Below are positions 1 through 64,000 of a stretch of 64,000 nucleotides of DNA, in pieces. Below the pieces are notes generated by a model that saw only the letters and a list, made by a program, of their open reading frames with translations, was not told the origin of the DNA and did not search any database. A program made the position numbers and the translations under genes. The DNA lies in contig CAVTKD010000003.1 of assembly GCA_963735235.1 (NCBI GenBank), forward strand, positions 4,441 to 68,440, written 5' to 3'. Each line of letters opens with the position of its first letter. The first letter of the stretch is position 1. This DNA comes from an uncultured Solirubrobacterales bacterium (GTDB taxonomy: Bacteria > Actinomycetota > Thermoleophilia > Solirubrobacterales > 70-9).

Positions 1-1340
<1,340 letters not shown>

Positions 1341-1350
1341 GAGCGGGCGA

Positions 1351-2484
1351 TTATCCCGGCCCGGCCGATTGGCCGAGCGCCGCCGCCAGCTCCTGACAGA
1401 CACGATCCACCTGGCCCTCGCTGATCGCCGGGAAGAAGGGCAGCGCCAGCGAGTGGGCGGCGGCCGCTTCGGCGACCGGGAACTGGCCCTCGCCATAGCC
1501 CAGCTCGCGCAGGTGCGGGAAGAGGTGGATGCAGGGCAGGTAGGCCTTGCTGGCGACGCCGCGCTCGGCCAGGCGGGCGATCGTCGCGTCGCGGTCTACG
1601 TCGTCGGCGAGGCGGACGACGTAGACGAACCAGCTGCGACGCTCCTTGCCGCGGGCGGCGACCGGAGTCTCGACCCCCTCGACGCCGGCGAGCCGCTGCG
1701 CGTAGAGCGAGGCGACGGTGTCGCGGCGTGAGAGCAGCGAGTCGAGCCGCTCGATCTGGGCGACGCCGAGCGCGGCGGCGAGGTCGGAGAGGCGGTAGTT
1801 GAAGCCGAGGCCACCGTGGTCCAGCCAGCCCATGTCGGCGGCCCGGCCCTGGTTGCGCTCGCTGCGCAGGCGCGCCGCCGTGCCGGCGTCACCGGGGACG
1901 ATCATCCCCCCCTCACCCGTGGTCATCTGCTTGTTGGCGTAGAAGGCGAAGGTGGCGAGGTTGCCGCGGGCGCCGACCGCCCGCCCCTCGGAGTCGACCG
2001 CGCCGATCGCCTCGCAGGCGTCCTCGAGGATCCCCAGATCGTGACGGGCGGCGAGCGCCTCCAGCTCCGGCATCGCCGCCGGGTAGCCGAAGATGTGGAT
2101 CGGCAGGATCCCGCGGGCGTGCTCCCCGACCGCGGCGGCGGCGGCGGCCGGGTCAAGGTTGAGGGTCACCGGGTCGACGTCGCAGAAGACCGGCCGGGCC
2201 CCCTCGTAGAGCAGGCAGTTGGCCGAGGCGACGAAGCTGAAGGGGCTGGTCAGGACCTCATCGCCGGGGCCCCAGCCGAGCGCCCGCACCCCGAGGTGCA
2301 GCGCGGTGGTGCCGCTGGAGACCGCGACCGCGTCCTCGACCCCGAGCCAGGCGGCGAGCTCGCGCTCGAAGCGCTCGCCAGTGGGCCCCAGCGAGAGGCG
2401 GCCGGAGCGCAGCACCTCCAGCACCAGCTCCTCCTCGCGCTCCCCGATCTCCGGCCGCGCCAGCGGGATCTCCTCGATGCTCAC
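1351..2484 (-). CDS. DegT/DnrJ/EryC1/StrS-family PLP-dependent sugar aminotransferase
   Basis: ORF 1351..2565 trimmed to the GTG at 2482-2484, which overlaps the cimA stop as GTGA. Family-typical stretches are GTTALHLGVRALG, DEVLTSPFSFVASAN, FAFYANKQMTTGEGGM and GFNYRLSDLAAALG. Confidence 0.8.
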   Translation of the reverse strand: MSIEEIPLARPEIGEREEELVLEVLRSGRLSLGPTGERFERELAAWLGVEDAVAVSSGTTALHLGVRALGWGPGDEVLTSPFSFVASANCLLYEGARPVFCDVDPVTLNLDPAAAAAAVGEHARGILPIHIFGYPAAMPELEALAARHDLGILEDACEAIGAVDSEGRAVGARGNLATFAFYANKQMTTGEGGMIVPGDAGTAARLRSERNQGRAADMGWLDHGGLGFNYRLSDLAAALGVAQIERLDSLLSRRDTVASLYAQRLAGVEGVETPVAARGKERRSWFVYVVRLADDVDRDATIARLAERGVASKAYLPCIHLFPHLRELGYGEGQFPVAEAAAAHSLALPFFPAISEGQVDRVCQELAAALGQSAGPG

Positions 2485-4034
2485 TGGAACGCGTACTCCA
2501 GCGAGTCGACCAGCGCCTCCCAGGAGGCCTCGATGATGTTCTCCGAGACCCCGATCGTCCCCCACTCGCGCTCGCCGTCGGCGGAGTCCAGCAGGACCCG
2601 GGTGACCGCGCCGGTGCCGTGGGCTTCGTCGAGGATGCGGACCTTGTAGTTGGTCAGCTCGACCTCGGCCAGGTGCGGGTAGCGATCGGCGATCGCGCCG
2701 CGCAGTGCACTGTCGAGGGCGTTGACCGGGCCGTTGCCCGCGGCGACGCGGACGTAGCGCTCACCGTCGACCTCGACCTCGATCGTCGCCTCGGTCTCGA
2801 CCTCGCCGCCGGCCCGCTTCTCGGTGACGACGCGGAAGCTCTCCAGTCTGAACAGCGGCTTGTAGCTGTCCGCCTCGCGGCGCAGCAGCAGCTCGAAGGA
2901 TGCCGGCGCCGCCTCGTAGTGGTAGCCGCGGTGCTCGCGCTCCTTCAGCCGCTCGACCGCCCGTGCCGCCGCCGCGTCGTCGAGCTCCAGGCCCGCCTGC
3001 TCGGCCTGACTGCGGATCGTCGCCTTGCCGGAGAGCTCGGAGGGCAGGATGTTGCGCTGGTTGCCGACCGCCGCCGGGTCGATGTGCTCGAACGTGCGGG
3101 CGTCGGCCTCGACGCCGGCGACGTGCATGCCGCCCTTGTGGGCAAAGGCGTTGCGGCCGACGTAAGGCGCGTCGGGGTTCGGGATCAGGTTGCAGAGCTC
3201 GTCGACGAAGTGGACCGTCTCCGTCAGTGAAGCCAGCTGCTCGTCGGAGACGACGTCGTAGCCCATCTTCAACTGCAGGTTGGGCAGGATCGAGGTCAGG
3301 TTGGCGTTGCCGCAGCGCTCGCCGTAGCCGTTCACCGTGCCCTGGACCAAGCGGGCGCCCTCGCGCACCGCCGCCAGCGAGTTGGCGACGCCGCAGCCGG
3401 CGTCGTCGTGGACGTGAATGCCGATCTCGACCCCCTCCCCCAGCCTCGCGACCATCGCCGCACTGGCCACGGCGACCTGCTCGGGCAGGCTGGAGCCGTT
3501 GGTGTCGCAGAGTGAGACGTTCTCGGCGCCGGCTCCGATCGCCGCCTCGAGGCAGGCCAGCGCGTAGCCGGGGTCGTCGCGGTAGCCGTCAAAGAAGTGC
3601 TCTGCGTCATAGACCACGCGCTTGCCCTGCGCGCGGCAGAAGCCGACCGAGTCGGCGATCATCGCCAGGTTCTCCTCGCGGGAGACCTTGGTCACCTTCT
3701 CCAGGTGCAGGCCCCAGGTCTTGCCGACCAGGGTGACCACGGGCGCGAAGCTGCCGACCAGGGTCGCCAGCGCCGGATCGTCCTCGGGCGCGGTGTCACG
3801 GCGGCGGGTCATCCCGAAGGCGCAGATCGTCGCCTGCTCGAGCTCGAGCTCGGCCAGCTGCTCGAAGAGCTCCACCTCCTTCGGATTCGAGCTGGGAAAG
3901 CCGGCCTCGATCATCTGCACGCCGAGCTTGTCGAGGGCGAGGACGACGCGTGCCTTCTCGGACGCCGAGAGCGACATCCCCTCGCCCTGCATGCCGTCGC
4001 GCAAGGTCGTGTCGTAGAGCTTCACCTGTTCCAT
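2481..4034 (-). CDS. cimA: Citramalate synthase (LeuA/CimA family, long form with C-terminal regulatory domain)
   Basis: Trimmed to MEQVKLYDTTLRDGMQGEG. It has the HMGL-like motifs IEAGFPSSNP, HVHDDAGCGVANSLAAV and NGYGERCGNANL. A separate canonical leuA is present at 11206. The cimA versus leuA2 assignment is inferred. Confidence 0.7.
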   Translation of the reverse strand: MEQVKLYDTTLRDGMQGEGMSLSASEKARVVLALDKLGVQMIEAGFPSSNPKEVELFEQLAELELEQATICAFGMTRRRDTAPEDDPALATLVGSFAPVVTLVGKTWGLHLEKVTKVSREENLAMIADSVGFCRAQGKRVVYDAEHFFDGYRDDPGYALACLEAAIGAGAENVSLCDTNGSSLPEQVAVASAAMVARLGEGVEIGIHVHDDAGCGVANSLAAVREGARLVQGTVNGYGERCGNANLTSILPNLQLKMGYDVVSDEQLASLTETVHFVDELCNLIPNPDAPYVGRNAFAHKGGMHVAGVEADARTFEHIDPAAVGNQRNILPSELSGKATIRSQAEQAGLELDDAAAARAVERLKEREHRGYHYEAAPASFELLLRREADSYKPLFRLESFRVVTEKRAGGEVETEATIEVEVDGERYVRVAAGNGPVNALDSALRGAIADRYPHLAEVELTNYKVRILDEAHGTGAVTRVLLDSADGEREWGTIGVSENIIEASWEALVDSLEYAFQ

Positions 4035-4154
4035 CCGCTGCCTTTCAAGTCGAGAAATCGGGGGGAGGCCACAAGGGCCTGAGCGCACGGCATCGCCGCG
4101 CCAGCCGCTAGGCGGCTGCGGTAATTCGCCCGATTGACTCGTTGAGACGGCGCA

Positions 4155-5111
4155 TCACGAGCTGACTTTACTGGGGGCGTCAACCTCGGCCGGCGCCTCG
4201 ACGAAGTCGAGCCACTCGTGGTACTCCTCGGCGCGACCGTAGAGGGCGTCCTCGAACTTGGCCTGGACGTGGGCGGTGATCTCGCCGGGTTTGCCGGCCC
4301 CGATCGTGTGGTCGTCGATCTCGCGCACCGGCACCAGCTCGGCGGCGGTCCCGGTGAGGAAGACCTCTTCGGCCAGGTACAGCTCGGCCCGGGCGATGTC
4401 GCGCTCGACCACGGTGTAGCCGAGGTCGCGGGCGATCTGGATCACCGATTTGCGGTTGATCCCGTCGAGGATCGAGGCGACGTGCGGCGGCGTCACTATC
4501 TCGCCCTCGCGGACGACGAAGATGTTCTCGCCCGAGCCCTCGCAGACAAAGCCGCGTTCGTCGAGCAGGATCGCCTCGTCATAGCCGGAGTTGTGCGACT
4601 CGGTCTTGGCGAGGATCGAGTTCAGGTAGGAGCCCGAGGCCTTGGCGTGCGGGATCGAGCCGCCCGGGCTGATCCGGCGCCAGCTCGAGACCTTGGCGCG
4701 GATGCCGGCGGCCTTGCTCTCCTCGCCGAGATAGACGCCCCAGGGAAAGGCGGCGACGATGACGTCGATCGGGGCGTCGGTCGCGTAGAGGCCGAGGCTG
4801 CCGTAGCCGCGGTAGGCGAGCGGGCGGATATAGGCGGACTTGAGGTCGTTGCGGGTCAGCAACTCGTGCGTGGCGGCGCGGATCTCGGCCGCCGAGTAGG
4901 GCAGGTCCATGTAGTAGAGCGACGCCGACTTCTCGAGGCGGGCGAGGTGGTCGGCGTGGCGGAAGATCGCCGGGCCGCGCGCGGTCTCATAGCAGCGGAT
5001 CCCCTCGAAGACGCCGGTGCCGTAATGCAGGCCGTGACTGAGCACGTGGGTCTGGGCATCCTCCCAGCGCACGAACTCGCCGTTCTTCCAAATCAAATCG
5101 ACCTGATCCAT
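4155..5111 (-). CDS. ilvE: Branched-chain amino-acid aminotransferase
   Basis: 318 aa. Class IV aminotransferase pattern: HGLHYGTGVFEGIRCY, YIRP, GIRAKVSSWRR, AKASGSYLNSILAK, FLTGTAAELVPV. Confidence 0.9.
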   Translation of the reverse strand: MDQVDLIWKNGEFVRWEDAQTHVLSHGLHYGTGVFEGIRCYETARGPAIFRHADHLARLEKSASLYYMDLPYSAAEIRAATHELLTRNDLKSAYIRPLAYRGYGSLGLYATDAPIDVIVAAFPWGVYLGEESKAAGIRAKVSSWRRISPGGSIPHAKASGSYLNSILAKTESHNSGYDEAILLDERGFVCEGSGENIFVVREGEIVTPPHVASILDGINRKSVIQIARDLGYTVVERDIARAELYLAEEVFLTGTAAELVPVREIDDHTIGAGKPGEITAHVQAKFEDALYGRAEEYHEWLDFVEAPAEVDAPSKVSS

Positions 5112-5199
5112 GTTGCAGGGAAGTATGCCCGATCAAACGAAGGTCTTCACCCCCACCGCCGCGAATGACGGCCGAAAGCGAAAAAGGAGACATCAGTCC

Positions 5200-6024
5200 A
5201 TGAATTCAAGACTTCGCCCGAAACTCAGCTACTCGAACGTGATCGCGTCGATTGCGCTCTTCGTCGCCCTCGGTGGCGCCGCCGTGGCCGCCGGCCTGCC
5301 CAAGCACAGCGTCGGCGCCCAGCAGCTCAAGCGCGGCGCCGTCAATGCCGCCGCCCTCAAGAAGGGCGCCGTGACCAGCGGCAAGCTGGCGCCGAAGTCG
5401 GTCGTCGCCGGCAAGCTCGGCCCCAACTCGGTCTCGCCGGGCAACATCGGCAATGGCGCGATCACCAGTGCCAAGCTCGCCGCCGGCTCGGTGCTCGCCA
5501 GCACGATCAAGAACGGCGTCATCACCAACCCGAAACTGGCCAACGGCGTCATCAACACAGCGAAACTGGCCGCCAACGCCGTCACCACGCCGATCCTCGC
5601 CAACGGCTCGGTGACTCCGGCGAAGCTCTCGACCGAAATCGGCGGCACCGTCTCGACGCTGAAGGCAGGACAGACGCTCCGCGGTGTCTTCGTCGTCGGC
5701 CCGAGCGGCGAGAAAATCTCGCGCTTCTCGGAAAGCTTCCCGATCCCACTCGCGAACACGCCGGCGGCACCCAACGCGAATGTGCTCGGCATCGGCGCGA
5801 CGAGCACCGCCTGTCCCGGCATCACCGGCGGCAACGCGGCGACACCGCAGGCCGCGGCCGGACAGCTATGCGTCTACATCACCTCAAAAGCCGGGGAAAC
5901 GCTGGAAGGACTCGAATTCGACCCCGCCGCAACCAACCGGCTTGGCTTTGGCCTGACGGCCGGCTTCCTGGCGCCAAGCGTGGAAAACGTCGTCCGCGGC
6001 CAGTGGGCAGTGACCGCTCCCTAG
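5200..6024 (+). CDS. Membrane-anchored or secreted protein with 11 tandem decapeptide repeats; function unknown
   Basis: ATG at 5200 is preceded by AAAAGGAGA. It has an N-terminal hydrophobic anchor [18 protein letters not shown]. Residues 36-145 form decamers of the type NG-x-V-T-x-x-KLA. Confidence 0.6.
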
Positions 6025-7130
6025 GCGGAAAGCGCCGCGAGGACCGCGTCGGTCATCTCGGCTGTTCCGACCTCGACCTCGGCGGGGACGTCTGGCATCG
6101 GTGGTGCCGCCAGCGTCCCCGCGGCGAGGTCCGGAGTGCGCAGGCCGCGCTCCAAGACCACGTCGACGGCGGCCTCGATCCGGCTAGCGTCCTCGGGCCG
6201 ATCGAGGCCATGGCGCAGCATCATCGCCACCGAGAGGAAGGTCGCCAGCGGGTTGGCGATCCCTTTGCCGGCGATGTCGGGGGCCGAGCCGTGGACCGGC
6301 TCGAAGAGGCCCGGGGCACCATCGACGCCAAGGCTGGCGGACGGCAGCATTCCCAGCGACCCGGTCAGCATCGCCGCCTCATCGCTGAGGATGTCCCCAA
6401 AGAGGTTCTCGGTGACGATCACGTCGAAGTCGGCGGGACGCGAGATCAGCTGCATCGCCGCGTTGTCGACCAGCAGGTGGTCGAGGGCGACATCGGCGTA
6501 CTCCGGGGCGACGCGGGCGACCACCTCGCGCCACAGTCGCGAGGTCTCGAGCACGTTGGCCTTGTCGACCGAGGTGACTCGAGGCGGGCGGCCGGAGCTC
6601 GCGGCGCGCCGGCGCGCCGCCTCGAAGGCGGTGCGGGCGATGCGTTCGATTTCCTCGGCCGAGTACTCGCAGGTGTCGTGGGCGACGTCGCCGTCGCGGC
6701 CGGAATCCCCGAAGTAGATGCCGCCGGTGAGCTCGCGGACGACGAGCAGGTCGGTGCCGGCGATGCGCTCCTCGCGCAGCGGGCTGGAGCCGACCAGGGC
6801 CGGGCTGGGTCGGACCGGGCGCAGGTTGGCGTAGAGGCCCATGCCCTTGCGCAGGCCGAGCAGCCCTTGCTCTGGACGCGGCGCGTCGGGGTCGGTGGTG
6901 TCCCACTTGGGGCCGCCGACGGCGCCGAGCAGGACCGCGTCGGCGGCGCGGCAGACCTCCAGCACCTCGTCGGTCAGGGCGGTGCCGTGGACATCGATTG
7001 AGCAGCCGCCCATCAGGCGCTTGTCGAACTGGAACTCTCCCAGCGACTCCAGCAGCTGCTGGGCCGCCGCGACGATTTCCGGGCCGATCCCGTCGCCGGG
7101 AAGGACAACTATGCGCGGGGCGTCGCTCAC
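6021..7130 (-). CDS. leuB: 3-isopropylmalate dehydrogenase
   Basis: 369 aa. Motifs: [53 protein letters not shown]. Confidence 0.92.
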
Positions 7131-7141
7131 GCGGCGGAACT

Positions 7142-7927
7142 CTACGCGTTAGCCGGCGACGGGACGGCCTCGATGTTGAGGCGCACGTAGTCGAGGACCA
7201 GCGGCTGCTCGGAACGGTCGAGGATCGCTTCGGCGAACGGTCGCCGCAGCTGCTCGGGAAGCTGTGCCAGGAGCGGGCCGAGCGTGACGGTCGAGGTGAA
7301 CTCGAGCGGCTTCTCCGGCTGCACCGGTCGAGGTTCCAGCCAACAGCGGGCGGCGGAGAACCCGGCCCGCCGCAATCGCGCCTCGGTCTCCTCGGCGGAG
7401 GCGAAGTTCCAGCTCGACGCCACCGTCTCGATGTGTGCGGCGAACTCCGGCAGCGCCGCGACGGTCGCGATCACCTCAGCGTGAAGGGCGATGTTCCCCT
7501 CTCCCCCACACTGCGCAACCAGGCGCCCGCCGGGCCGCAGCGCCGCCCGCAGACGCTCGAAGAGCCGGTCGTGATCGGGGATCCAGTGCAGGGTCGCGGT
7601 CGAGAAGACCAGGTCGACCGGCTCCTCCAGCTGCAGCTCGGAGAGGTCGGCGATGAGGTAGGTGACCTCAGTCCCCAGCCGCTCGCGAGCCTTGGCGACC
7701 ATCGCCGACGAGCCGTCGACGGCGATCAGGCGGCCATCGGGCAGCCGTTTCGCCAACTCGGCGCTGACCCGGCCGGAGCCGCAACCCGCGTCGAGCGCCA
7801 CCTCGTCGCCGCTCAGCTCGAGCCGGTCGAGCACCTCCATGCCCCAGGTGAACTGCGGGTCGGAGACCGCGTCGTAGGTGTCGGCGTCCCACTCACGCGG
7901 ACCGTTGCTGTTCGTCGCCGCGGACAT
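7142..7927 (-). CDS. Class I SAM-dependent methyltransferase, trans-aconitate methyltransferase (Tam)-like
   Basis: 261 aa. SAM motif I is [11 protein letters not shown]. The layout is Tam-like (WDADTYD...LHWIPDH...L.PGG.L). It sits between leuB and leuD. Confidence 0.7.
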
Positions 7928-7937
7928 CTCAGCTTGC

Positions 7938-8513
7938 TCAGAGCGCCGTCGTCACCGGGGCCTGCGGGTCGCCCGCGGAGCCCTCGTAGGCGTCGATCGC
8001 GGCGCCGTTCTCGAGCGTGATCGCGATGTCGTCGAGGCCGTTCAGCAGCCGGTGCTTGACGTCCGGCTCGACCGCGAACTCGAAGACCCCGGCGGCGCAG
8101 GTGATCGTCTCGTCGTCGACATCGATGCGAGCCTCGCCGGCCTCGGCGACGGCGCGGCAGTGCTCCTCGTCGAGGATCGCCGGCAGCAGCCCGATCTTGG
8201 TGCAGTTGACGTAGAAGATGTCGGCGAAGGACGGCGCGACGATCGCCTCGAAGCCGAAGTCCTCGAGCGCCCAGGGAGCGTGCTCGCGGGAGGAGCCACT
8301 GCCGAAGTTGCGCCCGGTGACGAGGATCGGGTTCGGCTCCAGCTCGATCTCGCCGTCACGAATCCAGTCGTAGAAGAGGAACTCGCCGAAGCCGGTCCGC
8401 TCGACCCGCTTGAGGAACTGCTTGGGGATGATCTGGTCGGTGTCCACGTCGGCCCGGTCCAGCACCGACACCTTGCCCTCGATCAAGTCAATCGGCCTCA
8501 TCTTCAACTCCAA
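7938..8513 (-). CDS. leuD: 3-isopropylmalate dehydratase small subunit
   Basis: 191 aa. Motifs: [34 protein letters not shown]. The start may be the TTG at 8513 or the ATG at 8501. Confidence 0.9.
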
Positions 8514-9889
8514 TCACGGATGTCTACGAAACGTCCCTCGATGGCCGCCGCCGCCGCCATCTTCGGGCTGACCAGGTGGGTGCGCCCACCCTTGCCCTGC
8601 CGTCCCTCGAAATTGCGGTTCGAGGTCGAGGCGCAGCGCTCGCCCTCGGCGAGCGTGTCGGGGTTCATCCCCAGGCACATCGAGCAGCCCGCCTCGCGCC
8701 ATTCGAAGCCGGCGCCGCGGAAGACCTCGTGCAGCCCCTCCGCCTCGGCGGCGGCCTTGACCTGCTGGGAGCCGGGGACGACCATCGCCCGCACCGTGGC
8801 GGCGACCTTGCGGCCGTCGACCACTGCGGCGGCCTCGCGCAGGTCCTCGATCCGCGAGTTGGTGCAGGAGCCGATGAAGACCCGGTCGGGGGCGACCTCG
8901 GTCATCGGCGTGCCGGGCTCCAGGTCCATGTAGGTCAGCGCTCGCTCGGCGGTTTCGCGATCCCCCGGCGACTCCATCGCCGCCGGGTCGGGGACCGTGT
9001 CGGTGACCTCGACGACCATCCCCGGATTGGTGCCCCAGGTGACCATCGGCGAGATCGCCGCGGCGTCGATCTCGACCTCGGTGTCGAAGGTCGCGCCGGG
9101 GTCGGTCGGCAGCTCGCGCCAGGCCGCGACCGCGGCGTCGAAGTCCGCCGGCGCCGCGGTACGACCACGCACCCACTCGAAGGTGGTCTCGTCGGGCGCG
9201 ATCATCCCGGCCCGGCCACCGCCCTCGATGGTCATGTTGCAGATCGTCATCCGGCCCGGCATCCCCAGCGCCTCGATCGCCGGCCCGGCGTACTCGACCG
9301 CATGACCGGCCATGCCGCCGGTGCCGAGGCGGCCGATCGTGGCCAGGATCAGGTCCTTGGGAGTCACCCCGGAGCCCAGTTCGCCCGAGTAGGAGATCCG
9401 CATCGCCTTCGGCCGCTTCTGGACCAGGCACTGGGTCGCCAGCACGTGCTCGACCTCGGAGGTGCCGATGCCGAAGGCCAGCGAGCCGAAGGCGCCGTGG
9501 GTCGAGGTGTGACTGTCGCCGCAGACGATCGTCATGCCCGGCTGGGTCACGCCCAGCTCCGGCCCGATCACGTGGACGATGCCCTGGCGGTCGGAGCCCA
9601 GCGAGTAGAGCGGGATGCCGAACTCCTCGCAGTTGCGCTCCAGCGTTTCGACCTGGATCCGCGAGAGCTCGTCGGCGATCAGTCGCGCCGCCATGGTGCC
9701 GTCGGTCGGCGTGTTGTGGTCGGCGGTCGCCAGGGTGCGGTCGGCACGCCGCACCGGGCGCCCGGCCAGCCGCAGCCCGTCGAAGGCCTGCGGCGAGGTG
9801 ACCTCGTGGACCAGGTGCAGGTCGATGTAGATCAACCCGTCGGAGACCTCGTGCGCCTCCCAGATCTTTTCGAACATGTTCTTGGGCAT
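8504..9889 (-). CDS. leuC: 3-isopropylmalate dehydratase large subunit
   Basis: 461 aa. Aconitase-family motifs: [48 protein letters not shown]. Confidence 0.95.
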
Positions 9890-9890
9890 C

Positions 9891-10511
9891 TCAGCTCCTC
9901 CTCAGCCCGGCGGCTATCACGGCGAGGAAGCGCGTCGGCTCCTCGCCCTCGTTCTCCAAATGATGGGGAAGGTCGGCGTCGAAGGTGACGCTGTCGCCGG
10001 CGCGCAGCTCGTAGCGGGTGCCGTCGACGGTCAGGGCCAGCGTCCCGGCGAGGACGACGGCGGTCTCGCGGCTGCCGGGCTCGTGCATCGGCGGATCCTC
10101 GCGGCCGCCGGTGGCGGCACCGGGTGCGAGCACATGCAGGGAGACGTCGGCGCGCTGGCCCGGCAGGGACGGCGTCAGCTCCTCGACACGGTGGCCGCCG
10201 CGCTCGAAGCGGTGGCGGTCGGCGGTGCGGACGACCGCTACGTGCTGGCCCTCGTCGAGGCGCAGCAGCTGCGAGAGGGTCAGCTCCAGGCCGGCGGCGA
10301 TCTTCGCCGCGACGGCCAGGGTCGGGCTGGTCTCACCGCGCTCGACCTGGGACAGCATCGGGGCGCTGACCCCACTGCGCTCGGCCAGGTCGCGCAGCGA
10401 GAAGCCCATCGCGTCGCGCAGAGCACGGATGCGGGTGCCGACCGCGGGGACGGCAGGCGCCGACGCGGGGACGGTGGGGTTCTGTTCAGGCAAGGTCTCT
10501 GATGCGTTCAT
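9891..10511 (-). CDS. XRE-family HTH regulator with C-terminal cupin sensor domain
   Basis: 206 aa. The HTH is [27 protein letters not shown]. The C-terminal cupin is [22 protein letters not shown]...GDSVTFD...PHHLEN. Its stop is 1 nt from the leuC start. Confidence 0.8.
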
Positions 10512-10615
10512 CAGCTTTGTACGTTATCACAGACAGTTGTATCCCCCATTTTGTGCCGTTAGGCATGCCTATTCTGCAATTCGTCGCCCAGGATGCGTAT
10601 GGTGCCCCGGTCCTT

Positions 10616-11203
10616 ATGAGCATGAGAACACAAGGCGCTCTCAGGCGACTCACAGTGACGGCGGGGCTGGCGATCCTGACGATCGCCATCGCCATCGGGA
10701 TCTCCCCCGTCCAGGCCGGCGCTGACACCCCCTCCCCCTGCAACCAGGCATCCCGGGCTCCGCGGCGGGCGACCCTGAACGACCTGCGCGGCTCGATGCT
10801 CTGCCTGATCAACCGGATCCGCGAGCACTACGGCATCGCGGCTCTGGAGGAAAGCGCGCCGCTGCGGCGCTCCGCCACCGGCCATTCGAACGACATGGTC
10901 GAGCACGACTACTTCTCCCACGACGGACCGGCGGGCAGCACCGTCGGCAGCCGGGTGACCCAGGCCGGCTATCTGGCACGGGTCAGCACCTACTTCATCG
11001 GCGAGAACATCGGTGGCGGCATCGGTCCCCAGCGCGGCTCGGCGCTTGCCGTCTTCCGCGCCTGGATGCACAGCCCGCCGCACCGGGCCAACATCCTCGA
11101 CACGGAGTTCCACGACCTCGGGGTCGGCGTGGCGCGGGGCTACCCGGCAGGTGGCGGCGCCAAGGCCGCCACCTACACGCTTGACCTGGGGATGCGCCGC
11201 TAG
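10616..11203 (+). CDS. Secreted CAP/SCP-domain (YkwD-like) protein
   Basis: Trimmed to MSMRTQGAL, with signal-like TAGLAILTIAIAIG. CAP motifs: HSNDMVEHDYFSH, ENIG, WMHSPPHRANIL. Confidence 0.7.
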   Translation: MSMRTQGALRRLTVTAGLAILTIAIAIGISPVQAGADTPSPCNQASRAPRRATLNDLRGSMLCLINRIREHYGIAALEESAPLRRSATGHSNDMVEHDYFSHDGPAGSTVGSRVTQAGYLARVSTYFIGENIGGGIGPQRGSALAVFRAWMHSPPHRANILDTEFHDLGVGVARGYPAGGGAKAATYTLDLGMRR

Positions 11204-11205
11204 CC

Positions 11206-12792
11206 TCAGGGGCCGGGGGTGCGCTGCACGGCGGCCTCGGCGGTTGCCGCCTCGGCCTCGCGGGTAGCCGCTCCTTCGAGCGCGTTCGACAGCGCCCGTA
11301 CGTAGGCGCGGGCCGAGGCCTCGAGGATGTCGGTGGCGACGCCCTGCCCGGTCGCCAGGCGCCCGGCGGTGCGCAGCATCACCGTCACCTCGCCGAGAGC
11401 GTCCTCCCCCCCGGTCACCGCCTCGACCGTGTACTGGCGCAGCTCGCACTCGGTCCCGGCCGCCCCCTGGATGGCGCGGAAGATCGCGTCGATCGGGCCG
11501 TCGCCGCCCGACTTGCCGACCACCTCCTCGCCGGAGGGCAGGATCACCGCCACCTTGGCGACCGGCTCGCGGCGCGAACCGGCCTCGACCTCGAACCAGG
11601 CCAGCTCGTGGGCGTCGGAGCGCTCCCGCATCTCATCGGAGACGATTGCCTCCAGATCCAGTGCGGTGACCTGCTTCTTGCGGTCGGCGACCTCCTTGAA
11701 GGCCTTGAAGGCGGCGTTGAGGGCGTTGCCCTCGACCTGGAAGCCCAGCTGCTCCAGGGCGTCTTTCAGGGCGTGGCGGCCGGAGTGCTTGCCGAGCACG
11801 ATCGAGTTCGACTCCAGGCCGACTTCGGTCGCGTCCATGATCTCGTAGGTGCTGCGCTCCTTCAGCACGCCGTCCTGGTGGATTCCGGACTCGTGGGCGA
11901 AGGCGTTGCGGCCGACGATCGCCTTGTTGGGCTGGATCGCGTAGCCGGTCAGGCGCGAGACCATGCGGCTACTGCGGGCGATCTCGCGGGTGTTGATCCC
12001 GGTGGCGAAGCCGTGTGCGTCCTCGCGGACGTGAATCAGCATCGCGATCTCCTCCAGCGAGCAGTTGCCGGCCCGCTCGCCGATGCCGTTGATCGCGCAC
12101 TCGACCTGCCGCGCTCCGGCCAGGACGCCGGCGTAGGAGTTGGCGACCGCCAGCCCCAGGTCGTCGTGGCAGTGCACGGAGAGCTCGACGGCTTTCAGCG
12201 CCGGGACCAGCTCGCAGAGACGGCGGAAGTAGTCCGCGTACTCCTCCGGCGTCGTGTAGCCGACGGTGTCGGGGATGTTGACGACGGTGGCGCCCTCTTC
12301 AACCGCGATCGAGCAGACCTCGGCGGTGAACTCGATGTCGGCGCGGGTCGCGTCCATCGGCGAGAACTCGACGTCCTCGCAATAGGCCTTGGCGTGTGAG
12401 ACGGCCGCCCGGGCCTGGCCCTTGACGTCCTCGCGGTCGGTCTGCAGCTGGTGCTCGATGTGGATGTCGGAGGTGGAGATGAACGTGTGGATGCGTGGGC
12501 GCCGGGCGTCGCGCACGGCGCCCCAGGCGGCGTCGATGTCGCCCTTCTGAGTGCGGGCGAGGCCGCAGACGACCGGGCCCTCGACCGTGCGGGCGATCTC
12601 CCGCACGGCCTCGAAGTCCCCGGGTGAGGTGATCGGGAAGCCGGCCTCGATCACGTCAACGCCCAGGCGGGCGAGCTGGTGGGCGATCTCCACCTTCTCG
12701 GCGGTGTTCAGCGAGATTCCGGGCGACTGCTCGCCGTCTCTCAGGGTGGTGTCGAAAATGTGGACGCGGTTGGCGTCAGATGCGGGTCCCAT
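11206..12792 (-). CDS. leuA: 2-isopropylmalate synthase
   Basis: 528 aa. Motifs: IFDTTLRDGEQSPG, IEAGFPITSPGDF, HCHDDLGLAVANS, NGIGERAGNCSLEE, plus a C-terminal LeuA dimer/regulatory domain. A strong SD, GAAGGAGGAGG, precedes the ATG. Confidence 0.93.
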   Translation of the reverse strand: MGPASDANRVHIFDTTLRDGEQSPGISLNTAEKVEIAHQLARLGVDVIEAGFPITSPGDFEAVREIARTVEGPVVCGLARTQKGDIDAAWGAVRDARRPRIHTFISTSDIHIEHQLQTDREDVKGQARAAVSHAKAYCEDVEFSPMDATRADIEFTAEVCSIAVEEGATVVNIPDTVGYTTPEEYADYFRRLCELVPALKAVELSVHCHDDLGLAVANSYAGVLAGARQVECAINGIGERAGNCSLEEIAMLIHVREDAHGFATGINTREIARSSRMVSRLTGYAIQPNKAIVGRNAFAHESGIHQDGVLKERSTYEIMDATEVGLESNSIVLGKHSGRHALKDALEQLGFQVEGNALNAAFKAFKEVADRKKQVTALDLEAIVSDEMRERSDAHELAWFEVEAGSRREPVAKVAVILPSGEEVVGKSGGDGPIDAIFRAIQGAAGTECELRQYTVEAVTGGEDALGEVTVMLRTAGRLATGQGVATDILEASARAYVRALSNALEGAATREAEAATAEAAVQRTPGP

Positions 12793-12860
12793 GCGGACCT
12801 CCTCCTTCTCTACTGCGTTCGAATGGCCTCTGTCTCTCGCGGCTATCGCGCCGCCCAGCG

Positions 12861-12920
12861 CTATTCCCCCCGAGGGGGGAGGAGAAGGAGAAGCGCGAGG
12901 CTGTCGAACCGGTGGCTCAT
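12861..12920 (-). promoter_or_regulatory. Candidate leucine leader peptide (19 codons, 6 Leu) with a GC hairpin at its stop, 68 nt upstream of leuA
   Basis: The minus strand reads ATG AGC CAC CGG TTC GAC AGC CTC GCG CTT CTC CTT CTC CTC CCC CCT CGG GGG GAA TAG, which is MSHRFDSLALLLLLPPRGE. The Leu-codon tract CUCCUUCUC is complementary to GAGAAGGAG in the leuA SD region. I see no convincing SD for the leader itself. Confidence 0.5.
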
Positions 12921-13023
12921 TCGGTCAGTGCAGGGTAGCGCAGACGGACGCGGCGTCGGCGGCTTTTCATAGGCTGGTCCGATCGCCGCCGAGCAACGCA
13001 CCAACTGGCTCGCGCTCTTCGCC

Positions 13024-14376
13024 ATGGGCATGGCCGTGGTGGTGATCGCCAACGACTTCTCCGCCATAAACGTCGCCCTGCCGACGATGGAGAAGGACTT
13101 CGACACCAACATCAACACGATCCAGTGGGTGGTCAACGCCTACGCGCTGACCTTCGGGGTGATGATCGTCACCGGCGGCCGCCTCGCCGACATGTTCGGG
13201 CGCCGCAACGCCTTCTTCCTCGGCACCGCGATCTTCGCCTCGATGTCGGCGCTGGGTGGCGCCGCCCAGACGGAGACCTGGTTGATCGCCACCCGCACGC
13301 TGATGGGAATCGGCGGCGCCCTGATGTGGCCGGCGATCCTCGGCATGACCTTCGCGATCCTGCCCGAGGAGAAGGCGGGCCTGGCCGGCGGGATCATCCT
13401 CGGCGCCGCCGGCCTCGGCAACGCGATCGGGCCGCTGATCGGCGGCATCCTCACCGACGAGCTCAGCTGGCGCTGGATCTTCTTCCTCAACGTGCCGATC
13501 TCGATCTTCGCCGTCCTCGTCACCTACTTCCTGGTCCACGTCAAGGAGCCGGAATCAAGCGACCACAAGATCGACTACGCCGGCGTCGCGGCGATCTCGG
13601 TCGGCCTGGTCTCGCTGCTCGTCGCCCTCGATCAGGTCGACGACTGGGGCTGGGGAGACCCGAAAGTGATCGGGCTGCTGGCCCTGGCGGCGGTTCTGAT
13701 CGTCGCCTTCGTACCGATCGAGCGCCGCGCCGGCAAGCACGCCCTGGTGCCACGCGAGGTGATGGGAAACCGCAGCTTCAGCGCCTCCTGCGCGGCGATC
13801 CTCTTCATGTCGGCGACCTTCTTCGCCTCGCTGCTCTACCTGCCCCAGTTCATGGAGAAGCAGTTCGGCTACTCGGCGCTGGAAGCGGGAGTCGGGATCC
13901 TTCCCTTCCTCGGCGTCTTCGCGATCGTCTCCTTCGTCGCCGGCCCGCTGTACAACCGCCTCGGCGCGAAGCCGCTCGCCGTCTTCGGCGCCGCCTGCAT
14001 CACCATTGCGCCCTTCCTCTTCTCCCAGGTCGACGGCGGCTCCGGCTACGGCTCGCTGGTGCCGGGGATGGTCGTGCTCGGCCTCGGCGTCGGCAGCTTC
14101 TACCCAACCGCGACCACCGCCGGCGTCACCTCGGTCGACCAGTCGCAGACCAGCCTCGCTGGCGGCATCGTCTACATGTTCCAGATCGCCGGTGGCTCGA
14201 TCGGCCTGGGCCTGACCACGACCGTCTTCTCCGCCGCGATCCCGCCCTTCGTCGACGGCGTCCAAGCCGGCTTTCGCCTCGACGCGGCGCTTTCCCTCGT
14301 CGGCTTCCTGATCGCGCTGCTGTTCGTCGGCGGAACGCTGTTCTCGCGCCGGCGCCCGTCTGAGCAGACGGCCTAG
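13024..14376 (+). CDS. MFS transporter, DHA2 (EmrB/QacA-like, 14-TMS type)
   Basis: 450 aa. Motifs: NVALPTM, WVVNAYALTFGVMIVTGGRLADMFGRR, GIGGALMWPA, many TM segments. The first canonical start leaves TM1 slightly short. Confidence 0.85.
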   Translation: MGMAVVVIANDFSAINVALPTMEKDFDTNINTIQWVVNAYALTFGVMIVTGGRLADMFGRRNAFFLGTAIFASMSALGGAAQTETWLIATRTLMGIGGALMWPAILGMTFAILPEEKAGLAGGIILGAAGLGNAIGPLIGGILTDELSWRWIFFLNVPISIFAVLVTYFLVHVKEPESSDHKIDYAGVAAISVGLVSLLVALDQVDDWGWGDPKVIGLLALAAVLIVAFVPIERRAGKHALVPREVMGNRSFSASCAAILFMSATFFASLLYLPQFMEKQFGYSALEAGVGILPFLGVFAIVSFVAGPLYNRLGAKPLAVFGAACITIAPFLFSQVDGGSGYGSLVPGMVVLGLGVGSFYPTATTAGVTSVDQSQTSLAGGIVYMFQIAGGSIGLGLTTTVFSAAIPPFVDGVQAGFRLDAALSLVGFLIALLFVGGTLFSRRRPSEQTA

Positions 14377-14398
14377 ACGCGGCCCGGCCGCGTCTGGA

Positions 14399-14950
14399 TC
14401 ACGGCACCAGTTCGTTTTCTCCGGTGCCGCCGACCAGCACGTCTTCGCCGGCTTCGCCGTGCAGCGCGTCGTTGCCGCTGCCGCCGACCAGGCGGTCGTT
14501 ACCGGGGCCTCCGAAGAGGGAGTCGTTGCCGGCCCGCCCGACCAGGATGTCGTCGCCTGGCCCACCGATCAGCTTGTCGGCGCCGGCGCCGCCGATCAAC
14601 TTGTCGTTACCGGGGCCGCCTCGAAGGGTGACCGGGATCGGCACGGCGCGCGACACGACGACCGAATCGTCGCCGCCGCCGGCATTGACTTCGAAGCCGG
14701 CGATCGAGGCGGCTTCGCAGAGCAGCTCGTTCTGCCTGTCTTCCGGGTGGGAGCAGACGTTGCCGCCGACTTCCAACGGCCCGACCGATTCGATCGCATA
14801 GCTGCGGCCATCGGGGCTGAGCGCGATCGAGATCGTGTTCGCTTCCGAGCCCCCGGCGAGCAGCACGTCGAGGGACGGTTCAGCGGCGTGGGCCACGGCG
14901 GCGGCATGAGCCACCAGCACCATGGACGCAATCAGGAGTGCTTTCTTCAT
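14399..14950 (-). CDS. Secreted calcium-binding protein with RTX-type GGxGxD nonapeptide repeats
   Basis: 183 aa. The signal peptide is [22 protein letters not shown]. The C-terminal half is about 8 repeats ([54 protein letters not shown] ...). Confidence 0.7.
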
Positions 14951-14983
14951 CGCGGAATGTCGGCCGAGGTCTTCCGGGGCCTA

Positions 14984-16015
14984 CTAGGGGAACAACACGA
15001 CCTTGCCGACGTTGCGGCGCTGGGCGATGAATTCGTGCGCCTCGCCGGCTCGCTCGAAGGAGAAGGACTCGGAGACAACCGGCTCGATGCGGCCCGCCTC
15101 GAGGTCGGCCAGCAGCGGCGCGACAACCCGGTCGAGGTTGCCCTCGCGGTCCCACCAGCTCAGCATGTTGAGGCCGAAGACGCCTTTGTTCTCGTTCATC
15201 ATCGTCAGGCTCTTCCACCACGGCATCGTCGCCAGCGGCATCTTCAGCAGGCTCTTCAAGGTGGCCGGAAGGTCGCGAGCGCCGGCGCTGGTGCCCTCCG
15301 ACAGCCCATACATGACCATCCGCCCGCCAGAGCGCAGCAGCCGGTAGTCCTTGCGGAACGAGGTCGGGCCGAGCGCGTCGATGATCACGTCGACCCCCTC
15401 GCCGCCGGTGATCCGCATCACCTCGGCCTCGAAGTCCTGGTTGCGGTAGTCGATCGCGTGCTGGACGCCCTGGGCGCGGATCGCCTCGTGCTTGCCCGGA
15501 GAAGCGGTGCCGAAGACCTCGGCACCGGCGTTGCGGGCCAGCTGGGTCGCGGCGATCCCGACCCCGCCAGCGGCGGCGTGGATGAGTACGCGATCGCCCT
15601 CGCGCATCCCGCCCATCACGGTCAGCGCCGCGTAGGCGGTGCCGTAGTTGACCGGGAAGGCCGCGCCCTGCTCGAAGCTGAGCCGCTCCGGCAACGGCAG
15701 TGCCTGGTCGGCAGCGACCGTGACCAGCTCCGCCTGGCCGCCGAAGCGCGTGCCGGCAACGACGCGGTCTCCGACCTCGTGCCCGCCGACCCCCTCCCCC
15801 ACCGTCTCCACCTCGCCGGCGACCTCGTAGCCGAGCACGCAAGGGGTCTTCGGCGCGTCCGGATAGAGGCCGACGCGGGCCATCGTGTCGGCGAAGTTGA
15901 TCCCGGCGGCGCGGACCGCAATGCGGACCTCGCCGGGCCCCACCGCGGGGTCGGGCCGCTCCTCGACTTGAAGAACCTCGGGACCTCCGGTGCCAGTTAG
16001 GACGACGGCGCGCAT
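14984..16015 (-). CDS. Medium-chain dehydrogenase/reductase, quinone oxidoreductase (VAT1-like)
   Basis: 343 aa. Motifs: GINFAD, GYEVAGEV, VLIHAAAGGVGIAATQLA, GKVVL. Confidence 0.85.
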   Translation of the reverse strand: MRAVVLTGTGGPEVLQVEERPDPAVGPGEVRIAVRAAGINFADTMARVGLYPDAPKTPCVLGYEVAGEVETVGEGVGGHEVGDRVVAGTRFGGQAELVTVAADQALPLPERLSFEQGAAFPVNYGTAYAALTVMGGMREGDRVLIHAAAGGVGIAATQLARNAGAEVFGTASPGKHEAIRAQGVQHAIDYRNQDFEAEVMRITGGEGVDVIIDALGPTSFRKDYRLLRSGGRMVMYGLSEGTSAGARDLPATLKSLLKMPLATMPWWKSLTMMNENKGVFGLNMLSWWDREGNLDRVVAPLLADLEAGRIEPVVSESFSFERAGEAHEFIAQRRNVGKVVLFP

Positions 16016-16045
16016 GAGCCAACCCTAGCCGTTGTCAGAGGCCCT

Positions 16046-18780
<2,735 letters not shown>

Positions 18781-18870
18781 TTATTGACAGGCGCGGGTGG
18801 ACTCCGGCCGGAGGCGGGGTTAGGCTCGCGAAGCCGTCCAGTCAGGTCCGTCCAACTAGGAGGGGAAGCG

Positions 18871-19512
18871 ATGTACCCGATCAGTTACGAAGCCGATTTC
18901 AACCCGACTCCAAACCGCGCCACGACGTTCTTCCGGCTGATCCTGGCGATCCCGTGGATCATCGTCGCCTACGTCTACCTGCTCGTCGCCGCCTTCACCC
19001 ACCTCTTTGCCTGGGTGGCCATCGTGGTCATGGGCCGCTACCCCCAGGGGCTCTACAACTTCAACTCGGGAATCGTCCGCTACTTCGTCCGCTTCTACGC
19101 CTGGGCCTACCTGCAGACCGACGAGTGGCCGCCCTTCGGAATCTCCGACGATCCGAGCTATCCGATCCGCGTCAATTTCGCCCCCCGGATGGAGGGCCAG
19201 AGCCGGCTCAAGGCCTTCTTCCGGATCATCCTGGCGCTGCCGCTGCTGATCATCTCCTACGCGTTCAACTACGTCCACCTCTTCGCCGGCGTGATCGCCT
19301 GGCTGACAATCGTCTTCCGTGGCTACCTGCCGGAAGGCGTAAACAGCATGCTGACCTTCGTCAACAGCTTCTACGCCCGCGTCTACGGCTATCTCTTCCT
19401 GCTGACCGACGACTACCCGCCGATCGGGCTCGAGGCCTCGGTGTCCTCCACCGCCGCCACCCCGCCGGCACCCCCGGCGCCGCCCGCCCCGCCAGTCACG
19501 CCGACGGCTTAA
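18871..19512 (+). CDS. DUF4389-like integral membrane protein (two internal copies) with a Pro/Ala-rich tail
   Basis: Trimmed to the ATG at 18871 after GGAGGGGAAG. The duplicated motif is R..TFFRLILAIPWIIV / RLKAFFRIILALPLLII. The tail is PPAPPAPPAPPVTP. Confidence 0.65.
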   Translation: MYPISYEADFNPTPNRATTFFRLILAIPWIIVAYVYLLVAAFTHLFAWVAIVVMGRYPQGLYNFNSGIVRYFVRFYAWAYLQTDEWPPFGISDDPSYPIRVNFAPRMEGQSRLKAFFRIILALPLLIISYAFNYVHLFAGVIAWLTIVFRGYLPEGVNSMLTFVNSFYARVYGYLFLLTDDYPPIGLEASVSSTAATPPAPPAPPAPPVTPTA

Positions 19513-19522
19513 GGAGACAACG

Positions 19523-19930
19523 ATGAACGACGCAGCAAACGACAACGTGTCCAAAGGCGAGGGCTACGCAGTCGCCAACCTCTCCGACCTCGGCGACGGC
19601 CCCGGCTTCCGCAAGATCCGCAAGGAGCTCGGCGTCACCGCCTTCGGCGTCAACGCGATCGTCCTCCCTCCCTCCTACGAGACCGGCAGCCACTTCCATG
19701 ACGAGCAGGAGGAGCTCTACTTCGTCCACAGCGGCGAAGTCGAGTTCACCTTCGGCGACGGCTCAACCCAGCGCCTCGGCACCGGCGGCCTCGCCTGGGT
19801 CGACGCCCCCACCTCCCGCAAAGTGAGGAACGTCAGCGACTCCGAGGAGGCGATCTACGTGATCGTCGGCGGCAAGGACGGGTACGTCGGCAGGGACGGG
19901 AAACTCGCCGAGGGGGAGACCCACCGGTAG
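19523..19930 (+). CDS. Cupin-domain protein
   Basis: 135 aa. The cupin motifs G.HFHDEQEELYFV.G and GDG....L.G are present. Confidence 0.7.
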   Translation: MNDAANDNVSKGEGYAVANLSDLGDGPGFRKIRKELGVTAFGVNAIVLPPSYETGSHFHDEQEELYFVHSGEVEFTFGDGSTQRLGTGGLAWVDAPTSRKVRNVSDSEEAIYVIVGGKDGYVGRDGKLAEGETHR

Positions 19931-20064
19931 ACGGGTCGGAGCAGGGCCCGAGCGACACGCCCATCCGGCGAGCATCTCCTAGGTGAACTGCGGCTGACCG
20001 AGTGACCCAGCAACGACAGCTGGAGCAGCTACGAAGCGGGGTTGTGGCCTGGGGCCCGGATGCC

Positions 20065-21081
20065 CTACTTCGTATCGCTGAACCCCTGATCGATCCAGGG
20101 CATCATCATGCGCAGGTCCTTGCCGACGTCCTCGATCTCGGCATCCTGCAGCTCGCCGCGCATGCGGTCGAAATTCTCATTGCCGGCCTTGTTCTCAGCA
20201 ATGAACTCGCGGGCGAAGTCGCCGTCCTGGATCTCTTTGAGGATCTGCTTCATCGCCGCCTTGGTCTCGTCGGTGATCACTCGCTTGCCACGAGTGAGGT
20301 CGCCGTACTCGGCGGTGTTGGAGATCGAGTAGTGCATCCCCTGGATGCCCTTCTCGTACATCAGGTCGGCGATCAGCTTGAGCTCATGCAGACACTCGAA
20401 GTAGGCCAAGCGGGGGTCGTAACCGGCCTCGACCAGGGTCTCGAAGCCGGCTTGGACCAGCTCGGAGGCGCCGCCGCAGAGGACGGCCTGCTCGCCGAAG
20501 AGGTCGGTCTCGCACTCGTCTTTGAAGGTGGTCTCGATGATCGCCGCGCGGCCGCCGCCGATCCCGGAGGCGTAGGCGAGGACGAGGTCGTGGGCGTTGC
20601 CGCTGGCGTCCTGATGGACGGCCATCAGGCAGGGGACGCCGTTGCCTTCCTCGTACTGGCGGCGGACCAGGTGGCCCGGGCCCTTGGGGGCGACCATGCC
20701 GACGTCGACGCCGGGCGGTGGCTCGATCTCCCCGAAGTGGATCGCGAAGCCGTGGGCGAAGAGGAGGAGGTTGCCGGGGGCGATGCCGTCGGCGATCTCG
20801 GAACTCCAGACCTCGGCCTGTTTCTCGTCCGGGAGCAGAATCATCACCAGGTCGCCGCGGCTGGCGGCTTCGGTGATGTCCAGCACCTCGAGCCCGGCCG
20901 CTTCGGCCTTGGCGCGGCTGGAGGAATCCGAGCGCAGGCCGACGACCACGTCGACCCCGGAGTCCTTGAGGTTGAGGGCGTGAGCGTGCCCCTGGGAGCC
21001 GTAGCCGAGGATCGCGACGGTCTTGCCCTCGAGCTTGCCTAGGTCGGCGTCCTTGTCGTAGAAAATGTCGTCAGTTCGCAT
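20065..21081 (-). CDS. ilvC: Ketol-acid reductoisomerase
   Basis: 338 aa. Motifs: [42 protein letters not shown]. Confidence 0.95.
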
Positions 21082-21091
21082 GGGCGGCAGG

Positions 21092-22417
21092 CTATCGGAG
21101 CGCCCTGCGCATCAGCTTGCCCGAGGGCGTGCGCGGCAGCGCCGCGGCGAGCTCGACCCGCTTCGGCACCTTGAACCCGGCCAGGGAGTCGGCGCAGTAG
21201 CGGCGCAGGTCGTCGGGCGTCACCTCGGAGCCGCTCTCCAGCACGACCACGGCGGTCACCGCCTGCTGCCACTCGGGGTCCTCGCGGCCGACCACGGCGG
21301 CGTCGGCGACCTCCGGGTGGCGTAGCAGCACCTCCTCGACCTCGGCCGGGATCACGTTCTCGCCGCCGCTGACGATCATGTCGTCGATGCGGTCCTTGAC
21401 GTAGAGGAAGCCCTCGTCGTCGATGTGGCCGAGGTCGCCGGTGTGCAGCCAGCCGTCGGGGTCGACGCGGCCGGGCGCGACGGTCGGGCCCTGGACGAGG
21501 ATCTCGCCGTCGCGGATGCGCAGGTGGGTGGTCAGCAGCGGCCGCCCGGCGGAGCCGAGCTTGCGCCGGGCGTCGGCCGGGGCCAGGGTCGTCACCTGCG
21601 AGCAGGTCTCGGTCAAGCCGTAGGTCTGGACCACGGTGGCCCCCTTGGCGATCGCCTCTTCGAGCGGCTCCCTGGGCACCGGGCCGCCGCCGACCAGAAT
21701 CGCCCGCGGGCCGGAGAGGTCCGCCCCGGCCTCGAGCAGCCGCATCAGCATCGTCGTCACCACCGAGACGACCGTGATCCGCTCGCCCTCGAGCGCCGCG
21801 GCGACGCGATCGGCGTCGAAGCCGTCGTGGATGACGGCGGTGGTGCCGTAGATGACCGAGCGCATGACGATGCTGAGGCCGGAGACGTGGCTGAGGGGAA
21901 CGCAGCAGAGCCAGCGGTCCTCGGGCTCCATACCGATGTTGAAGGCGGAGCCGACGGCGCTCCAGAGGAAGTTGCCGTAGGTGAGACCGACCGGGTGCGG
22001 GGTGCCGGTGCTGCCGCTGGTCAGGACCCGGGCGCAGACCTCGTCCATGTCGTGCTCGCCGAGCAGCGGCAGGTCAGCCTCGGTCTGGGTCAGCTCGCCG
22101 GGGTCGTCGAGGTCGACGATCGGCTCCTCGGCGCCGACTATCGCCTCCCGCTCCTCCGCCGTCAACCGGGGGCTCAGCGGCAGCAGCTTGGCGCCGACCT
22201 TCATCAGCGCGTGGGCGAGCACCACCTGCTCGCGGCGCGGGTGCATGGTCAGGGCGGCGGTCGAGCCGCGGCGGACGCCGTGGGCGGCGAGCCGGCGGGC
22301 GACCCAGGTCGCCTCGGCCTCGAGCTCGGCGTAGGTCATCTCGGCGCCGTCCGCCACCAGCGCGGTGCGGTCGGGGCAGCTTTGCGATCTCTGGGCCAGC
22401 CAGTCGTCGAGCTTCAT
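21092..22417 (-). CDS. menE: o-Succinylbenzoate-CoA ligase (adenylate-forming enzyme)
   Basis: The 803-aa ORF is trimmed to [21 protein letters not shown] (ATG complement 22415-22417). AMP-binding motifs: [38 protein letters not shown]. The menE call rests partly on men-cluster context. Confidence 0.8.
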
Positions 22418-22438
22418 CGGACGGATATCGTGCCCATC

Positions 22439-23305
22439 ATGCCCAAACGCCACAAGGACGCCCCACCCGAGCAGGATCTCTACGCGCCGATCGAGTGGAT
22501 CGGCGCCGGCGAGTACGACGACATCCGCTACGAGACCGCGAACGGAATCGCCAAGATCACGATCGACCGGCCCGAGGTGCTCAATGCCTTCCGCCCGCAG
22601 ACGCTGATCGAGATCGCGGCCGCGCTCGAGCTGGCGCGCGAGGACACCGGGATCGGCGCGATCATCCTCACCGGCGAGGGACAGAAGGCGTTCTGCTCCG
22701 GCGGCGACCAGACGGTCCGGGGCGACAGCGGCTACGTCGCCGAGGGCGCCTCGATCGGGCGCTTCCACGTCACCGACCTGCAGGTGCAGATGCGGCGACT
22801 GCCGAAGCCGGTGCTGGCGATGGTCGCCGGCTACGCGATCGGCGGCGGTCACATCCTCCACGTCTGCTGCGACCTCACGATCGCCGCCGACAACGCCCGC
22901 TTCGGGCAGACGGGGCCGCGGGTCGGCTCCTGGGACGGCGGCTTCGGCGCCTCGCTCCTGCGCGATCTCGTCGGGACCAAGAAGGCAAAGGAGTTCTGGC
23001 TGCTGTGTCGTCAGTACGACGCCGAGGAGGCGATGCAGATGGGGCTGGTCAACGCAGTCGTCCCGCTCGACGACCTCGAGCGCGAGACGGTCGCCTGGTG
23101 CCGCGACATGCTCGCGCTCTCGCCCTTCGCCCTGCGCCTGGCCAAGGCCAGCTTCAATGCCCACGAGGACGGCTACGCGGGGATCCAGCAGCTGGCCCAC
23201 GACGCCAACCTGCTCTTCTACGGCAACGAGGAGGCGCGCGAGGGGCGCGAGGCCTTCAAGGAGAAGCGCCAGCCGGACTTCTCGAAATTCCCGCGCCGGC
23301 CATGA
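22439..23305 (+). CDS. menB: 1,4-dihydroxy-2-naphthoyl-CoA synthase
   Basis: Trimmed to MPKRHKD. Crotonase motifs: [55 protein letters not shown]. Confidence 0.93.
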
Positions 23306-23330
23306 GCGCCAGAGAGACGGAGACGACGCG

Positions 23331-24212
23331 ATGAGGATCTGGCTGATGGCGGCGCGGCCGCGGACGCTGCCGGCGGCGATCGCGCCGGTGCTGGTCGGGA
23401 CCGCCGCAGCGGTGCAATGGGTCGGGCACCTGCCGCGGCTCGGCGCCTTCTTCGCCGCCCTGGTCGGCTCGATCTTCATCCAGATCGGCACCAACCTCGC
23501 CAACGACTACTCCGACGCCAAGCGCGGCGCCGACACCGCCGACCGGCTCGGGCCGGTGCGGGTCACCTCGGCCGGTCTGGTCACCCCGCAGCGGGTGATG
23601 CGGGCGACCTGGATCGCCTTCGCGGTCGCCGTCGCCTGCGGGATCTACCTGGCGACCGTGGCCGGGGTCGTGATCCTGCTTATCGGCGCCGTCTCGATCG
23701 CCGCCGGCGTCCTCTACACCGGCGGCCCGCGGCCCTACGGCTACGCCGGCCTCGGCGAGGTCTTCGTCTTCCTCTTCTTCGGCCTCGTCGCCGTCAACGG
23801 CTCCTACTACGTGCAGGTCGAGCAGCTCGACGCGCTGCCGCTGGGGCTCTCGATCGCGATCGGCTTCCTCGCCACGGCGATCCTCGTCGTCAACAACGTC
23901 CGCGACCTCGAGACCGACCGGCGGGCGGCGAAGATGACCCTGGCGGTGCGGATGGGGCGCGCCAACGCGGTCGGGCTCTACCGGCTGTTCGTGCTCGGGG
24001 CCTTCGTGATGCTGCCGATCTCCCTCGCCGCTGGCGAAGCAAGCGCGCTGCCGCTGATCGGTCTGCTGGCCCTGCCGCTGGCGATCAAACCGCTGCGGGC
24101 GATGAGCAACAGGACGGACGGCCCGGCGCTGAACGGCGCCCTGGCGGCGACCGGCGCGCTGCTCGCCGTCTTCAGCCTGCTGGTCTCCGCCGGGCTGCTG
24201 ATCTCCAGCTAG
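23331..24212 (+). CDS. menA: 1,4-dihydroxy-2-naphthoate polyprenyltransferase
   Basis: Trimmed to [16 protein letters not shown]. UbiA-family motifs are [14 protein letters not shown] and [10 protein letters not shown]. It has multiple TM segments. Confidence 0.88.
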
Positions 24213-24259
24213 AGAGACCAGCTGCCACCGGGCGCGGGCCCGGGTGAGAAGCTGTTGAC

Positions 24260-25312
24260 ATGCGACTCGCCTCGGTCGAAGTCATCCCCTACGCGCTGCC
24301 CTTCCGCGAGCCCTACGTAACCGCGCGGGGCCGGCTGACACGGCGAGAGTTGGTCCTGCTGCGGCTACGCGATGAGGACGGGCTCGTCGGGCTGGGGGAA
24401 GCGGTGCCGATGTCGCTGCGCGGCGGGGCGACGCTGGTCGACGTGATGCGGGAGCTGGAGGCGCTCGACGATCTGCCTTCCCTCGATGAGTCGATGTTCG
24501 AGGGCGCCTTGGCCGGCTACTCGGCGCCGGCGCGGTGCGCCGTCTCGACTGCCCTGCTGGACCTGCGCGGCCGCCGCGCGGCAGGGGAGGCTCGACCAGG
24601 CGCGGAGCTTCCGGTGGCCTGCAACGCAACCCTGGTCGCCGGTGCACCGGCCGCCGTTGCCGCGGACGCCGCGTGCTGGGCCGAGGCGGGCTTCTCGACC
24701 TTCAAGCTGAAGCTCGGCACCGGCGACGACGTCGCTCAGGTGCGGGCCGCGCGGGAGGCCGTCGGAGCAAGCGCGCGGATCCGGGTGGATGCGAACGCCG
24801 CCTGGGATCTGGAGACCGCGAAACGGACACTGGTCGAGCTGGAGCCGTTCGGCATCGAGCTGGCCGAGCAGCCGGTGGCGACGATGGAGGAGCTCGCCGC
24901 GCTGGCGGGAGCCACCTCGATTCCCCTGGCGGCCGACGAGAGCGTCGCCAGCGCCGCGGAGGCCGAGCGGGCGGCGGCCCTCGGCGCCTGCGCCTACACC
25001 GGAATCAAGCTCTCCAAGGTCGGCGGACCGGAGCGTGCCCTGGAGATCGCCGACATCCTCCCCGCCTACGCCTCCAGCGCCCTCGACGGCCCGGTCGGGA
25101 TCGCCGCGGCGGCCCAGGTCGCCCAGACCCTCCACGACACCGACCGCCCCGAACGCCTCGACCTGGCCCACGGCCTGGCGACCCAGCGGTTGTTCGCCTC
25201 CACTGTGGCCTCGGTCGAGTGCGAGCTGCGGGACGGGATGCTGCATCTCCCGCCCGGTCCGGGACTGGGTGTGGAGATCGACGAGACGGCGCTCGACGCC
25301 CACCGGCTTTAG
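24260..25312 (+). CDS. menC: o-Succinylbenzoate synthase (enolase superfamily, MLE subgroup)
   Basis: 350 aa. Motifs: FKLKLG, RVDANAAW, LAEQP, ADES, KLSKVGG. The specific activity is inferred from the men context. Confidence 0.78.
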   Translation: MRLASVEVIPYALPFREPYVTARGRLTRRELVLLRLRDEDGLVGLGEAVPMSLRGGATLVDVMRELEALDDLPSLDESMFEGALAGYSAPARCAVSTALLDLRGRRAAGEARPGAELPVACNATLVAGAPAAVAADAACWAEAGFSTFKLKLGTGDDVAQVRAAREAVGASARIRVDANAAWDLETAKRTLVELEPFGIELAEQPVATMEELAALAGATSIPLAADESVASAAEAERAAALGACAYTGIKLSKVGGPERALEIADILPAYASSALDGPVGIAAAAQVAQTLHDTDRPERLDLAHGLATQRLFASTVASVECELRDGMLHLPPGPGLGVEIDETALDAHRL

Positions 25313-25365
25313 CCTGGCCTGGCGCTTTTCTTTCGCTATCCGACAGAAAAGCCGCCACCCCCACC

Positions 25366-27141
25366 GTGGACCCGACCAACGCCAACACCGCCCTCGCCTC
25401 AGCCTTCGTCGAGGAGCTTTCTCGGAGCGGACTGCGACACGCCGTCGTCTCCCCCGGCTCCCGCTCCACCCCGCTGGCCGTGGCGCTCTGGCGGCAGGCG
25501 GAGATCGAGGTGACGGTGATCGTCGACGAGCGCTCGGCGGCCTTCTTCGCGCTGGGGGCCGCGCAGGCGAGTGGGAATCCGGTGGCGCTGCTCTGCACCT
25601 CCGGCACCGCCGTCGCCAACTACCACCCGGCCGTGATCGAGGCCGACGAGTCGGGCCTGCCGCTGGTTGTGCTCAGCGCCGACCGGCCGCCGGAGCTGCG
25701 CGGGATCGGCGCCGGCCAGACGATCGACCAGATCAAGGTCTTCGGCTCCTCGGTGCGCTGGTTCTGCGAAGTCGGCACCCATGCCGCCGATGACGACGGG
25801 CTCCTGCACTACCGCTCGGTCGCCTGCCGGGCGCTGGCCGCGGCGCGGGGCGAGACGCGTCCGGGCCCGGTCCACCTCAACCTCCCCTGGCGGGAGCCGC
25901 TGGCGCCGGTGCCGGTCGAGGGCGCGGTGACCGCGACCGACCCGCTGGCGCTGGAGGGTCGGGAGGGCCGGCCGCTGACCGCGGTGACCCGGATCGACCT
26001 CGAGCCCTCCACGTTCCTGCTGGAGGAGATGGCGGGCCACATCGGCGACGCGATCTCGGGGGTGATCGTCGCCGGCCGCCAGCTCGACCCGGAGCTGCGC
26101 GAGCCGCTCGCCCATCTTGCTCGTGCCTCCGGCTTCCCGATCCTTGCCGAGCCGACCTCGCAGCTGCGCTGCGGGCCCCACGACCGCTCCCATGTGATCG
26201 CCGGCTACGACCTGCTGCTGCGCGACGAGCGCTTCGCCCGCTCGGTCGTCCCCGACTTCGTCCTGCGTTTCGGCGCGATGCCGACCAGCAAGCCGCTGCG
26301 AGCCTGGCTGACGGCCAGCGGCGCCAGCGAGATCGTCATCGATCCCTCCGGCGGCTGGAACGAGCCGACCAACCGCGCCGCGGCGATCCTGCGGGCCGAC
26401 CCGACCGAGCTCGCCGCGGGCTGGGCGACGCGCCTGGAGAAGGAACCCCGCGCCGCGCCCGGGGCCTGGATTGCGGCCGAGGCCGCTGCACAGGCGGCGC
26501 TCGACGGCGAACTGGGGAGCGCGGGCTCGGATACCGGGAGCGATGGGGCAGCGATCTCGGAGCCCGCCCTGCACCGTGCCCTCGGTGCCGCCCACCGCGA
26601 CGGCGACCTCGTCTTCACCGCCTCGAGCATGCCGATCCGCGACCAGGAGACCTTCCTCGCCACCGGTGATACCGACGCACTGTTCCTCTGCAACCGCGGC
26701 ACCAACGGCATCGATGGCCTCGTCTCCTCCGGAATCGGCGCCGCCCGGGTGAGCGCCCGCCCGACCACGATCGTCACCGGCGACCTCGGCCTGCTCCACG
26801 ACATCGGCGGCCTCGCCGCCCTGCGCGACGTCTCCACTCCGGTCCGCATCGTCGTCATCGACAACGGCGGCGGCGGCATCTTCCACTTCCTGCCACAGGA
26901 GCGGGCGCTCGGCGGCGAGGAGTTCGAGGCGCTGCTCGGGACCCCCCGCGGCATCGACGTCGCCAAGACTGCCGCCCTCTTCGACCTCCCCCACCGCCGC
27001 CTCGAATCCCTCGCCGACCTCCCCGGAGCGCTCGCCGCCGGCACCGGCCTGATCGCGGTCAAGACCAACCGCGGCACCAACGTCGCATCCCACCGCCACC
27101 TCCAAGAGCGCGTCCTAGCCGCTCTCGCCCAGCTGCGCTGA
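25366..27141 (+). CDS. menD: SEPHCHC synthase (2-succinyl-5-enolpyruvyl-6-hydroxy-3-cyclohexene-1-carboxylate synthase)
   Basis: The 868-aa ORF is trimmed to the GTG at 25366 (VDPTNANTALASAFVEEL). ThDP-enzyme motifs: SPGSRSTPLA, DERSAAFFALG, CTSGTAVANYHPAV, SADRP.ELR, GDLGLLHD, IVVIDNGGGGIF. Confidence 0.88.
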   Translation: MDPTNANTALASAFVEELSRSGLRHAVVSPGSRSTPLAVALWRQAEIEVTVIVDERSAAFFALGAAQASGNPVALLCTSGTAVANYHPAVIEADESGLPLVVLSADRPPELRGIGAGQTIDQIKVFGSSVRWFCEVGTHAADDDGLLHYRSVACRALAAARGETRPGPVHLNLPWREPLAPVPVEGAVTATDPLALEGREGRPLTAVTRIDLEPSTFLLEEMAGHIGDAISGVIVAGRQLDPELREPLAHLARASGFPILAEPTSQLRCGPHDRSHVIAGYDLLLRDERFARSVVPDFVLRFGAMPTSKPLRAWLTASGASEIVIDPSGGWNEPTNRAAAILRADPTELAAGWATRLEKEPRAAPGAWIAAEAAAQAALDGELGSAGSDTGSDGAAISEPALHRALGAAHRDGDLVFTASSMPIRDQETFLATGDTDALFLCNRGTNGIDGLVSSGIGAARVSARPTTIVTGDLGLLHDIGGLAALRDVSTPVRIVVIDNGGGGIFHFLPQERALGGEEFEALLGTPRGIDVAKTAALFDLPHRRLESLADLPGALAAGTGLIAVKTNRGTNVASHRHLQERVLAALAQLR

Positions 27142-27159
27142 AGAGGGACCGGGGAACGC

Positions 27160-28254
27160 TCAGCAGCTGATCGATCCGGCCTCGCGGCCGGGACCGGGCT
27201 GCCAGGCAACCCCGTACAGGGCGACCCGGCGCAGGGAGAGGACCTCGGTGGGACAGCTGCCGTCGGCGTTGACCTGGGCGATCGCGTTGCCGAAGGGAAA
27301 TAGCCCGTCGAGCTCTGGGACGAAGCCGGTGCTGCCTCGCGCCCTGACGTAGGCGATTCGATCTCCCGATGGGTCCCAGCTCGGCGCCGACTCGAGGATC
27401 CCCTTGCTGCGGGTCAGGCGTTTCAGACCGCTGCCGTCGACGCCCACCGTGTAGATCTCGCCGGCGGCGTAGTCGTGGTTCTCTTCGGCATGCACGGTGT
27501 CACGATCGCCGTAGCCGACGAACGCGACCCGGGAGCCGTCGGGCGAGAACGCGGGTTCGGCACCAAGCTGGACCAGCTCCGCAGCCGGCCGGCCGTCAAG
27601 CGGTGCCAGCATCACCCGCGGGCCGTCGAGCCGATCGTCGCGCACGGTCATCGCCAGCACGCTCCCATCCGGAGAGAACGAGCCGGGAGTGCTTTCGAGG
27701 CCGTTACGCCAGTCGGTGAGACGACGCGGGCGGCCGCCGCCGAGATCGCCAAGCCAGATCGTGGCGCTGGAGTAGAACCTCGTCTTGAGCGGATTCTTGG
27801 GGTTGATGTGGGCACGGAATCTGGTGCGGGAGAAGGCAACCGTGTGGCCGTCCGGGGAGAGAACAGGTTCGGTTCCGTTCTTCGTCCCCGCGACCGGCCG
27901 CAGCCCACCGCCGTCAGCGTCGATGACGTAGATCTGCTTGACCTTGCCGCTGGAGCCAGCGAACGCGAGCAGACTCCCGTCCGCAGACCAGCTCGGCCCA
28001 TTGAACGGCACCGGCCCCACCTCGCCGCCGCGGGCTTCAAACGGAACATCGAGCAACGACCGCCGCTGTGCACCCGAGGGACCGAACGTCCGCAGCGACA
28101 GCCTCGAAGGATCCCTTTCGCTCTCGTCCTTGCGCTTGATGTCGGTCAGCAAGACCGTCGCCAGCCGCGGCCCCGCGGGCCCCTCGGCAAAAGCACTCCC
28201 AGGCATGAGTAACGCCAGCAGCACCAGGCAGGCCGCGAGGCATCGGGAGAACAT
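27160..28254 (-). CDS. Secreted TolB-like beta-propeller protein (PD40/WD40-like repeats)
   Basis: Trimmed to MFSRCLAACLVLLALLMPGSAFA (signal peptide). PD40-like repeats: PSWSADGSLLAF, PVLSPDGHTVAF, GSFSPDGSVLA, PAFSPDGSRVAF, PSWDPSGDRIAY. Confidence 0.7.
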   Translation of the reverse strand: MFSRCLAACLVLLALLMPGSAFAEGPAGPRLATVLLTDIKRKDESERDPSRLSLRTFGPSGAQRRSLLDVPFEARGGEVGPVPFNGPSWSADGSLLAFAGSSGKVKQIYVIDADGGGLRPVAGTKNGTEPVLSPDGHTVAFSRTRFRAHINPKNPLKTRFYSSATIWLGDLGGGRPRRLTDWRNGLESTPGSFSPDGSVLAMTVRDDRLDGPRVMLAPLDGRPAAELVQLGAEPAFSPDGSRVAFVGYGDRDTVHAEENHDYAAGEIYTVGVDGSGLKRLTRSKGILESAPSWDPSGDRIAYVRARGSTGFVPELDGLFPFGNAIAQVNADGSCPTEVLSLRRVALYGVAWQPGPGREAGSISC

Positions 28255-28302
28255 CGGCGGAGCCTCCCCGCTGTTGCTCCGCCGATGTTCTCCCGATGCC
28301 TC
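28237..28302. repeat. Perfect 24-bp inverted repeat with an 18-nt spacer, spanning the TolB-like start codon just downstream of the menF stop
   Basis: GAGGCATCGGGAGAACATCGGCGG (28237-28260) and its exact reverse complement CCGCCGATGTTCTCCCGATGCCTC (28279-28302). The spacer (minus strand) contains GGGGAGG. Confidence 0.95.
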
Positions 28303-28307
28303 CATGG

Positions 28308-29693
28308 CTACTCGGCCAGCAGCGGTAGGAGCGCCTGCAGCTTTACCTCAGTCTCCGCCAACTCCGCGGCCGGATCCGACCCGGCGACGACGCCGACGCC
28401 GGCGAAGAGGTGGGCCTCGCGGTCGCGGAGCAGGGCGCTGCGCAGGGCGACGCAGAACTCGCCGTCCTCGGTCGCGTCCATCCAGCCGACCGGGCCGGCG
28501 TACCAGCCACGGTCCATGCCCTCGAGGTCGGCGATCGCGCCCGCCGCCTCGGGCCAGGGCTCGCCGCCGACCGCCGGTGTCGGGTGCAGCATCCCGGCCA
28601 GCTCGATCGCCGAGTGCGGCTCGGCCAGCTGGGCGATCACCGGCGTCGCCAGGTGCTGGATGTTTGCGATCTTGACGATCTCCGGCTCGGCCGCGGCCTC
28701 GACCCAGACGGCGTGCGGGCGCAGGGCGCGGACGATGCGCTTGGAGACGATCCGCTGCTCGCGGCGGTCCTTGTCGCTGCGCAGCAGTTGCTCGCCGAGG
28801 TGGTCGTCGACGGCGGGGTCGGAGCTGCGGCGGGTCGAGCCGGCGAGGGCGACGGTGGAGACGCTGGCGCCCGAGCGCCGCACCAGCAGCTCCGGGCTGG
28901 CGCCGATGAAGGCAGCCTCGGGTGTGCCGACGCAGAAGCAGAAGCAGGCCGGGAACTGCTCGCGCATGGCGCCGAAGAGGGCGGCCGGGTCGTGGGCGGC
29001 GGCGGCGCTGACGACCACCTCGCGGGCGAGCACGACCTTGCTCATCTCCCCGGCGCCGATCCGGTCTGTGGCGGCGGCGACGGTGGCTTCGAAGTCTCCC
29101 GGCGGGCGGGCGCTGCGGATCTCCGCGCGGGCGGTCGGGTGCGGGTCGAGCATCGGCAGCGGGGCGTCGCCACGCAGGCCGGCGAGCCTGGCGCTCAGCG
29201 CCGCACCCCTGTCCCCCGCGTCGTCCCCGGGATGGAGGACGGCGTTGACGGTGAGGAAGGCGCGCTCGCCGCTGCGGCAGAGCGAGAGCTCGGGCAGGAC
29301 CAGCGAGCCCGGCGAGAGTGAGGACCAGGTCGAGGATGAGCCGCCCTCGGCGTCGAAGGCGAAGCCGCCGAGCCAGACCGGCCCGGCGCCGGCCGGCAGC
29401 CCGCGCGGCTCGTCGAGGACCGCGTCCCGGCCCGTCCGCAGGCACTCATCGGCGACGTCGGCGAACCGCGCGTCCCCCCGCGAGGCTGCCTCATAGGCGA
29501 CACCGAGCCCGGCGAGCGCAAAGCCGCGATCGGGCTGCTCCCAGCAGAACCAGCGATCGGAGGCGAGGCGCGAGGCGAAGACCACCGCGCAGGGATCGGC
29601 GACGTCAACCTCGGCGGTGACGCTGACGAGGGTGCGCCGGCCGCGCCGGGCCCCCTCGGCAAGTGCGGCTAGGAGGGTCTCAGTCGCTACCAC
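28308..29693 (-). CDS. menF: Isochorismate synthase
   Basis: 461 aa. Chorismate-binding family motifs: SKVVLAR, FIGASPELLV, AGSTRR, HPTPAVGG, GWYAGPVGW, and GVGVVAGSDP near the C-terminus. Confidence 0.85.
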   Translation of the reverse strand: MVATETLLAALAEGARRGRRTLVSVTAEVDVADPCAVVFASRLASDRWFCWEQPDRGFALAGLGVAYEAASRGDARFADVADECLRTGRDAVLDEPRGLPAGAGPVWLGGFAFDAEGGSSSTWSSLSPGSLVLPELSLCRSGERAFLTVNAVLHPGDDAGDRGAALSARLAGLRGDAPLPMLDPHPTARAEIRSARPPGDFEATVAAATDRIGAGEMSKVVLAREVVVSAAAAHDPAALFGAMREQFPACFCFCVGTPEAAFIGASPELLVRRSGASVSTVALAGSTRRSSDPAVDDHLGEQLLRSDKDRREQRIVSKRIVRALRPHAVWVEAAAEPEIVKIANIQHLATPVIAQLAEPHSAIELAGMLHPTPAVGGEPWPEAAGAIADLEGMDRGWYAGPVGWMDATEDGEFCVALRSALLRDREAHLFAGVGVVAGSDPAAELAETEVKLQALLPLLAE

Positions 29694-30228
29694 GGGCGAT
29701 GGCTATCTCTCCCGTGCGGACCATTTCGACCAGCCCGTGAGGGCGGATCATGCGCTCGAAGGCCTCGATCTTGTCGGCGGAGCCGGTCACCTCGATCGTC
29801 ATCGTGCGGCGGGCGACGTCGACGATCTTGGCCCGGAAGATCTCCGCGAACTGGATGATCTCGGCCCGGTTCTCGACCGCCGAGGAGACCTTGAACAGGG
29901 CCATCTCCCTGGCCACCGTCTCCTCCGGCTCCATGTCGCGGATCTTGAGCACGTTGACGAGCTTGTGCAGCTGCTTGGTCACCTGGTCGATCGGGTGCAC
30001 GGCGCCGTCGAGGGTCAGGGTCACGCGCGAGACGCTGGGGTCGTCGGTGGGCCCGACGGCGAGCGTGTCGATGTTGAATCCGCGCCGCGAGAAGAGGCCG
30101 GCGATGCGCGCGAGCACGCCCGGCTTGTTCTCGACCTGGATCGAAAGTATGTGCTTGCGCCCGCTCAGCTGCCCCGGCAGGTGCAGGTCCTCGAGCTTGA
30201 CCGCCTGGGGAGTGCCAGCCTCCATCAT
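29680..30228 (-). CDS. ilvN: Acetolactate synthase small (regulatory) subunit
   Basis: ACT domain HILSIQVENKPGVLARIAGLFSRRGFNIDTLAVGPT plus the C-terminal ALS_ss_C region. The start is set at the ATG 30226-30228. A TTG at 30285 is an alternative. Confidence 0.85.
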   Translation of the reverse strand: MMEAGTPQAVKLEDLHLPGQLSGRKHILSIQVENKPGVLARIAGLFSRRGFNIDTLAVGPTDDPSVSRVTLTLDGAVHPIDQVTKQLHKLVNVLKIRDMEPEETVAREMALFKVSSAVENRAEIIQFAEIFRAKIVDVARRTMTIEVTGSADKIEAFERMIRPHGLVEMVRTGEIAIARGSD

Positions 30229-30327
30229 GAGCCCCCTGACCAAGCAGACCAAGGACGCAGGGAGCGCCGTGTGCTCTGCACACAAGCGACCGAGGACGCA
30301 GGTATGCGCCGCGTCAGGGGGCTCATG
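30226..30327. repeat. Structured ilvB-ilvN spacer: 15-bp perfect inverted repeat enclosing two 15-nt direct repeats and a central hairpin
   Basis: The inverted repeat is CATGAGCCCCCTGAC (30226-30240) / GTCAGGGGGCTCATG (30313-30327). The direct repeats are GACCAAGGACGCAGG (30247-30261) / GACCGAGGACGCAGG (30288-30302). The hairpin is GTGTGC-TCT-GCACAC (30269-30283). Confidence 0.95.
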
Positions 30328-32023
30328 GGCGCACCGCCTTCGGCGCCTCGACCATGTCGCGGGCGGCCTGACCCGGGGCGATCATCGGGTAGACGTTCTC
30401 CTCCTGGGCGACGCGCACGTCGAGCAGCACCGGGCCCTCGGTCTCCAGCGCCCTGACCATCGTCTCCTCGAGGTCGGCGGAATTCTCGCAGCGCATGCCG
30501 GTGGCGCCGAAGGCCTCGGCCAGCTTCACCCAATCGGGACTGGCGCCCATCTCGACCGAGCTGTAGCGGCGATCCCAGAACAGCTCCTGCCACTGGCGGA
30601 CCATGCCCATGTAGCCGTTGTTCATGAGGAAGACCTTGACCGGGATCTTCTCGGTGACGCAGGTGGCGAGCTCCTGCACGTTCATGATCAGACTGCCGTC
30701 GCCGGCCAGGCAGACCACGCTCTCGTCCGGGCAGGCGACCTTGGCGCCGACCGCCGAGGGCAGGCCGAAGCCCATCGTGCCGAGCCCGCCGGAGTTGATC
30801 CAGCGCCGCGGCTTGTCGAAGCCGTAGTACTGGGCGGCCCACATCTGGTGCTGGCCGACGTCGGAGGTGACGATCGCGTCGCCCTGGGTCGCGCGGTGCA
30901 TCGCCTCGATCATGAACTGGGGCTTGATCTCTCCGTCCTTGCCGGGCTCGTAGAAGAGCGGGTGCCCGTCCTGCCAGCCGCGGATCTGGCTCCACCAGGG
31001 ATCCAGGCGCGAGGAGTCGGTTTGCAGCGCCCGGTACTCGCGGGTCAGTTTCGGCAGCACCAGCTTGACGTCGCCGACGATCGGGATGTGGGCGCCGACG
31101 TTCTTGGAGATCTCCGCCGGGTCGACGTCGATGTGGATGATCTTGGCGTGCGGGGCGAACTCGGCGAGCTTGCCGGTGATGCGGTCATCGAAGCGGGCGC
31201 CGATCGCGACGATCAGGTCCGCCTGGTCCATCGCCGTGTTGGCGGTGAAGGTGCCGTGCATCCCGAGCATGCCGAGCCAGTTCTCGCCCGAGGCCGGGTA
31301 GGCGCCGAGGCCCATCAGGGTCGAGGTGATCGGGAAGCGGTCGGAGGCCGCCAGCTCGCGCAGCTCCTCGGAGGCGTTGGCGTTGATGACGCCGCCGCCG
31401 CTGTAGAAGATCGGCCGGCGCGCGTTGGCGAGCGCTTTGGCGGCGATCCGGATCTGTTTGATGTTGCCCTCGGTCGAGGGCTTGTAGCCGGCCAGCTCGA
31501 CCGGCTCGGTGCGCGGCGCGTAGTCGATGTCGGCGCGCGAGAGGTCCTGCGGGATGTCGAGCAGGACCGGCCCCGGGCGCCCGGTCGAGGCGACGTGGAA
31601 GGCCTCGTGGACGTACTCGGGGATCTGGCGGGCGTCGGTGACCTGGAAGGAGTGCTTCACGAAGGGCAGCGTGGCGCCGAGGATGTCGGCCTCCTGGAAG
31701 CCGTCGGTGCCGATCAGCTCGGTGCGGACCTGGCCGGTGATGAAGACGGTCGGGACCGAGTCCAGCATCGCGTCGGCGATCGCCGTGACCAGGTTGGTCG
31801 CGCCAGGGCCCGAGGTGGCGAAGGCGACCCCGACCCGGCCCGAGGCCTTGGCGTAGCCCTCGGCGGCGTGGCCGCCACCCTGCTCGTGGCGCACCTGGAC
31901 GTGGCGGAAGTCGGCGTCGACCATCGCGTCGTAGGTCGGCAGGTTCGCCCCACCGGGGATCCCGAAGACGTCCTTGACGCCCTCGGCCTTGAGCGATTCC
32001 ATCAGCGTGTCCGCGGCTCTCAT
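30323..32023 (-). CDS. ilvB: Acetolactate synthase large (catalytic) subunit
   Basis: 566 aa. ThDP-enzyme motifs: GIPGGANLP, HEQGGGHAAEGYA, TSGPGATNLVT, GLGTMGFGLPSAVGAK, GDGSLIMNVQEL, NNGYMGMVRQWQ. Confidence 0.95.
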   Translation of the reverse strand: MRAADTLMESLKAEGVKDVFGIPGGANLPTYDAMVDADFRHVQVRHEQGGGHAAEGYAKASGRVGVAFATSGPGATNLVTAIADAMLDSVPTVFITGQVRTELIGTDGFQEADILGATLPFVKHSFQVTDARQIPEYVHEAFHVASTGRPGPVLLDIPQDLSRADIDYAPRTEPVELAGYKPSTEGNIKQIRIAAKALANARRPIFYSGGGVINANASEELRELAASDRFPITSTLMGLGAYPASGENWLGMLGMHGTFTANTAMDQADLIVAIGARFDDRITGKLAEFAPHAKIIHIDVDPAEISKNVGAHIPIVGDVKLVLPKLTREYRALQTDSSRLDPWWSQIRGWQDGHPLFYEPGKDGEIKPQFMIEAMHRATQGDAIVTSDVGQHQMWAAQYYGFDKPRRWINSGGLGTMGFGLPSAVGAKVACPDESVVCLAGDGSLIMNVQELATCVTEKIPVKVFLMNNGYMGMVRQWQELFWDRRYSSVEMGASPDWVKLAEAFGATGMRCENSADLEETMVRALETEGPVLLDVRVAQEENVYPMIAPGQAARDMVEAPKAVRP

Positions 32024-32048
32024 CGGACTGGCGATGGTACCAGTGGGG

Positions 32049-33224
32049 CTACGCCTGGCCTGCAGGCGATTTCGCCGGGTTCCAGCGGGTGCGCGGGTTG
32101 ATCGAGGCCTCGATCGCGTTGCCCTTGTGGCGCTCGATCGTGTGCAGCATCGACTCGACCAGCTCCTCGCCCAGCAGGGCGGGCTCGAGGCCGAGGTCGA
32201 GCAGCTTGGTGTGGACCGCGTTGTAGTAGTGCTCTTCCTTCTCCACCCGCGGGTTCTCGAAGTGCTCGATCTCGACCGTGTAGCCGAGGTGCTCGCCGGC
32301 GTCTTTGACCAGCCCGGCCAGCTCCAGCACCGAGAACTGCTCGGTGAACTGGTTGAAGACGCGGAAGTCGCCGCGCTCGGCCGGGTTGGCGACCGCCAGC
32401 TCGACGCAGGCGAGGGTGTCGCGGATGTTGAGGAAGCCGCGGGTCTGGTGGCCGGCGCCGTAGACGGTCAGCGGGTGGCCGATGACCGCCTGCAGGCAGA
32501 AGCGGTTGAGCACGGTGCCGAAGATCTCGTCGTAGTCGAAGCGGGTGATCAGGCGCTCGTCGCCGGCGGTCTCCTCGGTCTCGATCCCGTAGACGACGCC
32601 CTGGTTGAGGTCGGTCGCGCGCAGCCCCCAGACCCGGCAGGCGAAGTGAATGTTGGTCGAATCGTGGACCTTCGAGCAGTGGTAGAGCGAGGCCGGCAGC
32701 TTCGGGAACGGCAGCGTGTCCCTGCGCCCCTTGTGCTCGATCTCGATGTAGCCCTCCTCGATGTCGATGTCGGGCTGGCCGTACTCGCCCATCGTCCCCA
32801 GCTTGACCAGGTGGCAGTCGGGGACGTGGTCGCGGATCGCGAAGAGCAGGTTGAGGTTGCCGATCACGTTGGCGTACTGGGTCTCGACCGCCTTCTGGCG
32901 CGAGGCCATCGAGTAGGGCGCCGAGGCCTGCTGGCCGTAGTGGACGACCGCCTCGGGCATCGTCTCGGCGACGACGCCGTCGAGGAAGTCGCCGTCCTGG
33001 ACCGAGCCGACGAAGCTGCGGATCTCCTTGCCGGAGATCTCCTTCCAGGCGGCGATGCGCTTGTCGAGGTCGCCGATCGGGGTCAGCGAGGCCGTCCCCG
33101 CCTCCTCGTGCCAGCGGCGGCGGGAGAAGTCGTCGAGGACCGTTACGTCGTGGCCACGGGCGGAGAACCTGAGGGCCGTCGGCCAGCCCAGGTAGCCGTC
33201 GCCCCCAAGGATGAGGATTCGCAT
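32049..33224 (-). CDS. sqdB: UDP-sulfoquinovose synthase (SQD1/SqdB/Agl3 family)
   Basis: 391 aa, collinear by eye with plant SQD1 over almost the full length. Shared stretches: GGDGY.GW, SAPYSM, HLVKLGTMGEYG.P.IDIEEGYI, YH.SKVHDS, RATDLNQGVVYG, LNRFC.QA..GHPLTVYG.G.QTRG, FRVFNQFTEQFSV.ELA, NPRVE.EEHYYNA.HTKL..LGLEP. Confidence 0.9.
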   Translation of the reverse strand: MRILILGGDGYLGWPTALRFSARGHDVTVLDDFSRRRWHEEAGTASLTPIGDLDKRIAAWKEISGKEIRSFVGSVQDGDFLDGVVAETMPEAVVHYGQQASAPYSMASRQKAVETQYANVIGNLNLLFAIRDHVPDCHLVKLGTMGEYGQPDIDIEEGYIEIEHKGRRDTLPFPKLPASLYHCSKVHDSTNIHFACRVWGLRATDLNQGVVYGIETEETAGDERLITRFDYDEIFGTVLNRFCLQAVIGHPLTVYGAGHQTRGFLNIRDTLACVELAVANPAERGDFRVFNQFTEQFSVLELAGLVKDAGEHLGYTVEIEHFENPRVEKEEHYYNAVHTKLLDLGLEPALLGEELVESMLHTIERHKGNAIEASINPRTRWNPAKSPAGQA

Positions 33225-33301
33225 AGGCGCGGCAGCGTAGCTGACGGAGGCGATGCCAAGGGGAGCCGGGAACGCCGTCGTGGCGCCATAGCATCCGCCC
33301 G

Positions 33302-34600
33302 ATGGTGAGCGGACTGGCGGCGCGCAACGGGGGCCGGGCGGGCCTCGTCGCCCTGGTCGCGATCCTCCTGCTCGGCCTCGGCCTCCGCCTCGACTACGCC
33401 TGGGAGGGGCGGGCGCCGGTCTACGACGCCGGCGCCTACGCGGCGATCGCCGCCAACCTCGACCGGGGCCACGGCTTCACCGCCGGCAGCGGCGCCACCC
33501 AGCCCTCCAGCAACTACTCCCCCGGACTGCCCCTCCTCACCGCCGGCATCTACAAGCTCAGCGGCGGCGCCCACGAACGCCTCGCCCGTTTGCTGCTGGC
33601 CGCGATCGGCGCCCTCGCCGTCCTCTTCGCCTACCTGATCGCCCGCCGCCTCTCCGGCCCTCCCGCCGGCTTGGTCGGAGCCGCCGCCGTGGCGATCTAT
33701 CCCGCCCTCCTGGAGTACCAGGGCATGCTGATGAGCGAGCCCCTGGCGGCGACCCTGCTCTCGGCATCCGTCCTTTCGATCCTCTGGGCCGGCGACGGGC
33801 CTTTCCGCGCCCGCTGGCTCGTCCCCGGCCTTCTGCTCGGCGCCACCGCCATGGTCCGCCCCGAGTACCTGGCCGTCGCCTTCCTGCTGGCGCTGCTGGT
33901 CTTCGCCCGCGGCGCTCGCGCCGGATGGAAGCGCTCGCTCGCCCAGGCGGCGATCCTGGCGGCCGGCGTCGTCCTCGTCGTCGCCCCCTGGACGGTCCGC
34001 AACGCCGAGGCGCTCGGCCGCTTCGTGCCGATCTCGACCGGCGGCGGCCAGGTCCTCTTCGCCGGCACCTATCTGCCCTCCAACGGCAATCCCGAAGAGG
34101 TCGGCGCCGAGGTCGTCGCCCGCCACCCCGGGATCTTCAGCCCCGCCGACGCGCGCCGGCTGCGCCTCGAGCAGATCCTCGCGAGGCTCGCCGCGAGGCG
34201 CTACCCGGGCCTCGAAAGCGACCAGGCGCTCTCGCGGATGGGCAAGCGGCAGCTCTGGGACGACGTCAGCGAAGAGCCGCTCGAATACGCCGGCTTCGTC
34301 GCCGCCAAGGTCGGCCGGATCTGGTCGCACGGCCCGCGCAGCGTCATGCGCGAGCCGCTCTGGGAGGCGCTGCACTGGGCGCTTCTCGTCTTTGGACTGC
34401 TCGGCCTCGGCGTCCTCGCCTGGCGCCGCCGCTGGGAGGCGCTGGTGATCGGCACGGTCCTCCTGGCAATAACCGCGATCAGCGCCCTGCTGGTCGCCTC
34501 GCCACGGCGGGTCCTGGTGATGCTGCCGCTGCTGGCCGCCCTGGCCGGCGTCGGCGTCACCTGGGCATGGATCACGGCGCTGGAGCGTGGAGCGCGATGA
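33302..34600 (+). CDS. GT-C fold membrane glycosyltransferase (ArnT/PMT_2-like)
   Basis: 432 aa and polytopic. An early loop with YDAGAYAAIAANL..GHGF is followed by YSPGLPLL. It is a paralogue of the next gene. Confidence 0.72.
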   Translation: MVSGLAARNGGRAGLVALVAILLLGLGLRLDYAWEGRAPVYDAGAYAAIAANLDRGHGFTAGSGATQPSSNYSPGLPLLTAGIYKLSGGAHERLARLLLAAIGALAVLFAYLIARRLSGPPAGLVGAAAVAIYPALLEYQGMLMSEPLAATLLSASVLSILWAGDGPFRARWLVPGLLLGATAMVRPEYLAVAFLLALLVFARGARAGWKRSLAQAAILAAGVVLVVAPWTVRNAEALGRFVPISTGGGQVLFAGTYLPSNGNPEEVGAEVVARHPGIFSPADARRLRLEQILARLAARRYPGLESDQALSRMGKRQLWDDVSEEPLEYAGFVAAKVGRIWSHGPRSVMREPLWEALHWALLVFGLLGLGVLAWRRRWEALVIGTVLLAITAISALLVASPRRVLVMLPLLAALAGVGVTWAWITALERGAR

Positions 34601-34633
34601 CCCCTCCCCGCCCCCGGATAGCCTGATCTCGCC

Positions 34634-35989
34634 TTGACCGCCGCCGCCAACTGGATCCGCGCCCTCCCTCGACGCCACGGCCGCAAGACGCTGATCCTGC
34701 TGGCGCTGATCGCCCTGCTCGGGCTCGGCGTGCGCGCCTACGCCGTCGCCCGGCCGGTCGCCAACCCGGCCGACGACTCGCACGCCTACTACGCGCTCTC
34801 CAAGGCTCTCTATGAGGAAGGGAGCTTTGGCGGTCCGAGCTTCCACGACTCCAGCGATTGGTCGCCTGGCGCGCCGCTGCTCTACGCCGCCGCCTTCTAC
34901 GCCACCGGCGGGCCCCGCGAAGGCACCGCCCGGATCGTCGAGGCGCTGCTCGGCGTCGCCGCGATCCTCGTCGTCTTCCTGCTCGGTGAGCGGCTCGGCG
35001 GCCGCTGGGTGGGATTGATGGCCGCCTTCGCGGTCGCCGTCTACCCGCCGTTCATCCACTCCACCGGCGAGCTGATGAGCGAGCCACCGGCGATCCTGAC
35101 CCTGCCCGCGGCGGTGCTCGCCTTCCTCTGGGCGAGCGAACGGGAGCGGCTGCGGGCCTGGCTGCTGCCGGGCTTCCTCTTCGGGCTGACGGCGATGTTC
35201 CGGCCCGAGTACCTGCTGGTCGGCATCGCCTTCGTGGTCCTGGCGGCGATCCGGGTGGGCATGGCCCGTGGTTGGAAGCCGGGGCTGGCCGGGGCGGGCC
35301 TGCTGGTCGCGGCGCTGTTGCTGCCGATCGTGCCCTGGACGATCCGCAACATCGATGTGCTCGGCCGCGTGGTGCCGATCTCGACCGGCAGCGGCAAGGC
35401 GCTCTACGTCGGCACCTTCCTGCCCGCCGACGGCGAATACCAGCGGGTCAAGGCGCTGCTCTACGAGCGCTACGAACACATCGACCTGCCGCCTAACTCC
35501 GAAGCGCTCGACGAAGTCGACCCGACGCCGCTCTTCAACCGCGTCGCCGCCCGCTATCCGGAACTGCCGCGCGACTCCGCCCTCGGCAAGATCGGCAAGC
35601 AGAACTTCTCCAGGTACTTCGGCGAAAACCCTGGGGGCTACCTGGCGATGACCGCGCGCAAGGTCGGCCGGATGTGGAGCAGCGGCGTCGGCGCGGCGAT
35701 GGGCAGCGGCCCCGGGCGGGCGATCCAGATCCTCCTGGTCGCGCTCGGGCTGGCCGGGCTGGCCCTGCTCGGGCGGCGCGGATCGTGGTGGGAGCTGGTC
35801 GCGCTGGCGACCCCGGTCGCCCTGGTAACCGCCGTCGGCGCCGCCTCCCTGGCCGCGCCCCGCCGCAACGAGGTGCTGATGACGCTGGTCTTTCCGCTCG
35901 CCGCCCTGACCCTCTCACGGGGTGCGGCGGCCCTATCCTCTGCCGGCCGATGGCCATCCCCCAAGCAGGCATCTTCCCCGCCGAACTGA
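34634..35989 (+). CDS. GT-C fold membrane glycosyltransferase (ArnT/PMT_2-like), paralogue of 33302..34600
   Basis: 451 aa. The TTG start is as given in the track. It has ADDSHAYYALSKAL, WSPGAPLLYAA and AVYPPFIHSTGELMSEPP, parallel to AIYPALLEYQGMLMSEPL in the paralogue. Confidence 0.72.
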   Translation: MTAAANWIRALPRRHGRKTLILLALIALLGLGVRAYAVARPVANPADDSHAYYALSKALYEEGSFGGPSFHDSSDWSPGAPLLYAAAFYATGGPREGTARIVEALLGVAAILVVFLLGERLGGRWVGLMAAFAVAVYPPFIHSTGELMSEPPAILTLPAAVLAFLWASERERLRAWLLPGFLFGLTAMFRPEYLLVGIAFVVLAAIRVGMARGWKPGLAGAGLLVAALLLPIVPWTIRNIDVLGRVVPISTGSGKALYVGTFLPADGEYQRVKALLYERYEHIDLPPNSEALDEVDPTPLFNRVAARYPELPRDSALGKIGKQNFSRYFGENPGGYLAMTARKVGRMWSSGVGAAMGSGPGRAIQILLVALGLAGLALLGRRGSWWELVALATPVALVTAVGAASLAAPRRNEVLMTLVFPLAALTLSRGAAALSSAGRWPSPKQASSPPN

Positions 35990-37020
35990 CCGCGCTGCGC
36001 AGCGCCGGTCTGCTGATCGGCGTCGCGCTCGCCGTATACGCGGTCCTGCGGCGGCGCTCGCTGCGCAACGTCGACGTCCTCATCCTGCTCGTCGCCGGGC
36101 TCGGCCTGATCCTGGTCTCCGGCACCGAAATCACCGACAGGCTGCTCTCCGCCTTCTCCTTCCAGAAGGGCAACGGCGGCCGCATCCTCGGTCTCGCCGT
36201 CTTCGCCATCTTCATCCTCTTCGGGCTGGTCCTGCGGGCGCTCTCGCAGGCCTCGCGCAACTCGCGCCAGCTCTCGGCGGCGCTCGAGGGGCTGGCCTGG
36301 GAGGAGTTCCGCCAGGCGGGCCTGCCGGAGCGCTTCCGCGACCGGATCGCGATCCTCGTCCCCGCCTACAACGAGGCCGAGAACATCGGCCACGTGCTCG
36401 AACAGATGCCGGCCGAGGTCTGCGGCGTCGCGACCGAGACGCTGATCGTCGACGACGGCTCCCGCGACGGCACCGGCGACGTCGCCGCCGGACACGGTGC
36501 CGCCGTCGCCCGCCACGTCGCCAACCGCGGCGGCGGCGCCGCCCTGCGCACCGGCTACCGGCTGATGGTCGAATCCGGCGCCGAGATCGTCGTCACCCTC
36601 GACGCCGACGGCCAGCATTTGCCCTCGGAGATGGAGCGCCTGGTCAAGCCCGTCATCGACGGCGAGGTCGATGTCGCCCACGGCTCCCGCGTGCTCGGCC
36701 ACGCCGACCGCAACCACTTCGCCCGCGAGCTCGGCATCGTCTTCTTCAACCGCCTCGTCTCCCTGATCACCCGCACCCACGTCACCGACTGCTCCAACGG
36801 CTACCGCGCCGTCCGCACCACCGTCCTCCCCCAGCTGGTCCTGCGCCAGGAGCAGTTCCACACCTCCGAGTTCATGATCGAGGCGATCAAGCGGGGGATC
36901 CCCGCCAAGGAGGTGCCGATCACGGTCGAACAGCGGCTGCACGGGCACTCGAAGAAGCCGGCGGTGTTTCGCTACGGGGTGGGTTTCGCGAACGCGATAG
37001 TGAGAACCTGGCTGCGGTAG
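35950..37020 (+). CDS. Membrane-anchored GT2 glycosyltransferase (polyprenyl-phosphate sugar synthase-like, DPM1/GtrB/ArnC type)
   Basis: Trimmed to MAIPQAGIF (ATG 35950). About 4 N-terminal TM helices are followed by the GT-A core ILVPAYNEAENIG, IVDDGSRDGT, TLDADGQH. Confidence 0.8.
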   Translation: MAIPQAGIFPAELTALRSAGLLIGVALAVYAVLRRRSLRNVDVLILLVAGLGLILVSGTEITDRLLSAFSFQKGNGGRILGLAVFAIFILFGLVLRALSQASRNSRQLSAALEGLAWEEFRQAGLPERFRDRIAILVPAYNEAENIGHVLEQMPAEVCGVATETLIVDDGSRDGTGDVAAGHGAAVARHVANRGGGAALRTGYRLMVESGAEIVVTLDADGQHLPSEMERLVKPVIDGEVDVAHGSRVLGHADRNHFARELGIVFFNRLVSLITRTHVTDCSNGYRAVRTTVLPQLVLRQEQFHTSEFMIEAIKRGIPAKEVPITVEQRLHGHSKKPAVFRYGVGFANAIVRTWLR

Positions 37021-37401
37021 GCCACCGGCGCACCGCGCCGGCTCCCGCCAACGAGGAAAAGCCCACCCCGTTGTGTCTGCCCGCGTACCCTCGGCCGTCC
37101 CGGCGATCTAGGAGGGCTTCGCGAAACGGCTAGCGAAACGCTTGCCCTCATCGTTTGAGTCGATCTAAGTTCGCCGGGACCAGACAGCAAATGGCTCCGG
37201 CGAGCGGTGGAACGCTACCGGGGCTGTGACACCAGGAGATAGGTCCTGATGCACGGCAACCGTAGCGATGACGCTCGCACTCAGCGAGCGGTTCTAAGCA
37301 CGCTAAACCGCTCTACAGAGCGAGATTGGCATACTTTTCCCCGAAGATTGGGTATTAACAGACAACGTCTTAGGTTCGGCTAAACTAAAAGGATTCCTGT
37401 T

Positions 37402-38652
37402 ATGACCCAAACTTTGGGAAAGAATCCGTTCCGACCTGGCGTCGGGACCAGGCCGCTCCACCTGGCTGGCCGCGACCAGCCCATGAAGCGATTTGAAGCG
37501 ATGCTTCGAGCGGCCCCAGAGCAGCCCGCGAATATGCGGTTGACGGGACTTCGAGGCGTCGGCAAGACGGTTCTCCTCGGGGAGTTCCAGGCGATAGCCG
37601 AGAGGAGCGATTGGGCTAGCGCCGTTCTTGAGTTTCAGCCGGGCCACAACCGCGAGGACTCGATGGTCAGCACCTTGCTGAACATCGCCCAAGACTCCAA
37701 GCTCCGACTCTCGCGAGTTGAGCGACTTAAGAAAGCAGTCGGTGGGGCTGTCAGAAGTGCGGGAACGCTCGGAGTGGGCTGGAACGAATTTCAGGTCACC
37801 TATGACCCGATGGCCGAGCAACATCGCGAAGACATCACCAAAGCCCTCTTTGAGGTTGTCGAGATGGCAGTCGAGAAGGGACGAACCGGGTTCGTGCTCC
37901 TGCTCGATGAGGCTCAGGTCGTTCGCGACGAGACGAAACGGATGGGCGAGCATCCGCTCTCGCTTCTGATCTCCTCAATCGTCGCCTTACAGCGAAGGGA
38001 AATCCCACTCGGATTGGTGCTCTGTGGACTGCCAACTCTCACCGGGAATTTGCTTAGAGCTCGCTCCTACACCGAGCGGATGTTCAGGGGGGAGGAGATT
38101 GCCAATCTGGGGGAGAACGACGCAAGGGAGGCGTTCGAGTTACCCATCGCTGACGCGGATGCCGATGTCTCGGCAGACTCGGACTTGGTCGCTAAAGTCA
38201 TCGACGAGGTTGAGGGCTATCCCTACTTCATCCAGCTTTGGGGGGCCGAGCTTTGGGACGCTGCCGAGATCGCCGAAGTCAGCCATCTGACCACTGACCT
38301 TCTCGATGTCGCCCGCCCTGACATCTATCGCCGTCTGGATCTCGACTTCTACAACCCCCGCGTCGAAACCCTGACGCCCGCAGAGCAGGACGTGCTGCTC
38401 GGAACGGCCGACGCTGAGTATCCGCCGCTGGTCGTGGCAAAGCTCAACGACGCGATTAATAAGACCCCCGCCAATGTCAACGTTCTGCTGGGACGACTGG
38501 TGGATGCAGGGGTTCTATACCGCCTCCGCAAGGGCGAGTACGACTACACTGCCCCCCGGTTTCGCGATTACCTTCTGCGACGGGCTCAAGCCAGTCGCAC
38601 CAAGGAAACGACTGCCGTCGATCCCCCGGTAATCGAAGAACCCCTTTTCTAG
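37402..38652 (+). CDS. AAA+ ATPase of the archaeal-ATPase/Orc1-like type with a C-terminal winged-helix domain
   Basis: 416 aa. NPFRPGVGTRPLHLAGRD is followed by Walker A GLRGVGKT, Walker B VLLLDEAQ, and a C-terminal wHTH-like LLGRLVDAGVLYRLRKGEYDY. G+C is clearly lower than in the flanks. Confidence 0.75.
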   Translation: MTQTLGKNPFRPGVGTRPLHLAGRDQPMKRFEAMLRAAPEQPANMRLTGLRGVGKTVLLGEFQAIAERSDWASAVLEFQPGHNREDSMVSTLLNIAQDSKLRLSRVERLKKAVGGAVRSAGTLGVGWNEFQVTYDPMAEQHREDITKALFEVVEMAVEKGRTGFVLLLDEAQVVRDETKRMGEHPLSLLISSIVALQRREIPLGLVLCGLPTLTGNLLRARSYTERMFRGEEIANLGENDAREAFELPIADADADVSADSDLVAKVIDEVEGYPYFIQLWGAELWDAAEIAEVSHLTTDLLDVARPDIYRRLDLDFYNPRVETLTPAEQDVLLGTADAEYPPLVVAKLNDAINKTPANVNVLLGRLVDAGVLYRLRKGEYDYTAPRFRDYLLRRAQASRTKETTAVDPPVIEEPLF

Positions 38653-38750
38653 GGAAGCCGAGCCACGGGGGTAGCTCTCACCCCAAACCGAGGTATCGAC
38701 AATTCAGCGACCCCGGCTAACCCGCCCCCAGGGCGAGCTGCCGAGTTTCG

Positions 38751-39068
38751 CTAGACCCTCCTAGGTCCATTGGAAGGGCCTCTACGCACCCCCGGGTGCC
38801 GCACGGCCGCCGGATCCGGGAGATAGAGGTCAGTCCCGCATCTGGGGCAGACCTGCACGTAGAGCTTGAGCTCCTTGTGGCACTTGGGGCACTGGCGTTC
38901 CGGTTCGTTCTTCTCGACCCGGTAGAGGACGACGGCGACGAGGCCGAGGAGGGGCAGGACCGCCCCGACGATGAACCAGATCCAGAACGAGCTGCCCTTG
39001 CTCTTGCCGATGATGGCGGTGGCGAGGCCGAAGAAGAAGATGATGAGCAGGTATTCCACGCCCCGCAT
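38751..39068 (-). CDS. Small membrane protein with a C-terminal zinc-ribbon (CPxC...CPxC)
   Basis: Trimmed to MRGVEYLLIIFFFGLATAIIG. It has two TM helices, then CPKCHKELKLYVQVCPRCG. Confidence 0.55.
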   Translation of the reverse strand: MRGVEYLLIIFFFGLATAIIGKSKGSSFWIWFIVGAVLPLLGLVAVVLYRVEKNEPERQCPKCHKELKLYVQVCPRCGTDLYLPDPAAVRHPGVRRGPSNGPRRV

Positions 39069-39175
39069 TGTTGCGGTTTGGCGCATGGGTCTTACGTCCA
39101 GCGGCGCGCCAGGGCCTCAAGCCGGCCCGCCGGGCACCGACAAACGGTGCAGCGGCCCGTTCGGGCTGCTCGCGC

Positions 39176-40762
39176 ATGGCGATTCCTCAGGCGACAGCGA
39201 GCAGGACCAGGCCCAAGCGGCATCCCCGTAAGCACCGGCACGTCTGGAAGGACAAGCACTACCGCTGGGTCCCCGACGGCGAAGAAGGCTGGCGGGTCCA
39301 GGGCTACGCCTTCCGCCACAAGCACAAGCCGCCGAAGCACCACTTTCGCGGGCCCGGGCCGAAGCCGCCGCCACGGGCCAAGCACGCGATGGCCCCCATC
39401 GTCAGCACCGATCCCCGGCCGGCCGGCGCCTACCAGGGGCCGTTCGGCCGCCCGCAGGCGGTGCGGCTGCTGGAACGGGCCGGCTTCGGCGCCGTGCCTG
39501 GGCAGGCCGAGCAGCTGGTTTCCCTGGGCCTGGTCGGCGCGGTCCAGTCGCTGACCCGGCCCAGCGGCGCCGCGACGCTGACCGGGGCGCCGCCGGTCGA
39601 CGACGACGGCCACCCGATCGCCCCCGCCGACGCCTGGGGACACGATCACCTCTGGTGGCTGGACCGGATGGTCAGAAGCGACCAGCCGCTGGTCGAGCGG
39701 ATGGCGCTGGTCTTCCACGACTGGTTCGCGACCTCCAACGCCGGGGTCTCCAAGCAGCAACAGATGATCAACCAGTCCAACCTCTTCCGCTCCGCCTGCT
39801 TCGGCTCCTTCCTCGACCTCTTCAAGGCGGTGACGATCGACCCGGCGATGCTGCAGTGGCTGAACGGCAACGCCAACAACAAGTACGCGCCGAACGAGAA
39901 CTACGGCCGCGAGATGATGGAGCTGTTCTCGCTCGGCGCCGACCGCGGCGCCTACACGGAGGACGACATCCGCGAACAGGCCCGCTCGCTGACCGGATGG
40001 GTCAACGACTGGTCGGGCGAGCAGGGCGCCTACAACTTCAGGTTCGACTCGAGCTACCACGACTACGGCCGGAAGACCGTCTTCGGCCAGGCCGGCAACT
40101 GGGGCTGGGAAGACGCCTGCCGGCTCTGCGTCGAGAACCCGCTCCACCCCTCCTTCTTCGTCGACAAGCTCTGGAGCTACTTCATCCCCACGCCCGCTCC
40201 CAGCGCGGTCCGGGAAGGGCTGATGAGCACCTACCGCGGCTCCGGCTGGGCGATCCGCCCGGTGCTGGAGACGATCCTGCTCAGCCCCGACCTCTACGAA
40301 GGGCCGCCGATGGTGAAGCCGCCCGTGGTCCACCTCGCCGGCATGCTGCGCTCGCTCGGGCGCCAGATCGACACCACGGCCTGGGCCTGGCTCTGCGAAC
40401 CGGCCGGGCAACTGCTCTTCTGGCCGCCCAACGTCTCCGGCTGGGACGACACGCGCTGGCTCGACACCTCGCGGATGCGGGCGCGCTGGAACATCGTCGA
40501 CTACGCCCTCGCCAACATCTCCGTCGACGCCTGGGGCGACCCCTACAGCGCCGCCGAGACGGCCGACGAAGCCCTGGCCCGGGCGCTGGCCTCGTGGGGC
40601 TCGCCGGCGCTGCGCGAAGAACACCGGGCGGAGCTGCTCGACTTCTCGCGCCGGGCGGAGCAGCTGGTCGCCGCCGACTGGCAGCAGGGGCCCTACCGGG
40701 CGATGCGCCAGAACGCCCTGCTGCAGCTGATCGGCATCAGCCCCGACCTGATCCTGCAATGA
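39176..40762 (+). CDS. DUF1800-family protein
   Basis: The start is set at MAIPQATASR (uncertain). Characteristic region: ERMALVFHDWFATS, MLQWLNGNANNKYAPNENYGREMMELFSLG, ARSLTGW. Confidence 0.75.
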   Translation: MAIPQATASRTRPKRHPRKHRHVWKDKHYRWVPDGEEGWRVQGYAFRHKHKPPKHHFRGPGPKPPPRAKHAMAPIVSTDPRPAGAYQGPFGRPQAVRLLERAGFGAVPGQAEQLVSLGLVGAVQSLTRPSGAATLTGAPPVDDDGHPIAPADAWGHDHLWWLDRMVRSDQPLVERMALVFHDWFATSNAGVSKQQQMINQSNLFRSACFGSFLDLFKAVTIDPAMLQWLNGNANNKYAPNENYGREMMELFSLGADRGAYTEDDIREQARSLTGWVNDWSGEQGAYNFRFDSSYHDYGRKTVFGQAGNWGWEDACRLCVENPLHPSFFVDKLWSYFIPTPAPSAVREGLMSTYRGSGWAIRPVLETILLSPDLYEGPPMVKPPVVHLAGMLRSLGRQIDTTAWAWLCEPAGQLLFWPPNVSGWDDTRWLDTSRMRARWNIVDYALANISVDAWGDPYSAAETADEALARALASWGSPALREEHRAELLDFSRRAEQLVAADWQQGPYRAMRQNALLQLIGISPDLILQ

Positions 40763-40775
40763 GCGCGAGCTGACC

Positions 40776-42125
40776 ATGGACAACTGCTGCAACGACTACA
40801 CCCGCTCCCAGCTGCTGCGCTCGGCCGCGGCCGAGGCCGGCAAGGGGCTGCCGATCATCGAGCCGGGGATGCCCGAGCCGGCCGGGACCGGGCTCTCGCG
40901 GCGGCGCTTCCTCTCGCGCAGCGCCGGCCTCGCGCTCGCCGTCTACGGCGCCTCGAAGATCCCGCTCTCGGCCTTCGAGACCGGAATCGCCCAGGCCGCC
41001 TCCTCCGACAAGATCCTCATCTCAGTCTTCTTCGACGGCGGCATCGACGCGCTCAGCGTGCTGGCCCCGGTCGGCGACCCCAGGTACGCGCAGCTGCGCC
41101 CGAACCTCGCCCTCGACCCGGGCGCCGGCACCCCGTTCAGCGAGGACACGCGGCTGCACTGGCACCCGGCGGCCACGGCGCTGGCGACCCTGCACGAAGA
41201 GGGCAAGGTCAGCGCCTTCCCGGCAATCGGCTACGACCATCCCGACCAGTCGCACTTCACCTCGCGCCATTACTACGAGATCGGCGAGCTCGACGTCGGC
41301 TTCCGGACCGGCTGGCTGGGCCGCTACATCGACGCCGTCGGCGATGAGGAAAACCCGCTCCAGGGCCTCTCGATGGACGGCTCGCTCTCGCCGATGATCG
41401 CGACCGCCGAAAAGCCGGTGGCGGCGATCGACAGCGTCGATGGCTACGACCTCTGGTCGCCGGTCAGCGACCCGGTTGAGAGCGAGATGCTCCACAGCTT
41501 CACCCGCTTCGGCACCCTGCCCTCCGACTCCCCCGGCCTCTCCCAGGTCCGCCGCGCCACCTCCCAGACCAGCAAGCTGCGCGACGAACTCGGCGGCATC
41601 GGCGACTTCTCCAGCCCGGTGACCTATCCCAAAACCGAGTTCGCCCACAAGCTCGCCGGGCTCGCCGCCTACGTCAACTTCGGCCTGCCGATGCGGGTCG
41701 TGACGGTCCGCGCCGCCGGCGGCTACGACACCCACGCCGGCCAGGCCCCCGACCTCGAAGCGGGCCTGCGCGAAACCTGCGAGGGGCTGCTCGCCTTCCA
41801 GCGCGACCTCGAGGCGCGCGGCCTCGCCGACCGGGTGCTGATCGAGATGTGGAGCGAGTTCGGGCGGCGGCCAGAGGAGAACGGCTCGCTCGGCACCGAC
41901 CACGGCGCCGCCGGCTGCGCCTTCGTGATCGGCTCCAAATCGAAGGGCGAGATGGTCGGCGAATTCCCCGGCCTGGCCAACCTCGACGACAACGAAAACC
42001 TGCGCGTAACCAGTGATTTCCGCGGTATGTACTGCTCGCTGCTCGAGCAGTGGCTCGGCCATGACGCCGCCTCGATCATCCCCGGCGCCTCCGGGTTCGC
42101 CCGGCCGACGCTGGTGGCGGCGTGA
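40776..42125 (+). CDS. DUF1501-family (sulfatase-fold-like) protein with a twin-arginine signal
   Basis: 449 aa. The Tat motif is SRRRFLSRSAGLALAV. Also present: GGIDALSVL, SHF, GGYDTHA, SEFGRRPEENGSLGTDHG. Confidence 0.8.
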   Translation: MDNCCNDYTRSQLLRSAAAEAGKGLPIIEPGMPEPAGTGLSRRRFLSRSAGLALAVYGASKIPLSAFETGIAQAASSDKILISVFFDGGIDALSVLAPVGDPRYAQLRPNLALDPGAGTPFSEDTRLHWHPAATALATLHEEGKVSAFPAIGYDHPDQSHFTSRHYYEIGELDVGFRTGWLGRYIDAVGDEENPLQGLSMDGSLSPMIATAEKPVAAIDSVDGYDLWSPVSDPVESEMLHSFTRFGTLPSDSPGLSQVRRATSQTSKLRDELGGIGDFSSPVTYPKTEFAHKLAGLAAYVNFGLPMRVVTVRAAGGYDTHAGQAPDLEAGLRETCEGLLAFQRDLEARGLADRVLIEMWSEFGRRPEENGSLGTDHGAAGCAFVIGSKSKGEMVGEFPGLANLDDNENLRVTSDFRGMYCSLLEQWLGHDAASIIPGASGFARPTLVAA

Positions 42126-42700
42126 GGAAGGCCGCGGGGGCCACCTGCCTGGGGCTGATCGGGGCTCTCGTGATCGCGCCCTGGTCCGGATGGGTCGGTG
42201 GATCGGGCGGCCGCGCCCAGGCGGCCGAATGCACCTGGCAGCGGCACTCGAAGCGGACCGTGGCGAAGGTCCGCCGGCACGGCCGGGCCCGGCGGGTCTC
42301 CCGCACCAGGCACTGGTGGACCTGCGAAGCGGTTGCGGCTCCTCCGCTCGCGAGCCCGCTCCCCGCGCCCGCAGCCGCACCGGCGCCCGCCCCGGAGGCC
42401 GAACCGACCGCCAACCGGCTCGGCGTCAAGTCGGCCGAGTACAGCTACACGCTCTCGCGACCGAGCGTGGAGGCGGGTGAAGTCACGATCGAACTCGACA
42501 ACCGCGGCGAGGACGCGCACAACCTCAACCTGCGGCTGGAAGGAAGCGTGGAACCGCCGCTGCAGCTGCCGGAAACCGGCTCGCAGGAACGCAGCACCGC
42601 CCACTTCGACCTGCCCGCCGGGACCTACCGGCTCTGGTGCAGCCTGCCCCTGCACGACGAACAGGGCATGCACGCCACCCTGGGGGTCGGCACCGGCTAG
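42122..42700 (+). CDS. Secreted cupredoxin-like (type-1 copper) protein
   Basis: The GTG start overlaps the upstream stop (GTGA). It has an N-terminal hydrophobic signal. The candidate copper ligands are H in EDAHNL and C-x4-H-x4-M in WCSLPLHDEQGM. Confidence 0.6.
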   Translation: MRKAAGATCLGLIGALVIAPWSGWVGGSGGRAQAAECTWQRHSKRTVAKVRRHGRARRVSRTRHWWTCEAVAAPPLASPLPAPAAAPAPAPEAEPTANRLGVKSAEYSYTLSRPSVEAGEVTIELDNRGEDAHNLNLRLEGSVEPPLQLPETGSQERSTAHFDLPAGTYRLWCSLPLHDEQGMHATLGVGTG

Positions 42701-43980
42701 GCGAGCGGCTTGCGGTGGCCGATCGAGCCGACCTCGGAGATGTCGCGCTTGAAGGGCAGGCTGGCGGTCCAGTCGAGCACCGCGCGGGCCTTGCGGGCGG
42801 GGCCGGGAATCTGGCTCATGTGGTAGCTGCGGGCCAGCCACCAGGCCGGGAAGCCGCGGAAGGTCTTGTCGCCGATCCGGCCGACCGCCTTGTAGCGGCC
42901 GAGGTTGACGAACGAGGCCTCGCTGCGGTACTCGAAGGGCCTCGGAGTGCCGATGCCGAGCCGCGAGGCGATGTTGTTCGCCGCCACCGGGCCCTGTCTG
43001 ACAGCGTGCTGGGCGGTCGGTGGGCAGGTGCCGCCGCGCGGGTCGGGGGCGGCGGCGCAGTCGCCGATCGCCCAGACCGAGTCCGTTCCCCGAACCTGTA
43101 GGTACTCGTCGACCGGGACCCTGCCGCGCTCATCGAGGGGCAGGTTCAGATCCTTGAGGATCGGCTGGGGAGCGACTCCGGCGGTCCAGACCACGGTCTT
43201 GGTCGGCAGCGTCTCGCCGCTGGACAGGCGGGCGCTGCTGGGCCCGACCTCCTCCAGGGTGGTCTCGAGGCGGATGTCGATGCCGCGCCCGCGCAGCTCC
43301 CGCAGCGCGTAGTCGGCCAGCTGCGGGTCGATCTCCGGCAGCACCCGGCCGGTCGCCTCGACCAGCACCCAGCGCATCCCGTGCAGGCGGGCACGCGGAT
43401 AGCTCTCCATCGCATCGGCGGCGAAGTCCTGCAGCTCGGCCAGCGCCTCGAGCCCGGCGTAGCCGCCGCCGACGAAGACGTAGGTGAGCAGCTCGTCGCG
43501 CCGCGCCGGGTCTTCGGTCGCGTTGGCTTCCTCGAGGCTCTCGACCACGTGGTTGCGCAGGTAGATCGCGTCGGCCAGGCTCTTGAAGCCAACCGCGTGC
43601 TGCTCCAAGCCCGGCACCGGCAGCACCCGCGAGACCGAGCCCAGCGAGAGCAGCAGCTGGTCGTAGGGAAGCGTCTCGACCTCGCCGTACTTGGCCCGCA
43701 ACTGCACCGTCTTCGCCTCCGGGTCGTGGCCGACGATCGAGCCCAGCCGCAGATAGGTCCGCTTGAGGATGTCCCGCAACGGCGTCACCACGTGCCGCGG
43801 CTCCAGCGTCCCGGCGGCGGCCTCCGGCAGGAACGGCGTGTAGAGCATGAAGTTGGTCTCGTTGACGAGCACCAACCGCGCCGACTGCTTCGGCAGCGTC
43901 CGCTCCAGCTCCCGCGCAGCCGCCGCCCCACCAAATCCACCACCGGCGATGACGACGTTCCAGGCCATGGGTTTGACCAT
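42697..43980 (-). CDS. ndh: Type II NADH dehydrogenase (NDH-2)
   Basis: Trimmed to MVKPMAWNVVIAGGGFGGAAAA. The second dinucleotide fold is VFVGGGYAGLEALAEL, and AIGDCAA is present. The start could alternatively be the ATG at 43968. Confidence 0.85.
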   Translation of the reverse strand: MVKPMAWNVVIAGGGFGGAAAARELERTLPKQSARLVLVNETNFMLYTPFLPEAAAGTLEPRHVVTPLRDILKRTYLRLGSIVGHDPEAKTVQLRAKYGEVETLPYDQLLLSLGSVSRVLPVPGLEQHAVGFKSLADAIYLRNHVVESLEEANATEDPARRDELLTYVFVGGGYAGLEALAELQDFAADAMESYPRARLHGMRWVLVEATGRVLPEIDPQLADYALRELRGRGIDIRLETTLEEVGPSSARLSSGETLPTKTVVWTAGVAPQPILKDLNLPLDERGRVPVDEYLQVRGTDSVWAIGDCAAAPDPRGGTCPPTAQHAVRQGPVAANNIASRLGIGTPRPFEYRSEASFVNLGRYKAVGRIGDKTFRGFPAWWLARSYHMSQIPGPARKARAVLDWTASLPFKRDISEVGSIGHRKPLA

Positions 43981-43987
43981 AGCAACC

Positions 43988-44006
43988 TTGTAACACCTTG
44001 TTACAA
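43988..44006. promoter_or_regulatory. AT-rich 8-3-8 palindrome (operator-like) 8 nt upstream of the ndh start
   Basis: TTGTAACA-cct-TGTTACAA. It can also be read as a 9/10 direct repeat, CCTTGTAACA / CCTTGTTACA. Confidence 0.4.
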
Positions 44007-44047
44007 AGTGTCGGTCCGCACTTTCGAGAGGCGCCTTTCGAGATCGA

Positions 44048-44086
44048 GGAGTGTATTTCCCTGCCCATGGGAGGGAAATACACTCC
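44048..44086. repeat. 39-nt near-perfect palindrome (15-bp arms plus an inner CCCATGGG) in the gatB-ndh intergenic region
   Basis: GGAGTGTATTTCCCT-g-CCCATGGG-AGGGAAATACACTCC, with one bulged G. It is AT-rich relative to its surroundings and has no U-tract on either strand. Confidence 0.9.
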
Positions 44087-44232
44087 TCGGCGCTCGGCGC
44101 TGGCCGACGCCGGCAGAGGGCCGTGCGCTGCGTGGGGCGGTGACCTCGAGGCAGTCGTCGTGTGGCTCCAGCTCCGGGCCACGCCTTAGGGCATTCCGGC
44201 GTCGGCGGGAACAATGTGGCTGGCACCTACAC

Positions 44233-45675
44233 CTAGAGCCCGAGTTGCTCCCGGATCAGGCGGTTGACCTCGCCGCCGTCGGCGCGGCCCTTGGTCTCCT
44301 TCATCACGGCGCCGACGATCGCGCCGATCGCCTTGCCGTTGCCGGCGCGGATCTCCTCGGCGGCTTCGGGGTTGGACTCGACCGCCGCGGCGACGATCGA
44401 CTCCAGCTCGCCACCGTCCGAGGACATCTGGGCGAGACCCTCGCGCTCGACGATCGCGGCGGGGTCGCCGCCCTCGGCGACCAGGACGGCGAGAACGGCC
44501 TTGCCGCTGCCGTGGGAGATCTTCTTCTCCTGCACCATCGCCACGAGGGAGGCGAGGGTCTCCGGCTCGACCCTGGAGTCGGCGGCGGCGACCTCCTCGT
44601 CGCCCTGGCGCAGCGCCGCCGCCAGCTCGCCGGTGACCCAGTTGGCGACGACCTTGGGCTCGATCTCGGCGGCGGCGTCATTGGTGCTTTCGAAGTAGGC
44701 GGCGGTCTCGGGATCCGCGGCGAGGCCGGCAGCGACATCCGCGGCGAGTCCCAGCCCACTCGTGTAGCGCTCGATCCGCGCCGCCGGCAACTCCGGCAGC
44801 GCCTCCCGCGCCTCGCGCAGCATCTGCTCGGTCGGCGCCAGGGGCACCAGGTCGGGCTCGGGGAAGTAGCGGTAATCGTGGGCCTCCTCCTTCGAGCGCA
44901 GGGAAGTGAGGGTGCCGCTCTGGGGGTCGAAATGGAGGGTCTCCTGGGTCACCGTCCCCCCCGCCTCGATCAGCTCGCGCTGGCGCTCGAGCTCGGCTTC
45001 GACGCCGCGCTGCAGGAAGCGGAAGCTGTTCATGTTCTTCAGCTCGGTCTTGGTGCCCAGCTCGGTCGTGCCCGCGGGCCGCACGGAGACGTTGGCATCG
45101 CAGCGCAGGCTCCCCTCCTCCATGTTCACGTCGGAGACGCCGAGCTGGCGCACCGTCTCCCGCAGCAGCCGCGCCCACTCTGCCGCTTCGGCCGCGCCGC
45201 GCAGGTCGGGCTCGGTGACGATCTCGACCAGCGGCGTGCCGCCGCGGTTGAAGTCGACCAGGGAGGCGCCGGAGTCGTGGATCCGGCCCGACTCGCCGAC
45301 GTGGATCATCTTCGCCGCGTCCTCCTCGAGGTGGGCGCGGTGGATGCGGATGTCACCGAGGCGGCCATTGGCGGCGAGCGGAATGTCGTACTGGCTGATC
45401 TGGTACGCCTTCGGGCTGTCGGGATAGAAGTAGTTCTTGCGGTGGAAGATCGACCAGGGCGCGACCTCGCAGTCCAGCGCCGCGGCGATCTGCAGCGCGT
45501 AGAGGATCGCCTGTTCGTTGGGCACCGGCAGCACCCCCGGGTGGGCGAGGCAAATCGGGCAGGTGTGGACGTTGGGCTCGTCGCCGAAGGAGAGCTCGCA
45601 GCCGCAGAACATCTTCGTCTTCGTCGCCAGCTGGACGTGGATCTCCAGCCCGATCACCGCCTCCAGCTCAGCCAT
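44233..45675 (-). CDS. gatB: Asp/Glu-tRNA amidotransferase subunit B
   Basis: Trimmed to MAELEAVIGLEIHVQL. Motifs: KMFCGC, CPICLAHPGVLP, RKNYFYPD.PK.YQISQ, NMNSFR, YRYFPEPDL. Confidence 0.93.
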   Translation of the reverse strand: MAELEAVIGLEIHVQLATKTKMFCGCELSFGDEPNVHTCPICLAHPGVLPVPNEQAILYALQIAAALDCEVAPWSIFHRKNYFYPDSPKAYQISQYDIPLAANGRLGDIRIHRAHLEEDAAKMIHVGESGRIHDSGASLVDFNRGGTPLVEIVTEPDLRGAAEAAEWARLLRETVRQLGVSDVNMEEGSLRCDANVSVRPAGTTELGTKTELKNMNSFRFLQRGVEAELERQRELIEAGGTVTQETLHFDPQSGTLTSLRSKEEAHDYRYFPEPDLVPLAPTEQMLREAREALPELPAARIERYTSGLGLAADVAAGLAADPETAAYFESTNDAAAEIEPKVVANWVTGELAAALRQGDEEVAAADSRVEPETLASLVAMVQEKKISHGSGKAVLAVLVAEGGDPAAIVEREGLAQMSSDGGELESIVAAAVESNPEAAEEIRAGNGKAIGAIVGAVMKETKGRADGGEVNRLIREQLGL

Positions 45676-47110
45676 TCGCCCCTCCCGGCCTGGCGTCGAA
45701 GCCGATCCCCTGCTCCAGCGCGTAGGCGGCGTCGAGCAGCTTCTGCTCGCCGAAGGCGGGGGCGGCGATCTGGAAGCCGACCGGCAACCGTGGCCCGCCG
45801 CCCTCGGGCTCGGCCAGCCCGGCGGGGATCGAGATCGCCGGGATGCCGGCAAGGCTCATCGGCACCGTGAAGAAGTCGTTGAGGTACATCGAGAGCGGGT
45901 CGGCGGTCTTCTCGCCGAGGCCGAAGGCGACCGAGGGCGAGGTCGGGGTGACGACGAAGTCGACCCTGGCGAAGGTGTTGGTGAAGTCCTCGGCGATCCG
46001 GGTGCGGACCTTCTGCGCCTGGCCGTAGTAGGCGTCGTAGTAGCCGGAGGAGAGCGCGTAGGTGCCGAGCATGATCCGCCGCTTGACCTCGGCGCCGAAG
46101 CCCTCGGCGCGGGTCGATTCGTACATGTCGAGGAGGTCGGCCCCCGCCCCCGCCCGCATCCCGTAGCGGACGCCGTCGTAGCGGGCCAGGTTCGAGGAGG
46201 CCTCGGCCGGGGCCAGCACGTAGTAGGCGGAGATGCCGTGCTCGGCGTTCGGCAGCGAGACCTCGGCGATCTCGCCACCGAGGCCCTCGATCTGCGCCAG
46301 GGTCGCCTCGAAGACCTCGCGCACGCCGGCGTCGACCTCGTCGCGGCCGAGCTCGCTCGGCACCCCGAAGCGCAGGCCGGCCAGGCCCTCGCGGTCGGGC
46401 ACCCGCACGCCGCCGGCGAGGCCGACCGAGGTCGAGTCGAGCGGATCGCTCCCCTGCAGGATCGAGAGCAGCAGCGCCGCGTCGCTGACGTCGCGGGTGA
46501 ACGGGCCGCACTGGTCGAGCGAGGAGGCGAAGGCGATCATCCCGTAGCGGGAGATGGCGCCGTAGGTGGGCTTGAGGCCGACGATCCCACAGAGCGCCGC
46601 CGGCTGGCGGATCGAGCCGCCGGTGTCGGTGCCGATCGCCCAGGGCGCGAGACCGCCGGCGACGGCGGCCGCCGAGCCACCGGAGGACCCGCCCGGGACC
46701 CGGCTCCGGTCCCACGGGTTGAGCACCGGCCCGTAGGCCGAGTTCTCGTTCGAGGAGCCCATCGCGAACTCGTCCATGTTGGTCTTGCCGAGCACCGGCG
46801 CGCCCGCCTCGAGCAGGCGCCGCACCGCGGTCGCGGTGTAGGGCGGGCGGTAGCCCTCGAGGATGCGCGAGCCGGCGGTGGTCGGCACCCCCTCGGTGCA
46901 GAAGATGTCCTTGACGGCGATCGGCGCCAGGCCGGCCGCGGCGGTCTCGATCGCCTCGCCCCCGCCCTCGCCGCTGCGCCAGAGGTACGCGTTCAGCTCG
47001 TCGCCGGCGGCGGCGCCCACCCAGGCCTCGGCGCACTCCTCGGCGGAGAGCTCTCCCGCCCGCATCGCCTCGTGGGCCGCAAGGGCCGTCAGGTCGAGTA
47101 TCTCCGCCAT
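45668..47110 (-). CDS. gatA: Glu-tRNA(Gln) amidotransferase subunit A
   Basis: Trimmed to MAEILDLTA. The amidase signature is GGSSGGSAAAVA...GTDTGGSIRQPAA, and KDIFCT is present. Confidence 0.93.
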   Translation of the reverse strand: MAEILDLTALAAHEAMRAGELSAEECAEAWVGAAAGDELNAYLWRSGEGGGEAIETAAAGLAPIAVKDIFCTEGVPTTAGSRILEGYRPPYTATAVRRLLEAGAPVLGKTNMDEFAMGSSNENSAYGPVLNPWDRSRVPGGSSGGSAAAVAGGLAPWAIGTDTGGSIRQPAALCGIVGLKPTYGAISRYGMIAFASSLDQCGPFTRDVSDAALLLSILQGSDPLDSTSVGLAGGVRVPDREGLAGLRFGVPSELGRDEVDAGVREVFEATLAQIEGLGGEIAEVSLPNAEHGISAYYVLAPAEASSNLARYDGVRYGMRAGAGADLLDMYESTRAEGFGAEVKRRIMLGTYALSSGYYDAYYGQAQKVRTRIAEDFTNTFARVDFVVTPTSPSVAFGLGEKTADPLSMYLNDFFTVPMSLAGIPAISIPAGLAEPEGGGPRLPVGFQIAAPAFGEQKLLDAAYALEQGIGFDARPGGANG

Positions 47111-47400
47111 CAGGCGTCGGCCTGGGGTGAGGGAACCCTGAACGCCCCGTCGACCGGTTCCGGCGCCGAGCTCAGCGCCACGTCCTTCGGCAGGCTCTCC
47201 CAGGGCACATCCGCCCGCCACACGTTCTCCAGCGCGACCACGTGGGAAGTCGGCTCGACCCCCTCCAGATCCAGCTTCCCGATCCGATCCACGTGCCCCA
47301 GGATCCCCGACAGCTCCCCCGTCATCTGTTCGACCTCCTCCTCGGACAGCCGCAGACGGGCCAATTTGGCGACGTAGAGGACCTGCTCGCGGTCGATCAC
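47110..47400 (-). CDS. gatC: Asp/Glu-tRNA amidotransferase subunit C
   Basis: 96 aa. Motifs: VAKLARLRLSEEEVEQMTGELS.IL..V and WRAD. The gene order is gatC-gatA-gatB with overlapping stops and starts. Confidence 0.9.
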   Translation of the reverse strand: MIDREQVLYVAKLARLRLSEEEVEQMTGELSGILGHVDRIGKLDLEGVEPTSHVVALENVWRADVPWESLPKDVALSSAPEPVDGAFRVPSPQADA

Positions 47401-47456
47401 CGGCGAGATTCTAGGCGGCCCGCGACTGGCTGCTCAGCCAGTTAGAGTCCGGCCCG

Positions 47457-47900
47457 ATGCAGGGACCCGCCGCAGAGCGTTTCGTCGTCCTCTGCCTGCG
47501 CCTGCTCGCCCTCACCTTTGCCGTCGTCGGCATCTTCTTCATCGCCGTGCCCAGCGGCACGCTCGACGTGATCTCGGACCTGGGCAACTGGATCGGCAGC
47601 TTCCCCCGCGCCCCCCACACCCAGGAGGACCTCTGGCTGGCGCTGGCCTTCGCCTACATGGTGGTCATCACCGGCATCTGCCTGGTCGTCCAGGCCGACG
47701 TCGTCCGCTACCGGCCGCTGCTGCTGGTGCTCGCCGCCGGCAAGACCGCCTCCTCGCTCGGCTCGCTCGCCTTCTATCTGGCCGACGAACACGTCTTCAT
47801 CTATCTGCTCAACTTTCTCGTCGACGGCTCGCTGGTCTTCGCGGCGCTCGGGCTCTGGGTGCTGGCGGGCCGGATCGGCCGCCCCGCCGACCCCGGTTGA
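47457..47900 (+). CDS. Small integral membrane protein (about 4 TM), unknown function
   Basis: 147 aa and hydrophobic. Its TGA stop (47898-47900) is in the same frame as the downstream GMC oxidoreductase, with no other stop between them. Confidence 0.5.
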   Translation: MQGPAAERFVVLCLRLLALTFAVVGIFFIAVPSGTLDVISDLGNWIGSFPRAPHTQEDLWLALAFAYMVVITGICLVVQADVVRYRPLLLVLAAGKTASSLGSLAFYLADEHVFIYLLNFLVDGSLVFAALGLWVLAGRIGRPADPG

Positions 47901-47960
47901 CAGCGCGCGCCGGGGCTTTCAGCCACTGAGCAGCGCACCCTGAGCGCGATCTGCGCGGCA

Positions 47961-49802
47961 ATGGCGCCTGGCATCGACGGCCTGCCCGCGGCCGAGCGTG
48001 ACGTCGACGTCTCCGGGCCGGTCGCCGACTTCCTCGGCTCCGTCTCACCGCGGGCCCTGAGCCGGCTCAAGCTCGGCCTCCGCGCCTTCGAGTGGCTGCC
48101 CTTCCCGCGCCGCTTCAGCCGCCTCGACCCGGCCGCCCAGGAGGCCTGCCTCGAGAAGCTCGAGGGCTCGCGCCTCTCCCTGCGCCACGACCTGCTGCTG
48201 ATGGCCAAGCTCTTCTCGACCCTCGGCTACGCGGTGACTCCGCAGGTGCAGGAGCGGATCGGCTTCGAGATCGCCTGCGGGCTCGCCGACGGCTCACTGC
48301 CGGAGCCGGCCGGGACGCTCGGCGACACCGAGCCGCCCGGCGAGGGCGAGGAATGCGACGTGGTCATCGTCGGCTCCGGCGCCGGCGGTGCGGTCGCCGC
48401 CGCGACCCTGGCCGAGGCGGGTCTCGACGTGATCGTGCTCGAGGCAGGCGAGCACTACACCCGCGACAGCTACCCGAGCGATCACCTCGACGCGATCGCC
48501 GCGCTCTATCGCGACGGCGGCCTCACCATTGCCGAAGGCCGGCCGCCGATCCCGGTTCCGGTCGCCAAGGTCGTCGGCGGCACGACCGTGATCAACTCGG
48601 GCACCTGCTTCCGCGCCCCGGGCCCGATCCTCGACGACTGGAAGGAGCGCTTCGGCGTCTCCTGGGCCGGCCAGATGGACGCCGACTACGCCGAGGCCGA
48701 GGAGTTCCTCCACGTCACCCAGCTCGACCCGGAGCGGATGGGCCGCAACGGCCAGCTGGCGATGGAGGGGGCGGCCGCGATCGGCGCCAGCGGCGCCCCG
48801 ATCCACCGCAACGCCGGCAGCTGCGTGCAGTGCAGCTCCTGCCCCTTCGGCTGCGAGATCGACGCCAAGCGCGGCATGCACGTCAGCTACCTGCCGCGGG
48901 CGGTCGCCGCCGGGGCGCGAATCCGTGCCGGGGTCCAGGTCGACCGGGTCATCGTCGAGGACGGGCGCGCAGCCGGGGTCAGCTGCTCGATCTCAGCCGG
49001 CGGCGGCAGGCACCGCCCCTTCACCGTCCGCGCCCGCCGCGCCGTCATCGCCGCCGGCGGCGCGCTCGGCACGCCGGAGCTGCTGCAGCGCTCCGGGCTC
49101 GGCGGGCACCATGTCGGCCGCAACCTCCACATCCACCCCGCCTGCTGGGTCGGTGCCCGCTACGGCGAGGAGGTGCGCGGCTGGGACGGCGTCATGCAGA
49201 GCTTCTATGTCGACGAGTGGGAGCAGCAGCGGATCCTGCTCGAGGCGACCTTCACCCCGCTCGCCTTCGGCGGTGCCTGGCTGCTCGGTTCCGGTCGCAC
49301 CCACCAGGAAGCGATGCTCGACTTCGGCCACATCGGCTCGATCGGCGTCCACCTCTGCGATCACTCCTCAGGCCGCGTCGGCCTCGGCGCCGAGGGCTCG
49401 CTGCGAGCCAGCTACAAGCTGACCAAGGACGACGCCGGCCGGCTCGCCTTCGGCATCGCCCGCGCGGCCGAGATCCACTTCGCCGCCGGCGCGAGCGAGG
49501 TCTACCCGAACATCCCCCGGGTCGGGGTCCTCAAGCCGGGCGACCTGGCCAGGTTCGAGGCGACCACCTTCAGGCCCTCGGAGCTGCGCCTGGAGGCCTT
49601 CCACCCGATGGGGACGGCGCGAATCGCCGCCGACCCCGGCGCGGGCGCCTGCGCCCCCGACGGATCGGTCAACGGCACCCGCGACCTCTACGTCGCCGAC
49701 GCCTCGCTCTTCCCGACCTCGGTCGGCGTCAACCCGATGATGACCGTGATCGCCTTCGCCAAGAAGGTCTCCCGGGGAATCGCGGGCGGGGGCTTCGCTT
49801 AA
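47961..49802 (+). CDS. GMC-family FAD-dependent oxidoreductase (long-chain alcohol/cholesterol oxidase-like)
   Basis: 613 aa from the first ATG. The FAD fold is DVVIVGSGAGGAVAAATLAEAG, with a C-terminal GMC_oxred_C part (HPMGTARI, LYVADASLFPTSVGVNP). The true start is probably upstream of 47961 (see findings). Confidence 0.85.
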   Translation: MAPGIDGLPAAERDVDVSGPVADFLGSVSPRALSRLKLGLRAFEWLPFPRRFSRLDPAAQEACLEKLEGSRLSLRHDLLLMAKLFSTLGYAVTPQVQERIGFEIACGLADGSLPEPAGTLGDTEPPGEGEECDVVIVGSGAGGAVAAATLAEAGLDVIVLEAGEHYTRDSYPSDHLDAIAALYRDGGLTIAEGRPPIPVPVAKVVGGTTVINSGTCFRAPGPILDDWKERFGVSWAGQMDADYAEAEEFLHVTQLDPERMGRNGQLAMEGAAAIGASGAPIHRNAGSCVQCSSCPFGCEIDAKRGMHVSYLPRAVAAGARIRAGVQVDRVIVEDGRAAGVSCSISAGGGRHRPFTVRARRAVIAAGGALGTPELLQRSGLGGHHVGRNLHIHPACWVGARYGEEVRGWDGVMQSFYVDEWEQQRILLEATFTPLAFGGAWLLGSGRTHQEAMLDFGHIGSIGVHLCDHSSGRVGLGAEGSLRASYKLTKDDAGRLAFGIARAAEIHFAAGASEVYPNIPRVGVLKPGDLARFEATTFRPSELRLEAFHPMGTARIAADPGAGACAPDGSVNGTRDLYVADASLFPTSVGVNPMMTVIAFAKKVSRGIAGGGFA

Positions 49803-49823
49803 CTTTTTCGCCTTGGCCGGCTG

Positions 49824-50471
49824 CTAGCTGCTTGGAGGGGGCGGCGGGGGCGGAGGCGTCTGGCCTCCGCCGGCGGGAGGTGCGGGTGGCGGCGGAGTGC
49901 CTCCGGCCGCGGGTGGGGGCGGTGGCGGAGTTGCAGATGACGGCGGGGGCGGCGGAGAGCCTGCGCCCGGACCGGTGCCGGATCCGCTCGAGAGGCGATC
50001 GCCGACGTCGCCGAAGGAGGCGCCTTCCTCCTGCATCGCGCGGTAGCCGCCGTAGGCGATGCCGATCGCCGCCAGGAGGCCGAGGAAGATGCCCAGCGCG
50101 GGGCTGACATCGACGGAGAGACCGGGGACGCTGCCACCGCCCGGAGTGTCGACGATGCGGAAGAGAATCAGCAGCACCGAGAGGCCACCGAGCACGGAGA
50201 CCACGGCGTTGGCCGAGATCGGCGGCTCGTAGGCGGAGTCGGTGAGACGCAGGGCGACGACGCCGAGCGCGGTGAGAATGGTGACGATGAGGACGATCGG
50301 AATGAAGTCCAGCGCATCCCAGGCGTTGCCACCGGCGACCGCATTTGCGGTGAAGACGCCGCTGCCCCCCGAGATTTCGACGCTGAACCAGTCCAAGAAC
50401 ATGAAGAAGAAGAGCAGCACCGCCGATACGCCGGCGACCTTCTCTCCGGTGCTGAGCTTGTCTGCGTCCAT
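49824..50471 (-). CDS. Membrane protein with a poly-proline C-terminal tail, unknown function
   Basis: 215 aa with about 5 TM segments. The tail is GSPPPPPSSATPPPPPPAAGGTPPPPAPPAGGGQTPPPPPPPPSS. Confidence 0.55.
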   Translation of the reverse strand: MDADKLSTGEKVAGVSAVLLFFFMFLDWFSVEISGGSGVFTANAVAGGNAWDALDFIPIVLIVTILTALGVVALRLTDSAYEPPISANAVVSVLGGLSVLLILFRIVDTPGGGSVPGLSVDVSPALGIFLGLLAAIGIAYGGYRAMQEEGASFGDVGDRLSSGSGTGPGAGSPPPPPSSATPPPPPPAAGGTPPPPAPPAGGGQTPPPPPPPPSS

Positions 50472-50560
50472 CAGTGCATCCCTCTCCGTCGAAAGCTTGG
50501 CCGGTCGATACGACCCTATATCCGCTTCCCGCCTATTCGCGAGGGATATGGCCGACCCTT

Positions 50561-51424
50561 CTAAGCCGGGTCCGCAAGAGTCCGCGCACGGGCCGCCTGC
50601 AAGGTGTTGACCAACAGCATCGCGATCGTCATCGGGCCGACCCCGCCGGGAACCGGCGTTATCGCGGCCGCCGGCCCGGATGCCGCCGCGAAGTCGACGT
50701 CGCCGCAGAGGCCCTCCTCGGTGCGGTTCATGCCGACGTCGATGACGACGGCCCCGGGCTTGATCGCCTCGGCCCCGAGCAGGCGCGGCACGCCGGTGGC
50801 GGCGACCAGGACGTCGGCGCGCCGGCAGGTCGCGGCGAGGTCGCGGGTGCGCGAGTGGCAGACGGTCACGGTCGCGTCGGCGGCGAGCAGCAGGCGGGCG
50901 ACCGGGACGCCGACCAGCTTCGAGCGGCCGACCACGACCGCCTCGGCCCCTTCCAGCTCGACCCCCTCGTGGCGCAGCAGCTCTATCACCCCGGCCGGCG
51001 TGCAGGGCACCAGGCCGGGAGTGCCGTGGGCGAGCAGGCCGGCGTTGACCGGGGTCAGGCCGTCGACGTCCTTGGCGGGATCGATCGCGCCGACCACCGC
51101 GTCGGGATCGATCTGGGCGGGAACGGGAAGCTGGACGAGGATCCCGTCGACCTCCTCGTCGCGCCCAAGGCGGACGACGAGCTCGAGCAGCTCGGCCTCG
51201 GTCGTCTCGCCGGCGAGGCCGTGGTGGACCGAGCCCATCCCGGCTTCCTCGCAGGCGCGGTGCTTGTTGGCGACGTAGATCTCCGAGGCCGGGTCGTCGC
51301 CGACGATCACCGTCGCCAGGGTCGGCACCCGGCCCGCCTCGGCCTCATAGGCGGCGACCTCGCCGCGCACCCGCTCGCGGACCGCGGCGGCGACCGCCTT
51401 GCCGTCGATCGTCCGCGCCGCCAT
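50561..51424 (-). CDS. folD: Bifunctional 5,10-methylene-THF dehydrogenase / methenyl-THF cyclohydrolase
   Basis: 287 aa. Motifs: LATVIVGDDPASEIYV..K, GILVQLPLP-type VQLPVP, VVVGRSKLVGVP, TPVPGGVGPMT. Confidence 0.92.
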   Translation of the reverse strand: MAARTIDGKAVAAAVRERVRGEVAAYEAEAGRVPTLATVIVGDDPASEIYVANKHRACEEAGMGSVHHGLAGETTEAELLELVVRLGRDEEVDGILVQLPVPAQIDPDAVVGAIDPAKDVDGLTPVNAGLLAHGTPGLVPCTPAGVIELLRHEGVELEGAEAVVVGRSKLVGVPVARLLLAADATVTVCHSRTRDLAATCRRADVLVAATGVPRLLGAEAIKPGAVVIDVGMNRTEEGLCGDVDFAAASGPAAAITPVPGGVGPMTIAMLLVNTLQAARARTLADPA

Positions 51425-51426
51425 CG

Positions 51427-54400
51427 CTAGCGCTTCCGGATCGGCGCGTAGTCGGCCATCAGCTTGCGCTCGGTGCCGTCGCCGGAGAAGCGGACGACGA
51501 CCACGCCACCGGGCTCGACCGCGGTGACGACGCCGTCGCCGAAGCTGGCGTGGACGACGTCGTCGCCGGTCCGCATCTCCAGCGCCGGCCCCGGGTCGAC
51601 CGGCTGGGCCGGGTCGGCCGCCGGCGAAGGGGTCCAGGTCATGCCGCCGACGGTGCTCGAGGCCGTCGCGTGGCGCTCGGTCAGCTCCACCGGCAACTCG
51701 TCGATGAAGCGCGAGGGCAGGTTCCGCTCGGCCCGCCCGAAGAGGCGGCGCTCGCGGGCCCAGGTCATGTAGAGGCGCCGGCGGGCGCGGGTGATGGCGA
51801 CGTAACAGAGGCGTCGCTCCTCTTCTTCGCCACCCTCTTCGAGCGCTCGCATGTGCGGGAAGGAACCGTCCTCGCAGCCGACCACGAAGACCGTGTCGTA
51901 CTCCAGGCCCTTGGCGTTGTGGACGGTCATCAGGGTGACCAGCTCCTGCTTGTCCTCGATCGAGTCCTGGTCGCTGAGCAGCGATATCTGCTGCAGGAAC
52001 TCCTCCAGGGGCGGAACCTCGCTCTCCCCCTCGCGCTCGCGGTTCATGTCGAACTCGGCGGCGGCCTCGCTCAGCGCTTCGAGGTTCTCTACCCGCCCCT
52101 CGGCTTCGACCGTGCGCTCGGCTTCGAGCGCTTCCAGGTAGCCGGTCTCACTCAAGACGGCCTGGAGGAGGTCGCTGACCGACGACCCCGCGTCCACCCG
52201 CCCCCGCAGCAGGTCCATCGTCTCGAAGAAGCGCGAGACGGCCTTGATCGCGGCGGCGCTCAGCCCCGGCACCTCCTCGGCCCGTTCGATCACCTCCCAG
52301 ATCGTCAGCCCGGCGGTGTTCGCGTAGGCGGCGAGCCGGCCCTGGGTGGTGTCGCCGATGCCCCGCCGCGGCGAGTTGACGATCCGCGCGAAGGAGACCT
52401 GGTCGGCCGGGTTGAAGAGCAGGCTGAGATAGGCGACGGCGTCCTTGACCTCGGCGCGGTCGTAGAACTTGGTGCCGCCGATCACCTGGTACGGGACCTC
52501 GAAGCGGACCAGCGTGTCCTCGAGGATCCGGCTCATCGCGTTGGTGCGGTAGAAGACCGCGACGTCGGAGCGGGCAACCCCGTGCTCCTCGCCGAGCCGC
52601 TCGATCTCCGCCGCCACCCAGCGTGCCTCCTCGTGATCGTCGTTCAGCTCGGAGAGCTGGACCAGCTCGCCGCCCTCGATATCGGTCCAGAGCTCCTTCG
52701 GCCGCCGCTCGCGGTTGCGCTCGACGACCGCGTTGGCGGCCGAGAGAATCGTCTGGGTAGAGCGGTAGTTCTGCTCGAGCTTGACCACGGCGGTGTCTGG
52801 AAAGTCCTGCTCGAAGTCGAGGATGTTGCGGATGTCGGCGTGACGGAAGCCGTAGATCGAGTTGTGCGTAACCAAGCCGTTGGCGACGAAGTTGTGGGTG
52901 CCCTCGACGTTGATGTCATATACGGGACGGTCGAGAGCCACCCGCTCGACAGAGATGACGGAGTCATAGCTGCCGTCCTCGGCGAACATCGTCATCCCCG
53001 GTCGCACCGAAGCCGCTGGGATGAAGTTCAGCGAACTGCCGGAAATCTGCCCGCTCTGCGTGGCCCCGAAACGCGCCTGGAAAGTCACGTCGACATCGAG
53101 GACGGAACTGATGTCGCCGGCTATGCGCACCGCCTCCCCGTAGTCCTTGAGGACCGTCTCGAAGCGCCATGAGTCAGAGCCCGGCTTGGCCTCGCGCACA
53201 TTGAGACCGATGGCTTCAAGCGCATCGCGACCCTGCTGATCACGCCCGGCGAGAGCGATGCGATGCATCGGCGTAGCTCCCCTGCTCTCCCCGCAGAGCG
53301 TCACTCTGAGGACCCGCCTGCGACCGTCCGAGGTCGCGGCGAGGTGATGCGGATGCTGAAGACCAAGCCCCTCATCTTGAAGCAGTTGACGCCCGCCGGA
53401 GTCGGTGTCGAGCGTGGTGAAAACATCATCGATCAGAGCCTGGTTGCCGACCAGGCTGTTTCCCGAGGCAGATCTGCGCCGGAGGAAAGGCAACATCGGC
53501 AACCCATAGCGCAGCGCCAGGAGCAACTCTGCGGCGCGCGCCTCGGCGTCGGTCTCGTGAGCTGAGATCACCCAGACGGCATCGGCATGCTCGTGCAAGC
53601 AACGCTGTCGGATCCCGACCGCCGCTTTCCCTCGCTGCGTGTATACGCCTGAGGTCCCGACGCGAAACCCCACACCCCGCTTCCACATCAGGTAGGCGAG
53701 ATGCATCTGCGGAGTCGACCCAAGCCGGTAGCCGGCGAAATGAGTGTGCTCCGGAGTGCTTACGAGCCGCCTGCCCGCCCGAGTCTCGATGGCGATCCCC
53801 TCGCGGTTCCAGGCTTTGAAGACTCCCGTCACCCGGGCGGGGCGGAAATCGCCACCCCCGTGGGAAGACATCACCATGTCGCCCTCATCCAGCTGCTCAA
53901 TCGGCCGCTTCGAGCCATCGCCCATGGTCACGGACGTTCCCTCGACCAGGCACTGGTCCTCGTCCCCAACCACCATCAGATTTCCGTGCTCTGAAGCCAA
54001 AAGCTGCAACAGCCGGTACTGGGCGTGGTTGGTGTCCTGGTACTCGTCGACGAGCACGTGGCGAAAGGTCCGCCGCCAGCGCTCGCGCACGTCCTCGAAC
54101 AGCTCCAGCGCGTTGACCGTGCGCACCAGCAGGTCGTCGAAGTCCATCGCGTTGGCTTCGAGCATCCGCTTCTCGTAGAGCGGGAAGGCTTCGGCGACGA
54201 CCTCTTCGAAGACGCTGCCCTGCATTTCCGTGTACATGTCGCTGTCGACCAGCTGGTTCTTGGCCCCGGAGATCTTCGAGTGGATCGCCCGCGGCGGGTA
54301 GCGTTTCGGGTCCACCCCGAGCTCGCGCAGGCAGCGTTTGAGCATCCGCAGCGAGTCCGACTGATCGTAGATCGTGAAGCCGCGCGAGTAGCCGAGGCGC

Positions 54401-54786
54401 TCGGCGTCGACGCGCAGCATCCGCGCGCAGGCCGAGTGGAAGGTCGTCACCCACATCGCCCGCACCGAGCGGCCGACCAGCTCGCCGACCCGCTCGCGCA
54501 TCTCCGCCGCCGCCTTGTTGGTGAAGGTGATTGCGAGGATCTCACCCGGGCGGGCCTCGCCGGTGGCCAGCAGGTAGGCGATCCGGTGGGTCAGGACCCG
54601 AGTCTTTCCGGAGCCGGCGCCGGCGATGACCAGGAGGGCGCCCTCGCTGTGCTCGACGGCCTCCCGCTGGGGGGGATTGAGGCCGGCGAGCAGCCGCTCG
54701 ACGCGGTCGGCCCCGACCTCCGTGGGTGCGGCGCCGGGGCCGGGCTGGCCTTCCGGCGGAGTCTCGAACTGAGCCTGAAAGGTCAC
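51427..54786 (-). CDS. uvrD: UvrD/PcrA-type ATP-dependent DNA helicase, interrupted by a 364-aa intein
   Basis: 1119 aa. SF1 motifs: AGAGSGKT (I), TFTNKAA (Ia), VLVDEYQDTN (II), VGDEDQ | SIYGFRHAD (III, split by the intein), YRS, VMTVHNAKGLE-type TLMTVHNAKGLEYD (V), YVAITRAR (VI). Confidence 0.92.
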   Translation of the reverse strand: MTFQAQFETPPEGQPGPGAAPTEVGADRVERLLAGLNPPQREAVEHSEGALLVIAGAGSGKTRVLTHRIAYLLATGEARPGEILAITFTNKAAAEMRERVGELVGRSVRAMWVTTFHSACARMLRVDAERLGYSRGFTIYDQSDSLRMLKRCLRELGVDPKRYPPRAIHSKISGAKNQLVDSDMYTEMQGSVFEEVVAEAFPLYEKRMLEANAMDFDDLLVRTVNALELFEDVRERWRRTFRHVLVDEYQDTNHAQYRLLQLLASEHGNLMVVGDEDQCLVEGTSVTMGDGSKRPIEQLDEGDMVMSSHGGGDFRPARVTGVFKAWNREGIAIETRAGRRLVSTPEHTHFAGYRLGSTPQMHLAYLMWKRGVGFRVGTSGVYTQRGKAAVGIRQRCLHEHADAVWVISAHETDAEARAAELLLALRYGLPMLPFLRRRSASGNSLVGNQALIDDVFTTLDTDSGGRQLLQDEGLGLQHPHHLAATSDGRRRVLRVTLCGESRGATPMHRIALAGRDQQGRDALEAIGLNVREAKPGSDSWRFETVLKDYGEAVRIAGDISSVLDVDVTFQARFGATQSGQISGSSLNFIPAASVRPGMTMFAEDGSYDSVISVERVALDRPVYDINVEGTHNFVANGLVTHNSIYGFRHADIRNILDFEQDFPDTAVVKLEQNYRSTQTILSAANAVVERNRERRPKELWTDIEGGELVQLSELNDDHEEARWVAAEIERLGEEHGVARSDVAVFYRTNAMSRILEDTLVRFEVPYQVIGGTKFYDRAEVKDAVAYLSLLFNPADQVSFARIVNSPRRGIGDTTQGRLAAYANTAGLTIWEVIERAEEVPGLSAAAIKAVSRFFETMDLLRGRVDAGSSVSDLLQAVLSETGYLEALEAERTVEAEGRVENLEALSEAAAEFDMNREREGESEVPPLEEFLQQISLLSDQDSIEDKQELVTLMTVHNAKGLEYDTVFVVGCEDGSFPHMRALEEGGEEEERRLCYVAITRARRRLYMTWARERRLFGRAERNLPSRFIDELPVELTERHATASSTVGGMTWTPSPAADPAQPVDPGPALEMRTGDDVVHASFGDGVVTAVEPGGVVVVRFSGDGTERKLMADYAPIRKR
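52861..53952 (-). mobile_element. Intein (364 aa) inserted in helicase motif III
   Basis: The N-terminus is CLVEGTSVTMGDG (Cys1, codon complement 53950-53952). Block B is VSTPEHTH (TxxH). The C-terminus is VYDINVEGTHNFVANGLVTHN, followed by the +1 Ser of SIYGF. The length is a multiple of 3. Removing it restores VGDEDQSIYGFR. Confidence 0.85.
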
Positions 54787-54835
54787 CCGCCGAGCATAGC
54801 CAGACGCTCGGCGGGCGCTACCGGCCTCAGAGTGC

Positions 54836-55429
54836 CTAGGCGCAGCCTTCGGCGAGTTCTTCGACCGAGGTCGAGTTGCCGCTGAGGATCACTTCTTCGA
54901 TTTCCGCCTGCGGCATTTCTTCGATCCCTTCGACGATGCAGCTCGTCTGCTTTGAGCTGAGTTCGCCGGATTCTTCGAGCTGGGCTTCGAACACCTGCGC
55001 AATCGCTCCCTGGTCGAACTTGGCGAAGCCGGTGAGTTCGTCGAGCTTCCAGCCGCCTTCTTCTTCGACCAGGGCGATCGTGACGGTCTGGCCGTCGAAG
55101 TTGCCGCCATTGAGCGCCGCATTCGCCGTGGCCTTCGAGCCGTCGACTTCGACTTCGCTCACCTCGACCGATTCGGCCTTGCTTTCCGGGTCCTTCTTGG
55201 CTTCTTCTTCGCAGGCCTTGGTCGCTTCCTTGCCGCTCTTGTTGGTGTTCTGTTCGGCGAAGTTCACGGTCTCGAACTTGGTGCAGTTGGCCGGATCGCC
55301 GCTGGTCGCCGAGGTTTCGATCGCTTCTTCGATTTCCGATTCGGCGCTGCTGCCGCTGTCACCGCAGGCCGCGAGAGCCAGGGCGGAGAGGATCAGCAGG
55401 CAGGGAAGAAGCAGGAGACGCTTTTTCAA
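54836..55429 (-). CDS. Acidic lipoprotein, unknown function
   Basis: 197 aa. The lipobox is LSALALAAC-G. It is very Glu-rich and has four further Cys. GAA codons are frequent, unlike in neighbouring genes. Confidence 0.65.
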   Translation of the reverse strand: MKKRLLLLPCLLILSALALAACGDSGSSAESEIEEAIETSATSGDPANCTKFETVNFAEQNTNKSGKEATKACEEEAKKDPESKAESVEVSEVEVDGSKATANAALNGGNFDGQTVTIALVEEEGGWKLDELTGFAKFDQGAIAQVFEAQLEESGELSSKQTSCIVEGIEEMPQAEIEEVILSGNSTSVEELAEGCA

Positions 55430-55489
55430 GACGGTGCCTTTCGAATGGTGAATCGCGGACTGGGACAGACGCTGGGAGCGGACGCTATC

Positions 55490-56218
55490 TCAGCCACCGG
55501 CCGACGAACGGCCGGTGCGGGGCCGGATCTCCGGCGAGCCCGCGGCCGGGCCGTCGGCGCCGTCGAGCTCCGCCAGCCGCCGCTCGAGGTCGGCGATCCG
55601 CTCCGAGAGGCCCTTGATCGCGTCGGCGATCGGGTCCGGCAGGTGGATCCAGTCGGCGTCGGGCCCCTCGACCCGCTTGCCCTCGACCCGGACCGGGTGG
55701 CCGGGGTTGCCGACCACGGTCGCCCCCGGCGGCACGTCCTCGACGACGACCGTGTTGGCGCCGACCTTGGCGCCGTCGCCGACCGCGATCGGGCCGAGCA
55801 GCTTGGCCCCGGAGCCGACGGTGACGTTGTCCCCGAGTGTCGGGTGGCGCTTGCCGCGCTGGAAGCCGGTGCCGCCCAGCGTCACCCCCTGGTAGAGCGT
55901 CACCCGGGTGCCGATCCGCGCCGTCTCGCCGATCACGACACCGGCGCCATGGTCGATGAAGAACTCCTTGCCGATCTGGGCGGCGGGGTGGATCTCCACC
56001 CCGGTCACGATCCGGGCCGCGTAGGCGATCACGCGGGGCAGCACCGGCACCCCGGACTCCACCAGGGCGTGGGCGGCGCGGTGGGCGAGCAGCGCCTGCA
56101 CGCCGGCCCAGCTGCTGAGGATCTCGAAGCTGGATACGCCCTGGGCGGCCGGGTCGCGGTCGCGGGCCGCGGCGATGTCGGCGCGCACCTCGGAGACCGC
56201 CCTCTTCCACCTGCTCAT
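55490..56218 (-). CDS. cysE: Serine O-acetyltransferase
   Basis: 242 aa. Motifs: [58 protein letters not shown]. Confidence 0.88.
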
Positions 56219-57168
56219 GGTGAGAAGAAGGGTAGGGACATGTAGCGCTCGCCCGAGTCGCAGACGACCGTCACCACCCTCTTGCCGGCCATCTCCGGAC
56301 GCGCCGCGATCTCGAGCGCGGCTTTGATGTTCGCCCCGGCGGAGATCCCGGCCAGGATGCCCTCCTCGCGGCCCGCCAGCCGGGCCGTCTCCAGGGCGTC
56401 CTCGTCGGAGACCGCGACGATCTCGTCGATCACCGAGCGGTCCAGCAACTCGGGGACGAAGCCGGCGCCGATCCCCTGGATCTTGTGCGGGCCCGGGGCG
56501 CCGCCGGAGAGGACCGGGGAGCTGGCCGGCTCGACCGCGACCACCAGTGCCTCGGGGGCGCGCTCGCGCAGCATCCGCCCGACCCCGGTGATCGTCCCCC
56601 CCGTGCCGACCCCGGCGACGAAGGCGCCGACCTGACCGCCGGTGTCGCGCCAGATCTCCTCCGCGGTGGTGCGCCGGTGGGCCTCGGCGTTGGCGGGGTT
56701 GGAGAACTGCATCGGCATGAAGGCCTTGCGCTGCTCGCGGATCTCCTCGGCCAGGGCGACCGCCTCGTTCATCCCGCCCAGCGAGGGCGTCTCGCGGACC
56801 TCGGCCCCGTAGGCGCGCAGCAGCTTGGAACGCTCGCGGCTCATCCCCTCGGGCAGGGTCAGGATCAGCTCGTAGCCGCGCGCCGCGCAGACCATCGCCA
56901 GGGCGATCCCGGTGTTGCCGCTGGTCGGCTCGACCACGACCGAGCGGCCGGGCTTGACCAGTCCCGCCTCTTCGGCGGCGTCGATCATCGCCACCCCGAT
57001 CCGGTCCTTGACCGAGCCGCCGGGGTTGAAGTACTCGAGCTTGGCGCAGACCTGCGCGCCCAGCCCCTCGGCGAGCCTGTCCAGCAGCACGATCGGCGTG
57101 TTGCCGACCGCGGCCGAGGCCTCGGGGCGGATGCCCGCCGCGCTCTTCCCCTCTTCGGATCCGCTCAT
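56215..57168 (-). CDS. cysK: Cysteine synthase (O-acetylserine sulfhydrylase)
   Basis: Trimmed to MSGSEEGK. Motifs: [22 protein letters not shown] (PLP Lys), [22 protein letters not shown]. The stop overlaps the cysE start. Confidence 0.9.
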
Positions 57169-57258
57169 CTCCCCAGTTTCGCCGACCGCTCGGCCGAACG
57201 GCACCTCGATAAGCTCGCGCTCGCGTCCTTGCAGCAGCATCGAAGAGGAGATCGAGGT

Positions 57259-57735
57259 TTGAGGAAGGTCGACCGCTGGTACCGACTCGCCCACAGCCTG
57301 CAGGCCAGGGGCATCCCGATCGCGCCGAAGCTGATCTCCTACGCGGTCCGCTTCATCTTCGGCTGCTGGATCCCGCCGCAGACCGAGATCGGCGAGGGCA
57401 CCGTGTTCGGCTACGGCGGCCTCGGGATCGTCGTACACGGCGATGCAACGATCGGGCGCGACTGCTCGATCGCCCAGAACGTGACGATCGGCGGTGGCCG
57501 CGGCGGGCCCAGCGCCGACGGTCGCAGCCTGCCGAAGCTAGGCGACAACGTCATGGTCGGCGCCGGCGCCGTGATCCTTGGAGCGGTCGAGATCGGTGAC
57601 AACGCGATGGTCGGCGCCAACGCGGTCGTCACTACCGACATTCCCCCAAACGCCATCTTCGGGGGAGTTCCGGCCCGCCTGATCCGAATGCGCCGCGAGA
57701 GCGACATCGACGCCACCAGCATCCTCGACGGCTAG
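57259..57735 (+). CDS. Short hexapeptide-repeat (LbH) acyltransferase, serine-acetyltransferase-like
   Basis: Trimmed to the TTG at 57259 after GAGGAG. Motifs: [57 protein letters not shown]. It is divergent from cysK. Confidence 0.7.
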
Positions 57736-57750
57736 CGGGAACGATGGCGG

Positions 57751-57765
57751 CGCCCAATTTGGGCG
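57751..57765. terminator. Hairpin CGCCCA-ATT-TGGGCG between the acyltransferase stop and the left copy of the islet repeat
   Basis: 6-bp GC stem with a 3-nt loop. It lies immediately 3' (minus strand) of the relic SGMYFI-TGA coding end. There is no clear U-tract. Confidence 0.35.
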
Positions 57766-57769
57766 TCAG

Positions 57770-57786
57770 ATGAAGTACATGCCGGA
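57770..57786. repeat. Left copy of a perfect 17-bp direct repeat (attL-like), ATGAAGTACATGCCGGA
   Basis: Identical to 61541-61557. On the minus strand, with its flank, it reads TCC GGC ATG TAC TTC ATC TGA, which is SGMYFI-stop. Confidence 0.95.
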
Positions 57787-57811
57787 TTGGGGAGCACAAT
57801 CTCGCATCGGT

Positions 57812-58123
57812 TCACCTTACTTGTGCGCCACCTGTGCTCATCGCGGCGTACAGGCTTCCCACGGCCGAGTCGATGGTGTCACGCACATGCTGGCGGTTCC
57901 GCTGCTCCCGGTCGTAAGCGAGCTGCGCCTCTTGAAGCTCCAAGTCATAGGCGAGCTGCGCCCCATGAAGCTCCCGGTCATGCGAGAGCTGCTCCTGCTG
58001 CCGGTGGTTGGCCGTACGTGCGGAAATGTATGCCGCGACGATGGCCGTCACGGCGATCAGCGCCGGTCCGATCACCTGGTGCCACCAGGGATCACCGCCG
58101 ACAAGATGCACGTCCACTGCCAT
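57812..58123 (-). CDS. Small single-TM protein with a coiled-coil tail containing 11-aa tandem repeats
   Basis: 103 aa. The TM segment is VIGPALIAVTAIVAAYISA. The repeats are ELHGAQLAYDL / ELQEAQLAYDR (33-nt DNA repeats at 57908-57940 and 57941-57973, 27/33 identical). Third codon positions are GC-rich on this strand but not on the overlapping plus ORF. Confidence 0.5.
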   Translation of the reverse strand: MAVDVHLVGGDPWWHQVIGPALIAVTAIVAAYISARTANHRQQEQLSHDRELHGAQLAYDLELQEAQLAYDREQRNRQHVRDTIDSAVGSLYAAMSTGGAQVR

Positions 58124-58182
58124 CCGATTAATTATCGCTGCGCGGGGCCCAGGGGCTATATTCGTCAGACGTCCTAGGTAGC

Positions 58183-58410
58183 GTGGTAGCCATGCCGGAT
58201 ATGGAACTCACGAAGGAAGTAATTGAAGTATCGACGCGCCTGATCGATGCGAGCCGGGAGGGCGAAATCGAAGGCAAAGATGTTGCAGCCCAGATTGATA
58301 GGCCCGATGTCGACCTTTACTACGCGTTCCAAGAGGCCAAGCGACGAGGCGTGCTGAAGATGTATTTCCCCGGAGGCATGGGACTGCCCTCATTGATTCG
58401 GCGACCCTAG
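58183..58410 (+). CDS. Small hypothetical protein (75 aa)
   Basis: ORF only. It has no recognisable motif, and its start could be the internal MELTKEV. Confidence 0.35.
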   Translation: MVAMPDMELTKEVIEVSTRLIDASREGEIEGKDVAAQIDRPDVDLYYAFQEAKRRGVLKMYFPGGMGLPSLIRRP

Positions 58411-58507
58411 CGAGAGCCCCTGGGACGCCGCCCGTCATTCGTTGTCTGAAACCGGGGCTCTCCCTCCTCCTGAGTCGCGCTTTCGCAGTCGTTTCGTCCA
58501 TGACCTT

Positions 58508-59647
58508 TTAGTTCGGCGAGTCCTCATCGAGCGCATCTGGATTGACCAAGACGACTACCTCCGGGTCAATGCCCTCGGCGCAAAACAGGCGCGGCACTCC
58601 CCCGCCTCCCCCGGCCAGTTCGACTTGGACCTTGGCTTCTCGATAGGCCTCCGCTACCGAACGACCGAAGCCCAGCGAGTTGTAGAACTGCCCCGCGAAG
58701 ACCTTGGCGTCTTCATCGCCAATGGCTGCGTCCATCCCAATAGCCAGATCTACATGCCGAATAGCGACATCAGCCTGAGCAGCCGAATCACAGCTATTGA
58801 ACAGAATGAGTCGCACGCCACCGGCAGCAGCCTCGAGCAGGCGGCCAAGCATCGTGTTATCCAGCGTCCGAGTGGAGCCATTCTCGTCCTCGAAGGCGAG
58901 GCCGCTGTTACTCCCGTGACCGCTGAAATGAAGGACCGTTGGACGAACTTCATTGAGATCATCGAGCAAATCTCGTAGCTGGCGGGCCATGCGGGCGCGG
59001 AAATAGATCGAATCCCGGTAATCAGAAGCTCGGACTCGCTTTTCGATCTCGCGGGTCTCCCTGTCCAATCTAAGAGAGGTCTGGTCCTCTGGACTGGACG
59101 CTAGGAAGAGGACCGCTACCTCCGGAGGGGCTGCTTGCCGACTGGCCTCTTCAAGGCGCCTCTCAAGCTCCGTGATCTTGTGATCCTGCTGGGCCTCTCG
59201 CTGCGCGCGCTCAGCGTCGGCAGCGTGTTGGGAACGTTCCTCGCGCTTACGCCGGTCGGCCTCCGAACGCTCAGCTTGGCGACGTCGTTGATCTTCTTGG
59301 CGTTTTTTCTGTTCCTCGGCGCGACTCGCTTTCTTGCGCTCAGCTTCTTCCTCCGAGCGAAGCTTCTCTTCGGCCTTGCCAACTTTTTCTTTCGCCTTGC
59401 CGGTGTCTCCCAATCGCCTTGAGACATCGGTTCGGGCGCTCGCCAATTGACGTTGCATGGATTCAATTTGGCGGCCATAGCTACGAATCTGAGAATCCGA
59501 GCGAGATTGGGCCGCGCGCCCTTCCAGCTTGGCGATCTCATTTTCGAGATTGGTTTGCTTCTTCGAGGCATCAAAGTGACGCTTGGTCGCGCCATCGAGA
59601 TTCCGTCGATCTTGCTTCAGCGCTTGCTGGGCACTAGAAACAGACAT
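58508..59647 (-). CDS. Coiled-coil protein with a C-terminal CHAT-type (caspase-like) domain
   Basis: Trimmed to MSVSSAQQ (ATG complement 59645-59647). The first ~190 aa form an E/R/K/Q-rich coiled coil. These are followed by VAVLFLASSPEDQTSLRLDRETREI, VLHFSGHGS (His) and LILFNSCDSAAQA (Cys), then LAIGMDAAIGDEDAKVFAGQFY. Confidence 0.7.
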   Translation of the reverse strand: MSVSSAQQALKQDRRNLDGATKRHFDASKKQTNLENEIAKLEGRAAQSRSDSQIRSYGRQIESMQRQLASARTDVSRRLGDTGKAKEKVGKAEEKLRSEEEAERKKASRAEEQKKRQEDQRRRQAERSEADRRKREERSQHAADAERAQREAQQDHKITELERRLEEASRQAAPPEVAVLFLASSPEDQTSLRLDRETREIEKRVRASDYRDSIYFRARMARQLRDLLDDLNEVRPTVLHFSGHGSNSGLAFEDENGSTRTLDNTMLGRLLEAAAGGVRLILFNSCDSAAQADVAIRHVDLAIGMDAAIGDEDAKVFAGQFYNSLGFGRSVAEAYREAKVQVELAGGGGGVPRLFCAEGIDPEVVVLVNPDALDEDSPN

Positions 59648-59700
59648 GAAGGCCACGGTAACGAGGCCGTCGGAGGTCGCATCTAGGTACGTCGAGTGGG

Positions 59701-60465
59701 TTAGCCAGCCCCAACCTCTTGACGCCAGACATCGATGATGTCCGCGCGCCACATCTTCCGCGTCCCTCCCCGCACCCGCTTTCCCGTCTTGACTTTCTCG
59801 GCGAGTTCAGCCAGAGACCGAGCATGGCGAGGTTGCCAACCATGGCGCACAGCCCACGCACGAAGCTGATTGGTGTCGTAGTCCTCGCCTGCGGCGTTGA
59901 GCAGCTTGAGCATCTGGACAGCCGATTCCTTGTCCGATGGGTGGCCGAGTCCGGTGCTGAGATTGACCGAGTTGGTTAACGACTCCATCGCCTTTTCAAC
60001 CACGGGATTCTCAATGGTCTCGTCGCCGCCGCCTTGCTTCCCCGTCCGAATATCCACGGGATTCCAATTGGTCTTCCATCCGTCGATGTCGGTCCTCGAC
60101 CAAGGGATCGCGCAAATCCCCGGCGGACGAAGACCATCGATCTTGTCGAGCTGCTTGTCATTCACCCACACGGCCAGGATCGGGCCGTCTTCAAATGCGA
60201 CGGGGATCTTTCTCTCGACAAGGAGATCGATGGTGGTCCCGTCAACCTCGATCTGCCGGTTTCGATGAAGCTCGCGTGCAACCTCGGTGCCCACCACCCA
60301 GCCAAGGCTCTCAATTTGAGTCACCCCCGAAACGAACACCGCACCTCTCCGATACCCGCCCTCCTCAGCAACCCTAAACAGCCAGCGGAAACCCTCTGCG
60401 ACAGCAGAGTCATCAGCGCCGTGGGCATCGGCAAAGGCACGCTGAGTGGAATTAGCTCTATTCAT
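59701..60465 (-). CDS. Hypothetical protein (254 aa) upstream of and co-oriented with the CHAT gene
   Basis: Trimmed to MNRANSTQ. It has an alpha/beta-looking N-terminal part (GAVFVSGVTQIESLG, GPILAVWVND) and a helical C-terminal part (LRAWAVRHGWQPRHARSLAELAEKVKTGKR). I recognise no family. The gap to the CHAT gene is 53 nt. Confidence 0.55.
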   Translation of the reverse strand: MNRANSTQRAFADAHGADDSAVAEGFRWLFRVAEEGGYRRGAVFVSGVTQIESLGWVVGTEVARELHRNRQIEVDGTTIDLLVERKIPVAFEDGPILAVWVNDKQLDKIDGLRPPGICAIPWSRTDIDGWKTNWNPVDIRTGKQGGGDETIENPVVEKAMESLTNSVNLSTGLGHPSDKESAVQMLKLLNAAGEDYDTNQLRAWAVRHGWQPRHARSLAELAEKVKTGKRVRGGTRKMWRADIIDVWRQEVGAG

Positions 60466-60535
60466 AGGACAACAAAATACGAGCGACCTCGGTCGATCAG
60501 GCCTCAGGCATAGCGATTTGGGAATACTGGATCGG

Positions 60536-61411
60536 ATGACGCTGATCGTCGGGAGGCACAATCTCAATGGCGTGATTCACGTAGTTGGCGACATGCGTCT
60601 GACTGATCCCGCCGAGATCAGGCGTGGCTATCCCTACGCCGTCCTTAAGAACATCATTCTCGGCCCAGACCACCTCGTGGCCTTCGCGGGAAATGCCGAC
60701 CTCGGGATGCACACGATTCGCAGGCTCAAAGATGCTCCCATTGAAGAGCTTGCGGGTGGGCTTTTTGATTCCGCGAAGGAAGCAGGCGGCGGACCCGGCG
60801 GAGTGGATTACCTGCTGGCCCATACTGAGCGCGGTCTGCAACGGGTCACGGCCAGCGGCGTCGAGGGGCCGACCGACGCCGGATGGATCGGTGACCCGGC
60901 CGCCTTTGAGATCTACCAACGTGGGTACCACGCAGCGCCCGTGCCAGAGCCGCTCTGGATCGAGGGCGTAAGCCCGCCCCGCGATCAATTAGGCGACCCC
61001 GCTGCCATGGAGCCATTCATCCGAATGGGCATGGGAACTTTCGCGCTGATGGAGAGCGAAAGCGTTGCCAGCGTTGGCGAGGTCTTTGTCACGGCCAACT
61101 CAAAAAGGGGCTTTCATTACGAGCAGCAAGGGTTCTTCCAAGCCGATCACGAGCAGGAGATCGGATCAGAGTGGACCGATCTCAACTGGGGGACCGCTGC
61201 CCAAGGGGGGTTTGGGTTCAATCTCCTTCCGCCCAAAGAGCACGGGACTGGGGCCATCGGCCTGTATTTCCCACATGGGGGACTTGGGCTTCTCTACCAC
61301 CCACTGGCTTATGGCGATGCGCTCGTCTATCGGCATGTGACTCACGACGAATTCTGCGCAGCGGTTGCTGAGGATCACGAAATTGAGATCGACGGACCCC
61401 GCCTAGCCTGA
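60536..61411 (+). CDS. Hypothetical protein whose N-terminal ~160 aa resemble an HslV/proteasome beta-type Thr1 Ntn-hydrolase, plus an unknown C-terminal domain
   Basis: Trimmed to MTLIVGRHNLNGVIHVVGDMRLTD. By eye it aligns with E. coli HslV [22 protein letters not shown]...KKVRRL...[14 protein letters not shown] via MT-IV, NG, GD, LKNIIL and LVAFAGNADLGMHT. The CDS itself is confident. The fold call is tentative. Confidence 0.5.
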   Translation: MTLIVGRHNLNGVIHVVGDMRLTDPAEIRRGYPYAVLKNIILGPDHLVAFAGNADLGMHTIRRLKDAPIEELAGGLFDSAKEAGGGPGGVDYLLAHTERGLQRVTASGVEGPTDAGWIGDPAAFEIYQRGYHAAPVPEPLWIEGVSPPRDQLGDPAAMEPFIRMGMGTFALMESESVASVGEVFVTANSKRGFHYEQQGFFQADHEQEIGSEWTDLNWGTAAQGGFGFNLLPPKEHGTGAIGLYFPHGGLGLLYHPLAYGDALVYRHVTHDEFCAAVAEDHEIEIDGPRLA

Positions 61412-61426
61412 ATCCACGGGCGTTTC

Positions 61427-61459
61427 GTGCGCCACTGGTGCGCCAGTCGTGCGCCAGTA
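61427..61459. repeat. Three tandem 11-bp repeats, GTGCGCCA(C/G)T(G/C/A), at the right edge of the islet
   Basis: GTGCGCCACTG GTGCGCCAGTC GTGCGCCAGTA. They are followed by the tandem aaCCGGACTc agCCGGACTg (61471-61490) and the hairpin CCGCTT-GAAC-AAGCGG (61495-61510). Confidence 0.9.
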
Positions 61460-61536
61460 CGACCGGAAACAACCGGACTCAGCCGGACTGCGCTCCGCTT
61501 GAACAAGCGGAATCCCCAGTGCCCATGCGCCCCGAT

Positions 61537-61935
61537 CTAAATGAAGTACATGCCGGAGCCGGACTCTTCGGCCTCGCGGCGGGCGACTTCGGCGATCGTG
61601 GTCTGGCCGAAGACCTTGCGCAGCGCCGTCACTCCCTCCGACCAGATACCCCCCGCCTCGTCGGCCTCCTGGCCGATCTTGCCGTCCAGCGCCTGCACGA
61701 CCTCCAGCACGGTGATCTCTTCGGCCGGGCGCGAGAGCGTGTAGCCGCCGCGCATGCCGCGATGGCTGGTCAGCAAACCGGCCCGCCGCAGAGTCGAGAA
61801 GAGCTGCTCGAGGAACTGCTCGGGGATCTCGCGGCGCTCGGCCAGCTCCTTGATCGGCACCGGCCGCTCGCCGGAGCGGGCGAGCTCGGCGAGGGCGACG
61901 ACCGCGTAGCGGGACTTGGAGGTGATCGAGATCAC
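61537..61935 (-). CDS. Rrf2-family transcriptional regulator (CymR/IscR-like)
   Basis: 132 aa. Motifs: MISITSKSRYAVVALAELA, PVPIKELAERREIPEQFLEQLFSTLRRAGLL.S.RG..GGY.L. Confidence 0.88.
   Translation of the reverse strand: MISITSKSRYAVVALAELARSGERPVPIKELAERREIPEQFLEQLFSTLRRAGLLTSHRGMRGGYTLSRPAEEITVLEVVQALDGKIGQEADEAGGIWSEGVTALRKVFGQTTIAEVARREAEESGSGMYFI
61541..61557. repeat. Right copy of the perfect 17-bp direct repeat (attR-like), inside the 3' end of the Rrf2 gene
   Basis: ATGAAGTACATGCCGGA. The minus strand reads ...TCC GGC ATG TAC TTC ATT TAG, which is SGMYFI-stop of the intact Rrf2 ORF. Confidence 0.95.
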
Positions 61936-62063
61936 GACGCCCTTTCTACCGCACCGATCCGGGCTGGGCTAGGATCGGAATCAACGGGGTCGTTATCGGC
62001 AGACGGGTCCAATCCGCAAACGAGTGATCGGAAGCAGTCCTGAGCGAGCGCCCAAACTGCCTT

Positions 62064-62660
62064 GTGATCGACGATCACCCACTGGTCCGGCTCGGAGTCC
62101 GTGGCGTGCTCGAGGACAGCTTCGAGATCCACGAGTCCTCCAGCCGCGAGGAGGCCCTCGGCCTCGTCCAGGACATCGACGACTTCGACGTCGCGATCGT
62201 CGACATGCGCTGGCGGCTGAACGGCACCGGCGCCTCGATCAGCGGCCAGGAGGCGATCCGGGAAATGCGCCGCTCCTCGCCGGTGCTCGGGATCGTCGCC
62301 CACGGCGAGCGCCCCGAGCGGCACACCGCCAGCGCCGCGATGCAGGCCGGCGCCAGCGCCTATGTGGCGCGAACCGCCAGCCCCGCCGAGCTGTGCCGCG
62401 CGGTCGCCGCGGCGGCCGCCCAGGAGAGCTACGTCGACCCGGCCGTGCCGCCGAAAGGCAGCCGCGGCAAGCTGACCCGGCGCCAGCGCGAGATCCTGCA
62501 GCTGCTGGCCGACGGCGAGTCGACCACCGTGGCGGCACGCGAACTCGACCTCAGCGAAGAGACCGTGAAGACCCACATCAAGGTCGCCCTCGCCCGCCTC
62601 GGCGCCAAGAACCGAACGCACGCCGTGGCGATCGCCCTGCGCGAGTGCCTGATCGACTAG
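62064..62660 (+). CDS. NarL/FixJ-type response regulator (receiver + LuxR HTH), N-terminus apparently short
   Basis: The GTG start gives M-IDDHPLVR. The receiver Asp is in VAIVDM. The LuxR HTH is LTRRQREILQLLADGESTTVAARELDLSEETVKTHI. Only CLV precedes the acidic pair before an in-frame stop at 62025. Confidence 0.78.
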   Translation: MIDDHPLVRLGVRGVLEDSFEIHESSSREEALGLVQDIDDFDVAIVDMRWRLNGTGASISGQEAIREMRRSSPVLGIVAHGERPERHTASAAMQAGASAYVARTASPAELCRAVAAAAAQESYVDPAVPPKGSRGKLTRRQREILQLLADGESTTVAARELDLSEETVKTHIKVALARLGAKNRTHAVAIALRECLID

Positions 62661-62667
62661 CCGCGGG

Positions 62668-63759
62668 CTAGATCCAGCCGCAGTCGCGGGCGGTGAGAAC
62701 CGCCTGGGCACGGTCGACGGCGCCGATCTTGCCGTAGACGTTGTGGAGGTGGGTGCGGATGGTTGAAACAGAGAGCTGCATCTCGCTGGCGATCTGCTTG
62801 TAGACCATGCCCTCGGAGAGGTGACGGAGGACGTCGAGCTCCCGCGCGGAGAGCGGGCAGGGCTCGCTGATCCGGGAGGCGTCCTTGCGAGCCAACGGCA
62901 GCTCGTAGAGAAGGTCGCGGAGCGCGTCTGGACCGAGGCCGCAGCGCTCGGCACTGGCCCGCAGCCGTTCCGGTGAGATCGCCTCGCCCTGGGAGTAGTG
63001 GGCGACCATGTCCGCGGTTGCGACCATCGCCGCGAAGCCGTCGGCGTCCTCGGCATGGTGGCGCTCGATTGCCACGGCGATGCGCTGCGGCAGGTTCCAG
63101 CGCCGGGCGAGAACGCCGCCGACGAGGGTGTGGTCGATGCCGAGCTGGTCACGTTCGTCACGCAGGCGCTGCTCGGGAGTCCGCGAGACGGCGTCGAAAT
63201 AGACCTTGTAGCCGGGATGAAGCCTGGAGATGACCAGGCGGCCGACGTCGTGCAGGAGGGCGGCGACGGCCAGCTCGTCGCGTTCGACCCAGCCGACCAC
63301 GCGGCCGATTTGATCAGCGGCGCGCTGGGTGGCGAGGGCGTGGACGCGAAAGCGCTCCGGCTTCAACTCCCAACCGCCGTTGGACTCGAAGAAGTCGAAG
63401 CTGGGCGCGGTGCCGGCGATCGCCAGCACGCCGGAGGGCTTGAGCACCTCGATCGCCTCGGGGATGCCGCCGACCCCGCCGGCCACCAGGCCGTTGCGAT
63501 TGGCGAAGCGCAGGACGGAGATCGAGAGCGCGACATCGGACTCGACCGCCTCGACCAGGTCACCGACGCGGGCGGTCTCGGTGGTGGCGGCGGTGATGAC
63601 CCGCTCACGCGACTCGATCAGGACCGGGAAGCGCTCGACCGCCTCGAAGGCGTCCGCGAGCCGGCTGCCTGGAGCGGCACCGCCACGGGAGCCGTTGGCC
63701 TCGGAAGGAAGGTCCGCAACGGCGACCTTGCCGTTGCTCTGAGTGGTTGACACCGCCAT
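62668..63759 (-). CDS. HDOD-domain protein fused to a C-terminal LuxR-type HTH
   Basis: Trimmed to MAVSTTQSNG. HDOD-like features: FPVL, DVALSISVLRFANR, ALLHDVGRLV, and the HD-like IERHHAED. The C-terminal HTH is LSARELDVLRHLSEGMVYKQIASEMQLSVSTIRTHL. Confidence 0.7.
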   Translation of the reverse strand: MAVSTTQSNGKVAVADLPSEANGSRGGAAPGSRLADAFEAVERFPVLIESRERVITAATTETARVGDLVEAVESDVALSISVLRFANRNGLVAGGVGGIPEAIEVLKPSGVLAIAGTAPSFDFFESNGGWELKPERFRVHALATQRAADQIGRVVGWVERDELAVAALLHDVGRLVISRLHPGYKVYFDAVSRTPEQRLRDERDQLGIDHTLVGGVLARRWNLPQRIAVAIERHHAEDADGFAAMVATADMVAHYSQGEAISPERLRASAERCGLGPDALRDLLYELPLARKDASRISEPCPLSARELDVLRHLSEGMVYKQIASEMQLSVSTIRTHLHNVYGKIGAVDRAQAVLTARDCGWI

Positions 63760-63832
63760 TGGCACAACACATCGGCAGTAGGCGACGTTTGGTTTAGCCG
63801 GAAAGTCATTTGAAACCGGCCACGGGGATCGA

Positions 63833-64000
63833 TCATCCGTCCAGTTTTGGATCCTCCAGGCGCCCAACCGCCGTACGAATCCTCTCGACCGCCCGCTCCC
63901 TGCCCAGGGCCGACAGCGACTCGAAGATCCCCGGCGAGACCGAGCTGCCGGTTATCGCGACCCGGATCGGCTGGTAGAGCTTGCCCGGCTTGACCTCGAA
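63833..64000 (-). CDS. gltX: Glutamyl-tRNA synthetase, C-terminal 55 codons only (the gene continues beyond the window)
   Basis: My minus-strand translation is FEVKPGKLYQPIRVAITGSSVSPGIFESLSALGRERAVERIRTAVGRLEDPKLDG-stop, typical of the GltX C-terminal anticodon-binding tail. Confidence 0.7.
   Translation of the reverse strand, partial: FEVKPGKLYQPIRVAITGSSVSPGIFESLSALGRERAVERIRTAVGRLEDPKLDG

Follow-up and report, generated by a model that had tools for sequence, protein, structure and literature searches.

A probable single-gene CHAT protease cassette with a helical N-terminal module in a mosaic island of an uncultured Solirubrobacterales bacterium

We put at about 0.6 the probability that the gene for a 379-aa protein of an uncultured Solirubrobacterales bacterium is an autonomous, single-gene cassette, encoding an assembly-activated CHAT protease with a helical module, which lies in a mosaic island and is not part of an operon. 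The gene occupies positions 58508..59647 on the minus strand of the window, that is, the whole stretch of 64,000 nucleotides analyzed here, and encodes an N-terminal helical module followed by a C-terminal CHAT domain. Its reading frame begins with the ATG at 59647 and stops at 58508. The program-made list of ORFs gives it as 414 aa, beginning at an upstream GTG; the ATG at 59647 is supported as the start, since the N-termini of homologues begin MS-V/I-S. We infer that the product is probably a defence or abortive-infection effector that is activated by assembly.

The protease domain, residues 177-370 (58538..59119, minus strand), was identified by Pfam, by a PDB profile search and by Foldseek. 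The Pfam family PF12770 (CHAT; clan CD caspase-like cysteine proteases) matches residues 162-342 with 41.2 bits (E 1.8e-10), above the curated cut-off of 24. The family profile matches SAVED-CHAT (PDB 8TL0) at E 2e-21, with His and Cys aligned, and a Foldseek search with the AF2 (AlphaFold) model of the 379-aa protein (pLDDT 86) returns 8TL0 at the top (E 2e-12), then caspases-4/1/9/6, CED-3, MALT1, and separase. A search of a viral fold library returned only giant-virus caspase-domain proteins and generic long helices. The predicted catalytic residues, assigned by invariance and by alignment to SAVED-CHAT, are His244 in the motif HFSGHG (codon 58916..58918, minus strand) and Cys286 in the motif FNSC (codon 58790..58792, minus strand). 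They are aligned with H375 (residue 355 of the chain, offset by 20 residues) and C422 of SAVED-CHAT, respectively, and are invariant in 34/34 family members and in 50/50 relatives of other architecture.

By sequence and model, the protein ends in a genuine CHAT domain of caspase fold with an intact predicted His-Cys dyad. This agrees with the initial annotation, which had recognized a short CHAT module with such a dyad. All peptides that it quotes for the two ORFs are present: VAVLFLASSP, LRLDRETREI, VLHFSGHGS, LILFNSCDSAAQA, LAIGMDAAIGDEDAKVFAGQFY, and LRAWAVRHGWQPRHARSLAELAEKV. Its further statement that CHAT modules are elsewhere fused to NTPase or repeat sensors also holds, the same short CHAT clade being found, in some genomes, in fusions with nSTAND1/STAND NTPase, WD40 or TIR. 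Neither the 379-aa protein nor the adjacent ORFs scanned gave a match to TPR, TIR, STAND NTPase, or gasdermin, and there is no CHAT or caspase paralog in the 64-kb window.

It is hardly credible that the protein is a decayed or non-catalytic remnant in which the CHAT fold serves as a scaffold only. Truncated CHAT fragments of 141 aa are indeed carried by Staphylococcus plasmids, and the island, being without an integrase, is relic-like. However, the ORF studied here is of full length and aligns with its relatives from end to end, and, besides the dyad, approximately 36 positions are invariant across 34 family sequences with identities down to 39%.

Among solved structures, the one nearest to the protease domain, both by profile and by fold, is SAVED-CHAT (PDB 8TL0), encoded in a type III-B CRISPR/CBASS locus of Haliangium ochraceum. 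Its dyad is formed by H375 and C422, and its activity needs oligomerisation in the form of cA3-induced filaments (Steens et al., bioRxiv 10.1101/2023.06.23.546230). Both proteins carry a short C-terminal CHAT domain of ~190 aa with aligned His and Cys, but the N-terminus of the 379-aa protein consists of a hairpin and a charged helix, not of a SAVED domain. Relatives of the 379-aa protein match the SAVED_CHAT model of PADLOC at positions ~300-455 only, and no gene for a cyclic-oligonucleotide synthase/CD-NTase, Cas10, or PCaspase substrate was found among the island ORFs and flanks examined.

The N-terminal ~170 residues are all-helical in the AF2 model, with a helix at residues 3-47, a turn, and one continuous helix spanning residues 51-172. 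Two parts can be distinguished. The first, residues 1-95 (59363..59647, minus strand), is a helical hairpin in which residues 3-95 show heptad-like hydrophobic positions; in its helices, 77-83% of the a/d positions in the best register are hydrophobic, Ala included. The second, residues 96-172 (59132..59362, minus strand), is the highly charged part of the long helix and would form an ER/K-type stalk between the hairpin and the protease domain, as judged from the model and the composition: 57% of its residues are D, E, K, or R and 5% are I, L, M, F, V, W, or Y, and its heptad occupancy is 32%. Modelled in this way, it seems to resemble an ER/K single helix more than a classical coiled coil. 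The ~190 aa of charged coiled coil proposed in the initial annotation are thus retained as a long charged helical region, but this region resolves into a hairpin and a helix with a poor heptad pattern. Since the stalk has no hydrophobic heptad seam, its sequence gives no clear sign that the protein self-assembles through it. An argument from heptad-preserving indels in the stalk was dropped, as the indel lengths are not consistently multiples of seven.

The hairpin is not confined to CHAT proteins. The PADLOC candidate PDC-S66 matches the N-terminus of the 379-aa protein (E 3e-8; residues ~1-137 against profile positions ~1-139 of 282), and its N-terminal part is matched in ten of ten diverse CHAT relatives, with E values from 1e-20 to 6e-7 and always at residues ~1-137. 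The N-domain also matches phrog_15646 in nine of nine relatives. In every such CHAT protein tested, therefore, the part held in common with PDC-S66 and phrog_15646 is an N-terminal domain of ~137 aa starting from residue 1, whereas the C-terminal halves of PDC-S66 (~140-282) and phrog_15646 (~140-293) are unmatched, their place being taken by CHAT in the 379-aa protein. The full-length PDC-S66 profile of 282 positions is accordingly not matched, only its N-terminal half. Like the CHAT gene, PDC-S66 is a single-gene unit; in the literature, this candidate appears only within PADLOC output lists.

A third occurrence was found in a Septu variant of Pseudomonas poae (locus L027), which directly adjoins a gene of the CHAT family. 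Its PtuA begins with the same hairpin, as seen from an HMM match at E 2e-17 and from 30% identity in an alignment without gaps from Met1 onward, but the effector in this case is the AAA_21/PtuA ATPase with its HNH partner PtuB, and no protease is involved. The sequence comparisons identify the N-terminal hairpin as a portable domain common to PDC-S66, phrog_15646, and the Septu PtuA variant. Other fusions of the N-domain were sought by phmmer with residues 1-115 against 1.84 billion representatives, which gave six matches, none of them informative. No match to either of two N-domains was obtained in phage genomes by tblastn, possibly owing to low-complexity filtering.

At least 347 homologues of the 379-aa protein were identified, all with the same architecture of ~345-390 aa. 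The hairpin-stalk-CHAT family is widespread, consists of one-gene units of fixed architecture, and has no conserved neighbor. Among 171 loci, unbiased clustering of the neighbors within ±4 kb yielded no family that is present in more than 12 loci; most of the larger clusters are due to one group of loci, which turn up together in many neighbor families and are probably copies of one element. A search of 50,697 phage records by tblastn revealed no relative of the CHAT protein, and a search of the literature no paper on a coiled-coil CHAT defence gene.

In the window, the CHAT gene is preceded on the same strand by the gene for a 254-aa protein (59701..60465, minus strand; ATG 60465, stop at 59701). 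The gap between them is at 59648-59700. The initial annotation correctly placed these two ORFs 53 nt apart and read them as a two-gene operon, extended by the divergent gene to a three-gene protease module. No terminator is predicted between the 254-aa and CHAT genes, so that, given the common strand and the short gap, incidental co-transcription is possible in the window; moreover, all three genes lie within one small low-GC island. Nevertheless, we consider it highly improbable that the 254-aa protein, as a sensor, regulator or substrate, forms an operon with CHAT, perhaps together with the 291-aa product of the divergent gene. No homologue of the 254-aa or 291-aa protein was found in any of 172 CHAT loci (140 of them non-redundant, and 58 of full length with at least 1 kb upstream), nor was CHAT found in any of eight loci with a homologue of the 254-aa protein; these counts, 0/172 and 0/8, speak against both the operon and the module. 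By tblastn in all loci retrieved, the 254-aa protein, the 321/291-aa protein, and two small ORFs of the island never occur with CHAT, and a three-gene system was rejected.

Two loci place the junction at the gap itself. The CHAT protein of locus L174 has 94% amino acid identity to that of the window and its gene occupies the same chromosomal site at Rrf2, but an Mrr-like gene (Mrr_cat) is found upstream of it. Homology between the two loci is limited to 59691-58468, with 92% nucleotide identity, and breaks off inside the 53-nt gap. Conversely, locus L178 contains the same divergent pair of 254-aa and 291-aa genes (79-82% nucleotide identity), with homology beginning at 59715. The gap (59648..59700, minus strand) is thus the junction of two independently mobile modules, bounded by the end of L174 homology at 59691 and the start of L178 homology at 59715. 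In L178, the only other element in which the pair was seen, a DUF2188 gene stands in place of CHAT.

The gap also contains a promoter-like element. A -10-like hexamer, TACCGT, is located at 59660-59655 (minus strand), 7 nt before the CHAT ATG, and the pattern TAnnGT keeps the same spacing to the ATG in eight of nine relatives, which argues against dependence on the upstream gene. TACCGT is probably a leaderless promoter, from which CHAT would be transcribed independently. In a scan of the island for sigma-70 promoters and terminators, no excess of sites over shuffled sequences was observed. More generally, the locus is a warning for annotation that same-strand neighbors in mosaic islands need not be operons.

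The 254-aa protein is composed of an N-terminal alpha/beta part and a C-terminal helical domain. The initial annotation had described these two halves but had found no motif in the protein; however, residues 155-231 match the Pfam family DUF1889 (PF08986) with 33.7 bits, above the cut-off of 26.9. The profile of the protein matches the structures 2ES9 and 2JN8 of Salmonella Q8ZRJ2 (2ES9 at E 4e-6), and Foldseek with its AF2 model (pLDDT 90) gives a TM score of 0.80 on the target for 2ES9. The likeness to Q8ZRJ2 by Pfam, profile, and fold is in this C-terminal domain, whereas the additional N-terminal alpha/beta domain of ~135 aa has no confident relative. Among 32 homologues of the 254-aa protein, the gene neighbors vary and include KAP NTPase, AbiTii, SduA_C, and DUF2188, but none is CHAT. 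The DUF1889 gene is an independent cargo gene.

Its divergent neighbor most likely starts at 60536, encoding 291 aa (60536..61411, plus strand), and not at 60446: a database protein of 291 aa is 100% identical. The initial annotation had called its product proteasome-like. In an Ntn-hydrolase of the proteasome-beta/HslV type, a Thr nucleophile would follow the initial Met, and the N-terminus MT is conserved in homologues wherever the sequences are complete. The 291-aa protein has no Pfam match and, in a profile search, no PDB sequence match. When it was compared by hhalign with an approximate sequence of E. coli HslV, residues 1-60 were aligned in register with 1-57, a weak match (E 0.05, probability 1%). 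Locus L179 contains a homologue of the 291-aa gene without DUF1889 or CHAT.

The CHAT, DUF1889, and 291-aa genes, together with two small ORFs, form an island of 3.75 kb (57787..61540) with a GC content of 0.59-0.62, compared to ~0.70 elsewhere. Housekeeping or regulatory genes flank it, with a hexapeptide transferase gene and cysK on one side and Rrf2 and response regulator genes on the other. A 17-nt direct repeat, ATGAAGTACATGCCGGA, occurs in exactly two copies in the 64 kb (none expected), one at each edge of the island. The distal copy (57770..57786, plus strand) is an att-like boundary whose minus strand reads SGMYFI and then TGA, as the Rrf2 gene does where it ends, and the proximal copy (61541..61557, plus strand) equals the last codons of this gene (61537..61935, minus strand). 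The same pair of repeats, in degenerate form, bounds the 5.9-kb island of L174. A tRNA as the integration target was rejected, as none is present in the 50-64 kb part of the window; integration was instead at the 3' end of Rrf2. PADLOC recognizes no defence gene in the window island.

Among the relatives of the CHAT gene, those of L175, L176, and L177 directly follow an integrase gene, and that of L001 has one no more than ~2 kb away; in the census of neighbors, Phage_integrase is the commonest Pfam family (9/126), and Type I restriction-modification genes, AbiEii-like ATPases, and PDDEXK nucleases are also seen. The family is carried on mobile or defence islands, often beside integrases, restriction-modification genes, and other genes of defence or mobile elements.

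Given this setting, the protein might serve the mobile element that carries it, as a regulator that cleaves a repressor of the element or of the host, an addiction or stabilization factor, or a weapon against competing elements. The closest relatives adjoin an integrase/Xre module at the end of an element, other relatives reside on plasmids, and there is no conserved partner, the cargo being shuffled among related elements. We regard this explanation as rather unlikely, because the family spans widely different kinds of element and different phyla and has no conserved regulator or repressor partner, neither the window island nor that of L174 contains an integrase, and the occurrence of the N-domain in a Septu ATPase and a PADLOC candidate points to defence modularity. 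It is more doubtful still that the gene encodes a regulatory protease for housekeeping or development in the host and lies in a variable region only by chance. Such functions, in cell division and differentiation, are known for CHAT proteases of the type of cyanobacterial HetF, but the NCBIfam HetF match of the 379-aa protein is weak and insignificant (E 0.32). The position in a repeat-flanked low-GC island, the patchy distribution of the family in integrase, restriction-modification, and plasmid contexts, and the different neighbors even at 94% identity also contradict a housekeeping role.

We therefore return to the single-gene cassette and suggest how it may have arisen and how it could work. 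The cassette would have come by mosaic assembly to lie beside an unrelated cargo module, made up of the DUF1889 gene and its divergent 291-aa partner. The helical module may be the sensing part, the assembly part, or both. In response to a trigger, for which a cue from a phage or mobile element is the most plausible candidate, higher-order association would bring the CHAT domains together, by analogy with cA3-induced SAVED-CHAT filaments and the proximity activation of caspases. The active protease could then cut host or invader proteins encoded elsewhere, with the result that growth or replication stops.

Caspase-like executioners are emerging in bacterial immunity, among them Craspase, SAVED-CHAT/PCaspase, type IV Thoeris, and gasdermin activators, and there is precedent for such proteases as immune executioners, including indiscriminate proteolysis as an abortive mechanism. 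The 379-aa protein resembles TPR-CHAT/Csx29 (Craspase), the type IV Thoeris caspase, gasdermin-activating proteases, and STAND-CHAT in having a caspase-fold cysteine protease as the effector; families of the TPR-CHAT, Thoeris, gasdermin, and STAND types were not among the commonest in the neighbor census. To our knowledge, all characterized caspase-like immune proteases require a signal generator or partner distinct from the protease itself.

On this background, we tentatively propose a broader scheme, which is possible but falls short of even odds. The hairpin-stalk-CHAT proteins (~350-385 aa) would constitute a new, autonomous one-protein caspase-like immune system present in many bacterial phyla. 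The hairpin of ~115-137 aa would serve as a portable domain for sensing invaders or for assembly, mounted on at least three effectors (CHAT, the C-terminal domain of PDC-S66/phrog_15646, and the Septu PtuA ATPase), and the ER/K helix would be a spacer governing the ease with which the protease domains come together. If this is true, the single-polypeptide version would provide a minimal model for the activation of a prokaryotic caspase-like enzyme by proximity or assembly, and the hairpin, which a Septu ATPase and a PADLOC candidate also carry, would be a new portable sensor domain for the discovery of defence systems.

The 379-aa protein is encoded on the minus strand from an ATG at 59647 to a stop at 58508 (ORF reading). 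An upstream GTG in the ORF listing would lengthen the frame to 414 aa; more than 30 homologues begin with MS(V/I)S, supporting the ATG as the likely start. The peptide strings quoted in the initial annotation were all found in the ORFs. The database annotation of this gene is merely "CHAT domain-containing protein".

Residues 162-342 match the Pfam CHAT family PF12770 with 41.2 bits (E 1.8e-10; curated cut-off, 24 bits). A profile constructed from 34 family members matched a single solved structure, 8TL0 (E 2.3e-21, residues 182-363), the activated SAVED-CHAT filament from a Haliangium type III-B CRISPR locus. In this alignment, HFSGH-G is opposite HFIGH-G and FNSC is opposite LNAC; given a constant 20-residue offset between the chain and the published numbering, the aligned 8TL0 residues are H375 and C422, assigned by experiment as the SAVED-CHAT dyad (Steens et al., bioRxiv 10.1101/2023.06.23.546230). 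Neither His244 nor Cys286 varies in the 34-sequence alignment, at identities down to 39%, or in 50 relatives of other architectures. The AlphaFold2 model based on this alignment (mean pLDDT 86) contains a beta/alpha domain from 177 to about 370, and a Foldseek search with it retrieved 8TL0 (E 2e-12), followed by caspase-4, -1, -9 and -6, CED-3, MALT1, and separase. Taken together, the Pfam score, the match to 8TL0, the invariant dyad, and the caspase hits make the CHAT/caspase assignment of the C-terminal domain solid, as the initial annotation had proposed: it has a caspase fold and an intact dyad, and is nearest to SAVED-CHAT.

In the AlphaFold2 model of the N-terminal 172 residues, a helix (3-47) and a short turn are followed by a single long helix (51-172). 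The hairpin formed by the first ~95 residues is 77-83% hydrophobic at the best a/d register, with Ala counted as hydrophobic. Residues 96-172 consist of D/E/K/R by 57% and of large hydrophobics by 5%, a composition pointing to an ER/K single-helix-like stalk rather than a classical coiled coil.

The same N-terminal region matches two profiles, the PADLOC phage-defence candidate PDC-S66 (E 3e-8) and the (pro)phage family phrog_15646 (E 4e-5), in both cases with residues 1 to ~150 on profile positions 1 to ~150. Among diverse proteins with the helical module and CHAT domain (cc-CHAT), PDC-S66 was matched likewise by ten of ten (E 1e-20 to 6e-7) and phrog_15646 by nine of nine. Since none of these matches extends beyond the N-terminal half of the profiles (~282-293 positions), the three families share the N-terminal domain and differ in the C-terminal one. 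PDC-S66 itself is only a candidate of uncharacterised function. When an HMM of this domain (61 N-termini) was run against all fetched DNA, one further protein was found, the 509-aa Septu protein PtuA of Pseudomonas poae DSM 14936 (locus L027, 5449-6978, minus strand; PADLOC E 1e-45), with PtuB as the next gene (4772-5452, minus; E 3e-29). Its first 114 residues, an N-terminal extension homologous to the domain of cc-CHAT and PDC-S66, align without gaps from Met1 (HMM E 2e-17; pairwise 30% identity, E 9e-8). The divergent neighbour of these Septu genes is a cc-CHAT gene (7803-8927), so that 4772-8927 of this locus carries the same putative sensor module on two different effectors, side by side. 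Its occurrence in cc-CHAT, PDC-S66/phrog_15646, and this PtuA makes the hairpin a portable module, found on at least three types of effector, of which two belong to families annotated as defence.

The architecture is widespread. A word-indexed search yielded at least 347 homologues, nearly all of ~345-390 aa, the closest among the matches listed being from Solirubrobacterales MAGs, and pattern scans gave at least 600 matches each in a species-representative genome collection and a metagenome collection. Taxa with full-length relatives at 30-40% identity include Cyanobacteria, Bacillota, Bacteroidota, Pseudomonas, Franconibacter, and Dehalococcoidia; removal of redundancy left 72 full-length loci, most encoding proteins of ~344-389 aa. 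Elsewhere the same short-CHAT clade is fused to nSTAND1 and WD40, to TIR, or to other regions, in agreement with the NTPase and repeat-sensor fusions mentioned earlier. A 141-aa "CHAT domain-containing protein" on the Staphylococcus aureus plasmid NZ_CP134069.1 (locus L180, 4097-4522) and 13 other Staphylococcus plasmids covers query residues 202-371 only and appears to be a truncated fragment kept on small multiresistance plasmids; it adjoins genes for an Fst toxin and a cation transporter.

The initial annotation had placed the CHAT gene in an operon with the 254-aa gene 53 nt upstream (ATG 60465, stop 59701, minus; ORF reading), and in a three-gene system with the divergent gene. Neither proposal is borne out. 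In a tblastn search of all 181 fetched loci with the 254-aa protein and the longer, 321-aa reading of the divergent ORF, no homologue of either was found at the 172 loci having a CHAT relative (140 non-redundant; 58 full-length with 1 kb or more of sequence upstream), and no CHAT gene was found at the eight loci having a 254-aa homologue. When all ORFs within 4 kb of the CHAT genes were clustered without bias, no neighbour family occurred at more than 12 of 171 loci, and the larger clusters mainly represent loci recurring together over many families, probably copies of one element. The commonest Pfam family among 126 immediate neighbours is Phage_integrase (nine cases), followed by Topoisomerase/Toprim, ResIII, type I RM subunits, AbiEii-like AAA_21, PDDEXK nucleases, and others; PADLOC matches are spread over many systems with at most three members each.

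The closest relative, 94% identical (locus L174), is decisive against an operon with the neighbours: it lies at the same chromosomal site beside the same Rrf2 and response-regulator genes, but the interval from Rrf2 to CHAT holds five other genes, among them DUF2188 and an Mrr_cat nuclease gene. At the nucleotide level, this locus and the window are homologous only over 62885-61439 (85%) and 59691-58468 (92%), whereas locus L178 is homologous over 59715-61626 (79-82%), that is, the 254-aa gene and its divergent partner, and has DUF2188, not CHAT, downstream of the DUF1889 (254-aa) gene. The junction between the two modules therefore falls between 59691 and 59715, within the 53-nt gap or at its edge. 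The 76-aa DUF2188 proteins of L174 (2760-2990) and L178 (6799-7029) are 91% identical, and these islands share otherwise different modules with the window; CHAT, DUF1889, DUF2188, and Mrr_cat appear to be small cargo genes reshuffled among related Solirubrobacterales elements. A TAnnGT motif 7 nt before the CHAT ATG (TACCGT at 59660-59655, minus) is conserved in eight of nine aligned upstream regions, and no Shine-Dalgarno sequence was found in these nine. Actinobacteria commonly have leaderless mRNAs whose -10 box lies ~7 nt ahead of the start codon, and together these features suggest independent, leaderless transcription.

The 254-aa protein, earlier said to have no recognizable motif, has a C-terminal DUF1889 domain (33.7 bits, cut-off 26.9) and matches PDB 2ES9/2JN8, an uncharacterised Salmonella protein. 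Its model (pLDDT 90) has an N-terminal alpha/beta domain, for which a fold search gave only weak, unconvincing matches. The family is small (32 proteins), and its members adjoin, depending on the contig, KAP NTPase, AbiTii, SduA_C, PIN, resolvase, or relaxase genes, with no neighbour common to them; the gene is another shuffling cargo gene. The divergent gene, called proteasome-like in the initial annotation and lying beside the DUF1889 gene in both the window and L178, most likely starts not at 60446 but at 60536 (60536-61411, plus), since a 100%-identical database protein has 291 aa. No match was found in Pfam or PDB sequences. This orphan family of ~20 members has invariant D19, R21, R30, W117, G119, and D120, among others, and a conserved N-terminus, MT-L-[IV]-V-[GA]-R...GD-x-R-x-TD, suggestive of Ntn/HslV-type threonine hydrolases, though not with statistical support: hhalign gives the in-register alignment with HslV 1-57 an E of 0.05 and a probability of 1%.

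GC content, ~0.70 elsewhere, is 0.59-0.62 over 58-62 kb. Both modules lie here in an island (57787-61540) with two further small, unassigned ORFs and no integrase. It is bounded by an exact 17-nt direct repeat, ATGAAGTACATGCCGGA, at 57770-57786 and 61541-61557, with just these two copies in 64 kb and none expected by chance. As the second copy makes up the final six codons of the Rrf2 gene and the minus strand of the first likewise reads SGMYFI-stop, the pair is an att-like duplication of the kind that integration into the 3' end of a gene leaves. In L174 the same pair, diverged (1335-1351 and 7238-7254), surrounds a 5.9-kb island with different cargo. At the island edge, a 103-aa ORF (57812-58123, minus), which may not be a real gene, has a possible N-terminal transmembrane segment by sequence alone, weak matches to small phage families, and three tandem 33-nt (11-aa) repeats at 57904-58002 (HDRELHGAQLA / YDLELQEAQLA / YDREQRNRQ...). 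The flanks are core genes: on one side a UvrD/PcrA-type helicase, two hexapeptide transferases, and cysK, and on the other Rrf2, a response regulator, and HDOD-LuxR. An intein interrupts the 1119-aa helicase (51427-54786, minus; Pfam Intein_splicing at residues 541-642; insertion CLVEGT...VTHNS between UvrD-helicase and UvrD_C). The serine-acetyltransferase-like hexapeptide genes (55490-56218, minus; 57151-57735, plus) lie on either side of the cysK-like PALP gene (56215-57438), and the position of the Rrf2 integration target just past the island would fit a regulon for cysteine metabolism that the insertion has divided.

In three other close relatives (L175, L176, and L177) the CHAT gene comes immediately after a tyrosine integrase gene, at an element end, and in L001 an integrase gene lies ~2 kb upstream of it. 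Across the loci compared, the gene behaves as an autonomous unit that is horizontally mobile and has no fixed partner. It may, as the main rival to a defence role, serve the mobile elements themselves; its modular N-terminal domain is, by homology, common to defence-type families.

Caspases are activated by dimerisation. In the 379-aa protein the helical module would be the sensing or assembly element. Activation, by analogy with caspases and with SAVED-CHAT, would come about through oligomerisation or induced proximity. The SAVED-CHAT protease stays monomeric and inactive until cA3 joins the monomers into filaments (bioRxiv 10.1101/2023.06.23.546230). The active protease would cut targets encoded elsewhere, of host or invader, comparable to the caspase of type IV Thoeris, whose degradation of cellular proteins is indiscriminate. 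Within the literature library searched, no paper on the hairpin-stalk-CHAT architecture was found. CHAT/caspase-like conflict effectors are already known; what this family would add to them is the sensor/scaffold module and the single-gene format.
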